From: a virus | Lineage: Duplodnaviria; Heunggongvirae; Uroviricota; Caudoviricetes | IMG/VR virus record: IMGVR_UViG_2671180676_000008 | Length of the DNA stretch: 49,350 nt | Strand: one strand, 5' to 3' | Part shown: one piece after another, positions 1 through 49,350 of the stretch | Layout of the letters: each line of letters starts with the position of its first letter | Position numbering within the stretch: the stretch's first letter is position 1 | The notes under the pieces: generated by a model | The model's database searches: none | The model's input: only the letters and a program-made list of their open reading frames with translations | What the model was told of the DNA's origin: nothing | Translations under genes and position numbers: made by a program

Positions 1-212
1 CACAACATCCGAGGACAGCATCGTCCGCTGGCCCACAGAAGTCCGGAAAGTCATGGAAGGTCGTTGTTGGGAGGAGGTACAAATTCTCTCATGCAAAAAA
101 TACGTAAAATCGATAATAGCTGGAAATAATTCAATACATGCACTCTCGAAAGTGCATCAGCCAACCGCAGAACGTTATTGCATACAACGTTTCTGCGGCA
201 TAATCCCAATGA

Positions 213-797
213 TTACTCCCTGACAGGGTTCGTAGGCCACTCAATATCAGGTGCAGTTGATGTATCAACACGGTTCAGCAACACCCGATACTTTTTCCAG
301 GCTTCCAGCAATGAGGTTTCTTCCTCCGTTGCGATTTCCAGATCTACAGCATCCTGAAGTGGCGCAATATGCTCACTGGCTACCTGCATCAGGCTGTTTT
401 TTGTTTCTTCCGCCTCTCGGATCCGGAACAGTTTTTCTGCTTCTGCATCTTTCACCCAGGCTGTGCCGTTCCACTTCTGAAACTCCCCTTCCGGCGATAA
501 CCAGGTAACATTTTCCGGTAACGGACCGAGTTCAGAAATAAATAACGCGTCGCCGGAAGCCACGTCATAGACGGTTTTTCCCCGATGATCTTCAACGAGA
601 TGCCACGATGCCTCATCACTGTTGAAAACAGCCACGAAGCCTGCCGGAATATCTGGCGGTGCAATATCGGTACTGTTTGCTGGCAGACCTGTATGAGGCG
701 GAATATATGCGTCACCTTCACCAATAAATTCATTAGTTCCGGCCAGCAGATTATAAATTTTTATGGTCCGTGGTTGTTCACTCATTCTGAATGCCAT
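213..797 (-). CDS. tfa: Tail fiber assembly protein (lambda Tfa-like)
   Basis: 194-aa ORF, same length and context as lambda Tfa, directly downstream of stf; recognised from the translation. Confidence 0.85.
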
Positions 798-3700
798 TAT
801 GCAAGCCTCACAATATAGTTAAATGCGATGTTTTTGACGGTGTTTTCCGCGTTACCCGCAGCGTTAACGGTGATGGTATGTCCATGTGAGCCAATCGCAA
901 CGGAGTGCGTATGAGCACCAATACCGACAGTATGTGCATGTGCGCCTGCGCTTGCAGCAGTGCCGGACAGCGAGTGGGTATGAGCACCATCTGATGATGT
1001 CTTCCCTGCATTACGAGTCTGGCCACTACCGCTTGTTGTGCTCATAATCCCCGCGCTTGGATTTGAAATCGCGGTATAACCATTAGGGAAAATGCTCGTG
1101 TTCGTGCCACCAAATGCACCGGAACTCTTGTGTTGGTGCGCACCGGCACTATTTGCAGTCCCGCTAATACTATGGGTATGCGCCCCGGTGTTATTCGTGG
1201 ATTTGGTTCCGTAATCAAACGACGATGTGTTTTTCGTCCCCAAATCCGTACTGGATGCGCTGGCGCTGTGGGTGTGCGATTTAATGCCGTCCTGTTCCTG
1301 AGACAATACGGCACGACCACTGGCGGGCTTGCCCTTAATCGTCCAGCCACGCATATCAGGAATAACGCCTGACGGATAAGCCACTGCAAGTTTCGGGTAT
1401 GCAGATTTGTCAAAAGTCTGCCCCTGCATCAGGGCATAACCAGACGGAACGGTATCTGATGGCCACGGGATTGGTGCGCCGACTGGGTAGCTTTCTGGTG
1501 GAAGATTTTTCGAGGTATAAACTTCTGCCCAGTCTTCCTCAAAACCATAGCCATCTCTTGAGGAACGGTAGAACAGACCTCCATTTCTGTAATGTGCCTT
1601 CATCTGCAAGGTCCGGCAACTTCCGACTCCGGTATAGAAGTTAACCAGAATATAGCTGTCGCCAGAGCGGGTGACATTGTAAGCGCCTGATTCGGCATTC
1701 CATGGAACGCCCCCATCCGCATCGGCATACGTATCCGTTGCCCTTCTGGCAAAAGCAGCCACATGCGCGGCGGTTAAAGTAATATCTTTGGAACCATCAA
1801 ACTCAACACCAGAAACCAGTCTTGGCGTTTGCAGCTTTGTTGCTGTTAATGCATTACCGTTCAGACTTGCGGACAGTTTGGTTCCAATAGCCAGTTCGCC
1901 GGTTGCGTTATCAATAGCAAACGGTCTTAATGTATTCCAGCCACCATAAACATCACCTTGATTGGTAAGCAGCAGGTAAGTTTTAGCGCCATCATTACGC
2001 CATAATGCACCATACTCCCCACCTATCATTCGAATCTGATTACCACCACGCGCTACAATTTCGTCTGTGGCAAAAAGTTTTTTGCACGACAAGTTATCGT
2101 TAACGATTAACGAATGAGACTCATAAAAACCACGCCCACTCTTAAAATCAAGGATAACGTCCGCCGCGATACATTCAGTCGCTGGATTTGTTGCCCCAAA
2201 CTTATAGGTCGTATCATTAACAACGAGATCAGCACCAGGTGCGGATATTGACAGGCCATCTTCGATAAACGCAAAAACAGGGAAAGCAGCGCCATCAACA
2301 TAGAACACAGAGCGCAAATCATCGCCCTTATTACTCATCATTATTGAGTGGATGGCTCGTTCATTGTTTTGATATTGCCAGAACATTCCATAAGCATAAC
2401 GCCCCCTGTCACTCCAGCCAGCAGGCATAACAAATCCGTTAAACTCGCAGTTATTCATCGGATCGCCTGCGCTTCGCGTTGCCGTGGTGATAATGACCCT
2501 TGATGCCAGTTCGCTTACTGAGCCAGCAGAACGCATAACAACAACAGGGTAATATTTTCCAGATGTTGCACCTGCAGGAGCGTTAACCCGCACATAACGC
2601 ATACCACGCTTATCAGCAAAGTCTGTTTTACTGACCGCGTTAATGTTGTTCAGGAAGCGTCCCTTATCGGGTATATCAGCGCCGTTCTGGTCTTTCTGCA
2701 GACGTTTCTCTGCATTGTCATAGGCTGATTTTACTGCCTTTGGCGTTGCCGCCAGCGTTTCAGACGTACTGTTGGTCGCACTGCTGAGCTGTACTATCCC
2801 CTTTTTCGTCGTACTTGCATCCTCAAGCGCCACGGCGGATGCAATATCCTCTGCCCGTTTAGCTGCTGTCTCGGCGCGCGTTGCCGCGGATTCCGCCGTA
2901 CTTTTGCTCTGAGCTGCCGCCGTCGCACTGCCAGCTGCCTCTGTCGCCTTCGTGGATGCCGTCGTGGCGCTGCTCTTCGCTGCTGACGCTTGTCTGGTCG
3001 CCTCATCTTTTGAAGCAGACGCCGATGATGCCGATGACGCCGCCGAACTGGCGGACGATGCGGCAGCCGTTTTTGAGGATTCTGCGCTGGTTTCCGACGC
3101 TTTCGCGTTCGTTTCGGATGTCTTCGCTGCGGAAGCAGACCTCGCTGCTGCGCTGGCCTGTTCAGTGGCTTCGCCAGCCTTCGTTGTGGCTGTTGAAGCA
3201 GACGATGCAGCACTTTCTGCCGACTTTCCGGCAGCGGTGGCACTGGCTGAGGCCTGCCCGGCACTTGTTGACGCGGCGCTGGCAGATGAGGCAGCCGCTG
3301 TTTTTGAGTCTGCTGCTGCGGAGGCACTCTGTGCTGCTGCCGTCTCAGAAGACCTGGCGTTCGTCTCGGACGTTTTTGCCGCCTTCGCGGAAGTTCCTGC
3401 CGCTGTTGCCGAGGAGGCTGCACTACTGGCGCTCGAGGCTGCGCTCGTTTCTGATGATTTTGCCGCCTCTTTTGAAGCCGACGCATCCCTGGCTGAGGTG
3501 GCAGCTTCTGACGCTTTCGTGGTCGCGGTGGATGCAGAAGTGGCTGCTGATTGTTGTGACGCTGCCGCATTCGTTTCTGACGTTTTCGCCGCACCGGCAC
3601 TGGTAGCCGCCGCGCTTTTTGAGGACTCTGCAGCGGCAGCACTTTTTGAGGCTTCAGTGGCCTTTGTTGATGCCGTTCCTGCGCTGGAAGACGCTGACTG

Positions 3701-4204
3701 AGCCGACGACGCGGCCTGTCCGGCTGACGTGCTGGCTGCACGTGCTGAATCTGCAGCATCAGTCGCATGGGTTGCCGCCTCACGGGCTGATGTGCCGGCA
3801 TCGCTGGCTGACTTCTTCGCGGCTGCCGTGTTCTGTGCCACCGCGGACGCGTTACGCGCCACCTCTTCCACCATCAGTTCAAAACGGCGCAGTGCCTCCG
3901 GACGGGCATCATCCTCCGTCATGGCACCGAGAAAATCATTCAGCGTACCGGGGCGGGAATCTTCATACACGGTGATGGTCCCGGCATGTGACGGCGGGAA
4001 TCCTTCCACCAACAGAATAACGCTGTACTGACCGTACTCAACGTCCATACTGTAACGCCCGGCTTCATCCGGATTTTCTGAGGCCAGCGTGTTCACCACC
4101 ACCGTGGTGCTGTTACGTTTTGCTTTCAGCTGGATTGTGCAGTTCTGTACCGGTTTTCCTGTGCCGTCTTTCAGTACACCTGAAATCTTTACTGCCATAT
4201 TCAC
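797..4204 (-). CDS. stf: Side tail fiber protein (StfR-like)
   Basis: 1135-aa ORF between lom and tfa; long Ala/Ser/Thr-rich central repeats and His-rich C-terminal GAHTHS/GAHAH motifs typical of lambdoid side tail fibers. Confidence 0.85.
2840..3870. repeat. Low-complexity Ala/Ser/Thr-rich coding repeats inside stf
   Basis: Recurrent AAKTSETNA-like units; all frames on both strands are open here (overlapping ORFs 2794..3801, 2881..3606, 2952..3701), as expected for GC-rich repeats. Confidence 0.6.
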
Positions 4205-4208
4205 CCCA

Positions 4209-4236
4209 CAAAAAAGCCCGCCTGAACCGGCGGGCT
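4209..4236 (-). terminator. Rho-independent terminator downstream of lom
   Basis: 8-bp GC-rich stem agcccgcc/ggcgggct (4215..4236) followed on the - strand by TTTTTT. Confidence 0.5.
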
Positions 4237-4262
4237 GTCATAACACTGTGTTACCTGGCTAA

Positions 4263-4862
4263 TCAGAACTTATAACCGACACCCACGATGAAACCGTCAG
4301 TGCGCCAGTCGCCACTGCCGGAGCCTTCATAAGCAATATCAATGGCCACGGATTCGGTCGGGTTAAACTGCACGCCAGCTCCCCACGCCAGAGACGTGTT
4401 GCTGTGGCGACCGTCATCACTTCCGGTCAGCACGTCGTGCGTTTTCCCCTTGTTGTCAGTTACGCGGAGATAATCCCCGGAGAAAGTCGACACACGGCTG
4501 TAAGCCATACCCGCCATCGCATACGCGCTGAACCATTCATTCACGCGCACAGACGGCCCCACCATCACGCTGAACCAGCGGTTACGCACGGAATCTTCAT
4601 GCCAGCGGGTATCGCTGTAACGGGTAAGCTGGCGATTCTTGTCTCCTGCATAGCTGAATGACGTCACCAGCCCCAGTGTGTCCGTAAACTCATAACGGTA
4701 TTTCACGTTAATCCCGTTAAGATCATCGCTGCCGGGAACGTTCGTCGAGGCATGAAGATACCCCGCGCTCAGCGTGGACTGATGTTCAGATGCCCATGCA
4801 GGCGCACCGGATACGGCCAGACAAATGGCTGCGGACAAAATGGCGGCATAAAGTTTACGCAT
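4263..4862 (-). CDS. lom: Outer membrane protein Lom (Ail/Lom family)
   Basis: 199-aa ORF with signal peptide and beta-barrel-like sequence; sits in the lambda lom position between J and stf. Confidence 0.85.
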
Positions 4863-4885
4863 AATTACCTCTCGCTTTTCTGCAA

Positions 4886-4911
4886 TAAAAAAGGCACCAT
4901 TTCTGGTGCCC
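4886..4911 (-). terminator. Rho-independent terminator downstream of J
   Basis: Stem ggcacc/ggtgcc (4893..4910) followed on the - strand by a T7 run. Confidence 0.5.
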
Positions 4912-4931
4912 TTATATGGGTTATAACAATT

Positions 4932-7900
4932 TCAACGAATACTGATGCCGGAAGCGGCTTTTTTGGTCACAATCACCGTACAGTCGGTGATATTGCCTGC
5001 CCCCTGATTGCCTTTCTGGAAAATCTTAAACTCCAGAGTGACGCTACCACCACCACTAGGCATATCAATAACTGCACTGTAACTACCGGGAATGGCCCCT
5101 TTAGTTTCTCTGGATGCGATTAATACGCCGTTTTTGCGAACTTCAAAACCATAACCCGTGTATCGCGTGCCTCCTGGGTTATTTCCGCTCCCCGGATCGT
5201 CATACGCTATACCGTTAAAAATAATGGGCGGAATAATAATCTGGCGGTCAAAGTTATGATCATCGCTGATGGTGACTGTAACCGTACCGTTTGGTGTTTC
5301 CGTGTTACCCCACGTACCGACTTTTTTCGGGAAGGCTTTTGATACAGCTTTAACGAAATCCCCTCTGACCTGGGTCGCCTCCAGCATGCCCTTAATCGTA
5401 CAGTTCTGGTTAATCGTGACATTGTTGAGCGTTCCTGAGTTCGCATTCACACTACCACTGATATCCGCATTTTTAGCGGTCAGCTTTCCGTCTGATGTCA
5501 GGGAAAATACCGGAGGACTGCCACCGCTGGTAATGGTGGGGGCTGTCAGGCGCTTCAGGAACACGTCGTTCATGAATATCTGGTTGCCCTGCGCCACAAA
5601 CATCGGCGTTTCATTCCCGTTTGCCGGGTCAATAAACGCGATACGGTTAGCGGCAACCAGAAACTGGCTCAGCTTGCCTTCCTCCGTGTCCTCCATGCTG
5701 AGGCCAATACCCGCGACATAATGTTTGCCGTCTTTGGTCTGCTCAATTTTGACGCCCCACATGGCATTCCATTTATCGTTAGCGTCCTTCCACTCTTTCG
5801 AAAACTCATCCAGTCTGCTGGCGTTATCCTCCGTCAGATCAACTTTTTCCAGCAGCTCTTTACCGAGATGGGATTCGGTTATCTTGCCTTTGAAAAAATC
5901 CAGGTAACCTTCCGCATCATCGCTCGCCCGACCGACGGCCTCCACGAATGCCGATTTGCCAACGGTGTTCACACTGCGGATATAAAAGTAATAATCATGG
6001 CCCGGTTTGATATTGATACTGGCGGCTATCCAGTACAGCCCCGTGCCAAGGTAGCGGGCTGTGGTTTCAACCTGCCTGATATCGGTAATCCGCTTTTCCG
6101 AGAACCAGAACTCAAACTGTACCGTCGGATCATAAACGGCAAGATGCGGCGTTGCGGTTATCTGAAAATAGCCCGGCGTCAGCTCAATCCGCGACGGTGC
6201 TGCCGGTGCGGCAATCCGGAACGATACCGACGCCGGATCGCCCTGCTGCCCCCAGGCATTTGCCGCCCGGACTGTCAGCCTGTAGTTCCCCAGCGCCAGT
6301 TGCGTGAAGCGGTATGTGGTTTCCGTCGTCCGGGCCGTGCTGACCAGCCGCTCACTGCCGTCATCCGCTGCCACGGTCAGGCGAAGCATAAAGCTCACGC
6401 CCTTCACCACCTTCGGCGTGTCCCAGCGGGCCAGTACCTGATACTCCCCGCTGTCTGCGGTGACTTCGGCAGTCAGGTGCTGCACCGCTGGCGGCGTGAC
6501 ACCATTCACCGTGCCGCTCTGGTCGCCGTCAAAGTGCGCCCCGTTATCCACGATGGCTTCTTTTTCCGGTACATGCTGCACGGCAGTGATGGCATACGTG
6601 CCGTCATCGTTCTCACGGATACTCACACAGCGGAACAGGCGCTGGCGCAACGTCGGCAACTTCAGCCCCCATACGCTGTATCCGGCAACGCCGTCAGGAA
6701 CACGGCTCACTTTTACCTTCACGCCGTCGGTGACGGACTGGACCTCCACGCTGACCGGATTGCCACTTCCGTCAACCAGGCTTATCAGCGTGGTACCGGA
6801 GGATGGCAGCGTGATTTCACGGTCGAGCGTCAGCGTCCGGCTCTGGCTGTTCACCGCCAGCACGCGCCCGCCGGTGCTGATACCGGCATAGTCATCATCG
6901 CAGATTTCAATGACATCGCCCGGTACATGGCGAAGCCCTTCAGCACCCACGCTGAAGTCCACGGTCTGCGTTTCCAGCAGCTCCGTTTTAATCAGCCACA
7001 GCCCGGCTCGGTGTGCCTGCCCCCGGCTGGTACAGCCAAAGGCATCCATCTTCGTGACGTTACGACCATAACGGGCAATGGCCTGCGTGTCCTCCACAAG
7101 CTCTGTCGCCGTCTCCCAGCCGTTATCCGGGTCAATCCAGTTCACCTCAACGGCATTATGGCGGTCCTTGAGGGCGCTGAAGCTGTAGCGGAACGGCGCG
7201 CCATCATCCGGCATCACCACATTACTGCGGTTATAGGTCCACACCTTATCCGACGGTCGGTCCTGCACGAACGTCAGCGTCTGCCCGTTCCATACCGGCA
7301 TACAGCGCATCGCCGAGCAGAAATCACTGAGCACATCCCACGCCTTGCGCTGTGTGGTCAGGTACGCATTACAGGTGATGCGCGGCTCCGTGCCGCCAAA
7401 GCCGTCCGGCACTGACTGGTCGCAGTACTGGCCGATGACATACAGCGCCCATTTGTCCACATCCGCCGCACCAAGACGTTTCCCCATGCCGTAGCGTGGA
7501 TGGGTCAGCATATCCCACAGACACCAGGCCATGTTATTGCTGTATGCTGGCTTAAACGTTCCGTCCCAGATACCGCTGTATTGCCGCGTCTGCGGGTTAT
7601 AGTTCGACGGCACCTGCAGAATACGCCCGCGCAGATGATAATTACGGCTCACCTGCTGGCTGCCGAACTGCTCCGAATCCACCTGTACGCCGACCAGTGC
7701 CGTGTTCGGGTAGCACTGTTTCACATCGATGATTTCGGTGTATGACGACCAGAGCGTTTTGTTCTGCAGCTGGTCTGTGGTGCTGTCCGGCGTCATCCTG
7801 CGCATCCGGATATTAAACGGGCGCGGCGGCAGGTTATCCACCACCACCGAGGCCAGATACTGCGAGGTGGTTTTGCCCTTAATGGTGATGTCTTTTTCCG

Positions 7901-8345
7901 TCACCCAGCCACCGTTACGTTGTATCTGAACCAGCAGGCGGACTTCCGACGGATTCCTGTCCCCCTTAGAGGTGGTTTCCACCAGTGCCTGCACGCCGAA
8001 AGTAAAACGCAGACGGTCAATGTTTGCCGACGTGATGGTCCGGGTGATCGGCGTGTCATATTTCACTTCTGTACCGAGCACCGTCTCGGAGCCGGAGGAT
8101 TCAAATCCCTCCGGCGGTGTCTGCTCCTGCTCACCGGCCCGGAACACCACCGTGACGCCGGATATATTGGTATTCCCCTCACTGTCCAGCACCGGCGTAC
8201 TGTTCAGCAGCACGCTTTTTAATCCATCCACCGGACCTTCAACCGGCCCTTCGCTGATGGCATCGATCACACTCAGCAGCTGCGTGGACTTCAGGTTGTC
8301 CTTCGCTTCGCGCGGGGTATGCCCCTTACTGCTGCCTTTACCCAT
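4932..8345 (-). CDS. J: Host specificity / central tail fiber protein J
   Basis: 1137-aa ORF (lambda J is 1132 aa), recognised as J-like from the translation; downstream of I. Confidence 0.9.
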
Positions 8346-8405
8346 TCGTCATGCTCCATAAACGATAAAACCGCCCGGAGGCGGTTTCACATAAAACGTT
8401 TTTCA

Positions 8406-9053
8406 TCAGCGACCAATCACCACAACCTGACCACCATCCCCTTCGTCTGCCGTGCTGATCTCCTGAGAGACCACCCGCGACCCCACGCGCATTTCACCGT
8501 ACAGAACGGGCAGAACATTGCCCTGGGCAACCATGTTATCCAGTGACGAGAAATACGTGTTCTGTTTGCCGTTATCTGTACTGGCTGCCGTGGGCGTCCT
8601 GGCTTTCGGTGCCAACATCTGCGCCACACCGCCCAGGATCATACTGGCCCCTGCCGCATACATACCCGATACAGCCGTGGCCCCCAGCCAGCCCACAGGG
8701 TTCCACCATGCAACCGCAATCAGCGCCGCCCCCAGCACTGCCTGAAAAATACCGCCACTTTTAGCACCCGCCGGACGCGGTACGATGTGGATCACGGCAC
8801 CATTTTCCAGCGGCTCATTAAGACGGGCAGACAATTCAGTTTCACCTGCATCACGCCCGGCAATGCGTACCTGGTACCAGCCGTCGCTCAGTTTCTGACG
8901 AAATGCCGGGATCTGCATGGCCAGCGCCCGGATGGCTTCGGACCCCGTTTTCACTCGAAGGTCGATGCGGCGGCCAAATCGTTGTAAATCCCCGTAAAGG
9001 CAGATGCGTGCCATGCCCGGTGACGCCAGAGGGAGTGTGTGCGTCGCTGCCAT
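8406..9053 (-). CDS. I: Tail assembly protein I
   Basis: Position between K and J and lambda I-like sequence; true start uncertain because the ORF overlaps the end of K. Confidence 0.7.
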   Translation of the reverse strand: MAATHTLPLASPGMARICLYGDLQRFGRRIDLRVKTGSEAIRALAMQIPAFRQKLSDGWYQVRIAGRDAGETELSARLNEPLENGAVIHIVPRPAGAKSGGIFQAVLGAALIAVAWWNPVGWLGATAVSGMYAAGASMILGGVAQMLAPKARTPTAASTDNGKQNTYFSSLDNMVAQGNVLPVLYGEMRVGSRVVSQEISTADEGDGGQVVVIGR

Positions 9054-9694
9054 TTGTCGGTGTACCTCTCTCGTTTGCTCAGTTGTTCAGGAATATGGTG
9101 CAGCAGCTCGCTGTCACCACAGTAAATGGCGGCATGATTCGGCACCGATGAACCAAAACAGCACAGCAGCACATCGCCCGGCTGCGCCGCTGACAACGGC
9201 ACCTGATACAGCCCTGTGGCCTCCAGATTATCCAGATAGAGATTCTGACCGTTACGCCACCAGTTATCCCCGCGATGAAAATCCGGCATCTCAATTCCCG
9301 CCAGATGGTAAGCGTCCCGGAACAGCGTGTAACAGTCCGTCACCCCGTGCTCAAAGCGCCGCCCGGTGAGATGCGGCACACAGCGGAATTTATGAATCGC
9401 CCCCCGGCAGACCAGCCACCACGGCAAATCACTCTGTACCTGCAGCCGCCGGTCGGCCTCACTCAGCCAGGGCAGACCACCGGGGTGGCTGTGGACCAGC
9501 GCCACAATCTCTCCCTGCATTTCTGCACTCAGCCAGTCCTCCGGCGACATCCGGAAATACGCCTCCGGCTCACCGGAGATATTCACGCAGGGAAAATATC
9601 TTTCCTCCTCCGGCGTTCTCACCACGAAGCCGCACGACTCCGCTGGCGCACATCGCCGGGCGTGCGCCAGAATCGCTGATTCTGTCTCTGTCAT
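8951..9694 (-). CDS. K: Tail tip assembly protein K (NlpC/P60 + JAB/MPN)
   Basis: HSHPGG JAB-type motif; position between L and I. Confidence 0.8.
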   Translation of the reverse strand: MTETESAILAHARRCAPAESCGFVVRTPEEERYFPCVNISGEPEAYFRMSPEDWLSAEMQGEIVALVHSHPGGLPWLSEADRRLQVQSDLPWWLVCRGAIHKFRCVPHLTGRRFEHGVTDCYTLFRDAYHLAGIEMPDFHRGDNWWRNGQNLYLDNLEATGLYQVPLSAAQPGDVLLCCFGSSVPNHAAIYCGDSELLHHIPEQLSKRERYTDKWQRRTHSLWRHRAWHASAFTGIYNDLAAASTFE

Positions 9695-9699
9695 GGGAT

Positions 9700-10398
9700 T
9701 TACTGCGAAAGTTTGTTAATGGAAAGGAAGCTGCCAAAGTTGCCGACATTATTGCGAAACTTACAGCCACTCAGGCATTTGCTGCATTTATCCTTCGTGA
9801 TATCGGACGTCGGCTGGTCATATTCATCCGCGACCGCCGGACCGCTATAACCGCACTCATCGCCGCGATAGGTCCAGGTGCAGGTGTTGGCCAGCATGAT
9901 ACGTCCCGGAAAAACAGCGCCATCCGTTTCAGTCGGCGTGGACAGTACAAAAGAGGCACTGACCGCGCTCAGTTCGCTGCACTGCTCGATGCGCCAGCGG
10001 CTGATCACCTCCTGCTCCGGATCGGCTTCGCTGTTTCCGTTGACGAAGTTCACCGCATCCAGAAAGCGGGCGTAAACCTTACGCCGGACCACCGTTCCGC
10101 CGACCAGACTCTGCAGATCTTCCGCCATCCCGGTGATCATGCCGTGCAGGTTAGAGACCGTCAGTGTCGGACGGGCAGCACTGCCCTTGCCGTTCATCTC
10201 AAATCCACTCCCCTGAATGGGATAGGCCTGATACTGCCGACTCTGCCAGGTGACAGACTCACCTTTTTCGTTCTGCTCATTACAGAAAAAGTAGCGATCC
10301 CCGTCTACCTCGGTCAGGTCGATTTCCCAGAGCACCACGCTGGCCGACTGCTCCGCACGAATGCATTCATTCAGCGTTTCCTGTTGTATGTCCTGCAT
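9700..10398 (-). CDS. L: Minor tail protein L
   Basis: 232-aa ORF, same length as lambda L and recognised as L-like from the translation. Confidence 0.9.
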   Translation of the reverse strand: MQDIQQETLNECIRAEQSASVVLWEIDLTEVDGDRYFFCNEQNEKGESVTWQSRQYQAYPIQGSGFEMNGKGSAARPTLTVSNLHGMITGMAEDLQSLVGGTVVRRKVYARFLDAVNFVNGNSEADPEQEVISRWRIEQCSELSAVSASFVLSTPTETDGAVFPGRIMLANTCTWTYRGDECGYSGPAVADEYDQPTSDITKDKCSKCLSGCKFRNNVGNFGSFLSINKLSQ

Positions 10399-10736
10399 CA
10401 GATCACCACTTCGTCAAACTGACACGAAAAATCGGTATAGGTGATATGTTCTGTCGCTGACCACGTTCGACACACCACTCTGATTTTTCTGTTAATACCC
10501 GGCGGGCGCCAAAAAAAAGATTTATAGCCTTCATGCCGGGCTAAAAATTTTTCAAATGAATCACGTTCATTCGCCTCAACTTTGAAATCACAGGTGAAAA
10601 CGCGCAGAGAATGATTAAGTCCATTTGGACTTCGTTGCTCATAACCATCGCCAAATCTTACAGTTTTTATCGATGGTTTATTTTCTGTTTTCATTCCATC
10701 CTCTGGTAACCAGTGAAATTCTTCCGTATTAGCCAC
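10398..10736 (-). CDS. M: Minor tail protein M
   Basis: 112-aa ORF with lambda M-like motifs (RFGDGY..QR), immediately downstream of the tape measure gene. Confidence 0.85.
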
Positions 10737-13700
10737 TTAACATTCCCCCATCACGTCGCATATTTAACAGATTGCCCTGCACCCGCTGATCAACCATCCC
10801 CATAAGTGCTTTTATTGCCTGAGGGCCAATCTCTCCATTCTGGCCGTCATTTTGAATAGTGATTTGGTATACAGGGGCATAGGTAATATCTCCGCCTCCA
10901 TTACCACTTTTACTATTAATAGCTCTGACACCAAGAGAACCATCGGAAGTTCGTGTTAATGGCATAATGGCTTCCGGTCCAGCCTCACCAAAAACACCAG
11001 CCCCTCTTGCAAAAGCAAAAAATTGCGGGGAATCATAAATACCGTTCGAATACGTGTTCAATGACGGAGACTCATAAACACCGCCCTTTGCATTCGGAAT
11101 AAATTTACTAATAGCACTCCCGATAGTTCCTAAAATCCCCCCAGAAGAACTGTTACTAATGCTGTCGAAAATCCCAGTAATTGAAGCCTTTAATGCTATT
11201 CGACTAAGATCCGAAATCACGGAAGTAGCGAAAGAACGAAAATTTGCCTTGCCTGTCGTGACAAAATCACCCAGCGCATCGGTCATTCCATCAAACATCT
11301 GAGTCGTGGTTGATTTTATCTGCTCACTGATATCCTTAGTGTCATCCAGCCAGTTATTGAATCCCTGGGAGGCACCACTAACCCAGTCTCCTGCCTGAAT
11401 ATCGAGCTGCTCGTTTTTCTGTCTGACAATTTCTTTTTCTCGTTCCAGAGCATCATTCAGAGCCTGCATTTTCTCCTGAAAAACATGATTTGACATCCCA
11501 CGGGATTTATCTGCATAGTCACGTTCAAGTTGCAGACGCTGATTGTTATATTCACGTTCAATCCGCAGTAATTCCTGCTGGCGTTGCTGATTTTTATCGC
11601 CAACCCCATAACCAGCAATCTGAATATCATACCCCTGTTGACGATTATCAATCGAAGCCTGCAATGAATCACGCCATGCAGCTATTTCGGCGGATTCCTT
11701 GATTAGCCTGTTATTTTTTTCAATCGCAACATTTTTCTCCATCAACGCGGTTATTTCTTCCCGGTGTAAGAGAAGCGATTTCTGATCCTGGGTTAATTTC
11801 GATGACGGTCGTGACTCCAGGTCGGCAATCTGCTGACGCCACTTAACCAGTTCCTGTTCAGAGGAACTTAATTTAACGGTTAATTCAGTTTGTGAACTTA
11901 GTAACGCATTCTGTTGATTCAGATGATCAATCATTCGTTGGGCAGCATCATCCGAATAACCTTTCGCCTTTGGTTGCTTTGGATCTTTATAACGCTCATT
12001 TATTTGAGCGATAAAATTATTATATTCTTCCTTTGAATACTGACTCTTTAGCTTTTCCAGTTTTGCAAGTTCACTAGCTCTCTGCTGCTCCCGGGTCTGA
12101 TATTGTTTTGAAAAGGCATCTGCTCTCTGTCTGAGTTCAATTCCTTCCTGTTGTCGCTTGTTGTAATCGTTTATTGATGAATTTAGGACGTCCTGAGCAA
12201 TTTTTTCTGCTTGAAGTACGCCCAATTGCTGCTTTAATCGTGCCAGCCTTTTATTTTGAGCTCCGCCATCTCCAATGCCACCTAACCCGAAAACTCCGGG
12301 TCGGGTATTTTTTTCTATTTCATCAATTTGACGGAGAACATCTGAGATTTTTTGATCAAGGGAGGCCTCACGGCCAATGTCCAGCATGGAATCCCATGCC
12401 CATTTTGCGGAGTCTGCGACAGCTTTCCATGCAGTCTCAAGATAACCAAGATTTTCTTTAATCTGGTTGGTGCGCTGGATCATTGAGGATGAGTATGCTT
12501 CTGTCGCAATGCGGGCGGCCTCCTGCTGGTTCCCTTCATCCTGTAGCGCCTTAATCTGGTTATAAGTCGCAATTGTCAGAAAATGGTACTGATCATTAAG
12601 TTTTGATATGGCACTGACAGGATCCTTTGCAATTTCATTGAAGTCATTAACCAGTTGTTCGGTTGATATTCCTGTTACTTCGCTCGTTTTTACTATCGCT
12701 GTCGTCACTTGCTCCAGCGAACTGCTCGCTACCTTTCCCGAACGCACAAGCTGGTTTAATACTGCCGCCGCAGCGCCAGTTGTCGAATCAGCCGCATTCC
12801 CGGCACGTTGAGCTATATCGGCCAATTGCCCGCTGGTTGTCCCCAACTGATTTCCGGTAAGAATAAGAGATTTATTAAATTCGTCCTGCTCCTGAGAGCC
12901 TTTATAGTAAGCCAGTCCTAAGACCCCAACGGCTGCTGCGGCCAGGGTAAAAGGATTAATTAATCCCAGCACATAAGAACCTACACCTTTGATCGCCGGG
13001 CCAATCCCACCGAACATATCTTTTAGCTGGCCGCCCTGCTGCATTAACACCATAAATGGCGACTGACCAGTGGACAACCCAACAACAATATCCGTCATTT
13101 GTGCAGGCAACATGCGCATAGCAAAAGCCGTTTGTTTTGCCGACATTCCGGTTTTGCTTAATTGTGATTGAGTAACCTCAAGCTCACTCCGCATAGCACG
13201 AAGTTTTCCAGAAAGCTCCTCATACATTTCAGGAGAAAGCATCCCCTTAGCTTTTGCTTCATTGAGCTGTTTCTGTTGTTCTACCAGACGATTAAAAGCA
13301 GTTCCGACAGGATCAAGTTGAGCAATCAGACGTTGCAAAGCAACAACCTGTTCATCATGCGCTTTTGCTGCTTCTCGCTCTGCCTGAGCCTCTCCGGTAA
13401 GCTCTCGCCGTGTTTCCTGTATTTTTCGGCTATAATTCTCAAACTGAGAACCATTTATTTTCCCGGATGCAAACGCAGCATTAAGTTCATCATGCTGTTG
13501 TTCAAGATTTCTTAGCGCCGCAGCCAGAGGGTCGATCTTGTCCAGCATTCTTTGAAAGGCCTGAGCCTGCGCTTCCTGCTGGGCGGCAGCAAGTTTTCCG
13601 GCCTTCTCGGCTTCTCTCTGCGCTTGCGCAACCCCGCTCAATTCCTCTGTGGTTTCATTAAGTTTACGGACAAGAAATTCATATTCTTCTTTATCAATAA

Positions 13701-13962
13701 GCCCTTTATCGAAAAATTTCTTTAATTCAGAATAGCGTCGACCGACAGTATCAATTGCGGCACCAACTGGATCAATAGCTGCTTTTAATTTTGCGAGCGC
13801 GTTCTTCTCATCTTCTGTTGCCTTAGTCACTTTCCCTGCGCTATTTGCAGCAGTTTCCCCAGCCTGCGTCATTTTGACTAATGAGGAGGTCAGATTGTCA
13901 GCATTATTTTTCGCTCCAGTGCTATCAATAATTATTGCGAGACGCGAGGTTTGCTCTGCCAT
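10729..13962 (-). CDS. Tail tape measure protein
   Basis: 1077-aa coiled-coil-rich ORF between the G/GT chaperone and M. Confidence 0.85.
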
Positions 13963-13980
13963 TTATTAAAACTCCTGACA

Positions 13981-14006
13981 ACAAAAAACCCACCGCGAAG
14001 TGGGTT
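13981..14006 (-). terminator. Terminator-like hairpin between GT and the tape measure gene
   Basis: Stem aacccac/gtgggtt (13987..14006) followed on the - strand by TTTTTTG, then an SD and the tape measure ATG. Confidence 0.3.
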
Positions 14007-14127
14007 TCAGGCGACATAATAGTAGATATAGCGATTACGAGGCCACGCAATGCTTTTCTCCAGGAGCATCATCGATTTAATTAAAGACACCATCACATCT
14101 CTGTAACAGAGTGTACGTAATTAACAA

Positions 14128-14897
14128 CTACACACACTGCTCCTGAAAATACTGGTCATCCAGTGCAAAGATCACTGCTTCAAATTCATCGCGCTCAATC
14201 AATACCGGATGAGTGGCTAAATATTCATTTATCTCTGTCAGAGATAAAGGCAAAGGCACCCCAGCCATTCCAGCATAACGTCGGGCACGGGATATTACCG
14301 AATAGGCGTACAACAACTCCTTAAGCACCGGGTCTATTTCTGGTTCCGGTATCGGTGGCAACCTGAGTTTTTCTCGCTTCCATCTTGCCTTTTCCCCCCT
14401 TTCTCCCCCGAACTCCGATAACCACCGCTGGGCAGCTATGGCTTTTTTATCGTATCCTGCTTCTGCTGCTCTTTACCCTGGGCGATGCTGGCTGCTTCTG
14501 CAAGGATCTGCCAGTACAACTCTGGATTCTGCTTAAGCAGCGCGATCCCTCGTTCTGCCGTATATTCCAGTGCAACCTCAACACCATTAACCAGTTCACC
14601 AACCCCTTTCCAGTCTTTCAGCAGATAACGAGCGGCATTATCAATGAGTAAATCATCAACAGAATCCACCTCGGAAACCTTTGAAATATCAAACTCCTTC
14701 GTTCCGACGTGCAAACTGGCATCCATTTTCTCAATGTGGCGACGGATTAATGCATTACGGGAGCGATACTGATCGTTATCGCTGCTTGCCACCAACAGTT
14801 TTAACCCGTCTACAGGTTTTAAGTCCTTCATTGGCGTAAACCAGCGTTCTCCACCAATGATAATTTTCTGATTAAGAATAAACATCCATAACCTCAT
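14128..14897 (-). CDS. Tail assembly chaperone GT fusion made by programmed -1 frameshift
   Basis: G frame stops at 14436; a -1 shift at A_AAA_AAG (14449..14443) continues with no stop into the frame of ORF 14128..14361. I translated the junction by hand. Confidence 0.6.
14436..14897 (-). CDS. Tail assembly chaperone G
   Basis: 153-aa ORF between the major tail gene and the tape measure gene; slippery heptamer two codons before its stop. Confidence 0.7.
   Translation of the reverse strand: MRLWMFILNQKIIIGGERWFTPMKDLKPVDGLKLLVASSDNDQYRSRNALIRRHIEKMDASLHVGTKEFDISKVSEVDSVDDLLIDNAARYLLKDWKGVGELVNGVEVALEYTAERGIALLKQNPELYWQILAEAASIAQGKEQQKQDTIKKP
14443..14449 (-). promoter_or_regulatory. Programmed -1 ribosomal frameshift slippery site (A AAA AAG)
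   Basis: Heptamer lies in the zero frame of G, just upstream of its stop codon. Confidence 0.6.
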
Positions 14898-14945
14898 TCA
14901 ATGCGTCCCCCTGTAGGGCAGTACCACAGGAGGAATAACGGAAAA

Positions 14946-15908
14946 TCAACTAATCGCCTCAGCACTGGCTTTTGCGATCACGGCAGCCGGGGAATTTTTT
15001 TTTCTGGTTATCGTAGGTGCTTCATCTGCTGCGGTAATGCTCAATTGAACCTGGATAATGTCGCTATTACCCCCATCAGGCCATTCACCTGACACCTGAA
15101 CCTTCGGGAAACTGAAAGTGTATGCCCCCTCTCCATTCGAAAGCGTGAAGCTGAACGGAACTGTTTCTCCAGTCAGTGTTTTACTCCAGATTTCCCACGC
15201 GGCTTTAGACCATGAAAGCGTCACCGTACCGGACGGTGTAAAAGTAGTCGGAATATTTGCTCCTGCATAAGGCGAGCCAGTCCCGATACAACGCTGTGTC
15301 TGGAGTTTGTTATCGAACTGAATATCAAAACTGTCGATACAAAAACCGTTACCTCCGGCAACACCATTCAGGCTTACTGCTGAAACCTCCTTAAACGAAT
15401 AACGTAGCTTTCCTGCACTACCCACAGGTTCGCCTTTGATAAAATTCGTATCATCGGCCTTTGATTCCCAGTCCAGTCCGGCAAAGGTTACGGTCGCTGT
15501 AATATCGCCGTCGTTAGGGATCTGCATTTTCCATGAGCCAACCTGCGCTCCTCTGACGACAGAGGCAATTCCGACATCGGACGCATAGGTCGCCAGAGAA
15601 AATGTTATTCGCTCATTCCCCATTGTCAGAGAATCGCCTGACCATTCCGCGCCGAAACAGGATGCAAGAAAATCATCATGTTGACCCCAGCGAAATTTGG
15701 TACCAACATCACCGCCGACATCCACAGTGCCAGGCGTCGCCCCCTGAGCCATCCGGGAGCCACCAATCTCATTATTTTCGCCTTTATTCTGGGTGGGTTT
15801 TACTCCCCAGCTTGTGCGTTTTAATAAACTCCAGTCACCACTTGCTGGCGTAGTGCCTGCAACCGTCTCCCGGATAAATGCCGAGATAACCTTTGCACCT
15901 GAACTCAC
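14946..15908 (-). CDS. Major tail protein
   Basis: 320-aa ORF between the neck genes and G, in the major-tail position. Confidence 0.7.
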   Translation of the reverse strand: MSSGAKVISAFIRETVAGTTPASGDWSLLKRTSWGVKPTQNKGENNEIGGSRMAQGATPGTVDVGGDVGTKFRWGQHDDFLASCFGAEWSGDSLTMGNERITFSLATYASDVGIASVVRGAQVGSWKMQIPNDGDITATVTFAGLDWESKADDTNFIKGEPVGSAGKLRYSFKEVSAVSLNGVAGGNGFCIDSFDIQFDNKLQTQRCIGTGSPYAGANIPTTFTPSGTVTLSWSKAAWEIWSKTLTGETVPFSFTLSNGEGAYTFSFPKVQVSGEWPDGGNSDIIQVQLSITAADEAPTITRKKNSPAAVIAKASAEAIS

Positions 15909-15934
15909 AGGAGCCTCCTATGTCATTAATTGCG

Positions 15935-16327
15935 CTAGAGCGCGCGATATGGAATTTGAAGATTAAGCTGGAACCAGCCATTCTTTTCGCCAACGGCTAT
16001 TGAGGAAACAGCCTGGTAACTGAGACGATCGTCATCCTGAAACTCAAACAGTTCCCGCAATTTATCGGCTGTCTCAGTAATGAGTTTTGAACCAGAACCT
16101 GCGGGGACAAATAACTGAATAATGATTATCCCCGTGCGATAAACAATCGGCCCCGCGCCAATTTCATTAACTCCAGCCTGCCCGGGAATATTACTTAACC
16201 GCGCCCAGATTAACTTACCGGAAGGATCGAACGTTGGCGCGTTCGGATACAATACGTCTTTTCCATCAATAATCGTCTGTGCCGTCATTCTGGAAATAAC
16301 CGTATTTCTGATTTCAGTAAACGTCAT
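15935..16327 (-). CDS. Tail terminator / tail completion protein
   Basis: 130-aa ORF immediately upstream of the major tail gene (lambda U-like position). Confidence 0.5.
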   Translation of the reverse strand: MTFTEIRNTVISRMTAQTIIDGKDVLYPNAPTFDPSGKLIWARLSNIPGQAGVNEIGAGPIVYRTGIIIIQLFVPAGSGSKLITETADKLRELFEFQDDDRLSYQAVSSIAVGEKNGWFQLNLQIPYRAL

Positions 16328-16704
16328 TTGTAAGCCTGTAAAACACCATGAAAAGCGTTGGCATACACGCCAGTTGGCGCTTGTTGTGAATGACCGTTTT
16401 CAAGAGCCTCTGCATAAGGAAGGTTATTCTGGATATAAATAACTCCGTAATTTGCAGCTTTCGAAATAACCCCGATCCCACGCTGAACAGCAATCGTACC
16501 GTTCGGATCCACGTTATCAGATATACCAAAATCGGGATGCTGTAACGACACCAGGTTGTTATTTCTGAAACGTCCGGTATCAACCGGAGCAGCAATATCA
16601 ATAGCAGTAAGAATCTGAATAGCGATGTAGCGAATCTTCAGCCCTACATCTTCCTCAATCATCCCGGCAAATATTGACGGTTCTATATCCCATGCCTTTG
16701 CCAT
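16324..16704 (-). CDS. HK97 gp10-family tail component
   Basis: PVDTGRFRNN motif, characteristic of the HK97 gp10 family. Confidence 0.6.
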   Translation of the reverse strand: MAKAWDIEPSIFAGMIEEDVGLKIRYIAIQILTAIDIAAPVDTGRFRNNNLVSLQHPDFGISDNVDPNGTIAVQRGIGVISKAANYGVIYIQNNLPYAEALENGHSQQAPTGVYANAFHGVLQAYK

Positions 16705-17088
16705 TTACGCTCTCCTTAACTGGATAGAGTAAACTGATGCGGAAGGATCTACACTTGCTGTAATTACCTCGTATCGTTGTAACTGCCTTGATACAGGATC
16801 ATAAATCTCAATAATATGGTCGACAGCTGGTTTATCCGTAACCTCGCATACCAGAGCGGTTAATTTAAGGTCACCATGCAAAATATTAATCCCATCAATT
16901 CTGCCCAGCTTATAACGTGTCAACACGCCTCGCCCGGTATAGATTGCGGTGGATTCGCCGCCAGTTTCCGTCACAGGATCCCAGTGCCGGTGCGTAACGT
17001 AAGAACCAGAAAAATCACTCACGGCGTCCGCTAAATCCTCATCAAAAGCAGCGGCAACCTCTGACTGAATCTCTTCACGAAGCCCCAT
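16705..17088 (-). CDS. Head-tail adaptor / head closure protein
   Basis: 127-aa ORF in the neck module; assigned by position only. Confidence 0.45.
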   Translation of the reverse strand: MGLREEIQSEVAAAFDEDLADAVSDFSGSYVTHRHWDPVTETGGESTAIYTGRGVLTRYKLGRIDGINILHGDLKLTALVCEVTDKPAVDHIIEIYDPVSRQLQRYEVITASVDPSASVYSIQLRRA

Positions 17089-17483
17089 TATCCCCCCCTC
17101 ACAACCCTGACTTGTGAGCGACTAAGTCCGTACGGTTTCAGCAGTGCTATCGCAAGCTGTAAATCGGGTTCAAGCAATGCAGTGCTGTTTGCTGGCAACT
17201 CAGAAAATGATTTCGATACACTGACCCCGTCAGCCGACACGGCTTTACTGATAACAACGCCAGAATCATTTTTCTGCTGAAACAACTTACCGAATGAGGC
17301 AATTCTGGCTGCATATGCTCCCGCAAGTTTTACCTCTTCCGGAATACGGGATGGGTTAATTTTCAGGTTGAAGCCATTAAGCCAGGCATTAGCCATTAAA
17401 ACAGCTTTATTTTTAGCGTTCTCACTCGTCCAGGCGTTCCCAAACGCATTATCAACGTCATCACAGGTCACGTAAGTGATCAT
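17088..17483 (-). CDS. Head-tail connector (gp6-like)
   Basis: 131-aa ORF downstream of the capsid gene; assigned by position only. Confidence 0.45.
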   Translation of the reverse strand: MITYVTCDDVDNAFGNAWTSENAKNKAVLMANAWLNGFNLKINPSRIPEEVKLAGAYAARIASFGKLFQQKNDSGVVISKAVSADGVSVSKSFSELPANSTALLEPDLQLAIALLKPYGLSRSQVRVVRGG

Positions 17484-17486
17484 GTG

Positions 17487-17663
17487 TTACTCCTGAGTTT
17501 TCCAGCCCATAGCCTTCCAGTTGTCAACTTCATCAGGATGAACATTAGCGATAGTTGGTGCGCCGGGAAACATCTGATAATCGGTCACCATAACCACTAA
17601 CTCAATTTGCGTTTTTTGTGCGGCTTCACGCTGTGCTCTTTGCTCTTTAGTTAATCCGGCCAT
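17487..17663 (-). CDS. Small hypothetical protein (58 aa)
   Basis: Not in the ORF track; I read MAGLTKEQRAQ... by hand. ATG preceded by GGGGG; stop sits just before the 17483 start. Confidence 0.3.
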   Translation of the reverse strand: MAGLTKEQRAQREAAQKTQIELVVMVTDYQMFPGAPTIANVHPDEVDNWKAMGWKTQE

Positions 17664-17674
17664 ATGCCCCCCAT

Positions 17675-17695
17675 TAAAAATGGGGCCGAAGCCCC
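17675..17695 (-). terminator. Rho-independent terminator after the major capsid gene
   Basis: Stem ggggc/gcccc with a 4-nt loop (17682..17695) followed on the - strand by ATTTTT. Confidence 0.5.
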
Positions 17696-17705
17696 GTTTG
17701 AATGT

Positions 17706-18845
17706 TTAACCAAGAATCAGACAACCATGTGCCGGCTTCACTGATGAAACACCCCATGCCAGTCCAACTTCATAGCGCACCTGGCGATACTGACGATACA
17801 GTGCAATCTGGAACGTAATCCCTGAAATCGGGTCCGTAACATTCATTACATCATCAGCATTATCGCCACCTTCCGGCATTGCCGGAGTACGGGATGCCAG
17901 CAGAAACGCGTTGCGATCAAACGCCATATTTGCCGTAAAGGCCCCAACAACTGTGATGGCAGTATCATCGGCCAGATCCTGACGCAGTCCGGGCGCTGCA
18001 AGAGTAATCAGATTGCTGGTCGCTGCTGCCACAACATACTGATTCGGATCACCAGCGAACGTAACAATCTGACCTGCAGAAATACTCCCCGAACCAGTAT
18101 CAATGGAAATAAGAACATCGCCTTCTTTTTTCTCTCCATTCACGAGATAACCAGTTGCAGCAACCTTTGGCGCTCGTTTCACACCTGCCGAACTGTGAAT
18201 ATTGAATCCCTCCAGACGCCCCAACACGCCCTCACGCAGTAGCTGTTCAGTGCCGGATTCATTCACTTTAAACAATACAGACTGTTTTCCGCGCAAATTA
18301 GCAATGGCAGTGGAGCCAAGCACCATCTGCAGATCGGTTGTCGGTGCGCCGTTATCCTCCAGAACCTGACGAGCCAGAGCAGCATCAGAAAGATCATCTT
18401 TAACACCAAACGGCGTTGTCCCTGCGGTTCCCACGGCGCGGGAAGCACCGAAATACAACGCACCAAGATCAGCCTCAACCTCGTTTGCAAGGGCGCGAAA
18501 AGCCTGCTTGAACTGATCAGCCAGAATGGTGTTGTAAGTCCCTGAAGGGCCAAGAGCCAGTTGTTCTTCACCATTCCATTTAACCGGTGCCATTTTGGAT
18601 TTAGTAATTTTTACATCAACAGTGCCAATATTTTGATCACCGGTATTCGGAGCTGACGGCCCCGGTACGATATCTTCGGTTTTCGCCTCAGGCGCAACTG
18701 GCGCGGTTACCGTCTGATCTTTTGCTGCGGCGTCAGCTTTTGCGTTTTTTGCTACCGCAGGGATAAAACCTACCTGCTCACGGGATACAACATCCAGGGC
18801 GGTATAAATAGTCGGGATCAACCCGGTCAGGGTATTTCCAGCCAT
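17706..18845 (-). CDS. Major capsid protein
   Basis: About 379 aa from MAGNTL with AAGGAA upstream; sits after the scaffold gene. The ORF track starts earlier, at 18938. Confidence 0.75.
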   Translation of the reverse strand: MAGNTLTGLIPTIYTALDVVSREQVGFIPAVAKNAKADAAAKDQTVTAPVAPEAKTEDIVPGPSAPNTGDQNIGTVDVKITKSKMAPVKWNGEEQLALGPSGTYNTILADQFKQAFRALANEVEADLGALYFGASRAVGTAGTTPFGVKDDLSDAALARQVLEDNGAPTTDLQMVLGSTAIANLRGKQSVLFKVNESGTEQLLREGVLGRLEGFNIHSSAGVKRAPKVAATGYLVNGEKKEGDVLISIDTGSGSISAGQIVTFAGDPNQYVVAAATSNLITLAAPGLRQDLADDTAITVVGAFTANMAFDRNAFLLASRTPAMPEGGDNADDVMNVTDPISGITFQIALYRQYRQVRYEVGLAWGVSSVKPAHGCLILG

Positions 18846-18943
18846 AATTAAATATTCCTTAAAAATTTGCGTAATTGTGAATAGATGGAGTAATGAGCTA
18901 TCCAGCCCTGACACCAGCTCCCATCCGGAAGCTGACAAATGTG

Positions 18944-19708
18944 TTAATCAACGATTGTGATACCGTCTTTCAATGCGTTTTGCTTACCTGCAACATCCAG
19001 TGCATCAAAAGCAGAGCGTTTCATCGTTTTCTGACCAATATCATGCTGTGTCGGACGGGAGCCGCCGCCATTGTTGCCACTGGCTTTCAGGATGTAGTCT
19101 TTCTGAGGGTAATTTTCGACAAGGAACTCCAGCGCCTCATCAAACTGCGCCAGTTCGCCAGGCTTCGCGCGGGAATAAATTTTGTTGCCGGAAGCGTCAT
19201 AAGCAACGATCCTCCCTTCTTCCACTTTGAATGCCTGCCCGAAGCGGGCTTGTAATAAATCTGCCGGGATCGCAATTTTATCGGCAATATATTTTGAACC
19301 CGCAAAACTACCGCCAATCATAGAATCGTAAAGCTGCTTCTCCAGCATCTGAGAGCGTTGCTTTTCTTCATCTAATTGCTGCTGAAAATTTTTCGTAATT
19401 TCTGCCTTAACCTGGTCAACCTGTCCCGCATCGAGCAGCTTTTTCTGGTCGATTTTTGACAGCATTTCCAGTGCCTCGATCGCCTTCTTCGGGTCTTCGA
19501 TAGCGGCAAACTTAGCCAGTTTTTCCTCTGCAGCTTCTTTAGCCAGGCGATGATTTTTTGCCTCGCCATTAAGCTCTGTAATTTTTTTTGTCGCCAGCGG
19601 TGCATCGAAGCCAATTTCTTTACCATCGTCGTGCACATAAACTGGCAGGCCAGCAGTATCAATTTCTGCGTATTGTTTTCCGTTAATCTCGACCGTTTTC
19701 AGTTTCAT
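18944..19708 (-). CDS. Scaffolding protein
   Basis: Charged, coiled-coil-rich protein between the head morphogenesis and capsid genes; start taken at MKLKTVEING. Confidence 0.6.
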   Translation of the reverse strand: MKLKTVEINGKQYAEIDTAGLPVYVHDDGKEIGFDAPLATKKITELNGEAKNHRLAKEAAEEKLAKFAAIEDPKKAIEALEMLSKIDQKKLLDAGQVDQVKAEITKNFQQQLDEEKQRSQMLEKQLYDSMIGGSFAGSKYIADKIAIPADLLQARFGQAFKVEEGRIVAYDASGNKIYSRAKPGELAQFDEALEFLVENYPQKDYILKASGNNGGGSRPTQHDIGQKTMKRSAFDALDVAGKQNALKDGITIVD

Positions 19709-19812
19709 ATTAGTACCTGGTTTAAGTCTTCCGACAGTTACGCTGCTCACCATCCGGATCGCAGCAATAAAAAAGGCCACCCGAAGGTAGCCTGTTGTAA
19801 TAAATGATTTAT

Positions 19813-20928
19813 TTAAATCCCTGCTTTTCTGAATACCTGTGCATCACGCTCACGGAGCTGCTTCAGCGTCAGCCATTCGCCTTTATCGGTGTAAAATTCA
19901 TCTGGCGACATACCACCATCCCGAATCAGCTTTGCTCGGGTTTCCCCCACAATCTGTTTTTGTCTGGTGTAAGGCTGACGCAAAAACCATTCCCTGTAGG
20001 TTGTATCTCCGGCCACCACGCCATCCATGCTGGCCCGCTCAGCCGGGGAAATATCGCGAACATCAATACCCAGTTCCTTCGCTGATTTCAGAATGAACGT
20101 TTCCGTTGAGCGGCAGCAGAAATGAATTTTTCCCGGCCCCTGCAAATAAGGCACGCTGTGACCTACAGGTTTATTATTCAGCGTATATTTGAGGCGATCC
20201 CTGATTCGACATTGTGGCGTAGTACGATTATCAAGCGTTGATAACCATTGCTTACCCTTAATCAAATCATTATTCGCGCTGGCAAAACTCTCACGGGCAG
20301 TAGCAGCAAGATGTCCAACCGCTGTTTTTGCAATGCTGGCCGCATTAGCCCGGCTCATCTGCAATGCACCATCCTGAAATCCCTTACTGACATGTCCCCG
20401 AATTTTTCTTGCGATCTGCTCATTGGTATCCCCCAGCAAAAAACCCTGACGCACTGTATTTGTTATGCGTCTGAGCCGATCCGCCTCAAGATCTGAGGCC
20501 CACTCACTGAGCAGTCGTCCCTGGAATGGTCGCGCCATTGCAGCGGCATAAAGTGCATCAGGAGAGATACCAACCAGAGGGTGAACATCAGCAACAAAAT
20601 CAGGTAGCATAGAATCAAACAGACTTAACTGATAACCAGCCTCATAAATTGCCAGCTCGTTCAGCTCTCCGGAGAGACTGGTAAACATGCTGTTAATAGC
20701 AGTGCGGTTAACCTTTCTGACGCTCGCCAGAAGTGACTCCAGGCGCTTAACGGTAAAATTACCTGGATCGAGGCTGTCCAGTGCTATCAGCAGGCGAGCA
20801 GTAAGTTCCGCATCGCTGTCATTCAGTATTTTCACCATTCTGGCAGCCACGCCAGTGCTATAGCGGGATATCCAGACTGCATGAGCAATTGATTCATCAC
20901 GCAGCCGTTCATTCACGGTTTGCATCAT
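19813..20928 (-). CDS. Head morphogenesis protein (Mu F / SPP1 gp7-like)
   Basis: DNRTTPQCR motif typical of Mu F-like minor head proteins; downstream of the portal gene. Confidence 0.75.
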   Translation of the reverse strand: MMQTVNERLRDESIAHAVWISRYSTGVAARMVKILNDSDAELTARLLIALDSLDPGNFTVKRLESLLASVRKVNRTAINSMFTSLSGELNELAIYEAGYQLSLFDSMLPDFVADVHPLVGISPDALYAAAMARPFQGRLLSEWASDLEADRLRRITNTVRQGFLLGDTNEQIARKIRGHVSKGFQDGALQMSRANAASIAKTAVGHLAATARESFASANNDLIKGKQWLSTLDNRTTPQCRIRDRLKYTLNNKPVGHSVPYLQGPGKIHFCCRSTETFILKSAKELGIDVRDISPAERASMDGVVAGDTTYREWFLRQPYTRQKQIVGETRAKLIRDGGMSPDEFYTDKGEWLTLKQLRERDAQVFRKAGI

Positions 20929-22315
20929 TGATTTCCATCAGCATTACACTCTGATTTTTTAATTCATCGATCACTTCCTCTGGACGGGAATCCTGATCGA
21001 TAAATTTCAACGCCTGCAACACCCGAACCGCATCAATCTGACGTATATCACCGCCCTGACGCAATGACTGAACAGCCAGCGCGGAGGATGAGTCAAACAC
21101 CTGGGCAGATACATCCAGTTCAGTGCGCACATCCACATTGCCACCGCAACTCTCTCCGATCCATTCCGCCATTATCTGGAGAATATTATCGAGGGCATCT
21201 TCGAGGGAGTTCGCCATTGTATAAAGCGGCGAGTTTTCCTGCATTCGCTCTTCATTAGTCTGATCAACAGATTTGGTGGATGTATTTTCAGCACGCAGAA
21301 GTTTAGCGCCGGCATGACGCATCTGATTTTCCAGCTTCTCAAGTGATGTTTCGCCAGATTCTATCGCTGCGCCACTATGTTCAACATATTCGAGGCCATT
21401 TTTTGTTCTGTCCTCAAAAATCGTAGCGGTGGATGCACCAACCGTCAGTTCTTCATTCCTGTCCAGCCCGTAGGCCACCAGCAATGGAACGCGGGTAACA
21501 TGAAGAATATTGTCCTGCTCGCTCTGGCTTTGCCAGTGCTTGATATTCAGCAAGCCAAGATTAAGCAATGGCGGTGTACCACGCATAAATCCTGTTTTCT
21601 TCGTGTACAGTGTTACCAGAGGAATATCATCACGGCTGGTATTCCATGACTCATGAAGCGTCCAGACAGATTCGCCATTAGTGCCTTCGCTACGTCGATA
21701 AATTTCAACTCGACGGGGCATAATATGGCGGATCTGCTCCACCTTCTTCTGCCCGAAATCATCACCATCAATAATGATGACCTCTTTTATACGCAAATCA
21801 GTGAGAACAACTTTCCCTTTTTCAACTTTCGATTTCCATCCAATAACCTGGCGTGGATTCAGCATCGTAACGTACGGACGACCACCGGTCGCGTTTTCAT
21901 CGGCTTTTGTACGAATCTCTTTCATATCCGTTCGTGGATAGTCCACCAGCGCATGTGCCACACCATACTGAAATGCGAGGCTGAAAAATTGCTGCGCCCA
22001 CACATCCAGTCGGCTCCCCTCCATGTCGATATTTTCTGCATATTCCCTGATTTTTGCCGGCGTTTCCTCACTCAATACTGTCGGCTCTGCAAATATGCGC
22101 CCAATATTTTGCTTGATGCTTTCTTCATACACAGGAAGTAGCGTAGCCACAGACAGGCGTTTTTTATAAGCGTCTTCATCTTCGTTAGGCCATTTTGGGA
22201 GATAATTTTCCCCCTGCCTGCGCATTTCAAGCGTACCGCCCATCAGTGCGTCGTTAATATCCCACGCCTCCAGCATATCGTTATAGTCGAGGTTGGGTGT
22301 TGATATATCAGCCAT
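20909..22315 (-). CDS. Portal protein
   Basis: 468-aa ORF immediately downstream of terL. Confidence 0.75.
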   Translation of the reverse strand: MADISTPNLDYNDMLEAWDINDALMGGTLEMRRQGENYLPKWPNEDEDAYKKRLSVATLLPVYEESIKQNIGRIFAEPTVLSEETPAKIREYAENIDMEGSRLDVWAQQFFSLAFQYGVAHALVDYPRTDMKEIRTKADENATGGRPYVTMLNPRQVIGWKSKVEKGKVVLTDLRIKEVIIIDGDDFGQKKVEQIRHIMPRRVEIYRRSEGTNGESVWTLHESWNTSRDDIPLVTLYTKKTGFMRGTPPLLNLGLLNIKHWQSQSEQDNILHVTRVPLLVAYGLDRNEELTVGASTATIFEDRTKNGLEYVEHSGAAIESGETSLEKLENQMRHAGAKLLRAENTSTKSVDQTNEERMQENSPLYTMANSLEDALDNILQIMAEWIGESCGGNVDVRTELDVSAQVFDSSSALAVQSLRQGGDIRQIDAVRVLQALKFIDQDSRPEEVIDELKNQSVMLMEINDANRE

Positions 22316-22317
22316 AA

Positions 22318-23628
22318 TTAAATCCGAAGTGATGTGACTCTTCCGGTCGGTTTGACAATAGGGAATTGCTTAACGATGAAATAACCTCCGGCATCATTCG
22401 GGTGATCATTGCCAGATTTTTTATCAGGCTCCCCCTTCTCATCCCAGACCTGTTGCTCCAGAGATTCGGCATATAACGGGCAACGCTTCACATTAACTTT
22501 ATAGCGACGCTCACCATTGGCATTGCAGAACATTGCATTCATTGAGTTAACGCGATCTTTTACTGGCGGGTTCGAGCTGTTCACCACAACGTTAAAACCA
22601 GCCTGCTTAAGCTGGGCTATATCCGTCGTACTTGCGTTACTTGATTTTCTGGAATCCCCGGAAGCATCTGGATAAATATAAATTTCCCTCACTTTCCGGT
22701 AATCATTCCCATCATACAGCCAGAAGCGTTCTTTAATGATGCGGATCATATCCGGCGTATCGTAGGCATTGATGATTTCAGTTACCGCACATGGAAGCCC
22801 CAAACGCAGCACATGGACGATTCCCGCCATCTTTCCAACGTTAAAATCCATCCCAATATAAATCGGCTCCCCTGGCTGCTCCACTTCTTCGCAATTATTC
22901 AGTTTCCGGTCAAACTGATGGTAAACAGTACCACTTGTCAGGTTAGTAAACTGTCCTCGAAGATAGGCTTTAATCAGCTCTGGAGGGTATGATTCAAGAA
23001 GCGAAGGAATGTAATCTGCTGGCAGGTTCTTTTCATTATCGAAAGTAGATGCCTGCACCAGACCATACAGTGAGGCCAGCTCTGTTTTTTCACGCACGGC
23101 TTTAACAAACTGCTCGTAGACAAATTTGAATCCTTCCGGCGTGGTTGTAACGTCAATACCGTTGCGAAGTCCATCAATCTTATAACGCATACGTGCAATT
23201 ATCTTGCGCCACGCCGTTCTGGCTTTTTCCTTCGGCAAAATGTCCAGTTCATCCACCAACGCATTACCAATTTTGAAACCGACGATCGTTTGTGGCTTCT
23301 CCATCGATCTGCAGATAGTGGTTCCCCGATACTGGCGTCCGTAATAAAAGTGAACCTCTTTATTTCCCTCATTAATTTTTACGTTCAATCCCCAGTCAGC
23401 AGCAACTTCTTCCACTGTAGGGTAAAAAATATCGCGAATTTGGGGATACGTTGGCGCAAAATATCCCTGATTTATACCTGGATGCTCCCAAATCCCCTTG
23501 CATATGCCGCCACACCCAACCCATGTTTTGCCCGAGCCAAAACCAGCAATATAGGCTTTAAATTTATGGGGCATTGAAAGAAATCGCGCCTGAGGCACAT
23601 TAAGCGTCGGAGAGATCATCTTCATCAC
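22318..23628 (-). CDS. terL: Terminase large subunit
   Basis: Walker A GFGSGKT near the N-terminus and a nuclease-type C-terminal domain; 436 aa. Confidence 0.85.
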   Translation of the reverse strand: MMKMISPTLNVPQARFLSMPHKFKAYIAGFGSGKTWVGCGGICKGIWEHPGINQGYFAPTYPQIRDIFYPTVEEVAADWGLNVKINEGNKEVHFYYGRQYRGTTICRSMEKPQTIVGFKIGNALVDELDILPKEKARTAWRKIIARMRYKIDGLRNGIDVTTTPEGFKFVYEQFVKAVREKTELASLYGLVQASTFDNEKNLPADYIPSLLESYPPELIKAYLRGQFTNLTSGTVYHQFDRKLNNCEEVEQPGEPIYIGMDFNVGKMAGIVHVLRLGLPCAVTEIINAYDTPDMIRIIKERFWLYDGNDYRKVREIYIYPDASGDSRKSSNASTTDIAQLKQAGFNVVVNSSNPPVKDRVNSMNAMFCNANGERRYKVNVKRCPLYAESLEQQVWDEKGEPDKKSGNDHPNDAGGYFIVKQFPIVKPTGRVTSLRI

Positions 23629-24694
23629 TCCTTACTCTGGCATCAACCACATTAATATTGATCGCCACAGGCTGGGGATGTTCATTATCTTCCACCGTTT
23701 CGATCTCTTTGCGCAGCTTCTGGTTTTCCATTCTGCGCCGTTCAATTTCCAGTTCCTGTAGCCGTTTATCTGCACATAAAGCCCCGCCAGCAGAAAACAA
23801 ACGCAACAATTCACGCCGGGCGGCAGCCTTATCCTCCAGCAGGATCTCAACGCCGAATTTTCCGAATTTTGCCCCTGCATATAATTGCCGCGCATCCCCA
23901 TCAAGCAGAGTGGTATCAGCCATATAAAGCTGTCCCGTTCCCTCACCGCAGCACTTCGGGCAGTCCGGATTGGGTATGGCGTTATCAACAAAGCCGAGGC
24001 CTCCATATTCCGGTTCGGGTTTGCCATCTCTGGAAGCCTGCGCCGCTGCCTTGTCGAATTCTGCTATATCGCGCCACTGGTAGAGATGATTCTCGCCCCA
24101 GCAATAACGGCAGTTAACACGGCGAAATTGTGCAAGCTGATTGGGGTCGGCCAGGACAATAGCCATCAACTGACTCACTAGTAAATCCAGGTCTGCGGTA
24201 TAGCGTTTCTGGTACTGATTGCGGAAGTAGCTGATAGCGCGAAAAACCCTGGCATTTCTAAGCATACGACTGGCGTTGCTGTTAGCTGTCGCACCTTGCC
24301 CCTCATAACCGGCTAGTCGGTACGCCTCTGTCGGCTTTTTACCCTGAGCAACAAGCATCGCAAACTTAGCCTGCTGGTCAGAAATGCCGAATTCATCGGG
24401 ACAGAACGAAAATTCCTCCGCGTCGCCCTCATTCAGGCCCGCATCGAATACTGGCTTTTTTTCCTGAGATTTTTCGTTCCGCTTTTGTGCAGTCTGCGCA
24501 GATTTTTTCTGCGCACTTTTTTGCGCAGTTTTGCACATTTCTGTCTGCGCATTTTTCGGAGTTTTTTTGATGTAACGACGGGCTGTTGCGTAATTCAGTC
24601 CCCTTGCTTCACACCATGCCACCGGAGATATACCGGAGCGGGTGTATTCAGCAATATACTCCTGCTGCAACGCCCCCCAGTCCGGTCTGCTCAT
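23600..24694 (-). CDS. terS: Terminase small subunit
   Basis: N-terminal HTH, charged linker, conserved PTEAYRLAGY-type terS motif; immediately upstream of terL. Confidence 0.7.
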   Translation of the reverse strand: MSRPDWGALQQEYIAEYTRSGISPVAWCEARGLNYATARRYIKKTPKNAQTEMCKTAQKSAQKKSAQTAQKRNEKSQEKKPVFDAGLNEGDAEEFSFCPDEFGISDQQAKFAMLVAQGKKPTEAYRLAGYEGQGATANSNASRMLRNARVFRAISYFRNQYQKRYTADLDLLVSQLMAIVLADPNQLAQFRRVNCRYCWGENHLYQWRDIAEFDKAAAQASRDGKPEPEYGGLGFVDNAIPNPDCPKCCGEGTGQLYMADTTLLDGDARQLYAGAKFGKFGVEILLEDKAAARRELLRLFSAGGALCADKRLQELEIERRRMENQKLRKEIETVEDNEHPQPVAININVVDARVRSDEDDLSDA

Positions 24695-24697
24695 CAG

Positions 24698-24949
24698 TTA
24701 GTCCTGATTTTTATCCACCCTGAGTAGTTCGCGCAGAGCAAAGGCATCCCCTTTTCTGGCAAGCTTAAACAATGCCGCTCGTAACTCGGCTTCACCTTTC
24801 GCTCTGCCCTTACGGATGGCCGCATAAAAATCTGTCATTGCTTCCCGATTTTCTTTCAGTCGGTTCAGATCAACATCCAGAACGTCAGCGATTTGTTGTG
24901 CAGTCATCCGGCACGCTGCCAGAGACTCGACTTTCGAATACGGAATCAT
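24698..24949 (-). CDS. Hypothetical protein (83 aa)
   Basis: ORF between the GT-A-like gene and terS; start uncertain because of overlap. Confidence 0.4.
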   Translation of the reverse strand: MIPYSKVESLAACRMTAQQIADVLDVDLNRLKENREAMTDFYAAIRKGRAKGEAELRAALFKLARKGDAFALRELLRVDKNQD

Positions 24950-25817
24950 TTGTCACCCCCATTGATATGCAGGGTGTCTTCTTCCTGTATTTTTCGTGAA
25001 GGATTTTTACTGCAGCGTTGTTCCAGGTGACCTGATGGTGAATGCGTTTATGGCTGGCACCCATCAGTGAGATTTTTACGCACGACGGCGCATACATGAC
25101 GGAGTAAAAACTTTTAACGTAGGTTCCGGAATCCAGATACAGCTCGGTCATTCCGCCGCTGTTTTTCTGCGTCTGTTTCTGCCCTAACTGGACAGCACCG
25201 ATCGTCATAAACAATTCACCACAGCGACCGAGATTCGTGTACGTATTCACATCCTCGTTAATGCGCCCCATGAATGAGAACGGTCGATCAACCGAACAGA
25301 TAAAGCTGTTCATTGCCTTGCGTTTCACCCACGAAGCATGGCCGCCATTGTCACCAAGAAAATCCCCGCCCTGCGACATAGCGATGGAAAGAGCAGGTAT
25401 TGATTCGTAGTACGCCAGCATTTCAGAAAGGATCGCATCCAGTTTCCTTATCGGAAAATAGGCCTGGTCATAGTTGCGATCCACCCGAAACTGGAACTCG
25501 TGATAATCATCATCGAGCTGAATGAAGTATTTACACCCGACCAGTTTTGCCAGGTCGAAACAGGCATTACGGGCGTAAAAAATTGAGCGGCGGTCACAGA
25601 AATTATCGGCTTCGTCAAAACGACTGGCGATATCGGCTTTGGAAAACACCAGCACCTGTTCACCAAATTCAGCCATGTACTGATGCCGTGTCTTATCTTC
25701 ATCATCAACAACGATAAAAATTTTCCCGGTATAGCCAGCACGACGCAACGTCCGGTAAGTCAGAACTTTGTCCGGTCGCCCGTGAGTCAGAATAAAGGCG
25801 CAAAAATCATCACGCAT
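24885..25817 (-). CDS. GT-A-fold glycosyltransferase-like protein
   Basis: ILTHGRP...IVVDDEDK and a DxD-type QLDDDY motif resemble GT-A nucleotide-sugar transferases; start taken at the internal Met to avoid overlap with the upstream gene. Confidence 0.45.
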   Translation of the reverse strand: MRDDFCAFILTHGRPDKVLTYRTLRRAGYTGKIFIVVDDEDKTRHQYMAEFGEQVLVFSKADIASRFDEADNFCDRRSIFYARNACFDLAKLVGCKYFIQLDDDYHEFQFRVDRNYDQAYFPIRKLDAILSEMLAYYESIPALSIAMSQGGDFLGDNGGHASWVKRKAMNSFICSVDRPFSFMGRINEDVNTYTNLGRCGELFMTIGAVQLGQKQTQKNSGGMTELYLDSGTYVKSFYSVMYAPSCVKISLMGASHKRIHHQVTWNNAAVKILHEKYRKKTPCISMGVTNDSVFESRVSGSVPDDCTTNR

Positions 25818-26601
25818 ATTCCTCCTCCTCACCACCATGCATGATCTCCACCATGCGCTGCGTCATCCGGACAAATCCATTTTCAATAGCCTGCTGATAA
25901 TCAATGATCACCAGCGCCGACTCCTCGAAAAAACACTGAATTTCAGAGGGGGCGTGAGCGTAATAGTCCGCAATTCTGCTGAAATTAAACACCGTGTGAC
26001 GTTCTGCCGCACACAGGAGGAATTTCTCAATATCAGGCTCAAGGGACGCCGAACGTATCCGGCTGATCAGCTCCTGAGTTTTCGTATCGTCGTACAGTTC
26101 ACTGATATCCGGTTTACCGCCCGACGGCTCATAAACAGGCGTATCAATTTTCGTCGTATACGGCTCCTCCTCATTTCCTGTACCGGGCAAAACATCCGTC
26201 AACAGTTCATCAATTTCTGTCGGGATGAAGCCTGTCAGGGAGACATCAAAATCAGCATTGATTAGGTCCGACAGCTCCATCCGCAACAGATCTTCATCCC
26301 AGCCAGCATTCATCGGCAGGCGATTATCTGCCAGGCGGTACGCCTTTTTCTGCTCATCCGTCAGGCCAGACAGAACAATGACCGGAACAGAATCCATTTT
26401 GAGCATTTCAGCCGCCATAACACGACCGTGACCCGCAATAATTTCGCCCTTTTCGTCAATCAGCACCGGATTAGTCCAGCCGAATTGCTTAATACTTTCT
26501 ACCAGTTGTGCCACCTGCTCAGTACTGTGCGTCCTGGCGTTGTGCGCATACGGTGACAATTCTTGTAATGGGCGATAGACTATCTTTAATTTCTCGCTCA
26601 T
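25810..26601 (-). CDS. ParB-like nuclease domain protein
   Basis: N-terminal ParB/Srx-type motifs (PYAHNARTHS, GHGR); the short K-12 Rac ynaK looks like a remnant of this gene. Confidence 0.75.
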   Translation of the reverse strand: MSEKLKIVYRPLQELSPYAHNARTHSTEQVAQLVESIKQFGWTNPVLIDEKGEIIAGHGRVMAAEMLKMDSVPVIVLSGLTDEQKKAYRLADNRLPMNAGWDEDLLRMELSDLINADFDVSLTGFIPTEIDELLTDVLPGTGNEEEPYTTKIDTPVYEPSGGKPDISELYDDTKTQELISRIRSASLEPDIEKFLLCAAERHTVFNFSRIADYYAHAPSEIQCFFEESALVIIDYQQAIENGFVRMTQRMVEIMHGGEEEEYA

Positions 26602-26618
26602 ACAGCCTTGCTTTATGA

Positions 26619-26652
26619 ATAAAACGCACCCCAGCAGCCAGTGCTACTGGGG
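26619..26652 (-). terminator. Rho-independent terminator downstream of trkG
   Basis: Stem ccccag/ctgggg (26629..26652) followed on the - strand by GTTTTATT. Confidence 0.45.
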
Positions 26653-26738
26653 ACGGAGGTGTTGCTGGTAAAGTTAGGTATTGGATCAATGAGTGAGTCA
26701 ACATAATATTAAACTCACAATTATAAATCAGCCATATA

Positions 26739-28196
26739 TTAGGAGCGCCAAAAAAAACCTGAAAACAATATAATAACAGGATAAATTTCAAGGCGACCAA
26801 GAATCATAGCTATGCACATTAAGCATTTTGCAATGTCATTAAGTACTCCGAATGACGATGCAGTAGCCCCAAAACCTAATCCCATATTATTAATACATGC
26901 AGCCACTGTTGCAAATGATGTAAGAAAATCATATCCCATACCATTTAACACCAGTATAAAAAACACCGTGAAGAGAGTATAAAGAAAAAAGAAACTCCAT
27001 ACAGACCTCATTACACGATCTGTAACTATCTTCCCTCCTACATTTACACTCAACAACGCTCTGGGATGAGAAAGCTGATTTATCTCGTGTTTGCTTTGTT
27101 TGAAAAGTATAAGAAATCGAAGTGACTTAATTCCACCACAAGTTGAACCTATACATCCCCCAAAGAAACTTGACAACAGCAAAAACACTATCGTGTGCGT
27201 GGGCCAACTTGCATAATCCTGCGTAGCTAAACCATTATCAGTGAGCATGGAGCTGGCAAGAAAAAACGAATGAATAAAACTTCCATGCAAGTCATACATA
27301 CCTATATGCCAGACCTGGAAAGAGGTAACAATGATCACCCCTAAGGCTATTAACAGAAAGAAACGAAGTTCAATATCTCTGATTAAAGGTTTTATCGTTT
27401 TCCTGCTAATAACAATATACCAAAGAGTGAAGTTGAAAGCCGATAGCAGGGAAAAAGAACCAGCCACCAGCTCAACCAAATAGTTATTAAAATATCCGAT
27501 ACTCTCGCTATGAGTTGAGAAACCACCAAGCGAAACTGTGGAAATCCCGTGACAAATAGCATCAAACAAAGGCATTCCTGCAAGTCTATAACAGACAATA
27601 CAAGCAATACCTAATAAAGAATAAGTTATCCACAGTGTCCGTGACGTATCGGCCAGGCGGGGAGTGAGTTTGTCATCCTTAAATGGCCCCGGCATTTCTG
27701 ACTGATAAAGCTTTGCACCACCAATACCCAATAATGGCAATACAGCAACCGCCAGAACAATAACTCCTAAACCACCTATAAAATTTAACTGTGACCGATA
27801 GTACAAATATGCCCGAGGTAATGAACTAACATCATCAATTACAGTTGCTCCTGTTGTTGTTATTCCAGAAACCCCTTCAAACAGAGCATCAATGAACGTT
27901 AAATTAAGTTCTGAGTCAATCCATAAAGGGAATGCACTAATAACAGAAAACAAAATCCAAAACATTACAATTATAATAAACCCATCACGGGTACGTAATT
28001 GAATGCCAGATTTCTTAGTTGTATACCACGCTCCGCCACCAATGCAAAAAAATATAACGAAAGTTATAAAGAAAACAAACAGGCTTTTTTCTTTATAAAA
28101 CAATGCTACAACCATTGGTGGCAACATTGAAAGACTATAGAGCCAAACCAGGAACCCACACATATGAGTAACAACTCTTACATGAGATGTATTCAT
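26739..28196 (-). CDS. trkG: Trk-system potassium uptake protein TrkG
   Basis: Polytopic membrane protein with repeated GxGG selectivity-filter-like segments, recognised as the Rac trkG product; AT-rich gene; start taken at MNTSHV. Confidence 0.9.
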   Translation of the reverse strand: MNTSHVRVVTHMCGFLVWLYSLSMLPPMVVALFYKEKSLFVFFITFVIFFCIGGGAWYTTKKSGIQLRTRDGFIIIVMFWILFSVISAFPLWIDSELNLTFIDALFEGVSGITTTGATVIDDVSSLPRAYLYYRSQLNFIGGLGVIVLAVAVLPLLGIGGAKLYQSEMPGPFKDDKLTPRLADTSRTLWITYSLLGIACIVCYRLAGMPLFDAICHGISTVSLGGFSTHSESIGYFNNYLVELVAGSFSLLSAFNFTLWYIVISRKTIKPLIRDIELRFFLLIALGVIIVTSFQVWHIGMYDLHGSFIHSFFLASSMLTDNGLATQDYASWPTHTIVFLLLSSFFGGCIGSTCGGIKSLRFLILFKQSKHEINQLSHPRALLSVNVGGKIVTDRVMRSVWSFFFLYTLFTVFFILVLNGMGYDFLTSFATVAACINNMGLGFGATASSFGVLNDIAKCLMCIAMILGRLEIYPVIILFSGFFWRS

Positions 28197-28333
28197 ATCT
28201 AAATATTCTTTCAATTATAACCACCTTGCTGCAATATTATGATTATACTGTATAAAATTTAACTCCTCTTAGATCTTACTTCACTGTTCCTTATGAAACA
28301 ATCATCAAAATGAATCATATTGTAGTTAAGATT

Positions 28334-28798
28334 TTACTTTAAACACTGCTCGGTTATGTATTGCTGAGCACCTTCAAGTTGGGCCTGCATCATTACCAGT
28401 CGTTCCCGGAGGGTGAAATAATCCCGTTCAGCGGTGTCTGCCAGTCGGGGGGAGGCTGCATTATCCACGCCGGAGGCGGTGGTGGCTTCACGCACTGACT
28501 GACAGACTGCTTTGATGTGCAACCGACGACGACCAGCGGCAACATCATCACGCAGAGCATCATTTTCAGCTTTCGCATCAGCTAACTCCTTCGTGTATTT
28601 TGCATCGAGCGCAGCAACATCACGCTGACGCATCTGCATCTCAGTAATTGCCGCGTTCGCCAGCTTCAGTTCTCTGGCATTTTTGTCGCGCTGTTCTTTG
28701 TAGGCGATGGCGTTATCACGGTAATGATTAACACCCCATGACAGGCAGACGACGATGCAGATAACCAGAGCGGAGATAATCGCGGTTACTCTGCTCAT
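28334..28798 (-). CDS. Rz: Spanin inner-membrane subunit Rz
   Basis: 154-aa ORF recognised as lambda Rz-like from the translation. Confidence 0.9.
28393..28578 (-). CDS. Rz1: Spanin outer-membrane lipoprotein Rz1 (embedded in Rz, +1 frame)
   Basis: 61-aa ORF with lipobox LVVVGC and a proline-rich tract, fully nested in Rz. Confidence 0.85.
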
Positions 28799-29271
28799 AC
28801 CTCAATCTCTCTGACCGTTCCGCCAGCTTCTTTGAATTTTGCAATCAGACTGTCAGCCTTATGCTCGAACTGACCATAACCAGCGCCCGGCAGTGAAGCC
28901 CATATATTGCTGCAACGGTCGATAGCCTGACGGATATCACCGCGATCAATCATCGGCAAAGCGCCACGCTCTTTAATCTGCTGCAGCGCTACAGCATCCT
29001 GACTTTCTGGAGAAAAATCTTTCAGGCCAAGTTGCTTGCGGTAGGCATCCCACCAGCGTGAAAGAAGCTGGTAACGTCCAGCGGCTGTTGATTTGAGTTT
29101 CGGATTTAGCGTGACAAGTTTGCGGGGGTGATCGGAGTAATCAGTGAACAGTTCGCCACCGACAATAACATCATAACCGTGATTTCTGGTTTTCTGCCGT
29201 CCGTTATCTGTTCCTTCTGACCATGCCACCATATCAAGGAAAGCTTTACGCTGGGAATTAAGTGTCTGCAT
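28795..29271 (-). CDS. R: Endolysin (lambda R-type lytic transglycosylase)
   Basis: 158-aa ORF recognised as lambda R-like over its full length. Confidence 0.95.
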
Positions 29272-29274
29272 TAA

Positions 29275-29616
29275 TTACTCCTTATGGGCACCGAACTTGT
29301 TACCGATGACCCTCATTGCCGCACCACGAATAGCATCAACACCAATCAGCCCCACCCCACCACCAATGGCAACAGAAAGTGATTTAGGCCATCCGACATA
29401 CTCAAGCGCGGATGCAAAGGTCAGCGTCAGAGCACCACAAAGCAGAATCTCAAGCGTTTTTCGTTTCCAGCCGCCGCCACCGCCAAAATAGGCAATGCGC
29501 AAACCAGCCATAATAATTGACATAACCACTGCACCCAGCGGCGTATCTCCACGCCACCAACTTTGTAAGAGTTCCAGTAAGTCAGGCCAGGAATGAGGGG
29601 CATTGTGCATTTTCAT
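29275..29616 (-). CDS. Holin with dual-start Met-Lys-Met motif
   Basis: Three predicted TM segments and a charged C-terminus; strong GGAGGTGA SD before the MKM start; directly upstream of R. The ORF track starts at GTG 29625. Confidence 0.7.
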   Translation of the reverse strand: MKMHNAPHSWPDLLELLQSWWRGDTPLGAVVMSIIMAGLRIAYFGGGGGWKRKTLEILLCGALTLTFASALEYVGWPKSLSVAIGGGVGLIGVDAIRGAAMRVIGNKFGAHKE

Positions 29617-29962
29617 AAGCCTCACCTCCGAGAGTTCGGATGGTGCTAAGTGTAAGATTCAGGCTCTCAGGCTTGCTAACAAGAAGTCGAGGATGTTTCC
29701 GGAGCCTAACAACGAAAAAGCCCCGGGACATGCCGGGGTCAGATGGAGTGCCAGATTAAGCTTCTGGCGGTATATACTCGTGTTTGATATCGTTAAATCG
29801 CCAAAAGTAACAATTCAAACAAAGAGGATTTTTATGTCTGAAAAAACAAGCCACAAGATGAAAATAAACCTCAGCAACCCGTGGCACCAAAACCAACTCC
29901 AACACAAAGTACTACAGACTTTGCTACACGTCGTGTTTTTGTTGGAGATTCTGCCGACTCAG

Positions 29963-30532
29963 TCATTGAACATATAAAAAAACAGCCGAGATAAACATCG
30001 CCGCTACCGGAGCAAGGATGGTATACATCCTTGCTTTATCGAGACTCGTGCGGATTTTCTCATTTTCCAACAGTAACTCTCTTGCTGTATCACTCAAGTC
30101 AACAAGGCGATACCTTCGTATAAGCGGCAATAACTTATCAGGTCCTAAATATCCTGCATCAGCGAATATTTTAAAGCTCGAGGGCTCCATATCCTTATAT
30201 TTTTCATGATATAGATGATCAGGAGGGGCATTGATCAGGCCCCTAACCTTCACAGATAAACCAGTACATACCAAGTAAATGGCGCACCATGTCCATAGTA
30301 ATGTAAATGTGGTAATTCCGGCGGTGAGAAAATCGAAATTAGTTTTCTGTGTCAGCAATAAAAAAGATGAACCAATTCCAACAATCTGAATGTTCAGAAG
30401 TTTGTATCCATTCTCAACATTGGTTTTGTTAGAAAGATGAATCTCTCGTATCGTCTCTTCCCCTTGTTTTTCAAGATAATCGACGAGCTCATCATCTACT
30501 CCTAAAAAATAATCTTTAGGTAGTTCTCTCAT
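29963..30532 (-). CDS. Hypothetical membrane protein (Q-S moron)
   Basis: 189-aa AT-rich ORF with about three hydrophobic segments, between the post-Q terminator and the holin. Confidence 0.55.
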   Translation of the reverse strand: MRELPKDYFLGVDDELVDYLEKQGEETIREIHLSNKTNVENGYKLLNIQIVGIGSSFLLLTQKTNFDFLTAGITTFTLLWTWCAIYLVCTGLSVKVRGLINAPPDHLYHEKYKDMEPSSFKIFADAGYLGPDKLLPLIRRYRLVDLSDTARELLLENEKIRTSLDKARMYTILAPVAAMFISAVFLYVQ

Positions 30533-30635
30533 CTCACCTCCACATCCTGTACTGAAAACAATTTTACCAGAATGTCTCGATTCTAGGTATTCCGCCAGGA
30601 ATCGCGCTCCAGAAATGAAACATCAGGTTCGCCAG

Positions 30636-30676
30636 TACCAGAAACAACAAAACCCGCTCAATGGCGGGTTCTGGTA
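30636..30676 (-). terminator. Late-operon terminator-like compound hairpin downstream of Q
   Basis: Inner stem aacccgc/gcgggtt and outer stem taccagaa/ttctggta, with TTTGTTGTTTC on the - strand; position matches lambdoid tR-prime. Confidence 0.4.
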
Positions 30677-30753
30677 AAGTTCATGCGCTTGGTTCGCCTC
30701 GCGATACAGCTTTGCGAAGCATACCGGAATTGAAGCAGTTTATGCGTAAAAAA

Positions 30754-31296
30754 TCAAGCTATTTTTTGAGCAAATGATTCTCGCATGGGAATATATAGGG
30801 CATACTCAGCAACAGCCAACCAATTAGCAATTCGCTTTTCGCATGTGCTAAAACACCACTCAGGATGTGCATCATTTAGCAATTCAGCCATTTTGCGCTT
30901 AGTCATCCCCCGTCCTTCATACCGTTGCCGGAGGACACTAATCAATCCAGGATGCTCTGCCAGCACCTCACTTATGACTCTATCAATACATAACGCCTCT
31001 GCATCAGTACAATGCGCCAGCCAGGTCTTTTGCTTGCCATTGATCATCTCTCGCAAAAACGCTTCCAGCTCAGGTTTCTCTATTCCCGCTTTTTTCATCC
31101 TGCGCAGGGCTTCATTGACGGCTGTTTTCGTCAATTTTTTGGATGCCAGCAACTGGTTAAACATATTTCCCGTCTTACCGCCGCCAATATACGACCAGCG
31201 CCCCCACATGCGCAGTTTTCCCTGAATCCAGACACTTTCCAGCGTGGTGAGACGAAGGTGTTCCCCGCTTTTGCCTGTATTTGTTGGGTAAATCAT
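30754..31296 (-). CDS. Late antiterminator Q (phage 21/82 QuuD-like family)
   Basis: LRMWGRW segment resembles QuuD-type Q proteins; immediately upstream of the lysis genes; start taken at MIYPTN to avoid overlap. Confidence 0.6.
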   Translation of the reverse strand: MIYPTNTGKSGEHLRLTTLESVWIQGKLRMWGRWSYIGGGKTGNMFNQLLASKKLTKTAVNEALRRMKKAGIEKPELEAFLREMINGKQKTWLAHCTDAEALCIDRVISEVLAEHPGLISVLRQRYEGRGMTKRKMAELLNDAHPEWCFSTCEKRIANWLAVAEYALYIPMRESFAQKIA

Positions 31297-31583
31297 AAAT
31301 AACCTTCCTTTCTCCAGATTTCTTGTGTGCGAAAAACACCTTCTGCATGCATCAGGCGTAATTCTTCTTTGGTGTAATCGCTGGTTTTTACCCGCCCGTC
31401 GATTAAATCGTGGCATGAGCTACAGGCAATCGCTGCCTGCATATCGTGTGGTTTTGTCGCTGTTCCGCACGTCCCCGCCAGCCTGTAATGCGCCAGCACA
31501 GAGGTTTCGGGATTGTGATTGCAGTAGCCAGGGATTCTGATCTGGCACATCTGGCCTTTAGCCGCTTTACGTAAATTCACCAT
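31293..31583 (-). CDS. YbcO-like Cys/His-rich nin-region protein
   Basis: 96-aa ORF with a C..C..H..C..C..H pattern, just upstream of Q. Confidence 0.5.
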   Translation of the reverse strand: MVNLRKAAKGQMCQIRIPGYCNHNPETSVLAHYRLAGTCGTATKPHDMQAAIACSSCHDLIDGRVKTSDYTKEELRLMHAEGVFRTQEIWRKEGYL

Positions 31584-32182
31584 TACGCAAACTCCAGTAG
31601 TTGTGCGGCCACATTTTCAACTTCCTCCTGAGAGGAGAATTTACGGAACAGAATCCAGTTCCACAGCACATTCAGAACAGATTTATAAACCTGCTGAAAC
31701 TCGGTTTCGTCCATATTCGCAAACGCGATGGATTTCGCCCTGCGCCCACGGCTACCGTCCGGATAAATATGCTCGGTGTAAAATCCGGCCTGAATGGTTA
31801 CCCACTCGCGGAAAGCCTCAAACGACTTTAGCAATGCCGTATCCCGAGTTCTGCGTGTCGCAACTGTATTTAGATATTGCTCTGCGGCATCACTCAGGGC
31901 TGGTGTGTGTTCCCGACCAACTGATTCGCACAAGTAATCCACGAAACCAGACAGCAGTTCTCGTTCGCGAGGTGTGATCGCCCCACCGACCGGAGTCCAG
32001 TAATCGAATCCCAGTTGCAGGAGTTTGAAAAAACGCTTGTGGAATGCGTAGTTACGCACACGCTTAAAGTCTGCGTGTATCCACTCACCTATTTTGATTT
32101 GATGCAGAAAATCGCAACTCTCCGGCGTCGCCGGGAGAAGTAAACCAGAAGAGGTTTGTTTGACCAGTTGTATATGCGCCAT
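31583..32182 (-). CDS. Conserved lambdoid nin-region protein, function unknown
   Basis: 199-aa ORF tightly packed upstream of the YbcO-like gene. Confidence 0.5.
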   Translation of the reverse strand: MAHIQLVKQTSSGLLLPATPESCDFLHQIKIGEWIHADFKRVRNYAFHKRFFKLLQLGFDYWTPVGGAITPRERELLSGFVDYLCESVGREHTPALSDAAEQYLNTVATRRTRDTALLKSFEAFREWVTIQAGFYTEHIYPDGSRGRRAKSIAFANMDETEFQQVYKSVLNVLWNWILFRKFSSQEEVENVAAQLLEFA

Positions 32183-32462
32183 TTCTCAATCTCTCGATGG
32201 CGCAGCGCAGCAGATGCCAGTTGTTCAGGCTGACGAATAAAGTATAAATAAACTGGCTATGGTGTAAAGCCCCACATAGCATGAACAAACACTACATATC
32301 AAATAGCTGGTACAAGGATAGAAATACGACATTTATTATTAAAAACGATTAGATAAATTACATTTTAATGTTATGCAAAAGTTCTTTTTTATCATAACAT
32401 TTCAATAAAAGCATTACAGATGCAATCATCCCGTCATCATCAATTATTTAAGGTGGTTAAAC

Positions 32463-32549
32463 ATGGAAAATAACAAGTTCGCACATCTCGCTCCTTTTTT
32501 ATCCGTAATCCTTTTCGCTTGTTGTTTTATATGGGCATTATTTTTATAA
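32463..32549 (+). CDS. Candidate small hydrophobic peptide (28 aa)
   Basis: ATG preceded by AAGGTGG at good spacing; translation MENNKFAHLAPFLSVILFACCFIWALFL; in an AT-rich spacer. Not in the ORF track. Confidence 0.3.
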   Translation: MENNKFAHLAPFLSVILFACCFIWALFL

Positions 32550-32940
32550 AGTAGCCACATGATAAGTTGCTGGAATCATATTTCCCACTCAAGTCATTAA
32601 CATTTGATAAGATATATCTAAAAGGACACCTTTACATTATTTATGTGTATATAATTTATTTATATACACAGTAAAGGTATCCTGGGAAAATATTTATCGT
32701 TAAAAAATACATCATAAATAATTAAGCTGAAATTTCAGAACACAACTAATACACACAATAAGGTTCAGTAACAATAATCTATGTGGACTACATCGAGATT
32801 TTTTGATTAAACTTTAATAACTTATTCCTAACACACAGAATGCATAAACTAAAAGTAAAACAAATAGTTATACGAAAAACAACCATATTTATTATATCTT
32901 CTCCTCTAATCAACATATCAATTATGTGTTTCATAACAGC

Positions 32941-32988
32941 TTGACATAACCCTCAAAAACACGCATTTATAATACATGTTTTTGAGGG
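32941..32988 (+). promoter_or_regulatory. Promoter-like elements with a 12-bp perfect inverted repeat upstream of the yeaR-like gene
   Basis: TTGACA (32941..32946) and TATAAT (32968..32973), 21 bp apart; inverted repeat ccctcaaaaaca/tgtttttgaggg (32951..32988) encloses a GCATTTATAATACATG core and overlaps the SD. Confidence 0.4.
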
Positions 32989-32995
32989 GGTGGTT

Positions 32996-33334
32996 ATGAC
33001 ACACAAGAGAATTCCTAAAGATTGGGTAATCAAACGCTCAACTCCGTTCTTCACAAAAGAGAACGTACCTTCAGCGTTATTAACACATCATAATACAGCA
33101 GCAGGTGTTTTTGGGCAGTTGTGCGTAATGGAAGGCACTGTAACATATTATGGTTTTACTGATGAGAATGCTACTGAACCGGAGATAAAAGTAGTCATTA
33201 ATGCTGGCGCTTTTGCAACAAGCCCACCACAATACTGGCACCGTGTTGAACTAAGCGATGATGCTCAGTTTAATATTAACTTTTGGGTCGCTCCAGACTT
33301 CTCGGGCGAAAAAGTCTATAGCACCAAAAAATAG
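32996..33334 (+). CDS. YeaR-like DUF1971 family protein
   Basis: RSTPFF..K...GV.G.L.VMEG.V.YYGF.DE...EP...I.AG.FA..PP.YWH..E...D..FNI.FWVAP pattern matches E. coli YeaR as I recall it. Confidence 0.65.
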   Translation: MTHKRIPKDWVIKRSTPFFTKENVPSALLTHHNTAAGVFGQLCVMEGTVTYYGFTDENATEPEIKVVINAGAFATSPPQYWHRVELSDDAQFNINFWVAPDFSGEKVYSTKK

Positions 33335-33363
33335 ATGATCATATTAAAAATGCTTTAACAGTC

Positions 33364-33400
33364 AGACCCGGCAGGGCTATCCCCGACGGGTCTCATTTTT
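33364..33400 (+). terminator. Putative terminator downstream of the yeaR-like gene
   Basis: Stem agacccg/cgggtct with a long loop, followed by CATTTTT. Confidence 0.35.
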
Positions 33401-34096
33401 GTAAATATATTGGTTCTACATTGACAGGAGACTTCAACCATAAGAAGTAATCTGAATACTTGAGCAATAAATTTACTTAAGATTAATGAGCGCACCTTGC
33501 CGGACAAAGATAAACCAAGGTAACACCTTTTTTCTAGCCAGTATGTAATCAATCAGAAAGCCGCTCCATAAGAACAACAGCAAGACAATAAATTGCCATT
33601 ACAGCCGCAATAGCCAGCGCACATTTGAGAACCAGCACGACAACCCCCTGTATTAGACGCACACCAGTCCTGATAAATATGAGGCTGTCTCGTCAGTGAT
33701 TCAATACAACTATTGGGTATAGTTTCTGTGATTTTATTCTGTAGAAATGGAACACAACAACCAGTCACCACCAGCACTTCTTTAAATACGCCAAGTCCGA
33801 CGCAAGCTAACCTTCTAGTCCGCTTTGAGCGAAAAGCGGACAGGAACATTCTGGTTAATAGATATCAATGCTAACAAAAAAGCTCCCGATGGAGATTTTG
33901 AAACCGCTTCCACATAATGAAATAAAAGGATTTATTTCTGGTCATGCCCACACATTGACCACGTCGAAGTAAGTAGCTCCGCTTCGCGGAGTTACTTAAG
34001 ATAATTTCTATGTAGTTCCATGCTATGATTTAATTTTCAAGTTACAAAATCTAAATCTACAAATGTCCATTTGGGTGTAAAATTACACAATCCTAT

Positions 34097-36422
<2,326 letters not shown>

Positions 36423-36540
36423 TTTAATTACCTTATATATCCAAACTCTTAATTTTCTCTTTTTTACCATAGGATTAATCCAAAATAAAGACCTTGTTGA
36501 CTAAACCCTCATGTACAAAATGCACACTTACTCAAAAGGA

Positions 36541-36566
36541 TCTGGAGGCAATCTCGACCTCCATGA
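36541..36566. promoter_or_regulatory. Imperfect palindrome between the TetR-like gene and the deaminase operon (candidate operator)
   Basis: atctggaggcaatctcgacctccatgat contains the inverted repeat tggagg / cctcca. Confidence 0.3.
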
Positions 36567-36723
36567 TTTAGTTCCTAGGGATAAGCAGAAATCTAGCACT
36601 GGATTAAAATTTAAAAATAATAATCAATAGGTTATAATGGTTTTTATTCGCATCCATGGGATCTGCTGCTGCCCGCATGATGTTGGATGCGACGGCGCTG
36701 GCACGACCTCACCCGGTGAAACG

Positions 36724-37170
36724 ATGAAACGCGAAAGGGTTGTTCTTCGGGAAGGTGCAGTTGGACTTTCAATCGATGACGTTGCAAAAGAGGCTGGCGT
36801 CAGTAAGGCAACGGTAATGTACGATCATAAGTCAAAGCAAGATTTGCTCAGCGATCTCATCAGTCGCCTTATGCCAGTAGAGGAGGAACGTGTTCAGCAA
36901 GCGATAGCGGAAAGTAATAATACCCCACATCCCGCACTCTATGGGCGAATTATTTCAGCCAGTAATGCTCTCAGTCATACTGAGAGAGCAGTAGTGCTGG
37001 CGGTCAGCGAATCGTTAACTAACGATACGAATATCAGGGACACCATGCGTTCCTGCACAAACAAAGATTTGGATGAGATAAAAAGAGGACCAAAACCAGA
37101 CGTTGCCGTCCTGGTATATTTGGCGTTATCTGGTATCTACTGCCAAGAATTTTTTGATTTTTACAAATGA
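36724..37170 (+). CDS. TetR-family-like transcriptional regulator (short)
   Basis: LSIDDVAKEAGVSKATVMYDHKSKQDLL resembles a TetR N-terminal HTH; divergent from the operon; alternative start at 36637. Confidence 0.55.
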   Translation: MKRERVVLREGAVGLSIDDVAKEAGVSKATVMYDHKSKQDLLSDLISRLMPVEEERVQQAIAESNNTPHPALYGRIISASNALSHTERAVVLAVSESLTNDTNIRDTMRSCTNKDLDEIKRGPKPDVAVLVYLALSGIYCQEFFDFYK

Positions 37171-37443
37171 TCTCCTGGCGAGCGAGATAAAATTATCGAA
37201 GGCATTCGCTGTTTGTATGAATCATACCCTTACAAGTCTGAATAAATAATGTCTCCGGGAATGACATTTCATGTGCGACTAATTCGCGATATTCCTATAC
37301 GTAAAGGTCCGCTTTTGGCACAAAGTGGACAACCACGCTAGCTCTACCCTGTGCCACAAAATGTCAATTTGCATCTGAACTAATGCACTTTAATCTCGTC
37401 ACTTCAATAAATACCGAACATCCCCCTGATAAAACGACAATAT

Positions 37444-37836
37444 TCACTGCATAACTTCACTCTTCAGGCACTCGCGACAGATTATGTTCAGACGCCTGTC
37501 GTAACGGCGTATTTCTCCGTCTGGTAATGACCAGATAAGGTCAGGATCAACCACAACCGGTTTCTTCACCTTTGTCCTTGATAGTTTTTTGCGGGCGTTT
37601 TGCCAGTCTTTACGCGCCTGCTCAGACGGGAATAATCCGTAGCCTGAATTGTAAACATCACCACTGGCGACTAGTTCTCTGGCGAGAGTGCTTATGTAAT
37701 ACCTTGATGCACCGGTTTTAGCCTCCAGAGCCCGTAACGTCTCGCGACCGCTCAGAGGTACAAGTTCAACAACCTGTCCTTTAATTTTTTCTCGCTCTTC
37801 TGGTGTAAATACTTTTGCCATAGGTGCCTCCGGCAA
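37444..37836 (-). CDS. Hypothetical phage protein (130 aa)
   Basis: ORF in the post-replication region; no recognisable motif. Confidence 0.45.
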   Translation of the reverse strand: MPEAPMAKVFTPEEREKIKGQVVELVPLSGRETLRALEAKTGASRYYISTLARELVASGDVYNSGYGLFPSEQARKDWQNARKKLSRTKVKKPVVVDPDLIWSLPDGEIRRYDRRLNIICRECLKSEVMQ

Positions 37837-38598
37837 TCACTTTTCCGATGCAACATGGCGGGAAGAATCAGTAATCTGTCGTACAATATCCCTGTGCTTG
37901 TTCAACTCACGCAGCGCGGCGCAGACACGCTCCCACTTCTGGACATGATTTTTCGCCCGACGCAGTTCGCGGTTTGCCATATGCAGTGATGGTAAAACCA
38001 GGTCATCCGCTCGCGTTTCAGTAAACGATGGCAGCGACTGCACAATGTCCGCCACAGTTTCTGTTTTAATATCTTCCTGTGTTGCAGCCTCCTGTACTGG
38101 TAACGCAACACCTGCGGTCTGAGGAAAGGCCTTACCATCAGTTTCCGCTACCGATGCTGCTTTCGGCTCTGCTGGTAAATTATCGCCCGGTATGCAGTAA
38201 CGAAATTTACCGCCCTGATTTACGCGAATCAGACGACCTTTGCTGATTGCCATTGCCAGCGTTGAAGCCACTTTGCGTGATGTGGTACCAAACAATGTAG
38301 CCAGCTCATCAGCCGTTTGTGGTCCTCGTTGTTCAATCGTCGCGGTTAAATCGCACTCTGAGATTTTCGCTACTGTTGCTGTGGTGATTTCTTCCGGCAG
38401 TTCTGCCTGCGCTGGCTGTTCCTGCTGAACATTGTTATCAGCCACACGCCAGGTGTACGCGCTTTTATCAACAAAACCAGCCTTTTTCAGTTCCCATAGT
38501 TCGTTCAGCACTTCTTCACGACTGATATCAAGTCGCGCAGCAAGTTCTATGGATGTGGCTTTTCCCATTGCTTTCAGTGCGTCAAAAACAGTCTCCAT
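37837..38598 (-). CDS. Winged-helix-like phage protein
   Basis: Repeated HTH-like segments ([20 protein letters not shown]); start taken at METVFD to avoid overlap with ydaV. Confidence 0.45.
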
Positions 38599-38620
38599 TA
38601 AATTTTTCTCCCGGTAAAAA

Positions 38621-39367
38621 TTACTTCGCAATTCCTGGCTGGACGACATTCGGACGCCAGCTCTCCCAGTTAAAATTCACCCATCGCCCGCCGTTCATGG
38701 TCATGCGATCCATAATCCGCTCGCCGAGCAATGTTTTCATGGCCTCATAGTTCAGGTTTGTCAGCATCCCCACGCTGCGCATCGACGCTGTCCGGCGATC
38801 AACAATCTGGTGCAGTACCACCTGCTCGTTTTTCGTCTCGCGCTGAATGCCAATTTCATCAAGAACCAGCAGATCCACTTCGCACAGTTCCCGCAAAAAT
38901 TTTTCGCCTGACTGCCCATCGTCATAGCTGGCGTGCAGGGCACTCATAACATCAGCCACGGTAACCACAATCACTGTCTGACCGTCTTTCAGCAGGCGAT
39001 TCCCGATAGCTGCCGCTAAGTGGTTCTTCCCGGTACCAGGTTTTCCGCTGAACGCAAAATTTGTACACCCGGTCATCAGTTCATCAGCGATGGATTTCGC
39101 CTGACTCAACGCGTATCGCTGCCCTTCGTTCTGCACCTGGTAATTCGAAAACGAGCATTTGCGGTGCAATGGCTGGATGCCAGAGCGATTCAGAATTTTT
39201 TCCACCCGCAACTGACGATTCTGACGGTTGATCTCCTCACAACGTTTCTGGCCTTCGGAAAGTTGCCACTCGCGCCACTCCGCTACCGTCTTGAATGGCG
39301 CGGTTACATGTGACGGGGCCAGTCTGCGGATACGTTCAAGAACATCGCCTGTCGCAATATTTTTCAT
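38621..39367 (-). CDS. ydaV: DnaC/IstB-like replication helicase loader YdaV
   Basis: Walker [16 protein letters not shown] and Walker B DLLVLDE. Confidence 0.85.
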
Positions 39368-39373
39368 GGTCAG

Positions 39374-40231
39374 TTACCCCCTGAAGCCTGGCGGGATCGC
39401 ACTATCCGGTAACGAGACGGTGTTAACCTGTCGGAGTAACGTCTCAGGTCGAACACCTTTCGGCGCGAACAAGCCCTGGTATTCATTGGCGATGCTGTGT
39501 CGAATCACCTGCTCAGGTGAAAAACCCTGCTGGCGGAATTTTTCCAGCTCCCGTATCGCCCCGTTAGCGCCCTGCTCCGTTCGAATCGGTTTTCGCAATG
39601 CCTGGCGAAATTCAACCCACTCACGCCAAAGCGAGACAGAAATCCAGTTCGGCAAAGTAATATCCAGAGGGTCAAACTTTTTGACACCTCGATTCCCCCG
39701 GGGGGGATTTAGGGGGGGATCTGTTTTTAGATCTTTATCTGTATCTTTATTAGTTGCCTTTGTGTTGACATCATGTTCAAACACCACTTCAACATCTGTT
39801 TGAACACCTGTTAAATTTCTCTCTTGTTTTGTTTGAACATCTGCTTCCTTTCTGCTTCTTCTGGCCTGAACAGATGCTTTTCCTGCGGCTGATTTTTTGG
39901 TTAATTTTTCCCTGACTGATGCCAGATCTTCCTCAATCCGAAGATGCACCCATTCCTCGCCGTTATCGCAAAAAAACTCCTGCAAGGATGGTTCAACATC
40001 AGCCCATCGCTCGTTAGTCAGACGGGCAATTTTTGCCAGCCTGTTTTTAGGTATTGGCTTTCCTGTTTGCCAGTAATTGAACATCAGCAACAAATACGCA
40101 CCATGCTCCTCTGCTGACAAATGCATGGTGTCAGCCAGGTAATCAGCTATGTACAGTTGCATGTATGGTAATGCGGCCATAATTGCCCCGTATGATGCTG
40201 CCCGGTGGCTTAGAATAAGCACAAACAGCAT
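39374..40231 (-). CDS. ydaU: Replication initiation-like protein YdaU
   Basis: 285-aa ORF immediately upstream of the DnaC-like loader (O/P-like pair). Confidence 0.7.
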   Translation of the reverse strand: MLFVLILSHRAASYGAIMAALPYMQLYIADYLADTMHLSAEEHGAYLLLMFNYWQTGKPIPKNRLAKIARLTNERWADVEPSLQEFFCDNGEEWVHLRIEEDLASVREKLTKKSAAGKASVQARRSRKEADVQTKQERNLTGVQTDVEVVFEHDVNTKATNKDTDKDLKTDPPLNPPRGNRGVKKFDPLDITLPNWISVSLWREWVEFRQALRKPIRTEQGANGAIRELEKFRQQGFSPEQVIRHSIANEYQGLFAPKGVRPETLLRQVNTVSLPDSAIPPGFRG

Positions 40232-40243
40232 GGAAACTTTTGC

Positions 40244-40666
40244 TTAATGAACAATGACAGAATCGTCGGAAGAACCGCCGCCGCTGAAATGCGCTTTCCG
40301 GTAAACGGCTTGGACTGCATCATCATGCGCATCAATTGCCGTACTTAACGCTTCCTGCGCCGCCAGTAATGCACGGCGTTCCAGGGTATCGAAGATGCAG
40401 AGTCGGTGACGCAGCTCGCGCGGAAGGATTGCCAGAATTGCTGGGATCAGCTTCTGAATTTTTTCTCTTTGCGTTTTCGTTTCACCTTTCAACCAACGGT
40501 GATAGATATTCTGCTGATTGTTCCAGTCCTTGCCTGGAACCAGGGGCAATTCGCCGCCCCCCTGGCGCAGATATTCTTCAGTAATTGCATTGGCTACCCA
40601 TGCCTGCCCTTTTTCGGCTGCTAGGGCAAACAACACTGATTCGATGTGCTCATGCTTGATTTTCAT
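40244..40666 (-). CDS. ydaT: YdaT-family protein (CII-like regulator)
   Basis: 140-aa ORF downstream of ydaS in the Rac immunity-region order. Confidence 0.75.
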   Translation of the reverse strand: MKIKHEHIESVLFALAAEKGQAWVANAITEEYLRQGGGELPLVPGKDWNNQQNIYHRWLKGETKTQREKIQKLIPAILAILPRELRHRLCIFDTLERRALLAAQEALSTAIDAHDDAVQAVYRKAHFSGGGSSDDSVIVH

Positions 40667-40688
40667 GAATCATTTGCCTCTTGATGTT

Positions 40689-40985
40689 TCAGGTATGATC
40701 AAATGAGGATTTGTTACTGTCATTTAGTTGCTTCACTGACATATTCTGCGAACAACATGCCGAACGTCGTAAATATGACCAGTCAATATCAGGACGAAGT
40801 TCTTCGCACAGAACCTCACCTCTTGTTGCACGTTCAATTGCTGGACATCTCTCGGCAGGCAATTGACGTACCCCTTTGATCCATTGATTTACGCTTGGAG
40901 GTGATACACCTAAAAGCCTAGCCATTGCTGATTGCCCACCGACAACAGCACAAGCTTGCTTGAATGAATAGTTCTCTTTTTTCAT
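40689..40985 (-). CDS. ydaS: Cro-like HTH regulator YdaS
   Basis: 98-aa ORF with HTH (AMARLLGVSPPSVNQW), divergent from racR. Confidence 0.85.
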   Translation of the reverse strand: MKKENYSFKQACAVVGGQSAMARLLGVSPPSVNQWIKGVRQLPAERCPAIERATRGEVLCEELRPDIDWSYLRRSACCSQNMSVKQLNDSNKSSFDHT

Positions 40986-41013
40986 CGAATGAACTCCAAA
41001 AACACACAGAAAT

Positions 41014-41095
41014 ATTAGGCGACGCCTAACGCAATTGTCAATAGGCTGTGCCTAATGCAGTAAGGGTAGGGATTGCCTAATGTAATGCGCATAGG
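41014..41095. promoter_or_regulatory. Operator/promoter region between ydaS and racR with ATTAGGC-type repeats
   Basis: 15-bp perfect palindrome TTAGGCGaCGCCTAA (41015..41029) plus further ATTAGGC/GCCTAAT half-sites. Confidence 0.5.
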
Positions 41096-41108
41096 AGAAT
41101 ATTAAGCA

Positions 41109-41585
41109 ATGCTTAGTGGTAAAGACTTAGGCCGAGCGATAGAGCAGGCCATTAACAAAAAAATCGCATCGGGATCCGTCAAATCAAAGGCGGAGGTCGC
41201 ACGCCACTTTAAAGTCCAACCACCATCAATTTATGACTGGATTAAGAAAGGCTCTATAAGTAAAGATAAACTTCCAGAATTATGGCGTTTCTTTTCTGAT
41301 GTTGTTGGTCCAGAGCATTGGGGGCTTAACGAATACCCCATACCAACCCCCACCAATTCAGATACAAAAAGTGAACTTTTAGATATAAACAACCTTTATC
41401 AAGCAGCCTCTGATGAAATAAGAGCGATTGTAGCTTTCCTGTTATCTGGAAATGCTACAGAACCAGATTGGGTTGACCACGATGTTCGCGCCTACATAGC
41501 AGCGATGGAAATGAAAGTGGGTAAGTATCTGAAAGCTCTTGAATCTGAACGGAAAAGCCAGAACATCACAAAAACTGGAACTTAA
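41109..41585 (+). CDS. racR: Prophage repressor RacR
   Basis: 158-aa ORF recognised as RacR-like; divergent from the Cro-like ydaS. Confidence 0.9.
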   Translation: MLSGKDLGRAIEQAINKKIASGSVKSKAEVARHFKVQPPSIYDWIKKGSISKDKLPELWRFFSDVVGPEHWGLNEYPIPTPTNSDTKSELLDINNLYQAASDEIRAIVAFLLSGNATEPDWVDHDVRAYIAAMEMKVGKYLKALESERKSQNITKTGT

Positions 41586-41658
41586 ACTTATATGGTCTGA
41601 CGGAAAACTCCTGGATTCCGTTATTTAACCCCCCCATCACTTTCTGCTGTCGCCATCA

Positions 41659-41723
41659 CCTATTAGGTTACGCTCAAAACATTAGGCATAGCCTATTGAC
41701 AATCAATTAGGCATTACCTATAG
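41659..41723. promoter_or_regulatory. Second cluster of ATTAGGC-type operator repeats downstream of racR
   Basis: attaggcatagcctattgac is close to the reverse complement of gtcaataggctgtgcctaat on the other side of racR. Confidence 0.45.
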
Positions 41724-41893
41724 TTCCAGCATACCACCCACCCCGCCCCACAGAACGCCGGGCAATACTTCGAGTTACCAGGCAGTGGTAAGGGGTTAAG
41801 TAGCCAGCCCGAGGCGTATGAACATGACGGCGGGATTCAAATTTTGCAGTGCAGCAGTTAGTTCCGCCACCCGGCGTTAAGGGGAGAGATAAG

Positions 41894-42028
41894 ATGGTGC
41901 ATTACGAAGTAGTTCAGTATTTGATGGATTGTTGCGGTATCACTTACAACCAGGCTGTGCAGGCTTTACGCAGCAACGACTGGGATCTCTGGCAGGCAGA
42001 AGTCGCTATACGTAGCAACAAGATGTGA
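41894..42028 (+). CDS. ydaG: Small protein YdaG (44 aa)
   Basis: Hand translation MVHYEVVQYLMDCCGITYNQAVQALRSNDWDLWQAEVAIRSNKM; not in the ORF track. Confidence 0.6.
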   Translation: MVHYEVVQYLMDCCGITYNQAVQALRSNDWDLWQAEVAIRSNKM

Positions 42029-42038
42029 GATTCGCAAA

Positions 42039-42194
42039 ATGCAAAAAATCGACCTCGGCAACAACGAATCCCTGGTGTGCGGCGTGTTCCCCAACCAGGA
42101 TGGAACGTTCACTGCCATGACGTATACCAAAAGCAAAACATTTAAAACCGAAACTGGTGCGCGCCGATGGTTGGAGAAGCACACAGTAAGCTAA
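42039..42194 (+). CDS. ydaF: Small protein YdaF (51 aa)
   Basis: Hand translation MQKIDLGNNESLVCGVFPNQDGTF...; not in the ORF track. Confidence 0.6.
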   Translation: MQKIDLGNNESLVCGVFPNQDGTFTAMTYTKSKTFKTETGARRWLEKHTVS

Positions 42195-42679
42195 CGATTA
42201 AAACGTCTACTCCTGCTGTTCCAGAATAACTTCATAAAATGGGAGTATTTTTCGGTGACGAGATAATAAGAACAGTTTGCGCTATCACTCTGATGTTGAA
42301 TGATGCCCTTCCGTTCTAATTTTTTCATAACCGGGTTACGGCAAGGAGAAGTGATAATAAGATTTCCTGTTTTAAGGAAATCTTTAAATACAGCGATTTC
42401 TTTCTCAGATAAACGAAGCAATACTCGTTGCTCTGGTAGTAATGAATAATGCTTTTGAATATGTGCTCGCAATCTTGAGAAGGAAATGGCGACCACGAAA
42501 GAAAAGGCAAAAACGATAATCTGAAAGAGCCAAGGTATTTCAGTATAAGCATTGAATGCGACAGTAAACTCTTTCGGTATCAGCCAGAGAGTGAGACCAA
42601 AAATGATAATCGTATACATAAGTCTTTCGAGTGGCTCGTTAGCAAAAAGTTTCAACAATGGAGTAAATACATCCAACAT
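42191..42679 (-). CDS. sieB: Superinfection exclusion protein SieB
   Basis: Start taken at MLDVFTPLL (162 aa) with N-terminal TM segments, recognised as SieB-like; the ORF track extends to 42802. Confidence 0.85.
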   Translation of the reverse strand: MLDVFTPLLKLFANEPLERLMYTIIIFGLTLWLIPKEFTVAFNAYTEIPWLFQIIVFAFSFVVAISFSRLRAHIQKHYSLLPEQRVLLRLSEKEIAVFKDFLKTGNLIITSPCRNPVMKKLERKGIIQHQSDSANCSYYLVTEKYSHFMKLFWNSRSRRFNR

Positions 42680-43120
42680 ATCAATAACTCTCAACTGTAA
42701 GGGTATTGAAATGTTAACACAAGCTCTCGCTGTAGGGGTATAGCCGAGACCACCGAAGCCCGGAGGTGGTGAAATAAAACCGGGCACAACACGAAGGCGC
42801 ATTTCCGATATCCATAAAGAGTCGGTCTTGTCTGTTAAATTTAAATGGTGGGAGTGCGCCTCCGGTTGTAAATAACGACATTGCTGTGTGTAGTCCTGGC
42901 GGCATCAGTTTTTTTCTTGAAGTTCGGCTGATGTCCGCCCTTTTTAAAGTGAATTTTGTGATGCGGTGAATGCGGCTAAGCGCACGTGGCACAGTTAAAA
43001 GTCATGTTAGTCCTTATTGGTTTGGGTGGGAAAGCCGACTGTAATTGTTAACTGGTTGCAGTCACCTGGAGGCACCAGACACCGCATCAACAAAGTTCAT
43101 TTGTAAAAATGGAGATAATT

Positions 43121-43342
43121 ATGATTGCACATCACTTCGGAACTGATGAAATACCACGTCAGTGTGTGACTCCTGGCGATTATGTTCTTCATGAAGGCCG
43201 GACATATATTGCCTCGGCAAACAATATTAAAAAGCGAAAACTATATATTCGTAACCTGACCACAAAAACATTCATTACTGACCGCATGATTAAAGTCTTC
43301 CTCGGTCGTGATGGTTTACCTGTAAAGGCGGAGTCATGGTGA
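43121..43342 (+). CDS. kilR: Cell-division inhibitor KilR
   Basis: 73 aa from [10 protein letters not shown] with GGAG SD, recognised as KilR-like. Confidence 0.85.
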
Positions 43343-43512
43343 TGACTAAGAAAATAAAATGTGCTTACCACCTTTGCAAAAAAGACGTTGAAGAAAGCAA
43401 AGCTATTGAAAGAATGCTTCACTTCATGCACGGGATTTTATCAAAAGACGAACCGAGAAAATATTGCAGTGAAGCTTGTGCCGAAAAAGACCAGATGGCA
43501 CATGAACTTTAA
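43336..43512 (+). CDS. ydaE: Small Cys-rich protein YdaE
   Basis: Hand translation [14 protein letters not shown]...[14 protein letters not shown] with a zinc-ribbon-like Cys pattern; not in the ORF track. Confidence 0.6.
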
Positions 43513-43586
43513 TTAATTGACTATTCGAAACTGAATTTATGCCAGAAATGGCAGGTATTCGCTCAACCTTAATTAAGGAGAAAAAC

Positions 43587-43862
43587 ATGATTACCAATTA
43601 TGAAGCCACTGTTGTAACTACCGATGACATTGTTCACGAGGTGAATCTGGAAGGAAAGCGCATTGGCTACGTAATTAAAACAGAAAATAAAGAAACCCCA
43701 TTCACTGTGGTTGATATCGATGGTCCATCAGGCAACGTAAAAACACTTGATGAAGGTGTCAAAAAAATGTGCCTGGTGCATATCGGAAAGAATCTGCCCG
43801 CAGAAAAAAAAGCCGAATTTCTGGCAACTCTAATTGCAATGAAATTAAAAGGTGAAATCTGA
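43587..43862 (+). CDS. racC: RacC protein
   Basis: Start at MITNYEATVV preceded by AAGGAG; recognised as RacC-like. Confidence 0.8.
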   Translation: MITNYEATVVTTDDIVHEVNLEGKRIGYVIKTENKETPFTVVDIDGPSGNVKTLDEGVKKMCLVHIGKNLPAEKKAEFLATLIAMKLKGEI

Positions 43863-43963
43863 AAGAAATAGCCTGCGTATGGCGCAGGCTATGAACAGTG
43901 TGTATCCGGCAAGATCATTCACTGAACAAAACGAATTTTAATCTGAGTTGAGGTTAAAAAACA

Positions 43964-46564
43964 ATGAGCACAAAACCACTCTTCCTGTTACGGAAAGCGA
44001 AAAAATCATCCGGTGAACCTGACGTCGTCCTGTGGGCAAGCAACGATTTTGAATCGACCTGTGCCACTCTGGACTACCTGATCGTTAAGTCAGGTAAAAA
44101 ACTGAGCAGCTATTTTAAAGCTGTTGCCACGAATTATCCTGTCGTTAATGACCTGCCCGCTGAAGGTGAGATCGATTTTACCTGGAGTGAACGCTATCAA
44201 CTCAGCAAAGACTCCATGACATGGGAACTAAAACCGGGAGCAGCACCAGACAACGCTCACTATCAAGGCAATACCAACGTCAACGGCGAAGACATGACTG
44301 AGATTGAGGAGAATATGCTACTCCCAATTTCTGGCCAGGAACTGCCCATTCGTTGGCTTGCTCAACACGGCAGCGAAAAACCGGTAACGCACGTTTCACG
44401 CGACGGACTCCAGGCATTACACATTGCTCGGGCTGAAGAACTACCGGCTGTTACTGCCCTGGCTGTTTCCCACAAAACCAGCCTGCTCGACCCGCTGGAA
44501 ATTCGCGAACTCCACAAACTGGTTCGTGACACTGACAAAGTTTTCCCTAATCCTGGTAATTCAAACCTGGGACTGATAACTGCTTTTTTCGAAGCATACC
44601 TGAACGCTGACTACACCGATCGAGGACTGCTGACAAAAGAGTGGATGAAGGGTAATCGTGTTTCACACATCACTCGCACGGCTTCCGGTGCTAATGCTGG
44701 CGGCGGAAACCTCACCGATCGCGGCGAAGGTTTCGTACACGATCTGACGTCACTGGCGCGCGACGTAGCCACTGGCGTACTGGCCCGTTCAATGGATCTG
44801 GACATCTATAACCTTCATCCGGCACACGCTAAACGCATTGAGGAAATTATCGCTGAAAATAAACCGCCCTTTTCTGTTTTCCGCGACAAATTCATCACCA
44901 TGCCTGGCGGGCTGGATTATTCCCGCGCCATCGTGGTTGCGTCCGTAAAAGAAGCACCAATTGGGATCGAGGTCATCCCCGCGCACGTCACTGAATATCT
45001 GAACAAAGTACTGACTGAAACCGATCATGCCAACCCTGATCCGGAAATCGTGGATATTGCCTGCGGTCGCTCCTCTGCCCCGATGCCGCAGCGAGTAACA
45101 GAAGAAGGAAAACAGGATGATGAAGAAAAACCGCAACCATCTGGAACAACGGCAGTTGAACAGGGAGAGGCTGAAACAATGGAACCGGACGCAACTGAAC
45201 ATCATCAGGACACGCAGCCGCTGGATGCTCAGTCACAGGTAAATTCTGTTGATGCGAAATATCAGGAACTGCGGGCAGAACTCCATGAAGCCCGGAAAAA
45301 CATTCCATCAAAAAATCCTGTCGATGACGATAAATTGCTTGCTGCATCACGTGGTGAATTTGTTGACGGAATTAGCGACCCGAACGATCCGAAATGGGTA
45401 AAGGGGATCCAGACTCGCGATTGTGTGTACCAGAACCAGCCAGAAACGGAAAAAACCAGCCCAGATATGAATCAACCTGAGCCAGTAGTGCAACAGGAAC
45501 CGGAAATAGCCTGCAATGCCTGCGGCCAGACTGGCGGGGATAACTGCCCTGACTGTGGTGCGGTGATGGGCGACGCAACATACCAGGAAACATTCGATGA
45601 AGAGAGTCAGGTTGAAGCTAAGGAAAATGATCCGGAGGAAATGGAAGGCGCTGAACATCCGCACAATGAGAATGCTGGCAGCGATCCGCATCGCGATTGC
45701 AGTGATGAAACTGGCGAAGTCGCAGATCCCGTAATCGTAGAAGACATAGAGCCAGGTATTTATTACGGAATTTCGAATGAGAATTACCACGCGGGTCCCG
45801 GTATCAGTAAGTCTCAGCTCGATGACATTGCTGATACTCCGGCACTATATTTGTGGCGTAAAAATGCCCCCGTGGACACCACAAAGACAAAAACGCTCGA
45901 TTTAGGAACTGCTTTCCACTGCCGGGTACTTGAACCGGAAGAATTCAGTAACCGCTTTATCGTAGCACCTGAATTTAACCGCCGTACAAACGCCGGAAAA
46001 GAAGAAGAGAAAGCGTTTCTGATGGAATGCGCAAGCACAGGAAAAACGGTTATCACTGCGGAAGAAGGCCGGAAAATTGAACTCATGTATCAAAGCGTTA
46101 TGGCTTTGCCGCTGGGGCAATGGCTTGTTGAAAGCGCCGGACACGCTGAATCATCAATTTACTGGGAAGATCCTGAAACAGGAATTTTGTGTCGGTGCCG
46201 TCCGGACAAAATTATCCCTGAATTTCACTGGATCATGGACGTGAAAACTACGGCGGATATTCAACGATTCAAAACCGCTTATTACGACTACCGCTATCAC
46301 GTTCAGGATGCATTCTACAGTGACGGTTATGAAGCACAGTTTGGAGTGCAGCCAACTTTCGTTTTTCTGGTTGCCAGCACAACTATTGAATGCGGACGTT
46401 ATCCGGTTGAAATTTTCATGATGGGCGAAGAAGCAAAACTGGCAGGTCAACAGGAATATCACCGCAATCTGCGAACCCTGTCTGACTGCCTGAATACCGA
46501 TGAATGGCCAGCTATTAAGACATTATCACTGCCCCGCTGGGCTAAGGAATATGCAAATGACTAA
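43964..46564 (+). CDS. recE: Exodeoxyribonuclease VIII (RecE)
   Basis: 866-aa ORF, same length as RecE, with an acidic central region and C-terminal nuclease-type domain. Confidence 0.9.
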
Positions 46565-47366
46565 GCAACCACCAATCGCAAAAGCCGATCTGCAAAAAAC
46601 TCAGGGAAACCGTGCACCAGCAGCAGTTAAAAATAGCGACGTGATTAGTTTTATTAACCAGCCATCAATGAAAGAGCAACTGGCAGCAGCTCTTCCACGC
46701 CATATGACGGCTGAACGTATGATCCGTATCGCCACCACAGAAATTCGTAAAGTTCCGGCGTTAGGAAACTGTGACACTATGAGTTTTGTCAGTGCGATCG
46801 TACAGTGTTCACAGCTCGGACTTGAGCCAGGTAGCGCCCTCGGTCATGCATATTTACTGCCTTTTGGTAATAAAAACGAAAAGAGCGGTAAAAAGAACGT
46901 TCAGCTAATCATTGGCTATCGCGGCATGATTGATCTGGCTCGCCGTTCTGGTCAAATCGCCAGCCTGTCAGCCCGTGTTGTCCGTGAAGGTGACGAGTTT
47001 AGCTTCGAATTTGGCCTTGATGAAAAGTTAATACACCGCCCGGGAGAAAACGAAGATGCCCCGGTTACCCACGTCTATGCTGTCGCAAGACTGAAAGACG
47101 GAGGTACTCAGTTTGAAGTTATGACGCGCAAACAGATTGAGCTGGTGCGCAGCCTGAGTAAAGCTGGTAATAACGGGCCGTGGGTAACTCACTGGGAAGA
47201 AATGGCAAAGAAAACGGCTATTCGTCGCCTGTTCAAATATTTGCCCGTATCAATTGAGATCCAGCGTGCAGTATCAATGGATGAAAAGGAACCACTGACA
47301 ATCGATCCTGCAGATTCCTCTGTATTAACCGGGGAATACAGTGTAATCGATAATTCAGAGGAATAA
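46557..47366 (+). CDS. recT: Single-strand annealing protein RecT
   Basis: Start at [13 protein letters not shown] overlapping the recE 3' end by 8 nt; recognised as RecT-like. Confidence 0.9.
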
Positions 47367-47422
47367 TTCAGCCTGGCGGTGTAATGCACCGCCAACTTGA
47401 AATATTTTTTATGAGAAAAATT

Positions 47423-47617
47423 ATGAGATATGACAATGTTAAACCATGTCCATTTTGTGGTTGTCCATCAGTAACGGTGAAAGCCATTTCAGGATATTAC
47501 CGAGCGAAGTGTAACGGATGCGAATCCCGAACCGGTTATGGTGGAAGTGAAAAAGAAGCACTCGAAAGATGGAATAAACGAACCGCTGGAAATAATAATG
47601 GAGGTGTTCATGTATAA
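47423..47617 (+). CDS. ralR: Restriction alleviation protein Lar/RalR
   Basis: MRYDNVKPCPFCGCPS...CNGCESRTG zinc-ribbon-like small protein, recognised as RalR-like. Confidence 0.8.
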   Translation: MRYDNVKPCPFCGCPSVTVKAISGYYRAKCNGCESRTGYGGSEKEALERWNKRTAGNNNGGVHV

Positions 47618-47819
47618 AATTACCGCCACTATTGAAAAGGAAGGTGGCACTCCTACTAACTGGACAAGATATTCAAAATCTAAACTAACGAAATCAGAAT
47701 GCGAAAAAATGCTCTCAGGTAAAAAAGAAGCAGGCGTTTCCAGAGAGCAGAAAGTAAAACTGATAAATTTTAATTGCGAGAAACTTCAGTCCTCGAGAAT
47801 TGCATTGTATTCAAATTAA
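47610..47819 (+). CDS. ydaC: Small protein YdaC
   Basis: Start at MYKITATIEK preceded by GGAGG; sits between ralR and xis. Confidence 0.7.
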   Translation: MYKITATIEKEGGTPTNWTRYSKSKLTKSECEKMLSGKKEAGVSREQKVKLINFNCEKLQSSRIALYSN

Positions 47820-47897
47820 AACTTCATAGCTGATTATTAATAATCAACATCGGGCGTCAATTTCAGTCTAACATTGGCGCCTGCCAGAGGTGATGCG

Positions 47898-48113
47898 ATG
47901 GCACAAGTAATCTTTAATGAAGAGTGGATGGTTGAATACGGCCTGATGCTTCGCACTGGTCTGGGGGCCAGACAAATTGAAGCATACCGCCAGAACTGTT
48001 GGGTGGAGGGCTTCCACTTCAAACGAGTATCTCCTTTAGGTAAGCCAGACAGCAAACGAGGGATTATCTGGTACAACTATCCAAAGATAAATCAGTTTAT
48101 CAAAGACTCATGA
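47898..48113 (+). CDS. xisR: Excisionase-like protein (YdaQ/XisR)
   Basis: 71 aa from [10 protein letters not shown] with GAGG SD; directly upstream of the integrase. Confidence 0.75.
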
Positions 48114-48114
48114 T

Positions 48115-49350
48115 ATGTCTAAATTACCAACAGGTGTCGAGATTAGAGGTAGATACATTCGCATCTGGTTCATGTTTCGAGGAAAACGATGTCGGGAAAC
48201 ATTAAAAGGCTGGGAGATTACAAACAGTAATATTAAAAAGGCCGGAAATTTAAGAGCGCTGATAGTTCATGAAATAAACTCCGGTGAATTTGAGTATTTA
48301 AGACGTTTTCCCCAGTCCAGCACTGGGGCAAAAATGGTGACAACGAGAGTCATAAAAACGTTCGGAGAGCTTTGTGATATCTGGACAAAAATTAAAGAGA
48401 CAGAGTTAACAACAAACACAATGAAGAAAACGAAATCACAATTAAAAACACTCAGAATAATAATTTGTGAAAGTACCCCGATATCACATATTCGTTATAG
48501 CGATATCTTAAACTACCGGAATGAACTGCTGCATGGAGAAACGCTTTACCTGGATAATCCAAGATCCAACAAAAAAGGAAGAACCGTGCGCACAGTTGAT
48601 AACTATATCGCCCTGCTCTGTTCGCTGTTGCGTTTTGCGTATCAGTCGGGATTTATATCAACCAAACCATTTGAAGGAGTAAAAAAATTACAGCGAAACA
48701 GAATAAAGCCTGATCCGTTATCTAAAACAGAATTCAATGCATTAATGGAAAGTGAAAAAGGACAGAGCCAGAACTTGTGGAAATTTGCCGTTTACTCAGG
48801 ACTTCGTCACGGGGAACTGGCAGCTCTGGCGTGGGAGGATGTGGATCTCGAAAAGGGAATAGTGAATGTCAGAAGAAACCTGACGATACTTGATATGTTC
48901 GGTCCCCCAAAAACAAATGCCGGGATCCGAACAGTAACACTACTGCAGCCTGCTCTTGAAGCACTGAAGGAGCAATACAAACTGACCGGGCATCATCGCA
49001 AAAGCGAAATCACCTTTTATCATCGGGAGTACGGCAGAACCGAAAAGCAAAAACTGCATTTTGTTTTCATGCCCAGGGTGTGTAACGGAAAACAAAAACC
49101 TTATTACTCGGTAAGCAGTTTGGGGGCAAGGTGGAATGCAGCAGTAAAACGTGCTGGTATTCGCCGCCGTAATCCGTACCATACGCGGCATACTTTTGCC
49201 TGCTGGCTGTTGACGGCAGGAGCGAACCCGGCATTTATAGCCAGCCAAATGGGGCATGAAACTGCGCAGATGGTGTATGAAATTTACGGTATGTGGATTG
49301 ATGACATGAACGACGAACAGATAGCCATGTTGAATGCGCGGTTATCGTAG
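48115..49350 (+). CDS. intR: Tyrosine integrase
   Basis: 411-aa ORF with tyrosine-recombinase C-terminal motifs (HTRHTFACWLL...MGHE...Y); ends at the window edge. Confidence 0.9.
   Translation: MSKLPTGVEIRGRYIRIWFMFRGKRCRETLKGWEITNSNIKKAGNLRALIVHEINSGEFEYLRRFPQSSTGAKMVTTRVIKTFGELCDIWTKIKETELTTNTMKKTKSQLKTLRIIICESTPISHIRYSDILNYRNELLHGETLYLDNPRSNKKGRTVRTVDNYIALLCSLLRFAYQSGFISTKPFEGVKKLQRNRIKPDPLSKTEFNALMESEKGQSQNLWKFAVYSGLRHGELAALAWEDVDLEKGIVNVRRNLTILDMFGPPKTNAGIRTVTLLQPALEALKEQYKLTGHHRKSEITFYHREYGRTEKQKLHFVFMPRVCNGKQKPYYSVSSLGARWNAAVKRAGIRRRNPYHTRHTFACWLLTAGANPAFIASQMGHETAQMVYEIYGMWIDDMNDEQIAMLNARLS

Follow-up and report, generated by a model that had tools for sequence, protein, structure and literature searches.

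A predicted G/GT-type programmed -1 frameshift in the YdaY tail assembly chaperone gene of a Rac-like phage

Are the two overlapping minus-strand frames that lie between the tail tube and tape measure genes of a Rac-like phage joined into one protein by slippage on a run of six A's, or is their relation of some other kind? In lambda, gpG and gpGT are related by a programmed -1 frameshift [Levin, Hendrix and Casjens 1993; Xu, Hendrix and Duda 2004, 2013, 2014; summarised in PMC5009743], and the G/GT frameshift has been confirmed experimentally in lambda, P2, L5, TM4, phiC31, HK022 and HK97 [listed in PMC5313236]. The locus considered here belongs to a stretch of 49,350 nt (IMG/VR record IMGVR_UViG_2671180676_000008), analysed as a whole and referred to below as the window. 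A G/GT-type programmed -1 frameshift in the gene for the tail assembly chaperone from a Rac-like lambdoid siphophage or prophage, with a predicted fusion protein, is the reading that we prefer, and we put its probability at about 0.9.

Two frames between the tube and tape measure genes

The upstream frame is a G-like tail assembly chaperone gene of the ydaY family (14436..14885 (-); 149 aa and a stop), and it is the full-length form of the E. coli protein known as YdaY. Its 3' end reads CAG GAT ACG ATA AAA AAG CCA TAG, the stop occupying 14438..14436. The longest ORF starts at 14897, and a sequence-only reading of this DNA had accordingly given the span as 14128-14897. The end at 14128 stands, but the start does not: ATG 14885 (MFILNQ...) is the first residue in all homologues and is also the start used in GenBank ON032529. 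The slippery heptamer A_AAA_AAG (14442..14448 (-)) has the zero-frame X_XXY_YYZ phasing (ATA AAA AAG), and CCA is the sole sense codon between it and the TAG, so that the heptamer does lie in the zero frame of the G-like ORF near its stop, as that reading had claimed.

After a -1 slip the sequence is read as AAA AAA GCC ATA GCT and continues for 106 codons without a stop as far as TAG 14130..14128, giving the peptide KKAIAAQRWLSEFGGERGEK... and bearing out the further claim that the -1 frame is open from the slip site to 14128. This frame is in fact already open 34 nt ahead of the G stop. The T segment so defined (14128..14448 (-); 106 codons and TAG) has no conserved start of its own. Translation from ATG 14885 through the slip would produce a GT fusion of 252 aa (14128..14885 (-)) with the junction QDTIKK/AIAAQRW, the predicted sequence across it being ...QDTIKK/AIAAQRWLSEFGG...

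Taken by itself, the heptamer is no proof: the window contains 29 copies of AAAAAAG where 14.9 would be expected. Across the whole window, 125 X_XXY_YYZ sites lie in frame within open frames; behind 11 of these the -1 frame stays open for at least 60 codons, and the majority of the ones inspected were shadow frames within real genes. As the pattern of a bare heptamer and a long -1 ORF is unspecific, the significance of the site rests on gene context and comparative conservation, both of which are strong.

The G/T pair is flanked directly upstream by the gene for the tail tube (major tail) protein [14946..15908 (-); Pfam PF18906 Phage_tube_2, E = 2.3e-31; 'phage tail tube protein' in RefSeq] and directly downstream by that for the tape measure protein of 1077 aa [10729..13962 (-); Pfam TMP_2, E = 1.1e-81, with Tape_meas_lam_C and TMP_4], and a tail terminator gene lies farther upstream. 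In RefSeq, an identical E. coli locus is annotated with a lambda-like order of terminase, portal, capsid, terminator, tube, ydaY, hypothetical protein, tape measure and M/L/K/I/J-like genes. The region is 100% identical to that of Salmonella phage SPF_0923 (complete genome) and about 98% identical to those of nine E. coli vB_EcoS phages. Since phages this similar (98-100%) are deposited as phage records, the comparison suggests that the tail module works. Of 5426 complete E. coli genomes, 1073 have the gene, and in these the upstream ORF goes by the Rac prophage gene name ydaY; all that is left in K-12 is a 5'-truncated ydaY beside a tape measure pseudogene that is itself truncated.

Nine consecutive A's (14995..15003 (-)) occur in the 3' part of the tube gene itself, and both alternative frames stop within about 15 codons. 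A second recoding site here was rejected for lack of conservation: there are seven A's (A7) in one relative (L076), more distant ones lack the run, and for this reason it is probably incidental.

G matches PHROG 313 'tail assembly chaperone' with E = 4.9e-46 (158 bits), and the hypothetical GT fusion matches the same profile with E = 8.2e-51 (174 bits) over positions 20-246 of 258, an alignment that crosses the junction. A second chaperone family, phrog_8233, also spans the junction, with 34 bits for the fusion and 17 bits for G alone. T alone matches phrog_1189, to which no function is assigned, with E = 1.4e-36. The match of T to Pfam PF23812 Phage_TAC_18 (20.6 bits, E = 4.9e-4) lies below the gathering threshold of 27, and three of nine members of that family match at E <= 0.01, which is only a hint of a distant relationship. 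Searches of the Pfam-A and NCBIfam libraries found no family match for G; its precomputed Pfam assignment is PF27119. The best fold match was the HK97 chaperone, and the protein may have the HK97 gp10 / YqbN-like tail assembly chaperone fold; PDB sequence searches with the fusion and with a T profile returned chance-level matches only.

Conservation of the slip site and of the -1 frame

The comparative material consisted of 94 related loci from species-representative genomes and IMG/VR, supplemented by the copy in the window and by loci taken from annotated records. From 95 loci came 55 unique G-T sequences with 55-100% protein identity, which represent about ten enterobacterial genera, including Escherichia, Shigella, Citrobacter, Raoultella, Siccibacter, Scandinavium, Serratia and Pectobacterium. 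The 55 do not include L014 (from Pantoea) and L067, which lacked the anchor motif.

The homologous slip position, 38 nt past the IAxGK codons, is occupied by AAAAAAG in 52 of the 55 sequences, by GGGAAAG in two and by GGGGAAG in one, so that a canonical heptamer is found at the same place in 54 of 55. The codon before the heptamer co-varies with it, being ATA or GTA with AAAAAAG and GTG with GGGAAAG. This third-base co-variation, together with the change from VKK to VGK, indicates that slipperiness has been kept rather than the amino acids. ATA is a rare isoleucine codon in E. coli. The Pantoea locus outside the 55 has an in-frame GGGAAAG 75 nt ahead of its stop.

Beyond the heptamer, the two frames behave in opposite ways. 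The zero frame runs on for 3, 21, 75 or 105 nt, and these tails encode unrelated sequence. The -1 frame peptide is kept from the first codon past the heptamer, beginning KKA[IL]EAQKWLSEFGGE... in the relatives, with a longer consensus of KKA[IL]EAQKWLSEFGGExGEKAKWxREKLxLPPIPEPEID... Pairwise differences at T-frame codon positions 1, 2 and 3 are 0.19, 0.16 and 0.48 over codons 3-40, the 38 codons that precede every start annotated for T. The -1 frame is thus under protein-coding constraint directly past the slip site.

Relatives with about 30-39% identity share the arrangement. At the equivalent VGK position there is G_GGA_AAG in Acinetobacter phages TRS1 and TCUAN1; the site is G_GAA_AAG in Pseudomonas phage Aurca01 and C_GCA_AAG, with TAA next, in Erwinia phage Gungnir39. 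Two distant relatives retain no more than the A_AAG core. Gene order, the PHROG 313 match, the conservation of the slip site, the coding constraint on the -1 frame and the joined CDS annotated in TRS1 (see below) all support the interpretation, first put forward from the window alone, that this is the conserved G/GT frameshift.

A few loci depart from the common form. The single GGGGAAG belongs to Pectobacterium odoriferum (L012), whose site is a non-canonical G_GGG_AAG with an A-site Lys codon unable to re-pair in the -1 frame; its T is intact and conserved, and there could be P-site-only slippage on G_GGG, or the site could be a weakened one. Three near-identical IMG/VR loci (L036, L038 and L052) have an intact heptamer and a T frame that ends early, at 41-63 codons, probably through decay of the prophage copies or errors of assembly. 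In five loci (L069, L076, L086, L095 and L007) there is another in-frame heptamer, G_GGA_AAA, 30 nt upstream of the main one, with the -1 frame open from there. The window's equivalent (14478..14472 (-)) is the non-slippery G_GGT_AAA, and the -1 frame is closed by a TAA at that point.

Other accounts of the two frames, and the expected efficiency

One rival account is that T is an independent small gene with its own internal start, the candidates being the GTG at codon 41 used by RefSeq and the TTG codons at 14313 and 14361; the heptamer would then be incidental. RefSeq and GenBank both place a separate 'hypothetical protein' of 61-66 aa there, and an AAGGAG sits 3 nt upstream of TTG 14313. 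However, the annotated starts disagree, RefSeq using GTG at codon 41 and ON032529 using TTG 14313, and the AAGGAG is made of K-E codons that are replaced by G-E-I in relatives and stands at a poor spacing of 3 nt. The first ATG in T comes no earlier than codon 61, and neither a start nor a Shine-Dalgarno sequence is conserved there. The 40 codons ahead of the candidate starts, moreover, are conserved as protein across genera with the coding-type pattern of differences given above, and the heptamer is either kept or exchanged for another slippery heptamer, which argues against an independent start. We consider this account very improbable. The same low standing is given to transcriptional slippage, in which RNA polymerase would add one A to the A6 run and the protein product would be identical. 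Such slippage is a known route to fusions of this kind in bacteria [review PMC5009743], there are six consecutive A's at the site, and one inserted A gives the same IKKAIAA product. Against it, relatives with GGGAAAG, GGAAAAG or GCAAAG have only three or four A's, and their two-frame layout is unchanged. Efficient transcriptional slippage in E. coli is known for A runs of about nine or more, and the run of six is shorter.

The least probable of the accounts, in our judgement, is that the two frames reflect a decay mutation or a homopolymer sequencing error in what was once a single G-T gene, leaving a cryptic-prophage pseudogene. Rac is a classic cryptic prophage, its K-12 copy is truncated, and single-frame G-T proteins do occur in databases (e.g. 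P0001 and P0002). The same two-frame layout is nevertheless found in all 55 unique sequences, in many genera and in deposited phage records, and the position of the zero-frame stop shifts among relatives while the slip site stays fixed. P0001 (E. coli, 240 aa, NB16F79_39920) is accounted for by a deletion in a sequence of the window type. A 10-bp direct repeat, GCAGAAGCAG, occurs twice near the G end, 35 nt apart (14501..14492 and 14466..14457 (-)), and P0001 is the window sequence minus the 35 nt between the repeats, which leaves G and T permanently in one frame.

For programmed -1 frameshifting, the preferred reading, the course of events would be as follows. For most ribosomes translation would end at TAG 14438 and yield the G-like protein of 149 aa, and a small fraction would slip by -1 on A_AAA_AAG, peptidyl-tRNA-Lys and aminoacyl-tRNA-Lys re-pairing in tandem from AAA-AAG to AAA-AAA. 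The slipped ribosomes would read on in the -1 frame to give the 252-aa G-T fusion ending at 14128. By analogy with lambda gpG and gpGT, both proteins would use their G part to cover the tape measure protein. Tail tube protein would be brought in by the T part, allowing the tube to polymerise around the tape measure, and the virion would contain neither G nor GT. We infer that the slippage is ribosomal, and the binding partners of G and T are taken from the analogy.

No stimulatory element was detected on either side of the site. Downstream, the 109 nt from the heptamer gave a folding z-score of 0.23, and the consensus fold of ten relatives reached -3.2 kcal/mol with six pairs and contained no conserved hairpin or pseudoknot; a stimulatory structure of either kind was rejected on these two values. 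Upstream, no Shine-Dalgarno-like element is conserved, the AGGA found 6 nt before the heptamer being missing in three relatives (L011, L012 and L013). An Rfam scan of 13800-15100 returned nothing relevant, the lone match being a sub-threshold sroH on the terminator hairpin described below. With neither a downstream structure nor a conserved Shine-Dalgarno-like element upstream, low efficiency is expected, as in lambda, where the G:GT ratio is about 30:1 [review PMC5009743].

Published reporter assays indicate what such a site might achieve. In E. coli, A_AAA_AAG gave 0.29% frameshifting with no stimulator, 4.3% with that of IS911 and 39% with that of IS3, and the corresponding values for G_GGA_AAG were 0.28, 3.8 and 43% [Sharma et al. 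2014, PMC4066793 Table S3]. These near-equal efficiencies imply that the two heptamers, which are swapped for one another in the YdaY family, are functionally equivalent. In the same study, E. coli genes showed strong avoidance of in-frame A_AAA_AAG (z = -10.1) [PMC4066793]. A bare heptamer with no detectable stimulatory structure might work at an efficiency as low as about 0.3%, and the range that we would expect in the window is from tenths of a percent to a few percent.

Related systems and the annotation of YdaY

The likeness to lambda is one of arrangement. Major tail and tape measure genes flank the pair of frames, a short G ORF is followed by a -1 T extension without its own start, the X_XXY_YYZ heptamer near the end of G finishes in AAG (several relatives carry lambda's exact G_GGA_AAG), and in both phages a downstream RNA stimulator is not evident. 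The two differ in that there is no detectable sequence similarity to lambda G or T, the family here being PHROG 313 with phrog_1189; in the heptamer, which is A_AAA_AAG; in the length of G, which is longer at 149 aa; in the 165-nt spacer with a terminator-like hairpin that separates T from the tape measure gene; and in that the fusion is here a prediction from sequence.

A further parallel is provided by Acinetobacter phage vB_AbaS_TRS1, where TRS1_18/TRS1_19 (NC_031098) are distant homologues with the same layout, a T that is 39% identical and an equivalent VGK slip position; other Acinetobacter and Pseudomonas relatives show about 31-33% identity over both G and T. TRS1 differs from the window in using G_GGA_AAG and in having a 78-nt zero-frame tail past the site. 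Its record annotates the frameshift as a joined CDS, unlike the E. coli and Salmonella records examined, and the text of the TRS1 genome announcement does not mention the frameshift.

The same heptamer is known from unrelated genes. ECs1801 of the O157 Sakai prophage Sp9 is cluster A_AAA_AAG_25, whose -1 frameshift is listed as safely inferred [Sharma et al. 2014, PMC4066793], and like the window gene it is a prophage tail chaperone gene that has A_AAA_AAG at its very end and then TAG. It differs in encoding an unrelated protein of 124 aa and in that its heptamer abuts the stop directly. The possibility that this cluster is the window gene was rejected, since BLASTP gave no alignment. In the Sakai record (ECs_1801; L097 20361..20376) the gene ends AGA AAA AAG TAG and a separately annotated ECs_1802 lies downstream. 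The dnaX and IS3/IS911 sites also share the heptamer and the logic of tRNA-Lys re-pairing, but they rely on a Shine-Dalgarno-like element upstream and/or a hairpin or pseudoknot downstream, with efficiencies of 15-50%, whereas the window lacks a conserved stimulator of this sort.

The locus is therefore best described as an unannotated case of the well-known G/GT mechanism, genuine but ordinary, and our understanding of frameshifting is unchanged by it. Its main value lies in annotation, as the gene is found in about a fifth of complete E. coli genomes. The RefSeq/PGAP 'protein YdaY' has 119 aa even in intact prophages (14436..14795 (-) in the window; 9126..9485 in L096), and this model appears to derive from the 5'-truncated Rac remnant of K-12. 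T is currently a short hypothetical protein or is not annotated. No annotation of a frameshift in the YdaY family was found in the literature or in E. coli and Salmonella records, the distant member TRS1 being the one annotated. A tail assembly chaperone of 149 aa together with a predicted frameshift product of 252 aa would correct those records, and the locus also offers a well-supported case for training and testing frameshift predictors.

The alleles found at the one homologous slip position are A_AAA_AAG, G_GGA_AAG, G_GGG_AAG, G_GAA_AAG and C_GCA_AAG with a stop. It is a tentative suggestion, and one that we think is probably not correct in full, that the YdaY/T family forms a natural allelic series through which lineages could tune the G:GT ratio, with K-12 ydaY as a 5'-truncated remnant that has a working frameshift site and an unannotated T extension. 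The idea of tuning comes from the variety of slip alleles, some accompanied by the second, upstream G_GGA_AAA, and from the existence of a natural permanently fused mutant.

The slot between T and the tape measure gene is variable. It holds several small genes in distant relatives, and the corresponding slot in TRS1 has an annotated terminator, no tape measure gene being annotated within the examined stretch of that record. In the window, the 165-nt gap from the T stop to the tape measure start contains, within 14093..13985 (-), a 28-codon ORF (MVSLIKSMMLLEKSIAWPRNRYIYYYVA) and, at 14008..13985 (-), a terminator-like hairpin with a T-run behind it (GAAACCCAC-TTCG-CGGTGGGTTTT).

What the first reader, a model, noticed from the sequence alone, without database searches (positions are those of the whole stretch)
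24885..26601. ParB-like nuclease plus GT-A-like enzyme immediately upstream of the terminase genes
A ParB/Srx-domain protein and a 317-aa protein with GT-A-like motifs (IVVDDEDK, QLDDDY) lie between trkG and terS. ParB-like domains upstream of terminase genes are common in pac-type phages and have been linked to DNA-modification cassettes. The pair could modify phage DNA or act in packaging. The GT-A assignment rests on short motifs only.
Basis: inference. Interest (0 to 1): 0.5.

Follow-up and report, generated by a model that had tools for sequence, protein, structure and literature searches.

The report
Phage glycosyltransferase with obligate ParB-like partner
Two overlapping genes just upstream of the DNA-packaging genes of this E. 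coli Rac-type prophage encode a sugar-transferring enzyme of the family that decorates phage DNA and an acidic ParB-like helper that always accompanies it; the phage has no annotated or detected enzyme for making the base such enzymes normally glycosylate, so its target is an open and easily testable question.

Summary
Window 25810-26601 (-) encodes a 263-aa ParB/Srx-fold protein. Window 24885-25817/25838 (-) encodes a 310/317-aa GT-A glycosyltransferase of Pfam family TAGT (PF20691, E=4e-35). The predicted fold matches GT-A enzymes. Both lie in the late operon between trkG and terS of an intact Rac-like prophage.

New here: the two genes form a strict two-way pair. All 52 evaluable loci from different species, plus cultured phages of Lactobacillus, Nocardia, Porphyromonas and Vibrio and a haloarchaeal virus, have the partner directly upstream with overlapping stop and start. 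Of 79 loci seeded with the partner, 78 carry the glycosyltransferase.

The constant part of the partner is not the ParB domain. It is a linker motif (YTxKIxxPxYEP) plus a C-terminal domain with no significant Pfam or PDB match. Versions without the ParB domain exist and sit beside DNA polymerase, primase or helicase genes.

No TET/JBP dioxygenase or hydroxymethylase is annotated or detected in the window, and none is annotated in the 31.8-kb phage c5.

Best reading (about 0.45): a partner-dependent DNA glycosyltransferase acting late, near packaging, on an unknown acceptor. The 'nuclease' label is unsupported.

It is a new variant of a known kind. It is testable in E. coli, for example in ETEC H10407.

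The parts
25810..26601 (-). Partner protein, 263 aa. It is the full-length form of K-12 'YnaK': a ParB/Srx NTP-binding-fold N-domain, a conserved linker motif, a C-terminal domain and an acidic tail.
   Evidence: ORF; PF02195 and phrog_620; AF2 plus Foldseek matches to Noc/ParB/PadC/KorB. pI 4.5, net charge -25. K-12 ynaK is its 87-aa N-terminal remnant at a deletion junction.
26194..26601 (-). ParB-type N-domain plus short helical segment (aa 1-136). Box II reads GHGR (aa 57-60) and box III reads ADN (aa 91-93).
   Evidence: Aligns to GERR and IEN of Noc. This N-domain scores much better against the N-terminal modules of phage DNA methyltransferase families than against Pfam ParB_N or TIGR00180: phrog_498 E=9e-51 and PADLOC MTase_II E=1.5e-38, versus E=9e-7 and 1.3e-9.
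26125..26160 (-). Conserved linker motif YTTKIDTPVYEP (aa 148-159) inside a segment predicted to be disordered.
   Evidence: Y148, P155 and Y157 are invariant in 19 to 47 partners from many phyla and an archaeal virus. pLDDT is below 50.
25837..26106 (-). Partner C-terminal domain (aa 166-255; FLxxAAxRHxVFNFxxIADYY...EESALVIIDYxxAIENG). This is the constant, TAGT-linked part of the partner.
   Evidence: It is more conserved than the ParB domain. It occurs alone, without a ParB domain, in Vibrio phages and several contigs. No Pfam or PDB sequence match.
24885..25817 (-). TAGT-family GT-A glycosyltransferase, 310 aa from ATG 25815-25817. The maximal ORF runs to 25838 (317 aa).
   Evidence: PF20691 E=3.8e-35 and phrog_842 E=7e-104. 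AF2 model pLDDT 73; best PDB matches are GT-A enzymes; BFVD TAGT proteins match at TM 0.7-0.8. Start position.
25506..25514 (-). DDD codons (D109-D111, the DXD metal/diphosphate motif at the end of a beta strand).
   Evidence: Invariant in 35 homologues. The strand spans residues 104-109 in the model. The R...DDD...ED motif is reported for phage GT-A DNA glycosyltransferases and JGT.
25810..25817 (-). 8-nt stop/start overlap ATGCGTGA, preceded by GAGGAGGAGGAA. This indicates translational coupling of partner and TAGT.
   Evidence: Sequence read. The same kind of overlap is seen in nearly all related loci.
26629..26652 (-). Terminator-like hairpin after trkG. No promoter-like site lies between it and the partner gene.
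   Evidence: sequence. This suggests the pair is read from the late transcript rather than from its own promoter (inference).
24698..24949 (-). Small ORF (69 aa from ATG 24907, or 83 aa) between TAGT and terS. It resembles a terS-like helix-turn-helix piece and is probably part of the packaging genes, not of the module.
   Evidence: phrog_309 E=8e-23. Annotated as hypothetical. An ORF of similar size (79-85 aa) lies at the same position in three enterobacterial relatives, L092, L093 and L125.
22318..24694 (-). terS (23600-24694) and terL (22318-23628), the packaging genes that follow the module.
   Evidence: Terminase_2, Terminase_6N and Terminase_6C; annotation.

Best explanation
The two genes encode a two-protein glycosyltransferase system that most likely glycosylates phage DNA after replication, late in the lytic cycle and close to packaging. 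The 310-aa enzyme is a catalytically intact, basic GT-A glycosyltransferase of the TAGT family. It would take a sugar from a nucleotide-sugar through its DXD/Mn site and add it with inversion. The 263-aa acidic partner is made in fixed ratio with it through translational coupling. The partner binds the enzyme through its conserved linker motif and C-terminal domain. Its ParB-type NTP-binding module is the kind found fused to phage DNA methyltransferases, and it would license or position the enzyme on double-stranded DNA. This parallels the recently shown activation of phage thymine dioxygenases by cognate ParB-like proteins.

Shown here: the folds, the conserved catalytic residues, the obligate pairing, the position in the operon, and the lack of any annotated or detected hydroxymethyl-pyrimidine pathway.

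Inferred: that DNA is the substrate, that the two proteins form a complex, and when they act.

Unknown: the acceptor atom and the sugar.
For: (1) Enzyme identity. TAGT PF20691 scores E=3.8e-35. The GT-A fold is supported. R21, D45/D48, DDD109-111 and NED194-196 are invariant and match the R...DDD...ED motif of phage DNA glycosyltransferases and JGT. Other characterised members of the family act on DNA bases: T2/T6 and phage GT-A enzymes.

(2) Obligate pair. The partner lies directly upstream with stop/start overlap in 52 of 55 loci from different species. The other three are contig-edge or truncated cases. The same holds in phages phi jlb1, c5, HHTV-2, NTR1 and a Porphyromonas phage. In the reverse direction, 78 of 79 loci seeded with the partner domain carry TAGT, and the remaining one runs off its locus.

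(3) Both kinds of neighbours are DNA machines. A terminase large subunit lies within three genes downstream in 38 of 56 loci, of four different TerL families. Partner versions without the ParB domain sit next to DNA polymerase A, an AAA_25 ATPase, or primase and helicase.

(4) The ParB module scores best against the N-terminal modules of phage DNA methyltransferase families (phrog_498 E=9e-51, PADLOC MTase_II E=1.5e-38).

(5) Precedent. ParB-like proteins with an NTP-binding domain and a C-terminal domain, but no DNA-binding domain, activate cognate DNA dioxygenases on dsDNA. ParB and terminase genes recur around phage DNA-modification genes.

(6) Other DNA-modification genes (N6_N4 methyltransferases, Mom) and glycan-tailoring domains occur next to or fused with the enzyme. 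These include SAM methyltransferase, sulfotransferase, a second TAGT and sugar-nucleotide enzymes.

(7) Late-operon position without a promoter of its own.
Against: No TET/JBP dioxygenase, thymidylate-synthase-like hydroxymethylase or DNA methyltransferase is annotated or detected in the window, and none is annotated in the 31.8-kb phage c5. None is common in the neighbourhoods. The only acceptors known for this family in DNA (5hmC, 5hmU, glucosyl-5hmC) are therefore not expected to be present.

The partner is strongly acidic (pI 4.5, median 4.6 across the family). It has no recognisable helix-turn-helix domain, so it is unlikely to bind DNA by itself. Box II is GHGR rather than GERR.

GREB1, another TAGT-family member, glycosylates a protein.

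Pyle et al. regard glycosyltransferases without a neighbouring base-modification enzyme as less obviously involved in DNA modification.

No chemical data exist for any phage carrying the pair.

The structure models are only moderately confident outside the N-terminal halves.
Confidence: 0.45

Rival explanations
1. The enzyme glycosylates a protein rather than DNA. Candidates are its own partner (the invariant Tyr/Thr-rich linker YTxKIxxPxYEP would be the acceptor, as in self-glucosylating glycogenin), a packaging or virion protein, or a host protein.
For: GREB1, a TAGT-family member, O-GlcNAcylates a protein. Glycogenin and the peptide S-glycosyltransferases ThuS and SunS are among the structural matches. 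The partner carries an invariant short motif with Tyr and Thr in a disordered segment. No hydroxymethyl-base pathway was found. The genes lie next to head and packaging genes.
Against: A ParB-type module shared with DNA methyltransferase fusions has no obvious role in protein glycosylation. Versions without the ParB domain lie beside DNA polymerase, primase and helicase genes rather than structural genes. GT-A structural matches are generic and say little about the acceptor.
Confidence: 0.2
2. The pair acts in trans on foreign DNA that already carries 5-hydroxymethyl-pyrimidines, such as T-even phages. It would serve as prophage-encoded exclusion, or it would act on rare oxidised bases.
For: All DNA acceptors known for the family are hydroxymethyl-pyrimidines or their glucosides. 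Pyle et al. raise anti-phage hyper-glycosylation by prophage glycosyltransferases as a possibility. The window carries other cargo genes nearby: trkG and an adenosine deaminase/SIR2 cassette.
Against: No promoter-like site precedes the pair, and a terminator-like hairpin separates it from trkG. The pair also occurs in c5, a phage with no integrase annotated in its record, and next to the terminase of Nocardia phage NTR1. Its position next to terminase is conserved across phyla and in an archaeal virus. PADLOC has no defence model that matches the enzyme.
Confidence: 0.1
3. The acceptor is neither DNA nor protein. It could be a small molecule, a nucleotide or an RNA, for example an anti-defence modification of a signalling nucleotide or of tRNA, with the ParB-fold domain supplying or sensing an NTP.
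For: ParB/Srx-fold domains bind various NTPs, and some are small-molecule kinases such as SerK and Srx. GT-A is also the fold of sugar nucleotidyltransferases, which appear among weaker structural matches. The acceptor is unknown.
Against: The family relationship is to glycosyltransferases acting on DNA. The module is fixed next to DNA-handling genes. No sensor or effector genes are linked to it.
Confidence: 0.1
4. The pair is a packaging accessory without glycosyl transfer. The ParB-like protein would act as a nuclease or pac-site factor, and the GT-A protein would be structural.
For: Conserved position immediately before terS and terL. The domain has historically been annotated as a 'ParB-like nuclease'.
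Against: Catalytic GT-A residues are invariant over hundreds of distant homologues. Partner versions without the ParB domain exist away from terminase genes. No nuclease motif or DNA-binding domain was found. The terminase families next to the pair differ, so no specific terminase interaction is likely.
Confidence: 0.05

Closest known systems
Phage GT-A DNA glycosyltransferases of 5mYOX (TET/JBP) or ThyS pathways, and trypanosome JGT (Iyer 2013 'TAGT'; Burke 2021; Pyle 2024)
   Same: Same Pfam family (PF20691), GT-A fold and R...DDD...ED active-site pattern. Phage-encoded, and often near ParB and terminase genes.
   Different: Those enzymes glycosylate 5hmC or 5hmU made by an encoded dioxygenase or hydroxymethylase. 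Here none is annotated or detected in the prophage or common in related loci. This clade has a conserved C-terminal extension beyond the region matched by the Pfam model and an obligate partner gene.
T2/T6 beta-glucosyl-HMC-alpha-glucosyltransferase (the source of the PHROG label on this protein)
   Same: Same Pfam family and fold; the acceptor is on DNA.
   Different: Only a distant relative. No tblastn hit at 1e-5. The T-even-type enzyme ranks 22nd in structure search, at 13% identity. It extends a glucose already on 5hmC in a pre-replicative hmC pathway that is absent here. The label 'beta-glucosyl-HMC-alpha-glucosyltransferase' on these prophage genes is transferred annotation, not evidence.
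ParB-dependent phage thymine dioxygenases (O'Toole et al., PNAS 2026)
   Same: A ParB-like protein with an NTP-binding domain, a disordered linker and a C-terminal domain but no DNA-binding domain. It is encoded next to a DNA-modifying enzyme that it activates on dsDNA with cognate specificity.
   Different: The client enzyme there is a Fe/2OG dioxygenase linked to thymidine hypermodification genes. Here it is a glycosyltransferase, and no dioxygenase was found. Whether the C-terminal domains are related could not be tested, because the sequences are not held.
ParB_N-DNA methyltransferase fusions of phages (phrog_498; PADLOC MTase_II; Kaljevic 2025)
   Same: The N-terminal 140 residues of the partner match the N-terminal module of these fusions far better than they match Pfam ParB_N or TIGR00180. 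PF01555 methyltransferases occur in a few of the related loci, and such fusions are enriched in prophages.
   Different: There the ParB module is fused to the enzyme. Here it is joined to a separate adaptor domain, and the enzyme is a separate, translationally coupled protein.
Chromosome and plasmid partition ParB, Noc and KorB
   Same: Fold of the N-terminal domain; box II Arg and box III Asn are retained.
   Different: No helix-turn-helix DNA-binding domain, no ParA gene and no parS-like palindrome. The protein is acidic and has GHGR instead of GERR. It is not a partition protein.
GREB1 (animal TAGT-family protein O-GlcNAc transferase)
   Same: Same Pfam family.
   Different: It is a eukaryotic multi-domain protein with a protein acceptor and no ParB-like partner.

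Membership tests
TAGT / GT-A glycosyltransferase (PF20691) | Sequence match above the curated threshold | tested here: met
   122.1 bits against a cut-off of 27.5, E=3.8e-35, covering profile positions 4-205 of 205.
TAGT / GT-A glycosyltransferase (PF20691) | GT-A fold | tested here: met
   AF2 model has pLDDT 73, with the N-terminal 160 residues mostly above 90. All top PDB matches are GT-A enzymes, E=2e-5 to 1e-3. Viral TAGT models match at TM 0.7-0.8.
TAGT / GT-A glycosyltransferase (PF20691) | DXD and catalytic acid motifs (R...DDD...ED) | tested here: met
   R21, D109-D111 and E195-D196 are invariant in 35 homologues. Motif as described.
TET/JBP-associated DNA hypermodification pathway | A linked enzyme that makes 5hmC or 5hmU (5mYOX, with or without a C5 methyltransferase, or a ThyS-like hydroxymethylase) | tested here: not met
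   None is annotated in the prophage, none was detected in the window-specific ORFs that were scanned, and none is annotated in phage c5. None appears among the listed Pfam families of 284 flanking genes from 56 loci. Only the 25 most frequent families per list are shown, so rare cases are not excluded.
TET/JBP-associated DNA hypermodification pathway | Glycosyl transfer to a hydroxymethyl-pyrimidine in DNA | not testable with these tools
   Needs biochemistry or nucleoside mass spectrometry.
T2/T6 beta-glucosyl-HMC-alpha-glucosyltransferase orthologue | Close sequence relationship and an hmC/alpha-GT pathway context | tested here: not met
   No T-even hit at E<=1e-5; 13% identity in the structural alignment; no hmC pathway genes.
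ParB/Srx N-terminal domain (PF02195) | Sequence and fold of the NTP-binding domain | tested here: met
   PF02195 scores 29.3 bits against 26.3. phrog_620 E=1e-90. Foldseek matches Noc, ParB, PadC and KorB at E=4e-7, rmsd 3.3 A over 142 columns.
ParB/Srx N-terminal domain (PF02195) | Intact CTP-binding and hydrolysis motifs (GERR box II, EN box III) | tested here: inconclusive
   GHGR aligns with GERR and ADN with IEN. The last Arg and the Asn are kept; the Glu and the first Arg are replaced. NTP binding cannot be judged from sequence.
Partition ParB (ParABS) | Helix-turn-helix DNA-binding domain, a parS site and a ParA partner | tested here: not met
   TIGR00180 scores 38 bits against a cut-off of 58. 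No HTH domain hit. No ParA in the prophage. No parS-like palindrome near the genes.
5mYOX-activating ParB (O'Toole 2026) | Architecture of NTP-binding domain, linker and C-terminal domain without a DNA-binding domain, next to the client enzyme | tested here: met
   compared with the description.
5mYOX-activating ParB (O'Toole 2026) | A cognate 5mYOX client, and homology of the C-terminal domain | tested here: not met
   No 5mYOX was found.

The most novel reading that the evidence does not exclude
The pair installs a sugar directly on canonical, non-hydroxymethylated DNA, either on an unmodified base or at DNA ends, during or just before packaging. That would be a DNA modification chemistry not yet described. 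It would be carried by thousands of prophages, including those of about a sixth to a third of E. coli genomes. The undescribed partner domain would be the factor that makes double-stranded DNA accessible to the enzyme.
Probability: 0.2. Interest if true: 0.9.

Novelty: new variant of a known kind. Interest (0 to 1): 0.6.

Why it matters
Glycosyltransferases of this family are known as the last step of phage DNA hypermodification, after a dioxygenase or hydroxymethylase has made the acceptor base. About two thirds of the phage glycosyltransferase loci found by metagenome mining lack such an enzyme, and they have been set aside as unexplained.

This window shows that a large, very conserved clade of them is a self-contained two-gene module. 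The clade has at least about 8,000 clusters at 90% identity and 1,323 representatives at 50% identity. The module has its own obligate partner protein. It sits next to packaging or replication genes in viruses of Bacteria and in a haloarchaeal virus.

If it modifies DNA, the acceptor must be something new. If it does not, then annotating these genes as DNA-modification enzymes, or as 'beta-glucosyl-HMC-alpha-glucosyltransferase', is wrong for thousands of genomes.

The module is intact in 867 of 5,426 complete E. coli genomes, including ETEC H10407, but deleted in K-12. That deletion probably explains why it has not been studied. The question can be answered with standard E. coli genetics and nucleoside mass spectrometry.

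Tried and rejected
- Hidden TET/JBP, ThyS or methyltransferase genes in the window: none. The low-GC cargo genes are an adenosine deaminase, an ITPase, SIR2 and TetR.
- Natural fusions of partner and glycosyltransferase, as 'Rosetta stone' evidence: none among the 150 best representatives. N-terminal extensions turned out to be a second GT-like domain, a SAM methyltransferase or a P-loop domain.
- Sequence relatives with solved structures. None for the enzyme. For the partner C-terminal domain, only low-scoring matches made of sub-threshold repeated segments in designed armadillo-repeat proteins. No significant Pfam match for that domain.
- PADLOC defence models: no hit for the enzyme. The partner matches only through its ParB module.
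- Structure search against afdb50, to place JGT and GREB1: the library was not available.
- The founding paper of the family (Iyer et al. 2013) and the published Pyle 2024 paper are not held. What Iyer et al. said about ParB-TAGT pairs is known to me only through citations.
- Sequences of the 5mYOX-associated ParBs could not be obtained.
- The first viral-contig scan with the enzyme returned almost only identical E. coli prophages. Diversity came from the species-level genome scan and from a scan seeded with the partner domain.
- parS-like palindromes or repeats near the genes: none convincing.
- tRNA genes: none.
- Complex prediction was not possible.
Full report
**What the window is.** The window is an intact Rac-type lambdoid prophage of E. 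coli. An identical stretch in strain 190 is annotated from intR/ttcA through recET, racR and ydaS-V. It continues with the lysis genes, trkG, the two genes in question, terS, terL, portal, head and tail genes. All late genes are on the - strand. The 2.15-kb region around the finding occurs in 1,610 of 5,426 complete E. coli genomes, and 867 of them hold at least 80% of it. It is also present in ten deposited phage records. In K-12 the cryptic Rac prophage has a deletion that starts inside the first gene. K-12 'ynaK' (87 aa) is only the N-terminal remnant, joined to ydaY, and the glycosyltransferase and packaging genes are gone.

**The observation.** The upstream one (25810-26601, 263 aa) matches ParB_N (PF02195, E=9e-7) and phrog_620 (E=1e-90). 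The downstream one matches the TET-associated glycosyltransferase family TAGT (PF20691, E=3.8e-35) and phrog_842 (E=7e-104). It runs from 24885 to 25838 as the maximal ORF. The real start is ATG 25815-25817, giving 310 aa, as shown by homologues and by PGAP. The two genes overlap by 8 nt (ATGCGTGA). The Shine-Dalgarno sequence of the second gene, GAGGAGGAGGAA, is formed by the codons of the acidic tail of the first. A terminator-like hairpin follows trkG (26652-26629), and no promoter-like site lies between it and the pair. The pair therefore looks like part of the late transcript, and trkG like an inserted cargo gene.

**The enzyme.**
- An alignment of 35 homologues at 58-82% identity has 63% mean column identity. 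Invariant residues are R21, D45/D48, E76-D78-N79, YARN88-91, D109-D110-D111-Y112, Q156/G158/D159, R173-K174, N194-E195-D196, GGMT228-231 and R265/H267/H268/W272.
- The AlphaFold model has mean pLDDT 73. The first 160 residues are mostly above 90 and the C-terminal part is weaker. It is a Rossmann-like alpha/beta domain with DDD at the end of a strand.
- Its best matches among solved structures are all GT-A enzymes: SpsA, chondroitin polymerase K4CP, LH3/ColGalT1, ThuS/SunS, GnT-I, GpgS and glycogenin, at E=2e-5 to 1e-3.
- Among predicted viral structures the best matches are TAGT proteins, at TM 0.7-0.8.
- The R...DDD...ED pattern is the one reported for phage GT-A DNA glycosyltransferases and the trypanosome base-J glucosyltransferase.

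The PHROG label 'beta-glucosyl-HMC-alpha-glucosyltransferase' does not. The T2/T6-type enzyme is not found by tblastn at 1e-5. It is only a distant structural relative, ranking 22nd at 13% identity.

**The partner.**
- The N-terminal ~135 residues are modelled with confidence. They match the NTP-binding domain of Noc, ParB, PadC and KorB.
- GHGR (aa 57-60) aligns with the GERR box II, and ADN with the (I/L)EN box III. One phosphate-binding Arg and the Asn are kept, while the Glu and the other Arg are replaced.
- No helix-turn-helix domain was detected, there is no ParA gene, and there is no parS-like repeat nearby.
- This N-terminal module matches the N-terminal modules of phage DNA methyltransferase families (phrog_498 E=9e-51, PADLOC MTase_II E=1.5e-38) much better than it matches Pfam ParB_N or TIGR00180.
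- After it comes a segment predicted to be disordered, which nevertheless carries an invariant motif, YTxKIxxPxYEP. Then comes a helical C-terminal domain (FLxxAAxRHxVFNYxxIAEYYAHA...LMExSALVIIDFDxAIENG) and an acidic tail.
- Across 47 partners from many phyla, the motif and the C-terminal domain are better conserved than the ParB module. The C-terminal domain has no significant Pfam or PDB sequence match.
- The protein is strongly acidic (pI 4.5, net charge -25; family median pI 4.6). The enzyme is basic (family median pI 8.9).
- Nothing supports a nuclease activity.

**The pairing.**
- A scan of one genome per species returned 55 loci. They come from Enterobacteria, Bacteroidota, Clostridia, Veillonella, Desulfovibrionaceae, Acidobacteriota, Chlorobi, Saccharibacteria and other candidate phyla, and an archaeal MAG.
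- In 52 of them a homologue of this partner lies directly upstream on the same strand, nearly always with its stop overlapping the enzyme's start. The other three are a contig edge, a run-off ORF and a truncated gene.
- The same arrangement is annotated or detected in several cultured viruses. In L. gasseri phage phi jlb1 the pair precedes terS. In L. delbrueckii cos phage c5 the pair is ORF1-ORF2, right after cos. It is also found in haloarchaeal virus HHTV-2, in Nocardia phage NTR1, and in a Porphyromonas phage whose enzyme is only 27% identical.
- The same arrangement appears in metagenomic contigs with HK97-type and lambda-type terminases.
- In the reverse direction, a viral-contig scan seeded with the partner's motif and C-terminal domain gave 79 new loci. 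Of these, 78 have the enzyme gene immediately downstream, and the last one ends too early to tell.

**Versions without the ParB module.** In 195-kb Vibrio phages and several contigs the upstream gene encodes only the motif and the C-terminal domain, about 135 aa. In those checked, the pair sits next to DNA polymerase A, an AAA_25 ATPase, or primase and helicase instead of terminase. The constant partner of the enzyme is therefore the new domain. The ParB module is a frequent addition.

**Neighbourhood.**
- Within three genes downstream, 38 of 56 loci have a terminase large subunit, of four different families. Small subunits and portals are also present.
- Upstream genes are heterogeneous: SSB, VRR-NUC, DNA polymerase, lysis genes, a few N6/N4 methyltransferases, and sugar-nucleotide enzymes.
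- Neither list shows TET/JBP or thymidylate-synthase-like enzymes. The window has none. The 31.8-kb record of phage c5 has none annotated, and no unassigned ORF large enough to be one.
- Fusions of the enzyme occur with class I SAM methyltransferases, a sulfotransferase, a second TAGT-like domain or a P-loop domain, and tandem TAGT genes also occur. These suggest that in some phages the sugar is extended or decorated.

**Literature.**
- ParB and terminase genes are known to recur around phage TET/JBP and glycosyltransferase genes. Aravind and co-workers proposed that ParB directs modification enzymes to DNA during packaging.
- O'Toole et al. (2026) showed that ParB-like proteins lacking a DNA-binding domain activate cognate thymine dioxygenases on dsDNA. 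Mutation of NTP-binding residues had little effect in their assay. That subclass is linked to thymidine hypermodification genes, not to glycosyltransferases.
- Pyle et al. found that about 65% of contigs with such glycosyltransferases lack a neighbouring 5mYOX or ThyS, and left them unexplained.
- Kaljevic et al. (2025) documented orphan ParB-fold proteins and methyltransferase fusions in prophages.
- I found no paper that describes this pair, its partner domain or its product.

**Interpretation.**
- The best-supported reading (about 0.45) is a partner-dependent DNA glycosyltransferase. A catalytically intact GT-A enzyme would be held and licensed by an adaptor that often carries the ParB module used by phage DNA methyltransferases, and it would act late, next to packaging or replication.
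- The weak point is the acceptor. The hydroxymethyl-pyrimidines that this family is known to use are not expected in these phages, and the partner is acidic and unlikely to bind DNA on its own.
- The main rival (about 0.2) is protein glycosylation, possibly of the partner's own Tyr/Thr motif, with GREB1 and glycogenin as precedents.
- Action on foreign hydroxymethylated DNA (0.1), a small-molecule or RNA acceptor (0.1) and a non-catalytic packaging role (0.05) are less likely, for the reasons given under each rival.
- The most novel reading not excluded is direct glycosylation of canonical DNA (about 0.2).

**Verdict.** The system is a new variant of a known kind: a TET-independent TAGT module with an obligate, undescribed partner domain. 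It is of moderate to high interest because it is widespread, unexplained and directly testable in E. coli.

Noticed in passing
window 34097-37170: A low-GC (33-39%) cargo cassette sits in the early region of the prophage. Three overlapping - strand genes encode an adenosine-deaminase-family protein (35442-36470), a Ham1/ITPase-like NTP pyrophosphatase (34891-35445) and a SIR2-like protein (34097-34891; it matches ThsA-type SIR2 models in PADLOC). A divergent TetR regulator lies at 36637-37170. It looks like a candidate anti-phage system that PADLOC does not name as a system. It is present in 81 of 5,426 E. coli genomes. The otherwise identical prophage of strain 190 has QueH and hokD there instead.
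   Followed up: partly
window 25810-26601; L001:21745-22002: RefSeq/PGAP annotates the intact 263-aa partner gene as a pseudogene fragment 'ynaK, missing C-terminus' in a genome whose DNA is 100% identical to the window. The apparent reason is that the reference protein is the truncated 87-aa K-12 YnaK. The full-length gene is therefore missing from at least that proteome, and the same 'ynaK' name recurs in other listed genomes.
   Followed up: yes
window 24470-24569 (inside the 5' part of terS): A cluster of short direct repeats (TCTGCGCA followed by a T-run, 4-5 copies spaced 12-36 nt apart) encodes a repeated AQK/SAQ peptide in TerS. It could be the pac site, which often lies inside terS.
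   Followed up: no
window 26739-28214 and 26629-26652: trkG sits between the lysis genes and the packaging operon and is followed by its own terminator-like hairpin. This fits a cargo ('moron') insertion just upstream of the partner gene.
   Followed up: partly
proteins P0004-P0008, P0021-P0036, P0241, P0256, P0194, P0227: Many E. coli assemblies hold chimeric ORFs. In these the first 150-280 residues of the glycosyltransferase, or the first ~165 residues of the partner, are fused to tail-fibre, Lom, NlpC/P60 or terminase pieces. They mark independent deletions in decaying Rac-type prophages, like the one in K-12.
   Followed up: partly
K-12 ynaK (literature): A 2026 overexpression screen reports that the truncated K-12 ynaK fragment, which is the ParB-fold N-domain alone, raises the MIC of six unrelated antibiotics. 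No mechanism is known.
   Followed up: no
proteins P0248, P0249, P0286, P0270, P0303, P0316; loci L135:3581-5272 and L137:122-964: Relatives of the enzyme are fused to, or sit next to, class I SAM methyltransferases, a sulfotransferase or a Walker-A P-loop domain. Tandem TAGT genes also occur. This suggests that some phages build decorated or extended glycans on the same unknown acceptor.
   Followed up: partly
window 29963-30532: A 189-aa ORF lies between the Q-like antiterminator gene (30754-31416) and the holin gene. It has no Pfam or PADLOC match and is probably another cargo gene.
   Followed up: no

Follow-up and report, generated by a model that had tools for sequence, protein, structure and literature searches.

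What is a gene for a potassium transporter doing between the lysis cassette and the packaging genes of a prophage, and does it serve the lysogen or the phage? The window analyzed here is the whole stretch of 49,350 nucleotides, and all positions refer to it. We conclude that the feature is, with high probability, the trkG moron of a full-length E. coli Rac prophage, a foreign insert of about 1.7 kb placed between the lysis cassette and the ynaK-TAGT-terminase block. The term moron is used here as by Juhala/Hendrix 2000, for an extra transcription unit of a prophage. The trkG of Rac, a phage-borne gene of low G+C content that has a host function and is silenced by H-NS, has served since 1991 as a standard example of its kind.

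The occurrence of trkG in Rac, its promoter, and its transport properties are already known and published. The present analysis makes a modest addition, in that trkG is seen within an intact late operon and the unit is delimited to the nucleotide. Further modest additions are a terminator that appears to be chimeric, a history that fits a single capture with near-invariance across E. coli, and an annotated start that is probably six codons short. A literature search on trkG as a moron returned nothing relevant.

The Rac prophage and its late operon

The segment 26500..28450 matches E. coli strains with full-length Rac at 100% identity and the Rac prophage of K-12 MG1655 at 99.9%. In the full-length-Rac strains and in K-12, the genes of this segment are annotated as lysis protein/rzoR, trkG, and ynaK. 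The annotated Rac of strain BR1220 likewise matches the trkG region at 100% identity, and the ORFs across the whole stretch are co-linear with the BR1220 annotation. Membership in Rac was judged by a co-linear, near-identical set of genes (intR-xisR-recET-racC-kilR-sieB-racR-ydaSTUV ... Rz-trkG-ynaK), and this set was found in the window. Because 26500..28450 is near-identical to annotated Rac, the whole stretch is identified by sequence as the full-length, intact Rac prophage of E. coli, and the feature as its trkG. Rac is a lambdoid prophage that is integrated next to ttcA. Two RNAs that are expected features of Rac were recovered with Rfam, namely the IS009 sRNA (256-454, minus strand, 229 bits) and RalA, the antitoxin sRNA of the RalR toxin (47616-47794, minus strand, 225 bits). 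The Rfam search of the trkG region found no RNA family.

The late operon around trkG is intact and is read from the minus strand. It begins with a Q-like antiterminator (30754..31416; DUF1133/Phage_antitermQ), which is followed in the gene order by an AT-rich ORF of 189 codons (29963..30532), a lambda-family holin (29275..29625), and a GH24 endolysin (28795..29271). The last gene of the lysis cassette is the Rz i-spanin (28334..28798; Pfam Phage_lysis, 5.6e-53), within which the Rz1 o-spanin is embedded (28393..28578). The trkG gene follows in the same orientation directly downstream of Rz/Rz1, at 26739..28196 when read from the annotated ATG or 26739..28214 when read from an upstream TTG, and the distance from the Rz stop (28334) to the trkG start is accordingly 137 or 119 nt. 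Next come full-length ynaK (25810..26601), which encodes a ParB_N protein by its Pfam match and is named after its RefSeq relatives, the gene for a TET-associated glycosyltransferase (TAGT, 24885..25838; PF20691, 3.8e-35), an ORF of 83 codons, the small terminase gene terS (23600..24694), and then terL with the head and tail genes. The order Rz-trkG-ynaK is found in approximately 1,540 of 5,426 complete E. coli genomes, where trkG itself is present in 1,541 (about 28%).

The YnaK protein encoded here is 263 amino acids long, and its N-terminus, in addition to the ParB_N domain, matches a PADLOC model for type II methyltransferases; K-12 retains just an 89-aa stub of ynaK. The ynaK gene overlaps the TAGT gene just upstream of the small terminase (24885-26601), and the two may constitute a DNA-modification or packaging-associated pair.

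Other cargo was noted elsewhere in the prophage. A low-GC island at 32000-36800 (down to 26% G+C), situated between the replication and Q-side genes, is absent from the K-12 Rac. It contains three co-directional genes on the minus strand (35442-36470, 34891-35445, and 34097-34891) and, alongside them, a divergent TetR regulator (36637-37170, plus strand). The island encodes an adenosine-deaminase-like protein (PADLOC CARF_ADA-domain match, 3e-36), a non-canonical purine NTP pyrophosphatase by annotation in a RefSeq relative, and a SIR2 protein with a ThsA-like match (9e-32), and it looks like anti-phage defence cargo of unusual composition. A candidate second moron lies between Q and the holin at 29721-30532 (minus strand). 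It consists of the 189-codon ORF (39% G+C), which has no match in Pfam or PADLOC, and a strong terminator-like hairpin, CCCCGGCATGTCCCGGGG followed by CTTTTTCGTT, at 29738..29721. The slot between Q and the holin is the one in which Stx phages carry stx.

Composition, boundaries, and origin of the trkG unit

The trkG gene is compositionally foreign relative to the flanking phage genes. Its G+C content is 0.380 overall and 0.321 at third codon positions (GC3). The corresponding values for GC/GC3 are 0.52/0.52 for Rz, 0.49/0.45 for the endolysin, and 0.51/0.47 for the holin on one side, and 0.50/0.55 for ynaK, 0.48/0.55 for TAGT, and 0.51/0.51 for terS on the other. The spacer upstream of trkG contains 25.5% G+C. 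Along the sequence, the G+C content falls sharply at the Rz stop (28333) and is back to normal at approximately 26690. Against all 47 other ORFs of the window, the z-score of trkG is only -1.7, because the prophage holds several other AT-rich islands. The trkG gene differs in the same way from its chromosomal counterpart trkH (38% versus 53% G+C; PMC9898762). The base composition asserted for the gene in a first-pass annotation of this DNA is thus upheld (0.38/0.32 against 0.48-0.52/0.45-0.55 for the neighbours).

On the upstream side, the Rz protein shares 93% identity with lambda Rz as far as its C-terminus. At the DNA level, the Rz stop codon marks the end of the homology to lambda; beyond it, the lambda genome has bor, on the opposite strand. 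The placement of trkG after Rz, in the slot that lambda uses for bor, was therefore correctly read at first pass.

On the downstream side, the trkG stop codon is followed by a 3′ untranslated stretch (26653..26738, minus strand), which is AT-rich to about 26690 and of normal G+C below, and then by a stem-loop that resembles an intrinsic terminator (26629..26652, minus strand). The hairpin and T-rich tract that had been noted after the gene are present. The stem has 10 pairs, 7 of which are G-C, with a loop of 4 nt; the sequence is CCCCAGTAGC-ACTG-GCTGCTGGGG at 26652..26629, followed by TGCGTTTTATT. RNA folding lengthens the stem to 12 pairs with GUUUUAUU directly after it, and 6 of the 8 bases after the stem are U. 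The T-run TTTTATT and the ribosome-binding region of ynaK (26602..26624, minus strand) are shared backbone, and the start codon of ynaK lies 27 nt downstream of the hairpin/T-run.

The two parts of this element have different distributions. A 76-nt stretch containing the stem (26625..26700) occurs in 1,518 of the 5,426 genomes, with one copy in each, which is close to the number with trkG. The exact stem was found in 195 IMG/VR loci that were fetched, and trkG is directly upstream in all 195. Four viral loci had seemed to carry the stem without trkG; in these, trkG is actually frameshifted or mis-assembled. In a local alignment with two loci without trkG (L057 and L070), identity of 93-97.5% starts at 26624, the first T of the T-run, and these trkG-less relatives have a hairpin of other sequence before the same T-run. 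A MAFFT alignment had suggested that the whole hairpin is a backbone element. This was ruled out by the local alignment, the distribution of the 76-nt stretch, and the viral loci; only the T-run is shared. Since the stem occurs only with trkG and the T-run is common to relatives without it, these comparisons identify the terminator-like element as a chimera between a trkG-linked stem and a backbone U-tract. The first-pass description of the terminator as the gene's own consequently holds for the stem and fails for the U-tract, which belongs to the ynaK side.

The hairpin is predicted to stop trkG transcripts of the lysogen before they reach ynaK and the packaging genes. It is unlikely, on our estimate, that the hairpin and T-run are instead a recombination-junction scar or a regulator of ynaK translation, with trkG transcripts continuing into ynaK and the packaging genes. 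The homology break with the trkG-less relatives does fall exactly between the stem and the T-run, the short T-run (GUUUUAUU) can also take part in a weak alternative hairpin, and the start codon of ynaK is close by. The fold z-scores of the hairpin are modest (-2.5 and -1.3), and although no other terminator-like site in 25500..30000 is as strong, the scan overall was barely above chance, with 7 sites found and 4.8 ± 1.9 expected from shuffled sequence. Against this reading stand the length (10-12 bp) and G+C-richness of the stem, the U residues that follow it, and the hairpins of the trkG-less relatives. The occurrence of different hairpins before the same T-run suggests that a terminator has been selected for at this boundary between modules. 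We thus prefer to regard the element as a probable terminator of trkG.

From the Rz stop codon and the junction between stem and U-tract, the trkG unit is delimited by sequence comparison to 26625..28333 (minus strand), or about 1.7 kb. The segment proposed at first pass, 26619..28333, matches these limits almost exactly. The insert would then consist of an AT-rich spacer with promoter and ribosome-binding site, trkG, and a hairpin that uses the backbone T-run as its U-tract.

Among 80 IMG/VR loci that encode YnaK, 76 have the order Rz-trkG-ynaK-TAGT-terS. In the other four, ynaK-TAGT-terS stands behind a cassette with an M15 endolysin and there is no trkG; this arrangement was also found in 26 complete E. 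coli genomes, that of strain W among them. One further locus (L106) had been considered as a case of trkG joined to another downstream module. Here ynaK-TAGT was lost secondarily except for the first 10 nt of ynaK, and the locus is uninformative. When a synthetic Rz/ynaK junction was compared with the 5,426 E. coli genomes as an empty site, no place covering at least 80% of the query was found. As no exact empty site was found, the inference of insertion draws on a different comparator for each flank. On the flanks of the trkG unit, a search for direct or inverted repeats and for remnants of IS elements gave just short chance matches.

In a set of 58 distinct Rac-like sequences, nucleotide diversity (π) does not exceed 0.01 between approximately 28440 and 26640, whereas the 5′ two-thirds of Rz is mosaic in the same set, with π of 0.05-0.08. 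This near-zero diversity of trkG against the mosaic 5′ part of Rz, together with the missing empty site, fits a single recent capture of the unit, which would then have spread with or between Rac-like phages.

The source of the captured gene would have been AT-rich. No direct donor was found, the closest homologue outside Rac being merely 79% identical. The non-Rac relatives of TrkG are 61-79% identical and include proteins of E. fergusonii (79%), Citrobacter (77%), Pectobacterium (75%), Enterobacter (70%), and Serratia (66%). They are scattered accessory genes of other Enterobacterales with 42-57% G+C, located at different non-prophage loci, some of which are clearly variable islands. As judged from this scattering, the TrkG clade is a patchy accessory paralogue. 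The homologue in Serratia marcescens (L091/L092, 6001-7461) is situated in a mobile island with a primase/D5-type replication protein, transposase fragments, and a very large helicase-like protein, and the Citrobacter gene adjoins dynamin-like GTPases and an RHS toxin; the clade thus seems to travel in different kinds of islands. One of the trkG-less loci (L057) carries an ORF pair upstream of its lysis cassette (2878-4096), and in our own reading of the translations, these look like the A and B subunits of a pertussis-like/ArtAB-type ADP-ribosylating toxin, which would be a further cargo in a Rac-related phage.

Expression and function of trkG

The AT-rich spacer (28197..28333, minus strand) appears to contain the trkG promoter region and the ribosome-binding site. 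Two candidate -10 elements at 28247..28242 and 28219..28214 (minus strand) are perfect TATAAT hexamers, and all candidate trkG promoters have poor -35 elements. Use of the -10 at 28247..28242 would yield a short leader containing the Shine-Dalgarno sequence AAGGTGG (28228..28222, minus strand), which lies 6 nt before the TTG at 28214.

Published work supports a promoter at this location. Genomic SELEX with the RpoD holoenzyme gave a peak at trkG in Rac, among the few constitutive promoters inside the K-12 prophages, and the authors concluded that trkG was inserted along with its promoter (PMC5811629). A fusion of the trkG promoter to lux was active (PMC9898762). The published lux primers map to positions 28707 and 28197 of the window, and the active promoter fragment is therefore 28707..28197. 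Deletion of hns, or of hns and stpA, raises the level of trkG mRNA, and the wild-type level is still similar to that of trkH (PMC9898762). The K-12 Rac is without Q, pR', and the holin and endolysin genes; since Q and pR' are missing, trkG expression there is independent of Q. In the lysogen, as shown in K-12, trkG is transcribed from its own promoter by the host sigma-70 RNA polymerase without phage Q, and it is partly silenced by H-NS and StpA because the DNA is AT-rich.

The start codon bears on the same region. From the annotated ATG at 28196 the protein has 485 amino acids, and from the TTG at 28214 it has 491. No Shine-Dalgarno sequence precedes the ATG. The TTG and its Shine-Dalgarno sequence are conserved in the homologues from E. 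fergusonii, Citrobacter, and Pectobacterium, in which the position of the ATG is occupied by ATG, CTG, and ATT, respectively; the E. fergusonii homologue also has a -10-like gAGTATAAT upstream. Many TrkG homologues are 491 aa long and begin MK.../MQ..., and a trkG CDS of 1,476 nt is already annotated in a GenBank record of a phage. The true start of trkG is thus probably the TTG at 28214, and the RefSeq start would be six codons too short. This assignment is probable and not certain, because the distant homologues from Serratia and Buttiauxella begin near the position of the ATG.

The encoded protein is identical to K-12 TrkG at 485 of 485 residues and is also 100% identical to cluster P0001. 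Residues 40-483 of 485 match the Pfam family TrkH (PF02386) with 484 bits (E = 5e-145), where the curated cut-off is 27 bits, and residues 7-485 match the solved TrkH structures 3PJZ and 4J9U (E = 1.2e-120). The full-length Pfam match and the identity with K-12 TrkG bear out the original naming of the gene. By these matches, the product is assigned to the TrkH/TrkG cation transporter family (Trk/Ktr/HKT superfamily) as the membrane subunit of the Trk K+ uptake system. TrkG sits in the inner membrane and borrows the TrkA gating ring of the host.

For K-12 TrkG, uptake of K+ has been demonstrated experimentally and depends on Na+; the protein also lets Na+ through, it can replace TrkH, and both use TrkA (PMC9898762). 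TrkG would thereby add to the lysogen a second, Na+-dependent route of K+ uptake that is able to substitute for TrkH. A single trkG mutant has little growth phenotype (PMC9898762). The published data make a benefit to the host plausible, though a modest one. Of the first-pass proposal of host-benefit cargo, the K+ uptake is established for the K-12 protein, and the benefit itself would be modest.

The terminator scan found no terminator-like site between Rz and trkG, and late transcription is thus expected to pass through trkG; during lytic growth, Q-modified polymerase from pR' would read through trkG and the hairpin. The insulation of the gene that had been proposed at first pass consequently applies to the 3′ side, where the hairpin is located, and not to the 5′ side. 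There is a slight chance that trkG is, in addition to its role in the lysogen, a true late gene of the phage that is read from pR', with a flux of K+/Na+ that aids the timing of lysis, macromolecular synthesis during the burst, or superinfection exclusion. If so, the near-invariant retention of trkG in about 28% of E. coli genomes would be explained.

A stronger version of this proposal, which we consider very unlikely, is that trkG mainly serves the phage as a late gene co-transcribed from pR', where it would sustain the K+ content or membrane energisation until the holin is triggered, with any benefit to the lysogen being secondary. It would account for the co-directionality of trkG with the late operon, for the lack of a terminator after Rz, and for the retention of the gene at near-zero diversity both in those genomes and in records of induced or packaged Rac-like phages. 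However, expression of trkG is similar to that of trkH in the K-12 Rac, from which Q, pR', holin, and endolysin are gone, the gene has its own RpoD promoter (PMC5811629), and related phages that share the packaging module lack trkG.

It is scarcely credible that trkG is a passenger, silenced and decaying, that currently serves neither host nor phage. Although the gene is AT-rich, bound by H-NS, and partly repressed, and the single mutant is nearly without growth phenotype (PMC9898762), its reading frame is uninterrupted, with 99-100% conservation in nearly all of the approximately 1,540 genomes and 76 viral loci, and the gene is transcribed at a trkH-like level and complements the loss of TrkH (PMC9898762). 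The reading of trkG as a moron expressed in the lysogen is thus retained.

Comparison with known systems

A positional counterpart of trkG is bor of phage lambda, which is expressed in lysogens. Like trkG, bor occupies the slot right after Rz/Rz1, and both are cargo genes expressed from the prophage. However, bor is on the strand opposite to the late operon, whereas trkG is co-directional with the late genes. The products are unrelated in sequence, bor encoding a small lipoprotein of the outer membrane and trkG a subunit of a cation transporter of the 12-TM class.

In function, a counterpart is the chromosomal TrkH of E. coli and Vibrio (3PJZ and 4J9U), which belongs to the same Pfam family over its full length and uses the same TrkA partner (PMC9898762). 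The identity between the two proteins is about 41% (measured with Salmonella TrkH), and the genes differ in G+C content (53% for TrkH and 38% for TrkG). Unlike TrkH, TrkG is Na+-dependent in its uptake of K+, permeable to Na+, and regulated by H-NS. The TrkG-clade paralogues of other Enterobacterales are members of the same subfamily, with the TTG and Shine-Dalgarno sequence conserved and with TATAAT upstream in E. fergusonii. None of these is located in the late region of a prophage, in contrast to the trkG of Rac.

Earlier work on the trkG of the cryptic K-12 Rac prophage was reportedly carried out by Schlosser et al. in 1991 and 1995 (cited in PMC9898762). The protein described more recently from K-12 Rac (Tanudjaja et al. 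2022, PMC9898762) is the same as the one encoded here (485/485). At the DNA level the two agree to 99.9%, a figure that includes the spacer before the gene and the hairpin after it, and the neighbouring genes are the same. In K-12, however, Rac has suffered deletions on both sides of trkG, whereas the prophage examined here is full length, with complete Rz and ynaK genes, and the setting of trkG within the late operon is visible.

What the first reader, a model, noticed from the sequence alone, without database searches (positions are those of the whole stretch)
29963..30532. Unknown membrane protein in the Q-to-holin moron slot
An AT-rich 189-aa ORF with about three hydrophobic segments sits between the post-Q terminator and the holin. 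This is the slot where Stx phages carry stx. It would be late-transcribed under Q antitermination and could be an exclusion or abortive-infection factor, or an accessory lysis protein.
Basis: inference. Interest (0 to 1): 0.55.

Follow-up and report, generated by a model that had tools for sequence, protein, structure and literature searches.

The report
Prophage membrane-protein cargo cassette before holin
This is a real, uncharacterised inner-membrane protein gene, almost always paired with a tiny overlapping gene on the opposite strand, that sits as swappable cargo between the late-gene switch and the lysis genes of a Rac-type E. coli prophage; it is more likely a phage-versus-phage conflict device than part of lysis.

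Summary
Window 29963-30532 (-) is a 189-aa ORF with 38.9% GC (neighbours about 50%) and three hydrophobic segments. It lies between a post-Q terminator and a second terminator ahead of a lambda-family holin, in a complete Rac-type prophage at ttcA.

A convergent ORF of about 50 aa (PHROG 14506) overlaps the large gene's 3' end by 20-32 nt. It is intact in about 90 of 91 related loci but frameshifted here (A6 versus A7).

The large protein (PHROG 11870, RefSeq "hypothetical") matches no Pfam, NCBIfam, PADLOC or PDB entry. AlphaFold gives three long helices. The inferred topology is N-in with 3 TM helices and a cytoplasmic helical bundle.

Close relatives always sit between Q and the lysis genes, whatever the Q, holin or endolysin family. 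Distant relatives are single cargo genes in phage tail or head modules, or lie beside SieB, HicAB or HigBA. A few distant relatives weakly match PycTM and 2TM abortive-infection effector profiles, but no cyclase is ever adjacent.

The best reading is a membrane-acting exclusion or abortive-infection effector with a small partner regulator. A lysis-accessory role is disfavoured. No function was shown.

The parts
30754..31296 (-). Q-slot gene (DUF1133 family, weak Phage_antitermQ match). It is the upstream neighbour, not part of the cargo.
   Evidence: PF06576 E 2.8e-109 and PF06530 E 2.2e-6; RefSeq annotation in the near-identical genome.
30640..30673 (-). Post-Q intrinsic terminator (tR'-like): a 10-bp stem plus T-run. 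Homology to other DUF1133 prophages ends here, so this is the left edge of the cargo.
   Evidence: hairpin in the centroid fold; break points at window about 30639-30695 and 30638.
29825..30637 (.). Cargo-specific segment: both cassette genes with their translation signals. E. coli 300709 has the same flanks but not this segment.
   Evidence: blastn of the window against L114: homology 31200-30851 and 30767-30638 on the left, resuming at 29824 on the right.
30561..30568 (-). Conserved -10-like element GGTAAAAT (TGGTAAAAT, extended -10 form, in the E. coli copy). Candidate own promoter of the large gene.
   Evidence: Present 30-36 nt upstream of the ATG in 10 of 13 loci. No conserved -35. Not detected by the consensus scan.
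29963..30532 (-). The 189-aa gene of the finding. Predicted inner-membrane protein with 3 TM helices (about 44-62, 68-92, 168-188) and cytoplasmic helices 14-43 and 134-167.
29834..29994 (+). Convergent small gene (PHROG 14506; 53 aa when intact). It overlaps the large gene's 3' end by 32 nt. In this window an A6 tract at 29841-29846 (A7 elsewhere) frameshifts it, so the ATG frame ends at 29977.
   Evidence: third-codon-position variation in the VGDSA block.
29783..29819 (.). Conserved dyad-symmetric element or hairpin (TTTGATATCGTTA, 12-nt conserved loop, TAACAATTCAAA) just upstream of the small gene's SD. It is also present where the cargo differs.
   Evidence: 80.8% of cells paired against at most 46% when slid, and two compensatory pairs.
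29750..29768 (.). Second small hairpin, GCCAG-N9-CTGGC, between the dyad element and the terminator.
29712..29738 (-). Second intrinsic terminator (6 G-C pairs plus CTTTTT). It separates the cargo from the holin.
29275..29616 (-). Lambda-family holin with an MKM dual-start motif. It is the downstream neighbour and is followed by GH24 endolysin (28795-29271), Rz (28334-28798) and Rz1 (28393-28578).

Best explanation
The ORF is the larger gene of a two-gene, AT-rich cargo cassette. The cassette lies between the post-Q terminator and a holin-proximal terminator of a complete Rac-type lambdoid prophage.

Shown:
- It encodes a conserved protein of an uncharacterised family.
- Every context examined for this family is an accessory position of a prophage or another mobile or variable region, and no context includes a nucleotide cyclase.
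- In Enterobacterales it is almost invariably paired with a convergent gene of about 50 aa that overlaps its 3' end.

Inferred:
- The protein sits in the inner membrane with the N-terminus in the cytoplasm and three TM helices.
- A cytoplasmic helical bundle is built from the acidic N-terminal helix and the helix leading into TM3.
- It oligomerises and perturbs or gates the membrane, working like the 3TM (PycTM-type) or 2TM effectors of abortive-infection systems or like prophage exclusion proteins. This would protect the lysogen population against superinfecting phage.
- The small hydrophilic partner, or its antisense transcript, restrains or tunes it.
- Strong convergent late transcription after Q antitermination would shift the balance towards the membrane protein.

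It is not part of the lysis machinery.
For: Real, conserved gene.

Membrane architecture: hydropathy and K+R counts of 18 in the two cytoplasmic segments against 1 on the other side. The AlphaFold model has pLDDT 83.6 with helices 14-62, 68-92 and 134-188.

Cargo nature: low GC, terminators on both sides, and replacement by other cargo between the same flanks in E. coli 300709.

Independence from lysis genes: found with PF06530, PF03589 and DUF1133 Q proteins or none, and with holin families PF05106 and PF04971/PF16080 and several endolysins.

Distant relatives (hhalign A1 against A5: probability 99.9%, E 1.8e-33) are single genes in other cargo positions:
- a Mu-like tail/baseplate module, siphovirus tail modules and a head module;
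- next to SieB plus HicAB, or next to HigBA;
- an IS-rich Burkholderia plasmid region with Tae4 and RES genes.

Effector-like signal among 57 relatives: 4 match PADLOC PycTM PDLC02364 (best E 1.5e-8), 2 match the CBASS 2TM effector PDLC00700 (4e-5), and 1 matches Pfam PycTM (0.016). The identified hits are collinear: P0182 residues 15-137 against profile 7-116 of 160, and P0193 residues 26-165 against 10-151. PycTM/PucTM is described as a 3TM protein with a helical cytosolic region that forms a hexameric channel (bioRxiv 10.64898/2026.08.12.744502).

Partner gene: intact in about 90 of 91 loci, with conserved SD and ATG, a C-terminal motif, and synonymous-type variation.
Against: - No experiment bears on function.
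- The query itself hits nothing in Pfam, NCBIfam or PADLOC even at E<=1.
- Only a minority of relatives hit PycTM or 2TM profiles. Of the 30 tested one by one, the best was 5.5e-4, and the member scoring 1.5e-8 was not identified. Hits between TM-rich proteins can be inflated by composition.
- Fold searches return only generic long helical bundles.
- There is no cyclase and no beta-containing nucleotide-binding appendage, so any trigger is unknown.
- The own promoter is only a -10-like motif, and it is absent in Morganella and Pantoea copies. Expression in the lysogen is therefore unproven, and the gene might be expressed only late.
- A membrane-damaging protein made in the phage's own late phase needs an explanation.
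Confidence: 0.45

Rival explanations
1. Toxin-antitoxin-like addiction module. The membrane protein is a toxin. The convergent small gene, as a protein or as an antisense RNA across the toxin's 3' end, is the antitoxin. The main role is to keep the prophage or the cargo in place, not to stop phages.
For: Strict pairing and a 20-32 nt convergent overlap in about 90 of 91 loci. The layout resembles type I pairs that overlap at their 3' ends (own knowledge). Distant relatives neighbour HicAB and HigBA modules.
Against: Distant family members have no recognisable small partner. At 189 aa, with large cytoplasmic parts, the protein is unlike known small membrane toxins. The window's copy has a frameshifted small gene, yet the large gene is intact. 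This argues against an essential antitoxin, unless the frameshift is a sequencing error or the RNA is the antitoxin.
Confidence: 0.15
2. Lysis accessory. The protein is an antiholin-, holin- or timing-type factor made from the late transcript just before the holin.
For: It lies immediately upstream of the holin on the late strand, behind the post-Q terminator. It has three TM segments, as class I holins do. In Enterobacterales it is always in the Q-to-lysis slot.
Against: No holin or antiholin profile matches. The C-terminus ends in TM3 with no charged tail, and 43-aa and 75-aa cytoplasmic segments are unlike holins. The phage already has an MKM dual-start holin, an endolysin and Rz/Rz1. The gene is found with unrelated holin and endolysin families and is replaced by other cargo between the same flanks. 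Distant homologues sit in tail or head modules. A terminator separates it from the holin.
Confidence: 0.12
3. Lysogenic-conversion membrane protein. It changes host physiology (envelope stress, ion balance, colonisation) and has no role in phage conflict, like trkG further down the same prophage.
For: The same prophage carries trkG as cargo after Rz. Cargo in the Q-to-holin slot of other phages includes host-directed factors such as stx (own knowledge; PMC8065619 listed).
Against: There is no similarity to any transporter or enzyme family. The family was found only on prophages and other mobile or variable regions, often beside TA or exclusion genes. Pairing with a convergent small gene is not explained.
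Confidence: 0.15
4. Counter-defence decoy. The protein is a phage-made PycTM-like subunit lacking a nucleotide sensor. It co-assembles with and poisons host 3TM effectors.
For: Weak PycTM-profile similarity in relatives, no cyclase and no sensor domain, and phage carriage.
Against: Late-operon position, whereas counter-defence genes are usually early (own knowledge). The similarity is weak. Stand-alone copies occur on a plasmid.
Confidence: 0.04

Closest known systems
PycTM / PucTM (pJV1-SpdB3-type 3TM effectors of Pycsar/Pucsar abortive-infection systems; Pfam PF18967, PADLOC PDLC02363/02364)
   Same: Similar size (profiles of 154-160 positions against 158-199 aa here). Three TM helices with a mainly helical cytosolic part. 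Carried on mobile elements. A few family members match the PycTM profiles collinearly.
   Different: The query itself does not match. No adjacent cyclase in any context examined. The model is all-helical, without the beta-containing nucleotide-binding appendage described for EcPucTM. The partner is a 50-aa convergent gene.
Prophage membrane exclusion / abortive-infection proteins (P22 SieA and SieB, lambda RexB)
   Same: Small multi-pass inner-membrane proteins encoded by temperate phages as accessory genes. One distant relative lies next to a SieB gene. This prophage also has its own sieB.
   Different: No detectable sequence relationship: hhalign probability 0.6% to SieA and 0.4% to SieB. 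It sits in the late operon and not in the immunity or early region. RexB was not tested.
Morons in late operons (HK97 gp15 exclusion protein; lambda bor and lom; stx in the Q-to-S slot)
   Same: An extra gene with deviant composition, bracketed by terminators, inserted between conserved late genes and exchanged between otherwise similar phages.
   Different: A different protein family. A two-gene convergent unit, not one gene. HK97 gp15 was recalled from memory and not compared here.
Class I holins (lambda S family)
   Same: Three hydrophobic helices, and a position in the lysis region.
   Different: Fails the profile, size, loop-length and C-terminal-tail criteria. A bona fide lambda-family holin is the next gene.

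Membership tests
Moron (accessory cargo gene of a temperate phage) | Present in some phages, and absent or replaced in otherwise homologous ones, between the same flanking genes | tested here: met
   E. coli 300709 has the same DUF1133 and holin flanks but carries ORF6N plus two other ORFs instead. The unique segment is window 29825-30637.
Moron (accessory cargo gene of a temperate phage) | Base composition unlike the neighbours | tested here: met
   38.9% GC against 47-52% for the flanking genes.
Moron (accessory cargo gene of a temperate phage) | Own terminator and own promoter | tested here: inconclusive
   A terminator is present downstream at 29738-29721. Only a -10-like GGTAAAAT is conserved, in 10 of 13 loci, with no -35 and no transcript data.
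Holin / antiholin | Match to a holin family profile | tested here: not met
   No Pfam, NCBIfam or annotated PHROG holin hit for the query or for 43 relatives.
Holin / antiholin | Small protein with short loops and a charged cytoplasmic C-terminal tail | tested here: not met
   189 aa, with 43-aa and 75-aa soluble segments. The protein ends one residue after TM3.
Holin / antiholin | Linkage to a particular lysis cassette | tested here: not met
   Found with at least five holin or endolysin types, and in tail or head modules in distant members.
PycTM / pJV1-SpdB3-type 3TM effector | Significant match to PF18967 or the PADLOC PycTM profiles | tested here: inconclusive
   Query: none at E<=1. Relatives: 4 of 57 hit PDLC02364 (best 1.5e-8), 2 hit PDLC02363, and 1 hits PF18967 at 0.016. 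A direct profile-profile test was not possible because no PycTM sequences could be obtained.
PycTM / pJV1-SpdB3-type 3TM effector | Three TM helices plus a helical cytosolic region | tested here: met
   By prediction only: hydropathy and the AlphaFold model at pLDDT 83.6.
PycTM / pJV1-SpdB3-type 3TM effector | Encoded next to a cNMP cyclase | tested here: not met
   No cyclase in the window's prophage or in any of about 20 annotated contexts.
PycTM / pJV1-SpdB3-type 3TM effector | Cyclic-nucleotide-sensing part and hexameric channel | not testable with these tools
   The model has no beta structure. PDB 37HR is not in the libraries. No multimer prediction tool was available.
SieA / SieB superinfection-exclusion proteins | Sequence or profile similarity | tested here: not met
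   hhalign of A1 against P22 SieA gives probability 0.6%, and against P22 SieB 0.4%.
Toxin-antitoxin pair (type I-like convergent layout) | Two tightly linked genes with convergent, overlapping 3' ends | tested here: met
   20-32 nt overlap, with the pair conserved in about 90 of 91 loci.
Toxin-antitoxin pair (type I-like convergent layout) | One product toxic and neutralised by the other | not testable with these tools
   Requires expression experiments.

The most novel reading that the evidence does not exclude
The cassette is a new, self-contained two-gene anti-phage system. A stand-alone PycTM-like 3TM pore former has lost or never had the cyclase signal. It is instead gated by a convergent, 3'-overlapping 50-aa partner, so that transcriptional interference or antisense pairing couples effector release to phage late transcription. 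It is exchanged as a cassette through conserved flanks in the Q-to-holin slot of lambdoid prophages.
Probability: 0.25. Interest if true: 0.7.

Novelty: new variant of a known kind. Interest (0 to 1): 0.5.

Why it matters
About 4% of complete E. coli genomes, and many other Enterobacterales prophages, carry this pair of unannotated genes at one of the best-known cargo sites of lambdoid phages, the site that holds stx. If it is an exclusion or abortive-infection device, three things would follow. It would add a compact two-gene system to the prophage defence repertoire. It would show that PycTM-like membrane effectors can work without a nucleotide cyclase. It would give an example of control by a convergent overlapping small gene. 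The conserved flanks (post-Q terminator on one side; dyad element, hairpin and terminator on the other) also define a cargo-exchange site that could be mined for further systems.

Tried and rejected
- **Profile searches with the query.** Pfam, NCBIfam and PADLOC returned nothing at E<=1. PHROGs returned only unknown-function families.
- **PDB sequence searches.** Three family profiles returned only noise.
- **Attempts to bridge to PycTM.** Two profile searches of the 5.8-billion-protein set returned no protein carrying PF18967. Three rounds of single-protein PADLOC scans covering 30 members did not recover the member that scored 1.5e-8. The supplement of the NAR paper is not held. tblastn of P0182 against plasmids found only another family member.
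- **SieA/SieB relationship.** Rejected by hhalign.
- **tRNA and known RNA families in the slot.** None found.
- **Small partner gene beside distant family members.** None recognisable.
- **Literature.** Searches for the accession, for Q-to-holin cargo and for Rac/trkG found nothing on this gene. The vB_EcoS-666R9 record is mentioned only in a genomic survey of phages in clinical E. coli isolates; that paper was not read.
- **Late promoter pR'.** I could not place it with confidence. The 130-nt segment after Q also occurs downstream of ORF6N in strain 300709, whose Q has its own promoter-terminator unit.

Full report
**The observation**

Its GC content is 38.9%, against 47.1% for the window and 47-52% for the flanking Q-slot gene, holin, endolysin and Rz. 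Hydropathy gives three hydrophobic blocks at about 42-63, 66-103 and 166-189.

It is a real gene. It matches PHROG 11870 end to end (E 6e-108, function unknown). It has 104 homologue clusters at 42-99% identity. An alignment of 43 of these shows 22 invariant columns.

**Setting**

The window is a complete Rac-type prophage at ttcA. It is essentially identical to E. coli BR1220 and MS15047. The RefSeq annotation of BR1220 shows the following order:
- intR, xisR, recET, kilR, sieB, racR, ydaSTUV;
- a variable block;
- DUF1367, DUF1364 (YbcO) and DUF1133;
- the ORF, WP_001208722.1, annotated "hypothetical protein";
- lambda-family holin, GH24 endolysin, Rz/Rz1, trkG, then the structural genes.

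The DUF1133 protein also passes the Phage_antitermQ threshold (28 bits against a cut-off of 26, E 2.2e-6), so calling it the Q-slot gene is reasonable. A terminator-like hairpin with a T-run follows it at 30673-30648. A second one lies at 29738-29721, between the ORF and the holin. No tRNA or Rfam family lies in the slot.

The lysis set is complete without the ORF. The holin matches PF05106 (E 1.9e-27) and starts MKM, the lambda dual-start motif.

**The unit has two genes**

A small ORF is called on the opposite strand, overlapping the 3' end, in RefSeq and in several fetched loci. Translating it across loci shows a conserved protein of 45-64 aa. It has a Pro/Gln/Lys-rich N-terminal part and a C-terminal motif D-F-x-x-x-R-x-x-V-G-D/N-S-A-D/E. 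Its SD and ATG are conserved.

Variation in the VGDSA block falls on third codon positions of the small frame. This block is non-coding for the large gene, which argues for translation of the small ORF. The small protein matches PHROG 14506 (E 2.4e-31, unknown function).

Across 80 IMG/VR loci plus 11 others, a homologous intact small ORF overlapping the large gene by 20-32 nt is present in about 90 of 91. In the phage collection it occurs only in the four E. coli records that also carry the large gene.

In this window the small gene (29834..29994, +) is frameshifted. The A tract at 29841-29846 has six A where BR1220 and AR_0369 have seven. None of the 228 complete E. coli genomes carrying the region matches the window's version exactly. 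This is either a private mutation or a homopolymer sequencing error.

**Cargo boundaries**

E. coli 300709 has homologous Q and holin flanks but carries different cargo: ORF6N plus a convergent 76-aa/92-aa pair. Homology to the window stops at 30638, just after the post-Q terminator. It resumes at 29824, just before the small gene's SD. The cassette-specific DNA is therefore 29825-30637 and contains exactly the two genes.

The shared right flank holds three elements:
- a dyad-symmetric element at 29783-29819;
- a small hairpin at 29750-29768;
- the terminator at 29721-29738.

Across 18 distinct sequences the dyad is 80.8% paired, against at most 46% when the partner is slid. Two positions change on both sides: UA to CG, and AU to GC. 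It could be an RNA hairpin on either strand or an operator. I could not decide which.

Upstream of the large gene, GGTAAAAT lies 30-36 nt before the ATG in 10 of 13 loci. In the E. coli copy it reads TGGTAAAAT, an extended -10 form. This is compatible with an own promoter but does not prove one.

**The protein**

With 43 sequences, AlphaFold gives pLDDT 83.6 and three long helices (14-62, 68-92, 134-188), with short helices in between. Lys+Arg counts are 5 in the N-terminal segment, 13 in the central segment and 1 in the short TM1-TM2 loop. I therefore infer N-in, C-out topology: TM1 about 44-62, TM2 about 68-92, TM3 about 168-188. Almost all soluble mass would be cytoplasmic, forming a helical bundle that continues from TM1 and TM3.

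The conserved features are an acidic N-terminal motif (DYFL..DD.L..YLE.QGE), a small-residue TM1 (IVGIGSSF), F76/W80 in TM2, P104-x-x-L-Y, RRYRL before the last helix, and P175 in TM3.

**Homology searches**

The query matches nothing in Pfam, NCBIfam or PADLOC at E<=1. It matches nothing in PDB by sequence. Fold searches return only generic long helical bundles such as BAR domains.

An exhaustive profile search of 1.84 billion representatives finds only 104 proteins at E<=0.001. Most are full-length proteins of 150-260 aa; the rest are shorter fragments plus two longer proteins. The family is small. The distant subfamily is securely homologous to the query subfamily (hhalign probability 99.9%, E 1.8e-33).

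Scanning 57 relatives one by one gives a modest but consistent signal towards membrane effectors of abortive-infection systems:
- PADLOC PycTM PDLC02364: 4 members, best E 1.5e-8.
- PADLOC PycTM PDLC02363: 2 members.
- CBASS "Effector 2TM" PDLC00700: 2 members, best 4e-5.
- Pfam PycTM: 1 member, 0.016.
- YLATT: 1 member, 0.054.

The hits I could identify are collinear over most of the protein. A 2026 preprint describes PycTM/PucTM as pJV1-SpdB3-type 3TM proteins with a helical cytosolic region that form a hexameric channel lined by TM2. I treat this as a lead on how the protein may work, not as family membership. The query itself does not match, no cyclase is ever nearby, and the model has no beta appendage. 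P22 SieA and SieB are unrelated.

**Context across the family**

Close relatives (Morganella, Serratia, Pantoea, Citrobacter, Trabulsiella, Yersinia, and the record named Actinobacillus phage pPE4) always lie between a Q gene and the lysis genes. This holds regardless of Q family (PF06530, PF03589, DUF1133 or none detected), holin family (PF05106, PF04971/PF16080) or endolysin type. With a small local panel, about 70 of the 80 IMG/VR loci show a Q upstream or lysis genes downstream in the expected order.

Distant relatives are single genes in other cargo positions:
- between the DNA-circulation and baseplate genes of a Mu-like Pandoraea prophage;
- just upstream of, or just after, the tape-measure gene in Alcaligenes and Pigmentiphaga prophages;
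- in a phage accessory cluster with SieB and HicAB;
- beside HigBA;
- in a head module beside a HicB-like gene;
- in an IS-rich Burkholderia plasmid region with Tae4 and RES genes.

None has a cyclase or a recognisable small partner. Among one-genome-per-species contigs only 8 loci were found, 3 of them truncated. In E. coli about 225 of 5426 complete genomes carry the cassette.

**Interpretation**

Shown:
- The gene is real and conserved.
- It is cargo, with terminators on both sides.
- It is paired with a convergent small gene.
- It is independent of any particular lysis cassette.

Inferred:
- It is an inner-membrane protein with N-in, 3-TM topology.
- It forms an oligomeric membrane effector acting in phage conflict (superinfection exclusion or abortive infection).
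- The small gene's product or transcript acts as a regulator.
- Late, Q-antiterminated convergent transcription could shift the balance between the two.

I put about 0.45 on this reading. The rivals are an addiction-type toxin-antitoxin pair (0.15), a host-directed conversion protein (0.15), a lysis accessory (0.12) and a counter-defence decoy (0.04).

The lysis reading is weakest for four reasons: the lysis set is already complete, the protein lacks holin features, a terminator separates it from the holin, and distant homologues sit far from lysis genes.

**Novelty and score**

I found no publication on either gene. It is an unannotated cargo pair at a classic site, with a plausible but unproven link to 3TM effectors. 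I rate it a new variant of a known kind and of moderate interest (0.5). A specialist would not be surprised by an unknown membrane moron. However, the strict convergent pairing, the cyclase-less PycTM-like hint and the defined exchange site make it a tractable candidate system.

Noticed in passing
window 29841-29846 (+): The small convergent gene is frameshifted here by an A6 tract. BR1220 and AR_0369 have A7, and none of the 228 complete E. coli genomes with this region matches the window exactly. One IMG/VR copy (L033) has an ambiguous base (N) just after the small gene's ATG and lacks an in-frame start. This is either a sequencing error or homopolymer instability.
   Followed up: partly
window 29783-29819, with hairpin 29750-29768 and terminator 29721-29738: A conserved dyad-symmetric element with a conserved 12-nt loop and two compensatory positions lies upstream of the holin. 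It is also present in a prophage with different cargo (L114), where it precedes a different antisense gene. Whether it is an RNA hairpin or an operator is undecided.
   Followed up: partly
L114 (E. coli 300709) 932-2121: The same Q-to-holin slot holds alternative cargo: an ORF6N-domain gene, then a 76-aa (+) and 92-aa (-) pair that are again convergent and overlap by 15 nt. Convergent pairs may be a recurring layout of this slot.
   Followed up: no
window 34097-36470 (-), with a divergent TetR-family gene at 36637-37170 (+): A three-gene block is annotated in the near-identical genome as SIR2-family protein, non-canonical purine NTP pyrophosphatase and adenosine deaminase. It lies between the replication genes and DUF1367. 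In E. coli AR_0369 the same position holds the IteA/IteS anti-phage pair. This looks like a second cargo or defence hotspot, and the block may be a defence system.
   Followed up: no
window 26739-28214 (-): trkG (potassium transporter, 37.7% GC) lies directly after Rz/Rz1, as in E. coli K-12 Rac. It is another AT-rich cargo gene in the late region.
   Followed up: no
window 30638-30767 (-): The 130-nt segment that carries the Q stop codon and the post-Q terminator is itself mosaic. In strain 300709 it lies downstream of ORF6N, about 830 nt after a diverged Q that has its own promoter-like and terminator unit. The true late promoter of this prophage is therefore not securely placed.
   Followed up: partly
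window 32990-33334 (+): A DUF1971-domain gene on the opposite strand sits in the AT-rich gap between DUF1367 and the SIR2 block. It is probably further cargo.
   Followed up: no
L002 (PP818812.1, named Actinobacillus phage vB_Apl-pPE4): The gene order around its 53%-identical homologue is that of an enterobacterial lambdoid phage: ORFs matching the lengths of DUF1367, DUF1364 and DUF1133, and the same post-Q segment as the window. The host assignment in the record may deserve a check.
   Followed up: no

Follow-up and report, generated by a model that had tools for sequence, protein, structure and literature searches.

A probable 28-codon gene for a hydrophobic peptide in a prophage cassette of Escherichia and Shigella, with a candidate antisense RNA opposite its leader

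The window, a 49,350-nt stretch of viral DNA (Caudoviricetes; IMG/VR record IMGVR_UViG_2671180676_000008), is a Rac-like lambdoid prophage of E. coli, to which strain BR1220 is identical across 808 nt (32183-32990). Within it, a small open reading frame (ORF) of 87 nt, stop codon counted, lies on the plus strand in AT-rich surroundings with a GC content of 0.27-0.30 (32250-33000). To the left of the ORF, on the minus strand, are DUF1367, DUF1364 and a Q-like gene with DUF1133, then the lysis genes, and to the right is a DUF1971 gene (32996-33334, plus strand), beyond which SIR2, Ham1 and adenosine deaminase genes form an operon on the minus strand. This layout places the ORF at the edge of a variable cargo slot and opposed to the phage early operon. 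The original prediction, made from the window alone, had described an ATG with AAGGTGG at ideal spacing in an AT-rich spacer, and all of these elements are present. The nearest in-frame upstream stop is at 32406-32408, with no ATG, GTG or TTG between it and the ATG. The parts of the locus, with their identities between deep lineages of the sequence, are as follows.

32330-32378, no strand assigned: conserved upstream block cATTTATTATTAAAAACGATTAGATAAATTACATTTTAATGTTATGCAA, the most conserved part of the cassette (90-94% identity)
32379-32441: linker, fast-evolving (45-55% identity)
32442-32462: Shine-Dalgarno (SD) region (about 70-80% identity)
32450-32456, plus strand: Shine-Dalgarno sequence AAGGTGG, 6 nt before the ATG of the small ORF
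32463-32549, plus strand: small ORF with ATG at 32463 and TAA ending at 32549, 28 codons, peptide MENNKFAHLAPFLSVILFACCFIWALFL (80-83% identity over the segment)
32550 onward: downstream flank (25-32% identity), with homology stopping at the stop codon

On this profile of identities, the small ORF is part of a cassette of ~220 bp (32330-32549) consisting of the 49-nt block, the linker of ~65 nt, the SD and the ORF. The number of genomes with a match is 1177 for the upstream block and 1174 for the ORF, and the two always co-occur. The cassette resides in Rac/Qin-type lambdoid prophages of Escherichia and Shigella, where it occupies the edge of the variable cargo slot beside nin-like genes (DUF1367 or rem) with its ORF oriented against the phage early operon. 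Four unrelated downstream contexts start directly after the stop codon of the ORF.

Context 1, ~70% of copies: hokD terminator hairpin and variants of it, with the ORF converging on hokD
Context 2, ~20% of copies: AT-rich spacer and DUF1971, as in the window
Context 3, ~9% of copies: cargo with an S8 peptidase
Context 4: one divergent contig (L079)

In the hok-type loci, hok stands between the cassette and sok (RF01794). Examples include L003 (3001-3370), L128 (4141-4489), L002 and L006, in which the stop codon of the ORF adjoins the U-tract of the hokD terminator AAACCCGCCGAAGCGGGTT. The cassette also occurs without hok, as in the window, and the Qin prophage of K-12 has rem and hokD and lacks the cassette.

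The sequence AAGGTG-N5-9-ATG occurs five times in the window with 2.1 occurrences expected, and at least five were reached in 8 of 100 shuffles. The SD and ATG signal alone is thus no better than chance, and the case for a gene rests on comparative data. A BLAST search with 261 nt around the ORF gave matches in 1,174 of 5,426 complete E. coli genomes, ~700 of which matched at ~80% identity over 32428/32448-32550 only, that is the SD and the ORF. A first allele sample of 123 copies, gathered by N-terminal pattern from IMG/VR and E. coli loci, contained 11 alleles encoding eight peptides, and every copy had 28 codons. The second sample, 164 evaluable copies found through the upstream block, is independent of the ORF because of the way it was gathered. 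The ORF was intact in 163 of these, the sole exception being interrupted by IS1.

Across the 11 alleles, the variable sites at the first, second and third codon positions number 4, 6 and 17 (chi-square p=0.004). Among the four deep lineages, Nei-Gojobori dN/dS is 0.06-0.17 at a dS of 0.4-1.3 (Fisher p 6e-6 to 3e-3), and the amino-acid replacements are conservative ones that suit a membrane helix (V/I, L/V, A/V and F/L). By these measures of substitution, the small ORF is under strong purifying selection. The original prediction had named a lack of conservation of the reading frame in homologous regions as grounds for its own rejection, and the opposite was clearly the case. The frame of the small ORF is the only one open in all 11 alleles, every other frame being stopped in some allele. 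An antisense frame (32444-32560, 38 aa) shares its third-codon positions with the small ORF, so that position bias alone cannot separate the two strands; this frame was rejected as a coding candidate because it is interrupted by a stop codon in 8 of 11 alleles, namely all of those beyond the window lineage. Taken together, the comparative data make it very probable that 32463-32549 is a real protein-coding gene.

IS1 was encountered at or near the cassette at three loci: within the ORF after codon 19 in L005 (APEC_AN-25), just left of the conserved block in L002 (S171-1), and inside the spacer region in H24 (RM10740).

The SD is not uniform among the alleles. Other lineages carry AAGGTGA or AAGGTAG, and in the commonest hok-adjacent allele (L003-type, 52 of the 123 copies in the first sample) it is weakened to AAAGTG, with AAAGCG in one sub-lineage. 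The weak SD of the commonest allele, the position of the ORF 3' end against the hokD terminator U-tract, and the third positions shared with the antisense frame, which leave the strand ambiguous by position bias, would all suit an untranslated frame, in which a conserved RNA or DNA element such as an sRNA, the hokD terminator region or a protein-binding site carries an incidental open frame. This is very improbable. A dN/dS as low as that observed, with near-saturated dS, would not come from constraint at the RNA level, and the start, stop and length of the ORF are invariant over the four downstream contexts, some of which have no hokD. The stops in the antisense frame and the absence of any Rfam match also argue against it.

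The surroundings of the ORF bear equally on the idea that it encodes a leader peptide, or uORF, which regulates a downstream gene: DUF1971 in the window, or elsewhere hokD by read-through. In the window lineage, the ORF and DUF1971 are on the same strand and are kept together over 1.15 kb at 90% identity, and no plus-strand terminator was found between them. The hairpin shared with hokD in the hok-type loci has a U-tract that is poor in the plus direction, so that read-through antisense to hokD is conceivable. However, DUF1971 is 440 nt away from the ORF and has an SD and a hairpin of its own, and such strong purifying selection on the amino-acid sequence is not expected of a leader peptide apart from the gene that it controls. 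Since homology stops at the stop codon and a different neighbour follows in each of the four contexts, the ORF is taken not to be a leader peptide, a role that is considered highly unlikely.

Several other features were observed around the ORF. Near the start of DUF1971 (32950-32998), an 11-bp inverted repeat is formed by CCCTCAAAAAC (32950-32960) and GTTTTTGAGGG (32978-32988), the right arm of which contains the DUF1971 SD (ATG at 32996), with a TTGACA just upstream of the repeat (32941-32946). This repeat may be a hairpin of translational or transcriptional control; Rfam returned only a chance-level miRNA hit there. The 440-nt AT-rich spacer between the ORF and DUF1971 also holds a perfect 11-bp palindrome, TGTGTATATAA-N5-TTATATACACA (32644-32670), at which neither an ORF nor a known RNA family was found. 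The strongest promoter-like site of the region, TTTACA-16-TATACT (10/12), lies on the minus strand just upstream of the DUF1367 gene (32241-32268) and is conserved in the hok-type loci upstream of a rem-like gene (L003 2808-2835). In these cryptic prophages, the nin-like operon is probably transcribed from it. The cargo slot of the window contains three overlapping genes on the minus strand (34097-36422), encoding an adenosine deaminase (PF00962; CARF_ADA deaminase domain in PADLOC, 2.9e-36), a Ham1/ITPase (PF01725) and a SIR2_2 protein (PF13289; best PADLOC match ThsA/STALD, 9e-32). This set looks like a nucleotide-targeting defence operon, and the combination was not found as a named system in PADLOC.

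The taxonomic distribution of the gene is very narrow. A GTDB scan of 185,579 species representatives with the core motif AHxAPFLSxILF returned only Shigella flexneri, the peptide of which is identical to that of the window, and two IMG/VR scans built for more divergent alleles, with known alleles excluded, gave no hits. Only four phage isolates carry the gene. Both 'plasmid' matches are records of 4.8-4.9 Mb, as large as a whole chromosome. In CFT073, the gene is located at NZ_CP058222.1 3049644-3049730. RefSeq annotates nothing at the matched positions in any E. coli genome among the matches listed, none of the eight peptide variants was found by exact look-up in a collection of 15 billion proteins, the peptide string was not found among 8 million full-text papers, and a recent Hok survey does not mention the small ORF. 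An ORF of 87 nt is under the usual minimum length of gene callers, and the earlier suggestion that the gene had been overlooked on account of its length agrees with these results.

The peptide has a polar N-terminus (MENNK) followed by ~20 hydrophobic residues that extend up to the C-terminus. The mean Kyte-Doolittle value of residues 10-28 is 2.46-2.62, and both this value and the extent of the ORF agree with the single transmembrane-like hydrophobic peptide of 28 aa that had been predicted. The C-terminus reads ...CFIWALFL, in which the only aromatic residues are Phe22, Trp24 and Phe27, and no charge is present beyond Lys5. With its length and predicted transmembrane stretch, the peptide lies within the bounds used for toxin-antitoxin (TA) systems of type I (<70 aa and a predicted transmembrane stretch; PMC2887945). 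A polar or charged C-terminal tail is described for most type I toxins (PMC2887945); this feature is missing from the peptide, which ends WALFL.

Searches with the peptide gave no hits in Pfam at E<=10, none in PADLOC or the PDB, and matches in PHROGs only at E>=0.1. In NCBIfam, only a sub-threshold match to a lipoprotein signal peptide was obtained (14 bits with a cut-off of 35). The known toxin families, including Hok/Gef, Ldr, Ibs, TisB, ShoB, ZorO, DinQ and others in Pfam and NCBIfam, gave no significant profile match. The proposed resemblance to type I toxins or small membrane proteins stands for size and for the single hydrophobic helix; the polar C-terminal tail and similarity to a known toxin family are missing. 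A lipoprotein signal peptide was considered and rejected. The window has LFAC at the relevant position, but the commonest alleles have FVLC or VFCC, and only six to eight residues would be left after cleavage; as the lipobox is not conserved, the peptide is not taken to be a lipoprotein. Nor did the RNA searches identify a relative. With Rfam 15 (sok, RdlD, Sib, IstR, OhsC, OrzO, SymR and others), nothing was found on the window cassette at E<=1, and in five related loci the cassette was without a match at E<=0.1, sok being found only beside hok. The cassette is considered a new family at the sequence level, and the kind of element to which it belongs is known.

Given that the block is more conserved than the synonymous sites of the ORF, it is constrained at the nucleotide level. 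Two features of the plus strand fall within or beside it.

32336-32364, plus strand: candidate mRNA promoter with -35 TTATTA (32336-32341), a 17-nt spacer and -10 TACATT (32359-32364)
32367-32401, plus strand: inverted repeat H1, AATGTTATG - 17 nt - CATAACATT, with arms at 32367-32375 and 32393-32401 in the minimum free energy (MFE) fold

The basis for the candidate promoter is that its hexamers are invariant and the spacer between them is variable; in other lineages the -10 is TAAATT. The mRNA of the peptide looks like it starts at about 32370 from this weak promoter. An alternative -10, TATTAT at 32334-32339, ranks second on the plus strand in a position weight matrix (PWM) scan and would give a start near 32346, and no plus-strand candidate passes a stricter consensus scan. 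In the mRNA, H1 would fold into a hairpin located at the 5' end or close to it. Its core of eight pairs holds in 34 of 34 alleles on the plus strand (G-C in 18 and G-U in 16; U-A in 33 and U-G in one), without two-sided compensation among those alleles, and 15 of the 28 distinct rows have a broken inner pair when read as the minus strand.

The leader is not predicted to occlude the SD any more than shuffled leaders do. Occlusion by a long-range anti-SD helix was rejected, since the helix holds in the hok-type lineages and is broken in the window lineage. In the L003-type alleles, the changes in the SD preserve pairing with an upstream CUCGUUU segment, through a series of A-U, G-U and G-C.

A block of invariant hexamers with a variable spacer would suit a plain promoter, and the cassette has several traits of a moron: it is on the opposite strand to the early operon, AT-rich and located in the cargo slot. 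Its own promoter is putative, and its terminator comes from the context rather than from the cassette. The gene might accordingly be a benign prophage moron that encodes a non-toxic small inner-membrane protein of the lysogen, with the block acting as promoter, operator or 5' leader and no dedicated antisense RNA being made. Such a peptide might modulate a host membrane protein or exclude a superinfecting phage. The coding evidence fits this explanation equally well, its orientation and position are typical of morons, the allele in the window has a strong and apparently unoccluded SD, and the peptide is without the polar tail of type I toxins. E. coli has many small membrane proteins of similar size that are not toxins. 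However, an identity of 90-94% in the block, tighter than that of the coding sequence, is unusual for a weak sigma-70 promoter, and further evidence on this explanation comes from the minus strand, where the following features are found.

32443-32470, minus strand: candidate antisense promoter with -35 TTTTCC/TTTCCA over ORF codons 1-3 and -10 AATAAT (32448 to 32443)
32335-32352, minus strand: hairpin H2, CGUUU-UUAAUAAU-AAAUG followed by the U-rich UCGUAUUUCU, candidate 3' end of an antisense RNA
32326-32436, minus strand: putative antisense RNA of ~110 nt, complementary to the mRNA 5' leader and extending through the mRNA promoter

The antisense -10 is located just upstream of the SD. A 5-of-6 hexamer is present at this position in all four deep lineages, with A2 and T6 retained (TATGAT, CATAAT or AATAAT), and in a hok-type locus the promoter scan flags the antisense promoter as TTTCCA-16-CATAAT (9/12). 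H2 is a stem of 5 bp. On the minus strand all cells of its comparison pair, with two compensated pairs and G-U intermediates, values that 15 of 500 shuffles reach; on the plus strand it is mismatched in 9 of 34 alleles. H2 was recovered by RNAalifold, and the hok-type H2 (CGCTTTTAATAATAAGCG then TTGTGTTTAT) is flagged by a terminator scan. A U-rich run follows H2 in most lineages, with no U-tract in L079, and the window H2 is weak, having only one G-C pair.

Linker and block can pair on the minus strand in an interrupted helix of 15 bp, which all the sampled hok-type alleles except one have in full and which varies only where wobble keeps the pair (Fisher test, p=0.004). Its covariation is not significant when compared with a shuffle control (reached by 75 of 500 shuffles), and in the window lineage the helix is lost, with 8 of 15 pairs holding. 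Together, the minus-strand promoter-like site, H2 and the 15-bp helix suggest an antisense RNA of ~110 nt directed against the whole leader. This RNA would be AU-rich, with folding z-scores of -1.5 in the window and -0.7 to -2.1 in other lineages relative to shuffles. The search for an antisense partner that the original prediction had proposed has therefore yielded a conserved promoter-like site and a hairpin particular to the minus strand, and no match to an Rfam antitoxin RNA.

Two other minus-strand candidates were rejected. An antisense promoter candidate, TTATCA-17-AATAAT at the ORF 3' end (32565 to 32537), has its -35 in the non-homologous flank and loses its -10 in the AVFL alleles. 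A short minus-strand sRNA from the extended -10 TGTTATGAT (32399 to 32391) has an MFE of -3.8 and a z-score of +1.0, no better than shuffles, and the extended -10 itself loses its TG in half of the alleles and its T6 in L079.

A benign moron with a plain promoter leaves unexplained both the minus-strand-only pairing of H2 with its two compensated pairs and the retention of a 5-of-6 -10 on that strand in four lineages despite their differing sequence. On the other side, the putative antisense RNA is weakly structured and the covariation mostly one-sided. The benign explanation is the main rival to the model favoured below and is somewhat less probable than it.

The favoured model, which is given about an even chance of being correct, is that of a type I TA-like module composed of a membrane toxin and an antisense RNA. 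The mRNA of the peptide would start in the conserved block at about 32346-32370, which gives a leader of 90-115 nt. From the opposite strand, the promoter whose -35 overlaps the start codon and whose -10 occupies 32448-32443 would produce the ~110-nt antisense RNA, covering the whole leader and ending at H2 (32352-32335). By pairing with the leader, this RNA would hold translation or mRNA stability low. Were the short-lived antisense RNA to disappear, for instance when the prophage is lost or transcription is shut off, synthesis of the peptide would follow, and its insertion into the inner membrane would depolarise or damage that membrane. A block that is more conserved than synonymous sites is what would be expected if both strands were constrained, and this is counted for the antisense RNA. 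By analogy with known systems, the narrow taxonomic range, the placement on a mobile element beside hok/sok and the weak SD of the commonest allele have a type I flavour and are likewise counted for the model; the WALFL end, the lack of a family match, an AU-rich RNA that folds near the level of shuffles and a predicted terminator stem of 5 bp are counted against it.

In its most specific form, the proposal is put forward tentatively and at a little below even likelihood: the cassette would represent a new type I TA family of Escherichia and Shigella, with a 28-aa membrane toxin and a ~110-nt cis-antisense RNA, placed in ~220 bp at the boundary of the cargo/defence slot of Rac/Qin-type prophages. 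It would usually stand tail-to-tail with hok/sok, one bidirectional terminator serving both membrane toxins, and it might join hok in prophage retention or abortive infection.

Around one fifth of complete E. coli genomes, CFT073 included, together with Shigella flexneri carry a strongly selected gene that is without annotation or protein-database entry. Should it prove to be a toxin that has an antisense RNA, the short list of type I systems in E. coli would gain a new family, and the question would arise why hok/sok is its neighbour so frequently at the border of the prophage defence slot. A benign peptide would still be a new small membrane protein with good support, and worth a name. On either reading, length cut-offs conceal conserved genes in prophage spacers.

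Among known systems, ldrD/rdlD resembles the putative module in combining a small hydrophobic peptide, a long 5' leader and a cis-encoded antisense RNA to the leader rather than the coding region, and its distribution is likewise narrow and enterobacterial (PMC2887945). It has no sequence similarity to the peptide. LdrD has 35 aa with a Trp followed by a charged C-terminal cluster, whereas the cassette peptide ends WALFL; RdlD is well structured with a strong terminator, whereas the putative RNA is AU-rich with a terminal stem of 5 bp; and the ldr loci are chromosomal tandem repeats, whereas the cassette is single-copy and located in prophages.

The toxins of shoB/ohsC, zorO/orzO, tisB/istR-1 and dinQ/agrB are similar to the present peptide in length (26-29 aa) and in having a single hydrophobic helix (PMC2887945; PMC3919570), and the tail of ShoB is also purely hydrophobic (LLFL; PMC2887945). 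These genes too were un- or late-annotated, and their most conserved element is non-coding and located upstream of the toxin ORF (PMC2887945; PMC3919570). zorO is missing from K-12 and common in other E. coli (PMC2887945; PMC3919570). They differ in that their sRNAs are divergent with short pairing, whereas the RNA proposed here would be fully cis-antisense to the leader, and they share no peptide or RNA homology with the cassette; toxicity and sRNA were shown experimentally in those systems, while the putative module described here is a prediction from sequence.

YnfS (29 aa, K-12 Qin, ribosome profiling) occupies another prophage position and has no BLASTP similarity to the peptide that could be detected; it resembles it in size, in its hydrophobic C-terminal half, in a Cys-Cys pair and in its residence in a cryptic lambdoid prophage. 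In the E. coli K-12 Qin prophage (L007), ynfS is located at 1123-1212.

Hok, with ~50 aa and a periplasmic domain, belongs to another family. The hok/sok system nevertheless occupies the same prophage cargo slot as the cassette, converges on the ORF and has a terminator hairpin in common with it in ~70% of loci. It encodes a membrane-active peptide, and both it and the cassette are enriched in Escherichia prophages (bioRxiv 10.1101/2025.08.07.668861). Considered by analogy, the layout of the proposed module is closest to that of ldr/rdl, and the size of its peptide is closest to ShoB, ZorO, TisB and DinQ (PMC2887945; PMC3919570).

Follow-up and report, generated by a model that had tools for sequence, protein, structure and literature searches.

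An STM1808-type DUF1971 gene in a Rac-type prophage of Escherichia coli lies behind a predicted operator for the host regulator NsrR

Some cargo genes of temperate phages, known as morons, are regulated by their host, as exemplified by the Fur-controlled stx1 and the PhoPQ-controlled sodCI of Gifsy-2. Among host regulators, NsrR uses operators that overlie the core promoter in hmp, ytfE and ygbA. Salmonella STM1808 reportedly encodes a zinc metalloprotein that is repressed by NsrR and helps the cell to grow under nitrosative stress, and its residues His32 and His82 are said, in the abstract of the 2012 study by Karlinsey and colleagues, to be required both for binding zinc and for resistance to NO. 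NsrR, acting as a dimer, recognises an 11-1-11 dyad (PMC3887101, PMC5320621), and STM1808 is listed as a member of its regulon with a role in Salmonella virulence (PMC7527575 and PMC7082413, both citing Karlinsey et al. 2012). For enterobacteria and Photobacterium, Rodionov et al. 2005 (PMC1274295) predicted NsrR control of a tehB homologue. In E. coli K-12, yeaR is co-transcribed with yoaG and activated by NarL, according to Lin et al. 2007 as cited in PMC5320621. The prophage gene described here shares with yeaR-yoaG the DUF1971 family, the fold family (3BB6) and an NsrR-type site in the promoter, which in yeaR reads AAATGGTATTTAAAATGCAAATT.

The DNA that we analysed, the 49,350-nt viral record IMGVR_UViG_2671180676_000008 (hereafter the window), is an E. 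coli Rac-type lambdoid prophage. Strain BR1220 contains an identical stretch whose annotation lists racR, ydaS/T/U/V, kilR, recE, sieB, trkG, and lysis and head genes, and the late and nin genes of that copy all lie on the minus strand. Two minus-strand features flank the region of interest, a DUF1367 gene (31583..32182) and a three-gene operon (34097..36470); between them, an 813-bp non-coding stretch of 30% G+C precedes a DUF1971 ORF, the single plus-strand gene there, which is oriented opposite to the flanking phage genes. Its coding sequence (32996..33334, plus strand) starts with ATG and specifies 112 aa; a GTG lies in frame at 32990, and the RefSeq annotation uses the ATG form. Downstream follows an intrinsic terminator on the same strand (33364..33400), recognised by its fold and inverted repeat, with the stem AGACCCG...CGGGTCT at 33364-33393 and a T-run at 33396-33400 (-19.4 kcal/mol, z = -2.5).

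The cassette is a self-contained moron in the nin region, made up of promoter, NsrR-type operator, DUF1971 gene and terminator. It has a predicted promoter, its own terminator, an orientation opposite to its neighbours, and presence/absence polymorphism among related phages, so that the moron-like placement on a prophage proposed in the preliminary description is borne out by the Rac-type context, the opposite strand, the terminator and the patchy occurrence. In these respects it resembles stx1 and sodCI, which are likewise promoter-gene-terminator units of lambdoid prophages, set against phage transcription and absent from many relatives; those two are under the control of host stress sensors, and the putative regulator of the prophage DUF1971 gene would be NsrR.

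We found the cassette in 466 of 5426 complete E. coli genomes, nearly always in one copy, as well as in one Shigella flexneri genome, three deposited temperate phages and 34 IMG/VR viral contigs. The IMG/VR carriers are essentially of the E. coli type alone, plus two 78-82% matches at contig ends. The E. coli copies examined were prophage-borne or IS-flanked, and two of the places were on plasmids. Since the other complete E. coli genomes showed no match to the gene even at blastn sensitivity, E. coli has no native STM1808 orthologue; about 9% of sequenced E. coli strains gain an STM1808 homologue via temperate phage. The DUF1367 gene is the constant neighbour, and the opposite, downstream side differs between prophages, with a SIR2/ITPase/adenosine-deaminase operon in the window, QueH in prophage locus L003, Hok and KilA-N in L004, and IS elements in L005. 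A PADLOC search with the DUF1971 protein gave no defence-system match. We found no earlier description of the prophage copy, or of an NsrR-controlled prophage gene, in the open-access literature. As a probable NsrR-regulon gene that is phage-borne, it is an instance of a kind of wiring already known, and the mechanism is not new.

The protein matches all 80 positions of the Pfam model for DUF1971 (PF09313, the YeaR / TehB N-terminal domain family), with E = 2.3e-26 and a score of 92 bits where the cutoff is 23.1. It had been introduced as YeaR-like, and alignment to E. coli YeaR does reveal similarity within the same Pfam family, with 41% identity to the K-12 protein (BLASTP, 8e-32) and 41-43% to YeaR overall. 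Membership of the family holds, whereas orthology to YeaR does not: identity reaches 75-82% to the orthologues of more than 80 species, which together make up a tight STM1808 subfamily (73-82% identity in the protein search). We rejected YeaR orthology on the 41% identity and on the fact that K-12 yeaR has yoaG downstream and a different promoter; the prophage gene, in contrast, is monocistronic. The nearest solved structure is 3DL3 (E = 3.5e-59), annotated as 'Tellurite resistance protein B'; YeaR 3BB6 is much more distant (E = 1.6e-24), and 3M70 is a further PDB relative.

Members of the subfamily are chromosomal in Kluyvera, Leclercia, Citrobacter, Klebsiella, Raoultella and Salmonella, and also in Vibrio, Aliivibrio, Photobacterium and Shewanella, and H32 and H82 are invariant in the subfamily alignment. 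The Salmonella orthologue directly follows nhaB-dsbB and, because dsbB is STM1807 (PMC4143323), we equate it with STM1808. It is 79% identical to the prophage protein (113 vs 112 aa) with H32 and H82 kept and, by alignment, the prophage protein is a xenologue of Salmonella STM1808. The two genes differ in setting: STM1808 is chromosomal and lies right after the dsbB terminator, whereas the window gene is prophage-borne and has a terminator of its own. Its coding sequence is intact and nearly invariant, with 3 variable columns in 346, which argues for maintenance of the gene.

Upstream of the gene lies a perfect 12-bp inverted repeat with arms CCCTCAAAAACA (32950..32961) and TGTTTTTGAGGG (32977..32988); the repeat had been reported before with the same right arm and with a left arm at 32951..32962, which is one position too far downstream. 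It is part of an extended palindrome (32950..32988) with 18-nt arms at 32950-32967 and 32971-32988 that are 89% complementary around a centre at 32969. Exactly on this centre sits the 23-mer AACACGCATTTATAATACATGTT (32958..32980), which reads as an NsrR-type 11-1-11 operator, AACACGCATTT-A-TAATACATGTT, by matrix score and orthologue conservation. The same 23-bp 11-1-11 dyad constitutes the canonical E. coli NsrR operators (ytfE, hmp, hcp, ygbA); unlike them, the prophage dyad is nested within the 18-nt-arm palindrome and, further out, within a repeat extending to the start codon. This outer inverted repeat (32925..33005; TGTGTTTCATAAC at 32925-37 and GTTATGACACACA at 32993-33005, 12/13 complementary) encloses promoter, operator, Shine-Dalgarno (SD) sequence and start codon, and is invariant in all alleles.

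For scoring, we took the 16 non-redundant ChIP-seq-positive 11-1-11 sites tabulated by Mehta et al. 2015 (PMC5320621, Table 4) and derived from them a symmetrised position weight matrix, a reconstruction from the published table that differs from the authors' own matrix. The 23-mer is the best match in the 49-kb window, with 18.7 bits (lnP -15.3) under this matrix and 19.8 bits (lnP -16.1) when all 26 tabulated sites are used. It falls within the leave-one-out range of ChIP-verified sites, among them hmp (lnP -15.2), c5065 (-15.2) and yccM (-16.7); the held-out known targets yeaR, ygbA and tehA give -17.7, -17.6 and -20.1. The published PatSer cutoff of -14.28 belongs to the authors' own matrix and is comparable, not identical, to the one used here. 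The likeness of the core to NsrR half-sites, to which the preliminary description had drawn attention, thus withstands a matrix scan, and the sequence at 32958..32980 reads as quoted there. The left half-site of the window has a C in place of a well-conserved T at position 5. The region being AT-rich, we shuffled the 813-bp intergenic stretch itself as a local null, and at least 18.7 bits were reached in 0.25% of mononucleotide and 0.38% of first-order Markov shuffles. A genome the size of that of E. coli should contain about one chance match at 18.7 bits, and the case for NsrR accordingly draws on position and orthologue conservation and not on the score alone. The suggested parallel with yeaR does not carry over to its NarL half: a consensus scan from 30512 to 34323 for the NarL 7-2-7 pair (TACYYMT-nn-AKRRGTA) found none within 3 mismatches, and the number of such matches window-wide (32) equals that expected by chance (32.2).

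To place the site in its phylogenetic setting, the 200 bp before each start codon were scanned in 80 loci encoding the subfamily, one per species. Sites of at least 15 bits occupy the same place in 53 of the 80 loci, as against 0.3% of 1981 windows taken from these loci as controls; the 53 comprise the Shigella prophage copy, 50 enterobacterial chromosomal orthologues and two Photobacterium loci. The enterobacterial chromosomal orthologues examined that have an intact site, put at 52 species representatives in the overall tally, all score 15-30 bits in the same register, most of them 24-30, and Photobacterium damselae scores 15.4; the site of Leclercia adecarboxylata (L013) is disrupted by an indel (10 bits). 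Save for one Photobacterium locus (55 nt), the site centres lie 27-39 nt before the ATG in all 53, at 27-30 nt in the Kluyvera/Leclercia type and 37-39 nt in the Citrobacter/Klebsiella/Salmonella type. The Salmonella diarizonae orthologue has its 11-1-11 site (19.2 bits) centred 39 nt upstream of the ATG, whereas the window gene, at 27 nt, resembles the 28-30 nt of Kluyvera/Leclercia-type loci. Orthologues from Vibrio, Aliivibrio and Shewanella are mostly without an NsrR site in the scanned 200 bp, so that NsrR control does not extend to the whole subfamily. A Fur box was also considered and set aside; it occurs in Kluyvera-type orthologues and is absent from the prophage copy.

When the 50 distinct chromosomal promoters are aligned on the site, information content is 1.66 bits per column inside the 23-mer vs 0.53 in the flanks, and the conservation footprint is confined to the 23-mer and the -35 element, the flanks being unalignable. 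The orthologue consensus, AAGATGTATnTTAAATnCATCTT, matches the E. coli ytfE site, AAGATGCATTTAAAATGCATCTT, almost base for base. A conserved TTnACn hexamer ends 11 nt before the site in the orthologues, and the window has TTGACA at the same spot. At the nucleotide level, the cassette is homologous to the orthologues only between about 32953 and 33342, which covers operator and coding sequence; no recent donor stands out among the 79 species representatives, the best nucleotide identity being 72-77%. Because the chromosomal orthologues share the layout of -35, 11 nt and operator, the operator appears to have been captured together with the gene; that it travelled with the gene follows likewise from the homology that starts at the operator.

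This register also bears on the promoter. The -35 hexamer TTGACA (32941..32946, plus strand) lies 11 nt upstream of the NsrR 23-mer, and had earlier been paired with a perfect TATAAT (32968-73) 21 bp away. Both hexamers and the spacing are as described; a 21-bp spacing between -35 and -10 elements is not expected to work as a sigma-70 promoter, however. Because of this distance, a sigma-70 consensus scan with 16-18 bp spacers found no promoter at the cassette. In the orthologues, a 17- or 18-bp spacer puts the -10 element at operator positions 7-12, where it reads TATTTT, TATATT or CATATT. The window has CATTTA at the orthologous position (32964-69, 17-bp spacer), a poor match, and TATAAT follows four bases further on. 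Both candidate -10 elements are on the plus strand and lie within the operator (32958..32980), so bound NsrR would block either. The Shine-Dalgarno region GAGGGGGTGG (32984..32993, plus strand), which reads GGAGGTGG in most alleles, is overlapped by the right palindrome arm (32977..32988), in agreement with the preliminary description.

Taken with the phylogenetic footprint, the matrix score lends strong in silico support to the earlier proposal of a prophage moron tied to host NsrR. We consider it likely that gene and NsrR operator were captured as one and that the cassette constitutes a host-NsrR-controlled moron of the STM1808 type, and the phage cargo gene would very probably be switched on by host nitrosative stress. 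A holo-NsrR dimer of the host would bind the 23-bp dyad (32958-32980) and, because all the candidate -10 elements and the expected start of transcription lie under the dyad, RNA polymerase would be excluded. NO would nitrosylate the iron-sulfur cluster of NsrR, which would then leave the DNA, and the gene would be transcribed and translated from its own SD. Under such control, a homologue credited with a virulence role in Salmonella (PMC7527575) would arrive already connected to the NO sensor of the new host, as a clean case of lysogenic conversion where cargo and regulatory site move together and the site would work in any host having NsrR.

The outer parts of the palindrome raise the question of another regulator. 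The outer arms CCCTCAAA and TTTGAGGG lie outside the NsrR motif and are yet perfectly symmetric in the window allele, as might befit the operator of a phage repressor or of a Rrf2-family regulator such as IscR, with the likeness to NsrR sites being coincidental. We regard this as very improbable, since these arms are the least conserved part of the dyad, the conserved part matches the NsrR consensus nearly throughout (AAGATGTATnTTAAATnCATCTT vs ytfE AAGATGCATTTAAAATGCATCTT), and the Salmonella orthologue is documented as an NsrR-regulon gene (PMC7527575).

Prophage copies of the cassette carry different versions of the operator. The exact 63-bp promoter sequence of the window is found in 3 of 458 carrier genomes, and the common allele differs from it at 2 positions. 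All 11 prophage operator alleles that were scored keep an NsrR-like core at the same position, at 15-27 bits, including the common allele A, AACACGCATTTATAATGCATGTT (19.6 bits), the type II prophage allele, AAGGTGCATTTATAATGCATGTT (25.2 bits), and allele B, AAGATGCATTTTTAATGCAT(G/C)TT (26-27 bits). Across these alleles, the NsrR core is retained or strengthened, and it is the outer arms reaching the SD that change; in the extended palindrome, it is the outer 8 bp on each side, outside the NsrR core, that vary. With 18.7 bits, the window allele is among the weaker ones, its sister alleles scoring 25-27 bits, and its repression may therefore be leakier. In near-identical prophages, the 15-27-bit alleles form a natural allelic series in which operator strength could be related to the NO response.

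The operator is also a polymorphism hotspot: in a set of 25 copies with more than 99% identity over the 550 bp upstream, variation affects 10 of the 39 columns of the palindrome, compared with 17 of 981 elsewhere (Fisher P = 1e-8). Differences between the window and the type II allele form two clusters of three adjacent bases, and one of them, ATG to TGA at 32983-85 (type II vs window), makes the arms perfectly complementary.

From such features, one could see in the window allele a decaying relic of a captured NsrR site, whose left half-site has been eroded, along with the SD and the -10 element, by palindrome-driven template-switch mutation, leaving the gene poorly regulated or expressed and the perfect 12-bp repeat as a mutational by-product. 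The operator is indeed among the weakest (18.7 bits), the SD is weakened (GAGGGGG instead of GGAGG), only 3 of 458 genomes have this very allele, the differences from type II are clustered in triplets of which one perfects the arms, and the palindrome is a hotspot (10/39 vs 17/981 columns, P = 1e-8). However, 18.7 bits is still within the range of ChIP-verified sites such as hmp and c5065, and the coding sequence is intact, with only 3 variable columns in 346. We consider such decay unlikely, and keep to a functional NsrR operator as the preferred reading.

Because any good NsrR dyad also folds as a hairpin, the RNA folds of this region are not independent evidence of a role in translation. 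If the left arm is transcribed, structure is strong: RNA from 32945-33005 folds at -18.6 kcal/mol (z = -4.3), and the 95 nt of 32918-33012 fold at -30 kcal/mol (z = -5.2) with AUG and SD inside helices. A weak promoter-like match upstream of the cassette (32750-32778, plus strand) could supply such a transcript. It is on these grounds that the palindrome might act mainly as an RNA hairpin, its arms pairing and the outer repeat covering SD and AUG, with NsrR uninvolved. The conserved -35 element 11 nt before the operator, though, puts the predicted start inside or after the palindrome centre, which leaves the left arm out of the transcript, and RNA starting at 32976, after the -10 element, is without significant structure (z = +1.1). 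Moreover, the arms extending outward to the SD vary from allele to allele and are missing in most orthologues. In Kluyvera- and Klebsiella-type orthologues, complementarity stops at the core and the SD is left unpaired, and SD pairing is absent from most orthologues surveyed; among 13 E. coli alleles, covariation in the palindrome is not above controls. An Rfam scan of 32100-34200 at E <= 1 returned two sub-threshold matches to miRNA models alone, which reflect generic hairpins.

On this evidence, a hairpin as the main function is very unlikely and, because the outer palindrome arms are allele-specific, an SD-occluding hairpin is not a conserved feature. Where DNA operator and translation-blocking hairpin had first been offered as alternatives, the operator is upheld by the conserved core, and the hairpin is disfavoured by a transcript that would start without the left arm and by arms that vary. 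We take the function of the dyad to be that of a DNA operator, as the conservation pattern suggests, and SD occlusion not to be the conserved mechanism.

Besides the operator, the nested palindrome (32925-33005) might have a function of its own, insulating the gene from read-through. In IS10/Tn10, Davis, Simons and Kleckner reportedly described in 1985 a 'fold-back inhibition' of externally initiated transcripts; there, as here, a promoter lies within an inverted repeat, and read-through RNAs alone hold both arms and would bury the ribosome-binding site. Transposed to the prophage, transcripts entering from upstream would hold both arms, fold at -30 to -41 kcal/mol and bury SD and AUG, whereas RNAs from the NsrR-controlled promoter would start within the palindrome and stay translatable. 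This is purely an analogy, with read-through transcripts that are hypothetical here, and we hold such a function to be doubtful. A purely mutational origin, by template-switch correction in quasipalindromes, fits the extended palindromes and is equally allowed; it would also explain the hotspot and the adjacent-base triplet differences between alleles. Together, hotspot and extended palindromes could be a natural instance of quasipalindrome mutagenesis in a regulatory sequence.

The extended arms reach beyond the NsrR motif. Of the 12 arm pairs in the window, 8 lie outside the NsrR 23-mer, and eight perfect pairs would arise by chance at about 1.5e-5 per site. The outer arms of the prophage alleles have A-T versus C-G at one pair and a series C-G, C-T, A-T at another. 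Chromosomal orthologues from Citrobacter, Yokenella and Salmonella, which sit directly behind the dsbB terminator, show compensatory double changes at five extension pairs, all outside the 23-mer; none of 500 shuffles reaches five such pairs, and slid controls are far lower. When the left flank only is shuffled, z falls below -3 in 12 of 55 loci, all of them from the Citrobacter/Yokenella/Salmonella group together with prophage allele B.

Near-identical prophages show a polymorphism hotspot at the palindrome 32950..32988, which is centred on the predicted NsrR operator of the DUF1971 cassette. When the window was compared with the same columns in the cassette copies L086-L125, 10 of the 39 palindrome columns were variable vs. 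17 of 981 elsewhere (P = 1e-8), and the scored operator alleles span 15.3 to 27.0 bits with the NsrR matrix.

Among chromosomal orthologues, the palindrome surrounding the NsrR site reaches 8-11 bp further on each side in eleven Citrobacter loci (L029, L030, L032, L035, L040, L046, L048-L050, L052, and L054) and one Yokenella locus (L063), with arms of the form GGCAT[T/C]TAT ... ATA[A/G]ATGCC. These extended palindromes carry compensatory double changes at five pairs, all of them beyond the 23-mer NsrR core (equalled in 0 of 500 shuffles), and their flanks contain sequences resembling extra AGATGC half-site cores. A different element, a Fur-box-like 19-mer (e.g., GATAATGAGATTTATTATC), is found in 20 of 79 orthologue promoters vs. 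0.56% of control windows, with 14-17 of 19 positions matching the Fur consensus. It lies ~75-91 bp upstream of the ATG, over the -35 element or just upstream of it, in loci among L007-L028 (Kluyvera, Leclercia, Pantoea, Enterobacter, and Buttiauxella) and in L059 and L079 (Photobacterium). The prophage copy lacks this 19-mer; its top match is 12/19, at another position.

Upstream of the cassette is an 813-bp stretch without an annotated gene (32183..32995, 30% G+C). Searches of this stretch found no Rfam match, and it contains further inverted repeats, notably one at 32623-32644 / 32662-32683 with an inner pair (32644-54 / 32660-70) that is perfect over 11 bp.

On its other side, in the variable cargo slot, the cassette adjoins a minus-strand operon of three genes (34097..36470) encoding an adenosine deaminase, a Ham1-type ITPase, and a SIR2 protein, with a TetR-family gene (36637..37170, plus strand) divergent from it. 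PADLOC matched the SIR2 protein to the ThsA SIR2 domain (9e-32) and the adenosine deaminase to the deaminase part of CARF_ADA (3e-36), and found no complete known defence system in the operon. The runner-up NsrR matrix match in the window (36414..36436, 17.0 bits, AAGATCCATTTTAATTACCTTAT) lies over the start codon annotated for the adenosine deaminase gene. Matches like this one are expected ~0.05 times per window, and it is probably due to chance, because a start-codon location is atypical of repressor sites.

In E. coli AR_0128 (locus L005), ISSen4 and IS3 flank a cassette copy, the IS having inserted ~70 bp upstream of the cassette ATG and beside a truncated tail-fibre gene, and 2 of 471 places with the cassette are plasmid-borne. 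Therefore, the cassette is mobile outside intact prophages too.

Follow-up and report, generated by a model that had tools for sequence, protein, structure and literature searches.

The Kongming operon

The window analysed here is a 49,350-nucleotide stretch of a Caudoviricetes virus (IMG/VR record IMGVR_UViG_2671180676_000008). Within it, a cargo cassette of 3.5 kb (33818-37330) with a 24-nt hairpin at either end carries three genes that overlap or adjoin one another on the - strand, an A+T-rich upstream region and a divergent TetR-like reading frame. The first gene, komA (35442..36422, -), encodes an adenosine deaminase in its 326-aa form, with its start at ATG 36422 (Pfam A_deaminase, PF00962, E 2.2e-46). 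It is followed by komB (34891..35445, -), which encodes a Ham1-like, catalytically dead dITP sensor (Ham1p_like, PF01725, E 2e-39), and by komC (34097..34891, -), which encodes a SIR2-like NADase effector (SIR2_2, PF13289, E 1.5e-26). Deaminase, Ham1-like and SIR2-like genes together make up the three-gene composition of the Kongming system.

KomA and KomB are each 100% identical to the corresponding proteins in Table S1 of the Kongming paper (Zeng et al., bioRxiv 10.1101/2024.12.20.629578), and KomC is identical to WP_000436711.1, the KomC accession of that paper. The KomA start was adopted from the same source and agrees with the H15/H17 numbering. The diagnostic residues listed there were all found: H15 and H17 in KomA, N9, K12 and E15 in KomB, where His 65 stands in place of the catalytic Asp, and H146 in KomC. 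Judged by protein identity, the operon is the published Kongming system, already characterised with the E. coli NCTC13216 proteins, and there is no difference within the operon itself. This identification came from the literature, as PADLOC 2.0.0 has no Kongming model; the program matched KomA to CARF_ADA only and KomC to ThsA-like SIR2 models, and returned no match for KomB.

According to the available text of the Kongming publication (bioRxiv 10.1101/2024.12.20.629578), KomA and a phage dNMP kinase together produce dITP, which KomB senses, and KomC depletes NAD+. Control is described there as post-translational and exerted by dITP, the system being non-toxic until the phage dNMP kinase is present. 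The same text reports that Kongming defends when cloned with its native promoter only, and that such a clone, whose promoter fragment is of unstated extent, is active in MG1655, which lacks this cassette. dITP-triggered NAD+ depletion and phage defence may be attributed to the present operon from this work on identical proteins. The available text mentions no flanking TetR relic, palindrome or boundary hairpins, and describes no associated regulator.

A disrupted TetR gene upstream of komA

The sequence-only reading had placed a short TetR-like helix-turn-helix (HTH) protein divergently from the operon, and its family assignment is borne out. The longest TetR-like ORF spans 36637..37170 (+, 177 aa), and PGAP calls a 148-aa ORF at 36724..37170 (+; WP_000818068.1, 'TetR/AcrR family transcriptional regulator'). 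Pfam TetR_N (PF00440) matches with an E-value of 4e-7 and 30.1 bits against a cut-off of 24, at profile positions 11-45 of 47 only, and TetR_C_28 (PF17937) matches at positions 15-76 of 96 only, under its curated cut-off. A profile of the family also matches solved TetR structures (best 6azh_A, E 5.6e-7). The TetR homology is beyond chance.

The gene does not encode an intact short protein but is disrupted by an insertion, a frameshift and a stop codon. Its 5' piece (MGSAAARMMLDAT; 36656..36694, +) begins at the ancestral ATG with an N terminus as in the metagenomic protein P0001, and the LDAT motif of this piece corresponds to ILDAA/VLDAT in intact relatives. Next comes an insertion scar in helix 1 (36695..36732, +), which relative to P0009-P0011 is 38 nt long here and 30 nt in the metagenomic copy L005. 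Within the scar, an 8-nt tandem duplication, GTGAAACG followed by ATGAAACG (36716-36731), shifts the frame and creates the annotated ATG at 36724. The main body (36733..37167, +), to which the two Pfam matches belong, covers the end of helix 1, an intact pair of HTH helices (2 and 3) and most of the C-terminal domain. It runs into a premature TGA (37168..37170, +) in place of the TGG codon of a Trp conserved in all intact relatives, and the last 24 codons are thereby removed. They persist in frame but untranslated, as SPGERDKIIEGIRCLYESYPYKSE and its stop codon (37171..37242, +), and match the last helix.

In a structure model of the intact relative P0010, which is of moderate confidence only (pLDDT 66.7), the untranslated remainder maps to helix 9 (residues 164-180), and the 148-aa product is missing helix 9 entirely, along with the first half of helix 1. 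The last helix of TetR proteins is part of the dimer interface. Thus, with helix 1 interrupted by the insertion and frameshift and helix 9 lost, the full helical architecture of a TetR/AcrR protein is not retained. MAFFT puts the N-terminal gap differently from a manual alignment of MMLDAT with ILDAA, but the N terminus is aberrant under both, and tblastn matches to intact relatives start only at residue 24 of P0001. No Shine-Dalgarno sequence was seen ahead of the ancestral ATG (36656). By its sequence, the 148-aa ORF may still give a small DNA-binding product initiated at its own ATG.

Base composition changes abruptly at the ancestral ATG. The kom genes have 33-37% GC, and from this ATG on the content goes from 31% to 62% and then to 44% (62.5% in the first 48 nt of the TetR gene, 44.5% in its 3' part). 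The step points to a separate origin of the TetR remnant from the operon. The suspicion that the regulator gene is less AT-rich than the operon (31-37% GC giving way to 44-62%) and was separately acquired or truncated was correct, as both ends are truncated and the frame is shifted.

Decay of the TetR gene in other cassette copies

The Kongming and TetR unit travels together in E. coli (roughly 80 copies; strains NCTC13216 and LD27-1 are carriers), Providencia and Enterobacter, and its copies carry different lesions in the TetR gene. At the position of the premature stop, TGA is found in six copies, TGG in L005, L006, L050, L053 and L063, and TGC in the Providencia copy L002. The latter has an insert of ~230 nt with an Ogr/Delta fragment at the point of the helix-1 scar, and the metagenome copy L061 has a larger insertion at the same point together with a +1 indel, its TetR homology ending at 37101. 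The Enterobacter TetR gene (L006) contains three stop codons, L053 a 36-nt duplication, L062 a -10 indel and a truncation at 37083, and L063 a -1 indel. In Citrobacter (L010), where the cassette is 97-98% identical, TetR homology stops at 36704, leaving only the 5' piece of ~16 codons. Further frameshifted versions form the protein clusters P0006, P0007 and P0013. Altogether, the copies show at least seven independent indels or truncations in TetR and three extra stops, whereas the 2.3 kb of kom coding sequence has no indel among the 11 copies compared.

Pooled pN/pS, which combines non-independent pairwise comparisons, is 0.84 for TetR versus 0.25 for komA, 0.09 for komB and 0.18 for komC. 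The TetR gene is therefore neither uninterrupted nor under the purifying selection of a working TetR/AcrR gene, and from these lesions and ratios it is a pseudogene that evolves neutrally. One copy (L005, protein P0001, 192 aa) is in frame from ATG to stop, yet it keeps a 10-residue insertion in helix 1, and its pN/pS against the window is ~1. The relic is near full length in most close copies, which we put down to linkage and youth (2-3% divergence) rather than to selection.

Intact relatives and their operator

Intact TetR relatives share ~40-54% identity with the remnant and have a nine-helix architecture and an autoregulatory palindromic operator. Upstream of 19 of the 25 intact relatives, the motif GAACGnnCGTTC occurs no more than 150 nt away and with at most one mismatch, and in several of them it sits between a -35-like hexamer (TTGCAT or TTGATT) and a -10-like element. 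The recognition helix of the remnant is nearly identical to that of relatives with an upstream GAACGnnCGTTC, but the motif is absent throughout 33818-37330 even at two mismatches. Compared with TetR/AcrR repressors defined by PF00440 and PF17937, the remnant is of the same descent and still shows HTH helices 2-3 and the greater part of the C-terminal domain, but differs in its broken frame, interrupted helix 1, lost last helix, neutral evolution and missing operator and ribosome-binding site. The relic has evidently lost the promoter and operator architecture of its family.

No kom genes were found at the loci of about two dozen intact TetR relatives, and no TetR gene lies within 6 kb of 12 complete distant komABC loci, where the immediate upstream neighbours at 9 of the 12 are unrelated proteins. 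From these 12 loci, and from the available text of the Kongming paper, no regulator is part of the system, and Kongming operons in general evidently do without TetR. A search for an intact close TetR orthologue among protein-database hits, E. coli genomes, phages, plasmids, metagenome contigs and IMG/VR viral contigs gave none; the best plasmid match, from Alphaproteobacteria, reaches at most 51% identity.

The intergenic palindrome

The gap of 166 bp claimed between operon and regulator holds for the longest ORFs (36471-36636); the functional gap, from KomA ATG 36422 to the ancestral TetR ATG 36656, is 233 bp. This A+T-rich region (36423..36655; 31% GC) presumably holds the kom promoter and leader. 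A search of its - strand for a sigma-70 komA promoter matching at least 9 of 12 consensus positions gave no match, and manual inspection gave weak candidates only. A promoter-like site upstream of the TetR remnant, TTTAAA-17-TATAAT (36610..36638, +; 10/12 match), is not conserved, with relatives having indels of 3-6 nt in or beside the spacer and 10 indel events falling in 36601-36655.

The proposed palindrome is present as the inverted repeat TGGAGG-N9-CCTCCA at 36543..36563, but its suggested role as the operator of the regulator is not supported, as it bears no resemblance to the relatives' GAACGnnCGTTC. By its size the palindrome is no more than chance would give: 67% of shuffled versions of the 233-bp region contain an inverted repeat with 6-nt arms and a 0-12 nt spacer, and the expectation across the window is ~1.2 such repeats per 233 bp. 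A G+C-rich arm in A+T-rich DNA arises in 0.7% of shuffles, a criterion picked after the sequence was seen. Besides one chance match with a mismatch, the palindrome is found elsewhere only in close copies of this cassette. Its arms are invariant in 14 copies, the sole difference lying in the loop, which amounts to 1 difference in 231 compared positions versus ~2.5% nearby (Poisson P ~0.02, uncorrected for shared ancestry). Of 11 copies, 7 differ at the adjoining position 36542, and 36601-36655 varies freely.

Independently of the relic, the palindrome could instead act in cis in this Kongming variant, whether as a hairpin of the komA leader RNA, as a weak terminator or insulator that blocks read-through from upstream, or as a site for another DNA-binding protein. 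In its favour, the arms are identical while the flanks vary, the stem is G+C-rich within DNA of 31% GC, and on the - strand, which is the kom sense strand, the repeat scores as a weak terminator-like hairpin with the tail GATCCTTTTG and has a 7-pair stem with GAUCCUUUUG directly after it. However, the copies are all closely related, which makes invariance weak evidence, and show no compensatory changes; the folding z-scores of -1.4 and -1.9 are unexceptional, a scan of 33700-37450 against Rfam (E <=1) gave nothing, and the distant Kongming loci have no counterpart of the palindrome, whose size is in any case that expected by chance. We hold this reading tentatively, as somewhat less probable than its negation; it is compatible with the TetR-like ORF being a relic. 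A 10-codon mini-ORF that overlaps the palindrome (-; ATG 36564 to TGA 36532) was considered as a leader peptide and rejected, with too few substitutions to judge and one copy altering the stop. Overall, we infer that the palindrome is not a TetR operator and that any activity it has would be exerted in cis, within the kom leader or promoter.

Boundary hairpins and the cargo slot

The left boundary hairpin, GTCCGCTTT-GAGCGA-AAAGCGGAC (33818..33841), is an exact match to the hairpin pattern, and the right one, GTCCGCTTT-TGGCAC-AAAGTGGAC (37307..37330), has one mismatch to it. The pattern occurs twice in the window versus 0.01 expected. The Providencia, Enterobacter, Citrobacter and metagenome copies become homologous exactly at the left hairpin (33818), and the homology stops inside the right one, at 37325-37330. 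In ~900 other E. coli genomes (for example, UTI89, L009), the common segment extends only from the right hairpin to DUF977. In many lambdoid prophages the same slot holds different cargo between these hairpins, in at least nine other size classes, and an 'empty' slot also exists, in which the two hairpins have a start-to-start spacing of 42 nt. As intrinsic terminators the boundary hairpins were rejected, there being no T-run after them.

Short palindromic elements flanking interchangeable cargo at a fixed slot recall the attC cassettes of integrons. Unlike in those, neither an integron integrase nor attC core sites came to light here: on inspection, the hairpins show no attC-like GTTRRRY cores, and the window has no integrase adjoining the slot. 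The promoter-stem-loop (PeSL) mini-cassettes of T4-type phages, reportedly described by Arbiol and colleagues in 2010, are alike in having short palindromes around interchangeable cargo at a fixed genomic slot. In contrast to both repeat-bounded systems, the hairpin stems here are near-identical rather than conserved in structure only. General recombination, recombination of the Red/RecET type or site-specific recombination may mediate the exchange of hairpin-bounded cargo. A full-text literature search for a hairpin slot in lambdoid prophages gave nothing specific, and to our knowledge a dedicated hairpin cassette slot of these prophages is undescribed.

Other cassettes between the same two hairpins hold pairs of a regulator and an enzyme (LysR with GNAT, HxlR with NmrA-like, XRE with GNAT), and phage Evi has a regulator and an acetyltransferase at the same place. 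The relic could accordingly be left over from earlier cargo of this kind: Kongming (33-37% GC) would have taken the place of the partner gene and of the TetR promoter and operator, and the repressor gene would have been left to decay. The GC content of the relic (44%) is like that of the regulator-enzyme cassettes (42-48%) and unlike that of Kongming, and the composition break coincides at the ancestral ATG with the loss of operator and Shine-Dalgarno sequence. Yet E. coli genomes, sequenced phages, plasmids and IMG/VR viral contigs yielded no cassette with an intact close TetR orthologue, a non-phage donor could just as well have supplied the fragment along with Kongming, and the Providencia and Citrobacter copies lie in integrase-associated islands rather than in lambdoid prophages. 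This origin, which again is compatible with a non-functional relic, seems to us rather unlikely.

The wider proposal is similarly doubtful: that the relic marks cargo turnover, with the 24-28 nt palindromes (GTCCGCTTT-N6-AAAGCGGAC; loops TGGCAC and GAGCGA) just downstream of the replication module acting as recombination sites for the exchange, inversion and export to other mobile elements of regulator-enzyme pairs and of defence systems such as Kongming, and with a TetR-controlled cargo having lost its partner gene and operator to Kongming. The hairpin boundaries point to how defence systems shuffle among lambdoid phages and out to other islands.

A probable relic copied with the cassette

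The reading that we prefer, and consider very probable, is that the TetR-like ORF is a non-functional relic between the Kongming upstream region and the right hairpin of the 3.5-kb cassette, copied along without a role in operon control. The relic would be copied whenever the cassette 33818-37330 moves, which would explain why it always adjoins the operon. Kongming itself would be controlled after translation, with dITP made by KomA and a phage dNMP kinase, sensed by KomB and answered by KomC through NAD+ depletion. We infer that the relic has no regulatory role.

Some defence systems have dedicated repressors, such as the WYL-type BrxR/CapW, and these resemble the present arrangement in that an HTH gene lies upstream of the defence operon with a palindrome between them. 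Those repressors are undamaged, are retained alongside their systems and have defined operators to which they bind, whereas here we are dealing with a pseudogene that other Kongming operons lack. That the short protein is a working repressor acting on TGGAGG-N9-CCTCCA and keeping a toxic operon silent until a signal arrives is therefore very improbable: it could draw on the divergent arrangement, the recognisable HTH, the promoter-like site, a palindrome whose arms are invariant and whose size would suit an operator, the co-travel of TetR and kom in three genera and the BrxR/CapW precedent, but the gene has a frameshift, a nonsense codon, a helix-1 insertion and no last helix, other copies have different inactivating lesions and a pN/pS near neutrality, the near-identical recognition helix goes with GAACGnnCGTTC rather than with the palindrome, distant Kongming operons lack the gene and the Citrobacter copy keeps only a stub, and Kongming works from its native promoter without such a gene and does no harm before a phage dNMP kinase enables KomA to produce dITP.

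Recognising the ORF as a relic is mainly corrective. The RefSeq label is the name of an intact gene, and the evidence speaks against building a repressor-operator model for Kongming on it; Kongming would need no linked repressor, which fits the published post-translational trigger. The by-product, namely the hairpin cassette boundaries, may matter more. If the remnant has been read correctly, a repaired TetR protein, without the helix-1 insertion and with TGA restored to TGG, would bind GAACGATCGTTC DNA and not the 233-bp intergenic DNA.

The TetR-like gene

The window is a Rac-like lambdoid prophage of E. coli whose early region carries a cI-like repressor gene (41109, + strand) and, on the − strand, the early genes ydaU (O-like), ydaV (DnaC-like), DUF1627 and DUF977. 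The TetR-like ORF and the palindrome beside it form the right-hand end of an A+T-rich cargo region between DUF977 (37444-37836) and DUF1367 (31583-32182). The ORF is present on the + strand (36637-37170, 177 aa), divergent from the operon, and PGAP (NCBI) calls a 148-aa version of it from ATG 36724 (WP_000818068.1, 'TetR/AcrR family transcriptional regulator'). The TetR-like HTH assigned by the sequence-only reading is borne out: Pfam TetR_N matches with E 4e-7, its coverage limited to profile positions 11-45 of 47. A subfamily profile matches solved TetR structures, the best being 6azh_A (E 5.6e-7). Pfam TetR_C_28 matches below cut-off over profile positions 15-76 of 96. Because the coverage of both Pfam profiles is partial, both protein ends are missing.

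The gene is also less AT-rich than the operon, as first described, with 44.5% GC in its body and 62.5% in its first 48 nt vs 33-37% in the kom genes (GC3 22-31%); the intergenic DNA has 31%. This step coincides with the ancestral TetR start, ATG 36656. With both ends missing and a GC step at the ancestral ATG, the 'separately acquired or truncated gene' first offered as an alternative proves to be the correct reading.

Lesions were read from a three-frame translation and the DNA alignment of cassette copies (A1). The homologue P0001, a 192-aa metagenomic form, starts MGSAAARMMLDATALARPHPVKRERVV and ends FFDFYKWSPVERDKIIEGIRCLYESYPDKS. In the window, an 8-nt tandem duplication at 36716-36731 (GTGAAACG followed by ATGAAACG) shifts the frame, and the ATG used by PGAP comes from its second copy. 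The codon at 37168 is TGA, against TGG or TGC in other copies, and the 24 in-frame codons past it correspond to a conserved C-terminal helix. Where the intact relatives P0009-P0011 (51-54% identity) read LDA[TA]ERV, P0001, though in frame, has ten additional residues (ALARPHPVKR) between LDAT and ERVV. P0010 was modelled with AlphaFold (nine helices, pLDDT 66.7), and of this model the helix boundaries alone were used; placed on it, the 148-aa product would begin halfway through helix 1 and stop before helix 9. The last helices of TetR proteins form the dimer interface. Judged from its sequence, the TetR-like gene is a pseudogene. RefSeq/PGAP carries the 148-aa ORF (36724-37170) as an intact regulator, not a pseudogene.

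Decay in other copies

The 3.5-kb cassette recurs at 97-99% identity in a Providencia rettgeri island (L002), an Enterobacter bugandensis lambdoid prophage (L006) and a Citrobacter island (L010). It is also found in eight metagenome contigs (L005, L050, L052-54, L061-63) and in IMG/VR viral contigs, in full in L075 and L127 and in part in L065 and L077. Mapped onto window coordinates, the TetR lesions of these copies comprise an insert of ~230 nt at 36722 that includes an Ogr/Delta fragment (L002); an insert at the same point together with a +1 change and truncation at 37101 (L061); three stop codons (L006); a 36-nt duplication (L053); a 10-nt deletion and truncation at 37083 (L062); a 1-nt deletion (L063); and a break at 36704 after ~16 retained first codons (L010). 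No indels were found in the 2.3 kb of kom coding sequence across 11 copies. Pooled pN/pS is 0.84 in the TetR body vs 0.25 in komA, 0.09 in komB and 0.18 in komC, a large contrast drawn from comparisons that are not phylogenetically independent.

Breakpoints of independent copies cluster within ~50 nt of the helix-1 coding region (36695-36745): a 30/38-nt scar, the 8-nt duplication, the Providencia insert (L002 7848-8052), the Citrobacter truncation and the L061 break (36722/36733). The pattern suggests that insertions and deletions have repeatedly affected one site. Among the cassette copies, the 64 nt that separate the TetR frame from the right boundary hairpin (37243-37306) are unusually conserved, with 2 differences in 512 compared positions vs ~2.3% in the TetR body.

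The Kongming operon

A full-text literature search led to the defence system of Zeng et al. (bioRxiv 10.1101/2024.12.20.629578), in which KomA is an adenosine deaminase, KomB a catalytically dead Ham1-like protein and KomC a SIR2 protein. KomA (326 aa from ATG 36422) and KomB of the window are identical to the sequences of E. coli NCTC13216 in Table S1 of that preprint, KomC is identical to the KomC accession given there, WP_000436711.1, and the diagnostic residues are all found (KomA H15/H17; KomB N9/K12/E15/H65; KomC H146). By sequence identity, then, the operon beside the TetR-like ORF is Kongming. According to the same preprint, synthetic komABC that included 'the native promoter' was placed in pET28a or pCDF; it gave MG1655 protection from many phages, and cells were killed only with co-expressed phage dNMP kinase. 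The check on the system is therefore the requirement for dITP, not transcriptional silencing, and the preprint mentions no regulator for Kongming. The proposal that a repressor keeps the operon silent is not supported, the gene being a pseudogene and Kongming being gated by the dITP signal (bioRxiv 10.1101/2024.12.20.629578).

The family operator

Intact TetR relatives lie in unrelated genomic contexts, and no kom genes were found near them, including 22 more relatives from a metagenome scan. The palindrome GAACGnnCGTTC occurs upstream of 19 of 25 intact-relative loci (at most 1 mismatch), and ACGATCGTTCG upstream of three more. At many of these loci GAACGnnCGTTC has a TTGCAT/TTGATT hexamer on one side and a −10-like element on the other, the arrangement classically seen in TetR promoters under autoregulation. 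In its recognition helix (SKATVMYDHKSK) the relic is nearly identical to the intact relatives. A search of the cassette with up to 2 mismatches found no GAACGnnCGTTC motif, and the ancestral ATG has no Shine-Dalgarno sequence before it. Since both are missing and GC breaks at the same point, the native 5′ region of the relic has been replaced by A+T-rich DNA from the Kongming side.

Among 12 complete komABC operons (47-72% identity) from Pseudomonas, Halomonas, Salinicola, Citrobacter amalonaticus, a planctomycete and a Nitrospiraceae genome, none has a TetR gene within 6 kb, and in the nine whose immediate upstream neighbours were scanned, these are unrelated. The TetR-like feature is a pseudogene carried along by a defence system that is already known; the repressor-operator model is unsupported.

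Cassette boundaries

Homology among all copies starts at 33818 and stops at 37325-37330. A 24-nt palindrome, GTCCGCTTT-GAGCGA-AAAGCGGAC, forms the left boundary hairpin (33818-33841), and its copy, GTCCGCTTT-TGGCAC-AAAGTGGAC, the right one (37307-37330); the pattern has two matches vs 0.01 expected. These hairpins deserve a separate look. The relic lies inside the unit they bound (kom upstream region, relic, right hairpin), so any move of the unit would carry it, and for this reason the relic is always next to the operon.

Matches to 36400-37450 were found in 985 E. coli genomes, 80 of which cover most of the query. Those of the 80 that were listed have the TetR-Kongming block; a spread sample of the rest matches only in the stretch from the right hairpin into DUF977, and in UTI89, for one, two other genes form the cargo there. 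In IMG/VR, 66 contigs hold the exact-stem palindrome. The two loop types pair around cargo, with start-to-start spacings of 1466 nt (11 contigs), 2080 (9), 1204, 1418, 1832, 1974, 3416, 3489 (Kongming) and 4039 nt; one contig has a pair spaced 42 nt, and some have three or four close copies. The layout is fixed: one backbone type has replication genes, DUF977, hairpin with GTGCCA loop, cargo and hairpin with TCGCTC loop in this order, and in lambda-P-type phages the entire module is inverted. Among the cargoes are NUDIX+HAD, a DUF7380-DUF4209 protein, GNAT+XRE regulator, NmrA-like+HxlR regulator and LysR+GNAT; phage Evi has a regulator and an acetyltransferase in this slot. Several cargoes are regulator-enzyme pairs of 42-48% GC, which makes it plausible that the relic descends from an earlier cargo of TetR and a partner, in which Kongming took the place of the partner and the operator; against this, no intact close orthologue of the relic was found.

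Hairpin-flanked cargo follows the replication genes in many lambdoid prophages (L006, L064-L129). Stems are conserved and loops vary; at least one variant (L083), CTAT...ATAG for CTTT...AAAG, is a double change that keeps pairing. The UTI89 prophage (L009 3922-5901) has two adjacent, uncharacterised hypothetical genes (~320 and 333 aa) and the DUF977-proximal hairpin only. Among the commonest alternative cargoes is the 595-aa DUF7380-DUF4209 protein (L067 3782-5569; also L073, L087, L092, L103, L112, L119, L120, L124, L126), a candidate defence gene accompanied or interrupted by insertion-sequence (IS) genes in two contigs. Past the left hairpin, a second cargo block (32200-33817) contains a DUF1971 gene (32990-33334, + strand) and a 25-30% GC stretch (~32290-32990) without an ORF of at least 50 aa. 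The same DUF1971 block follows Kongming in L075 and L127, and the corresponding region of UTI89 has hokD.

The intergenic palindrome

The palindrome first noted, with tggagg/cctcca arms, is there as TGGAGG-N9-CCTCCA (36543-36563). When the 233-bp region (36423-36655) is shuffled, an inverted repeat of its size arises 67% of the time; only the G+C-rich arms are unusual, at 0.7% of shuffles by a post hoc criterion. Its folding z-scores are −1.4 and −1.9. It is confined to close copies of the cassette, and no counterpart was found upstream of distant komA genes. In 14 of 14 copies the arms are identical, the sole difference falling in the loop. Differences per compared position reach 2.95% in 36423-36542 and 4.6% in 36601-36655, where ten indel events lie in or beside the spacer of a + strand promoter-like site, TTTAAA-17-TATAAT, which is therefore not conserved.

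There is about one chance in three that the palindrome truly serves this Kongming variant as a cis element, be it as a hairpin in the leader, as a weak insulator or as a site for some other protein. Such a role is favoured by the invariant arms, by the count of 1 difference vs ~5.8 expected at the ~2.5% local neutral level (Poisson P ~0.02, our estimate, which ignores shared ancestry), and by the kom sense strand, on which the palindrome reads as a 7-pair stem followed by GAUCCUUUUG. That it is the operator of the TetR relic, as first proposed, is very improbable, as it shares nothing with the GAACGnnCGTTC operator of the intact relatives, itself absent from the cassette.

A mini-ORF of 10 codons, MEVEIASRSF* (36532-36564, − strand, the kom sense strand), overlaps the palindrome, with AGGA ~10 nt upstream. 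Substitutions in it are few, and its stop codon is altered in one copy. It is probably due to chance.
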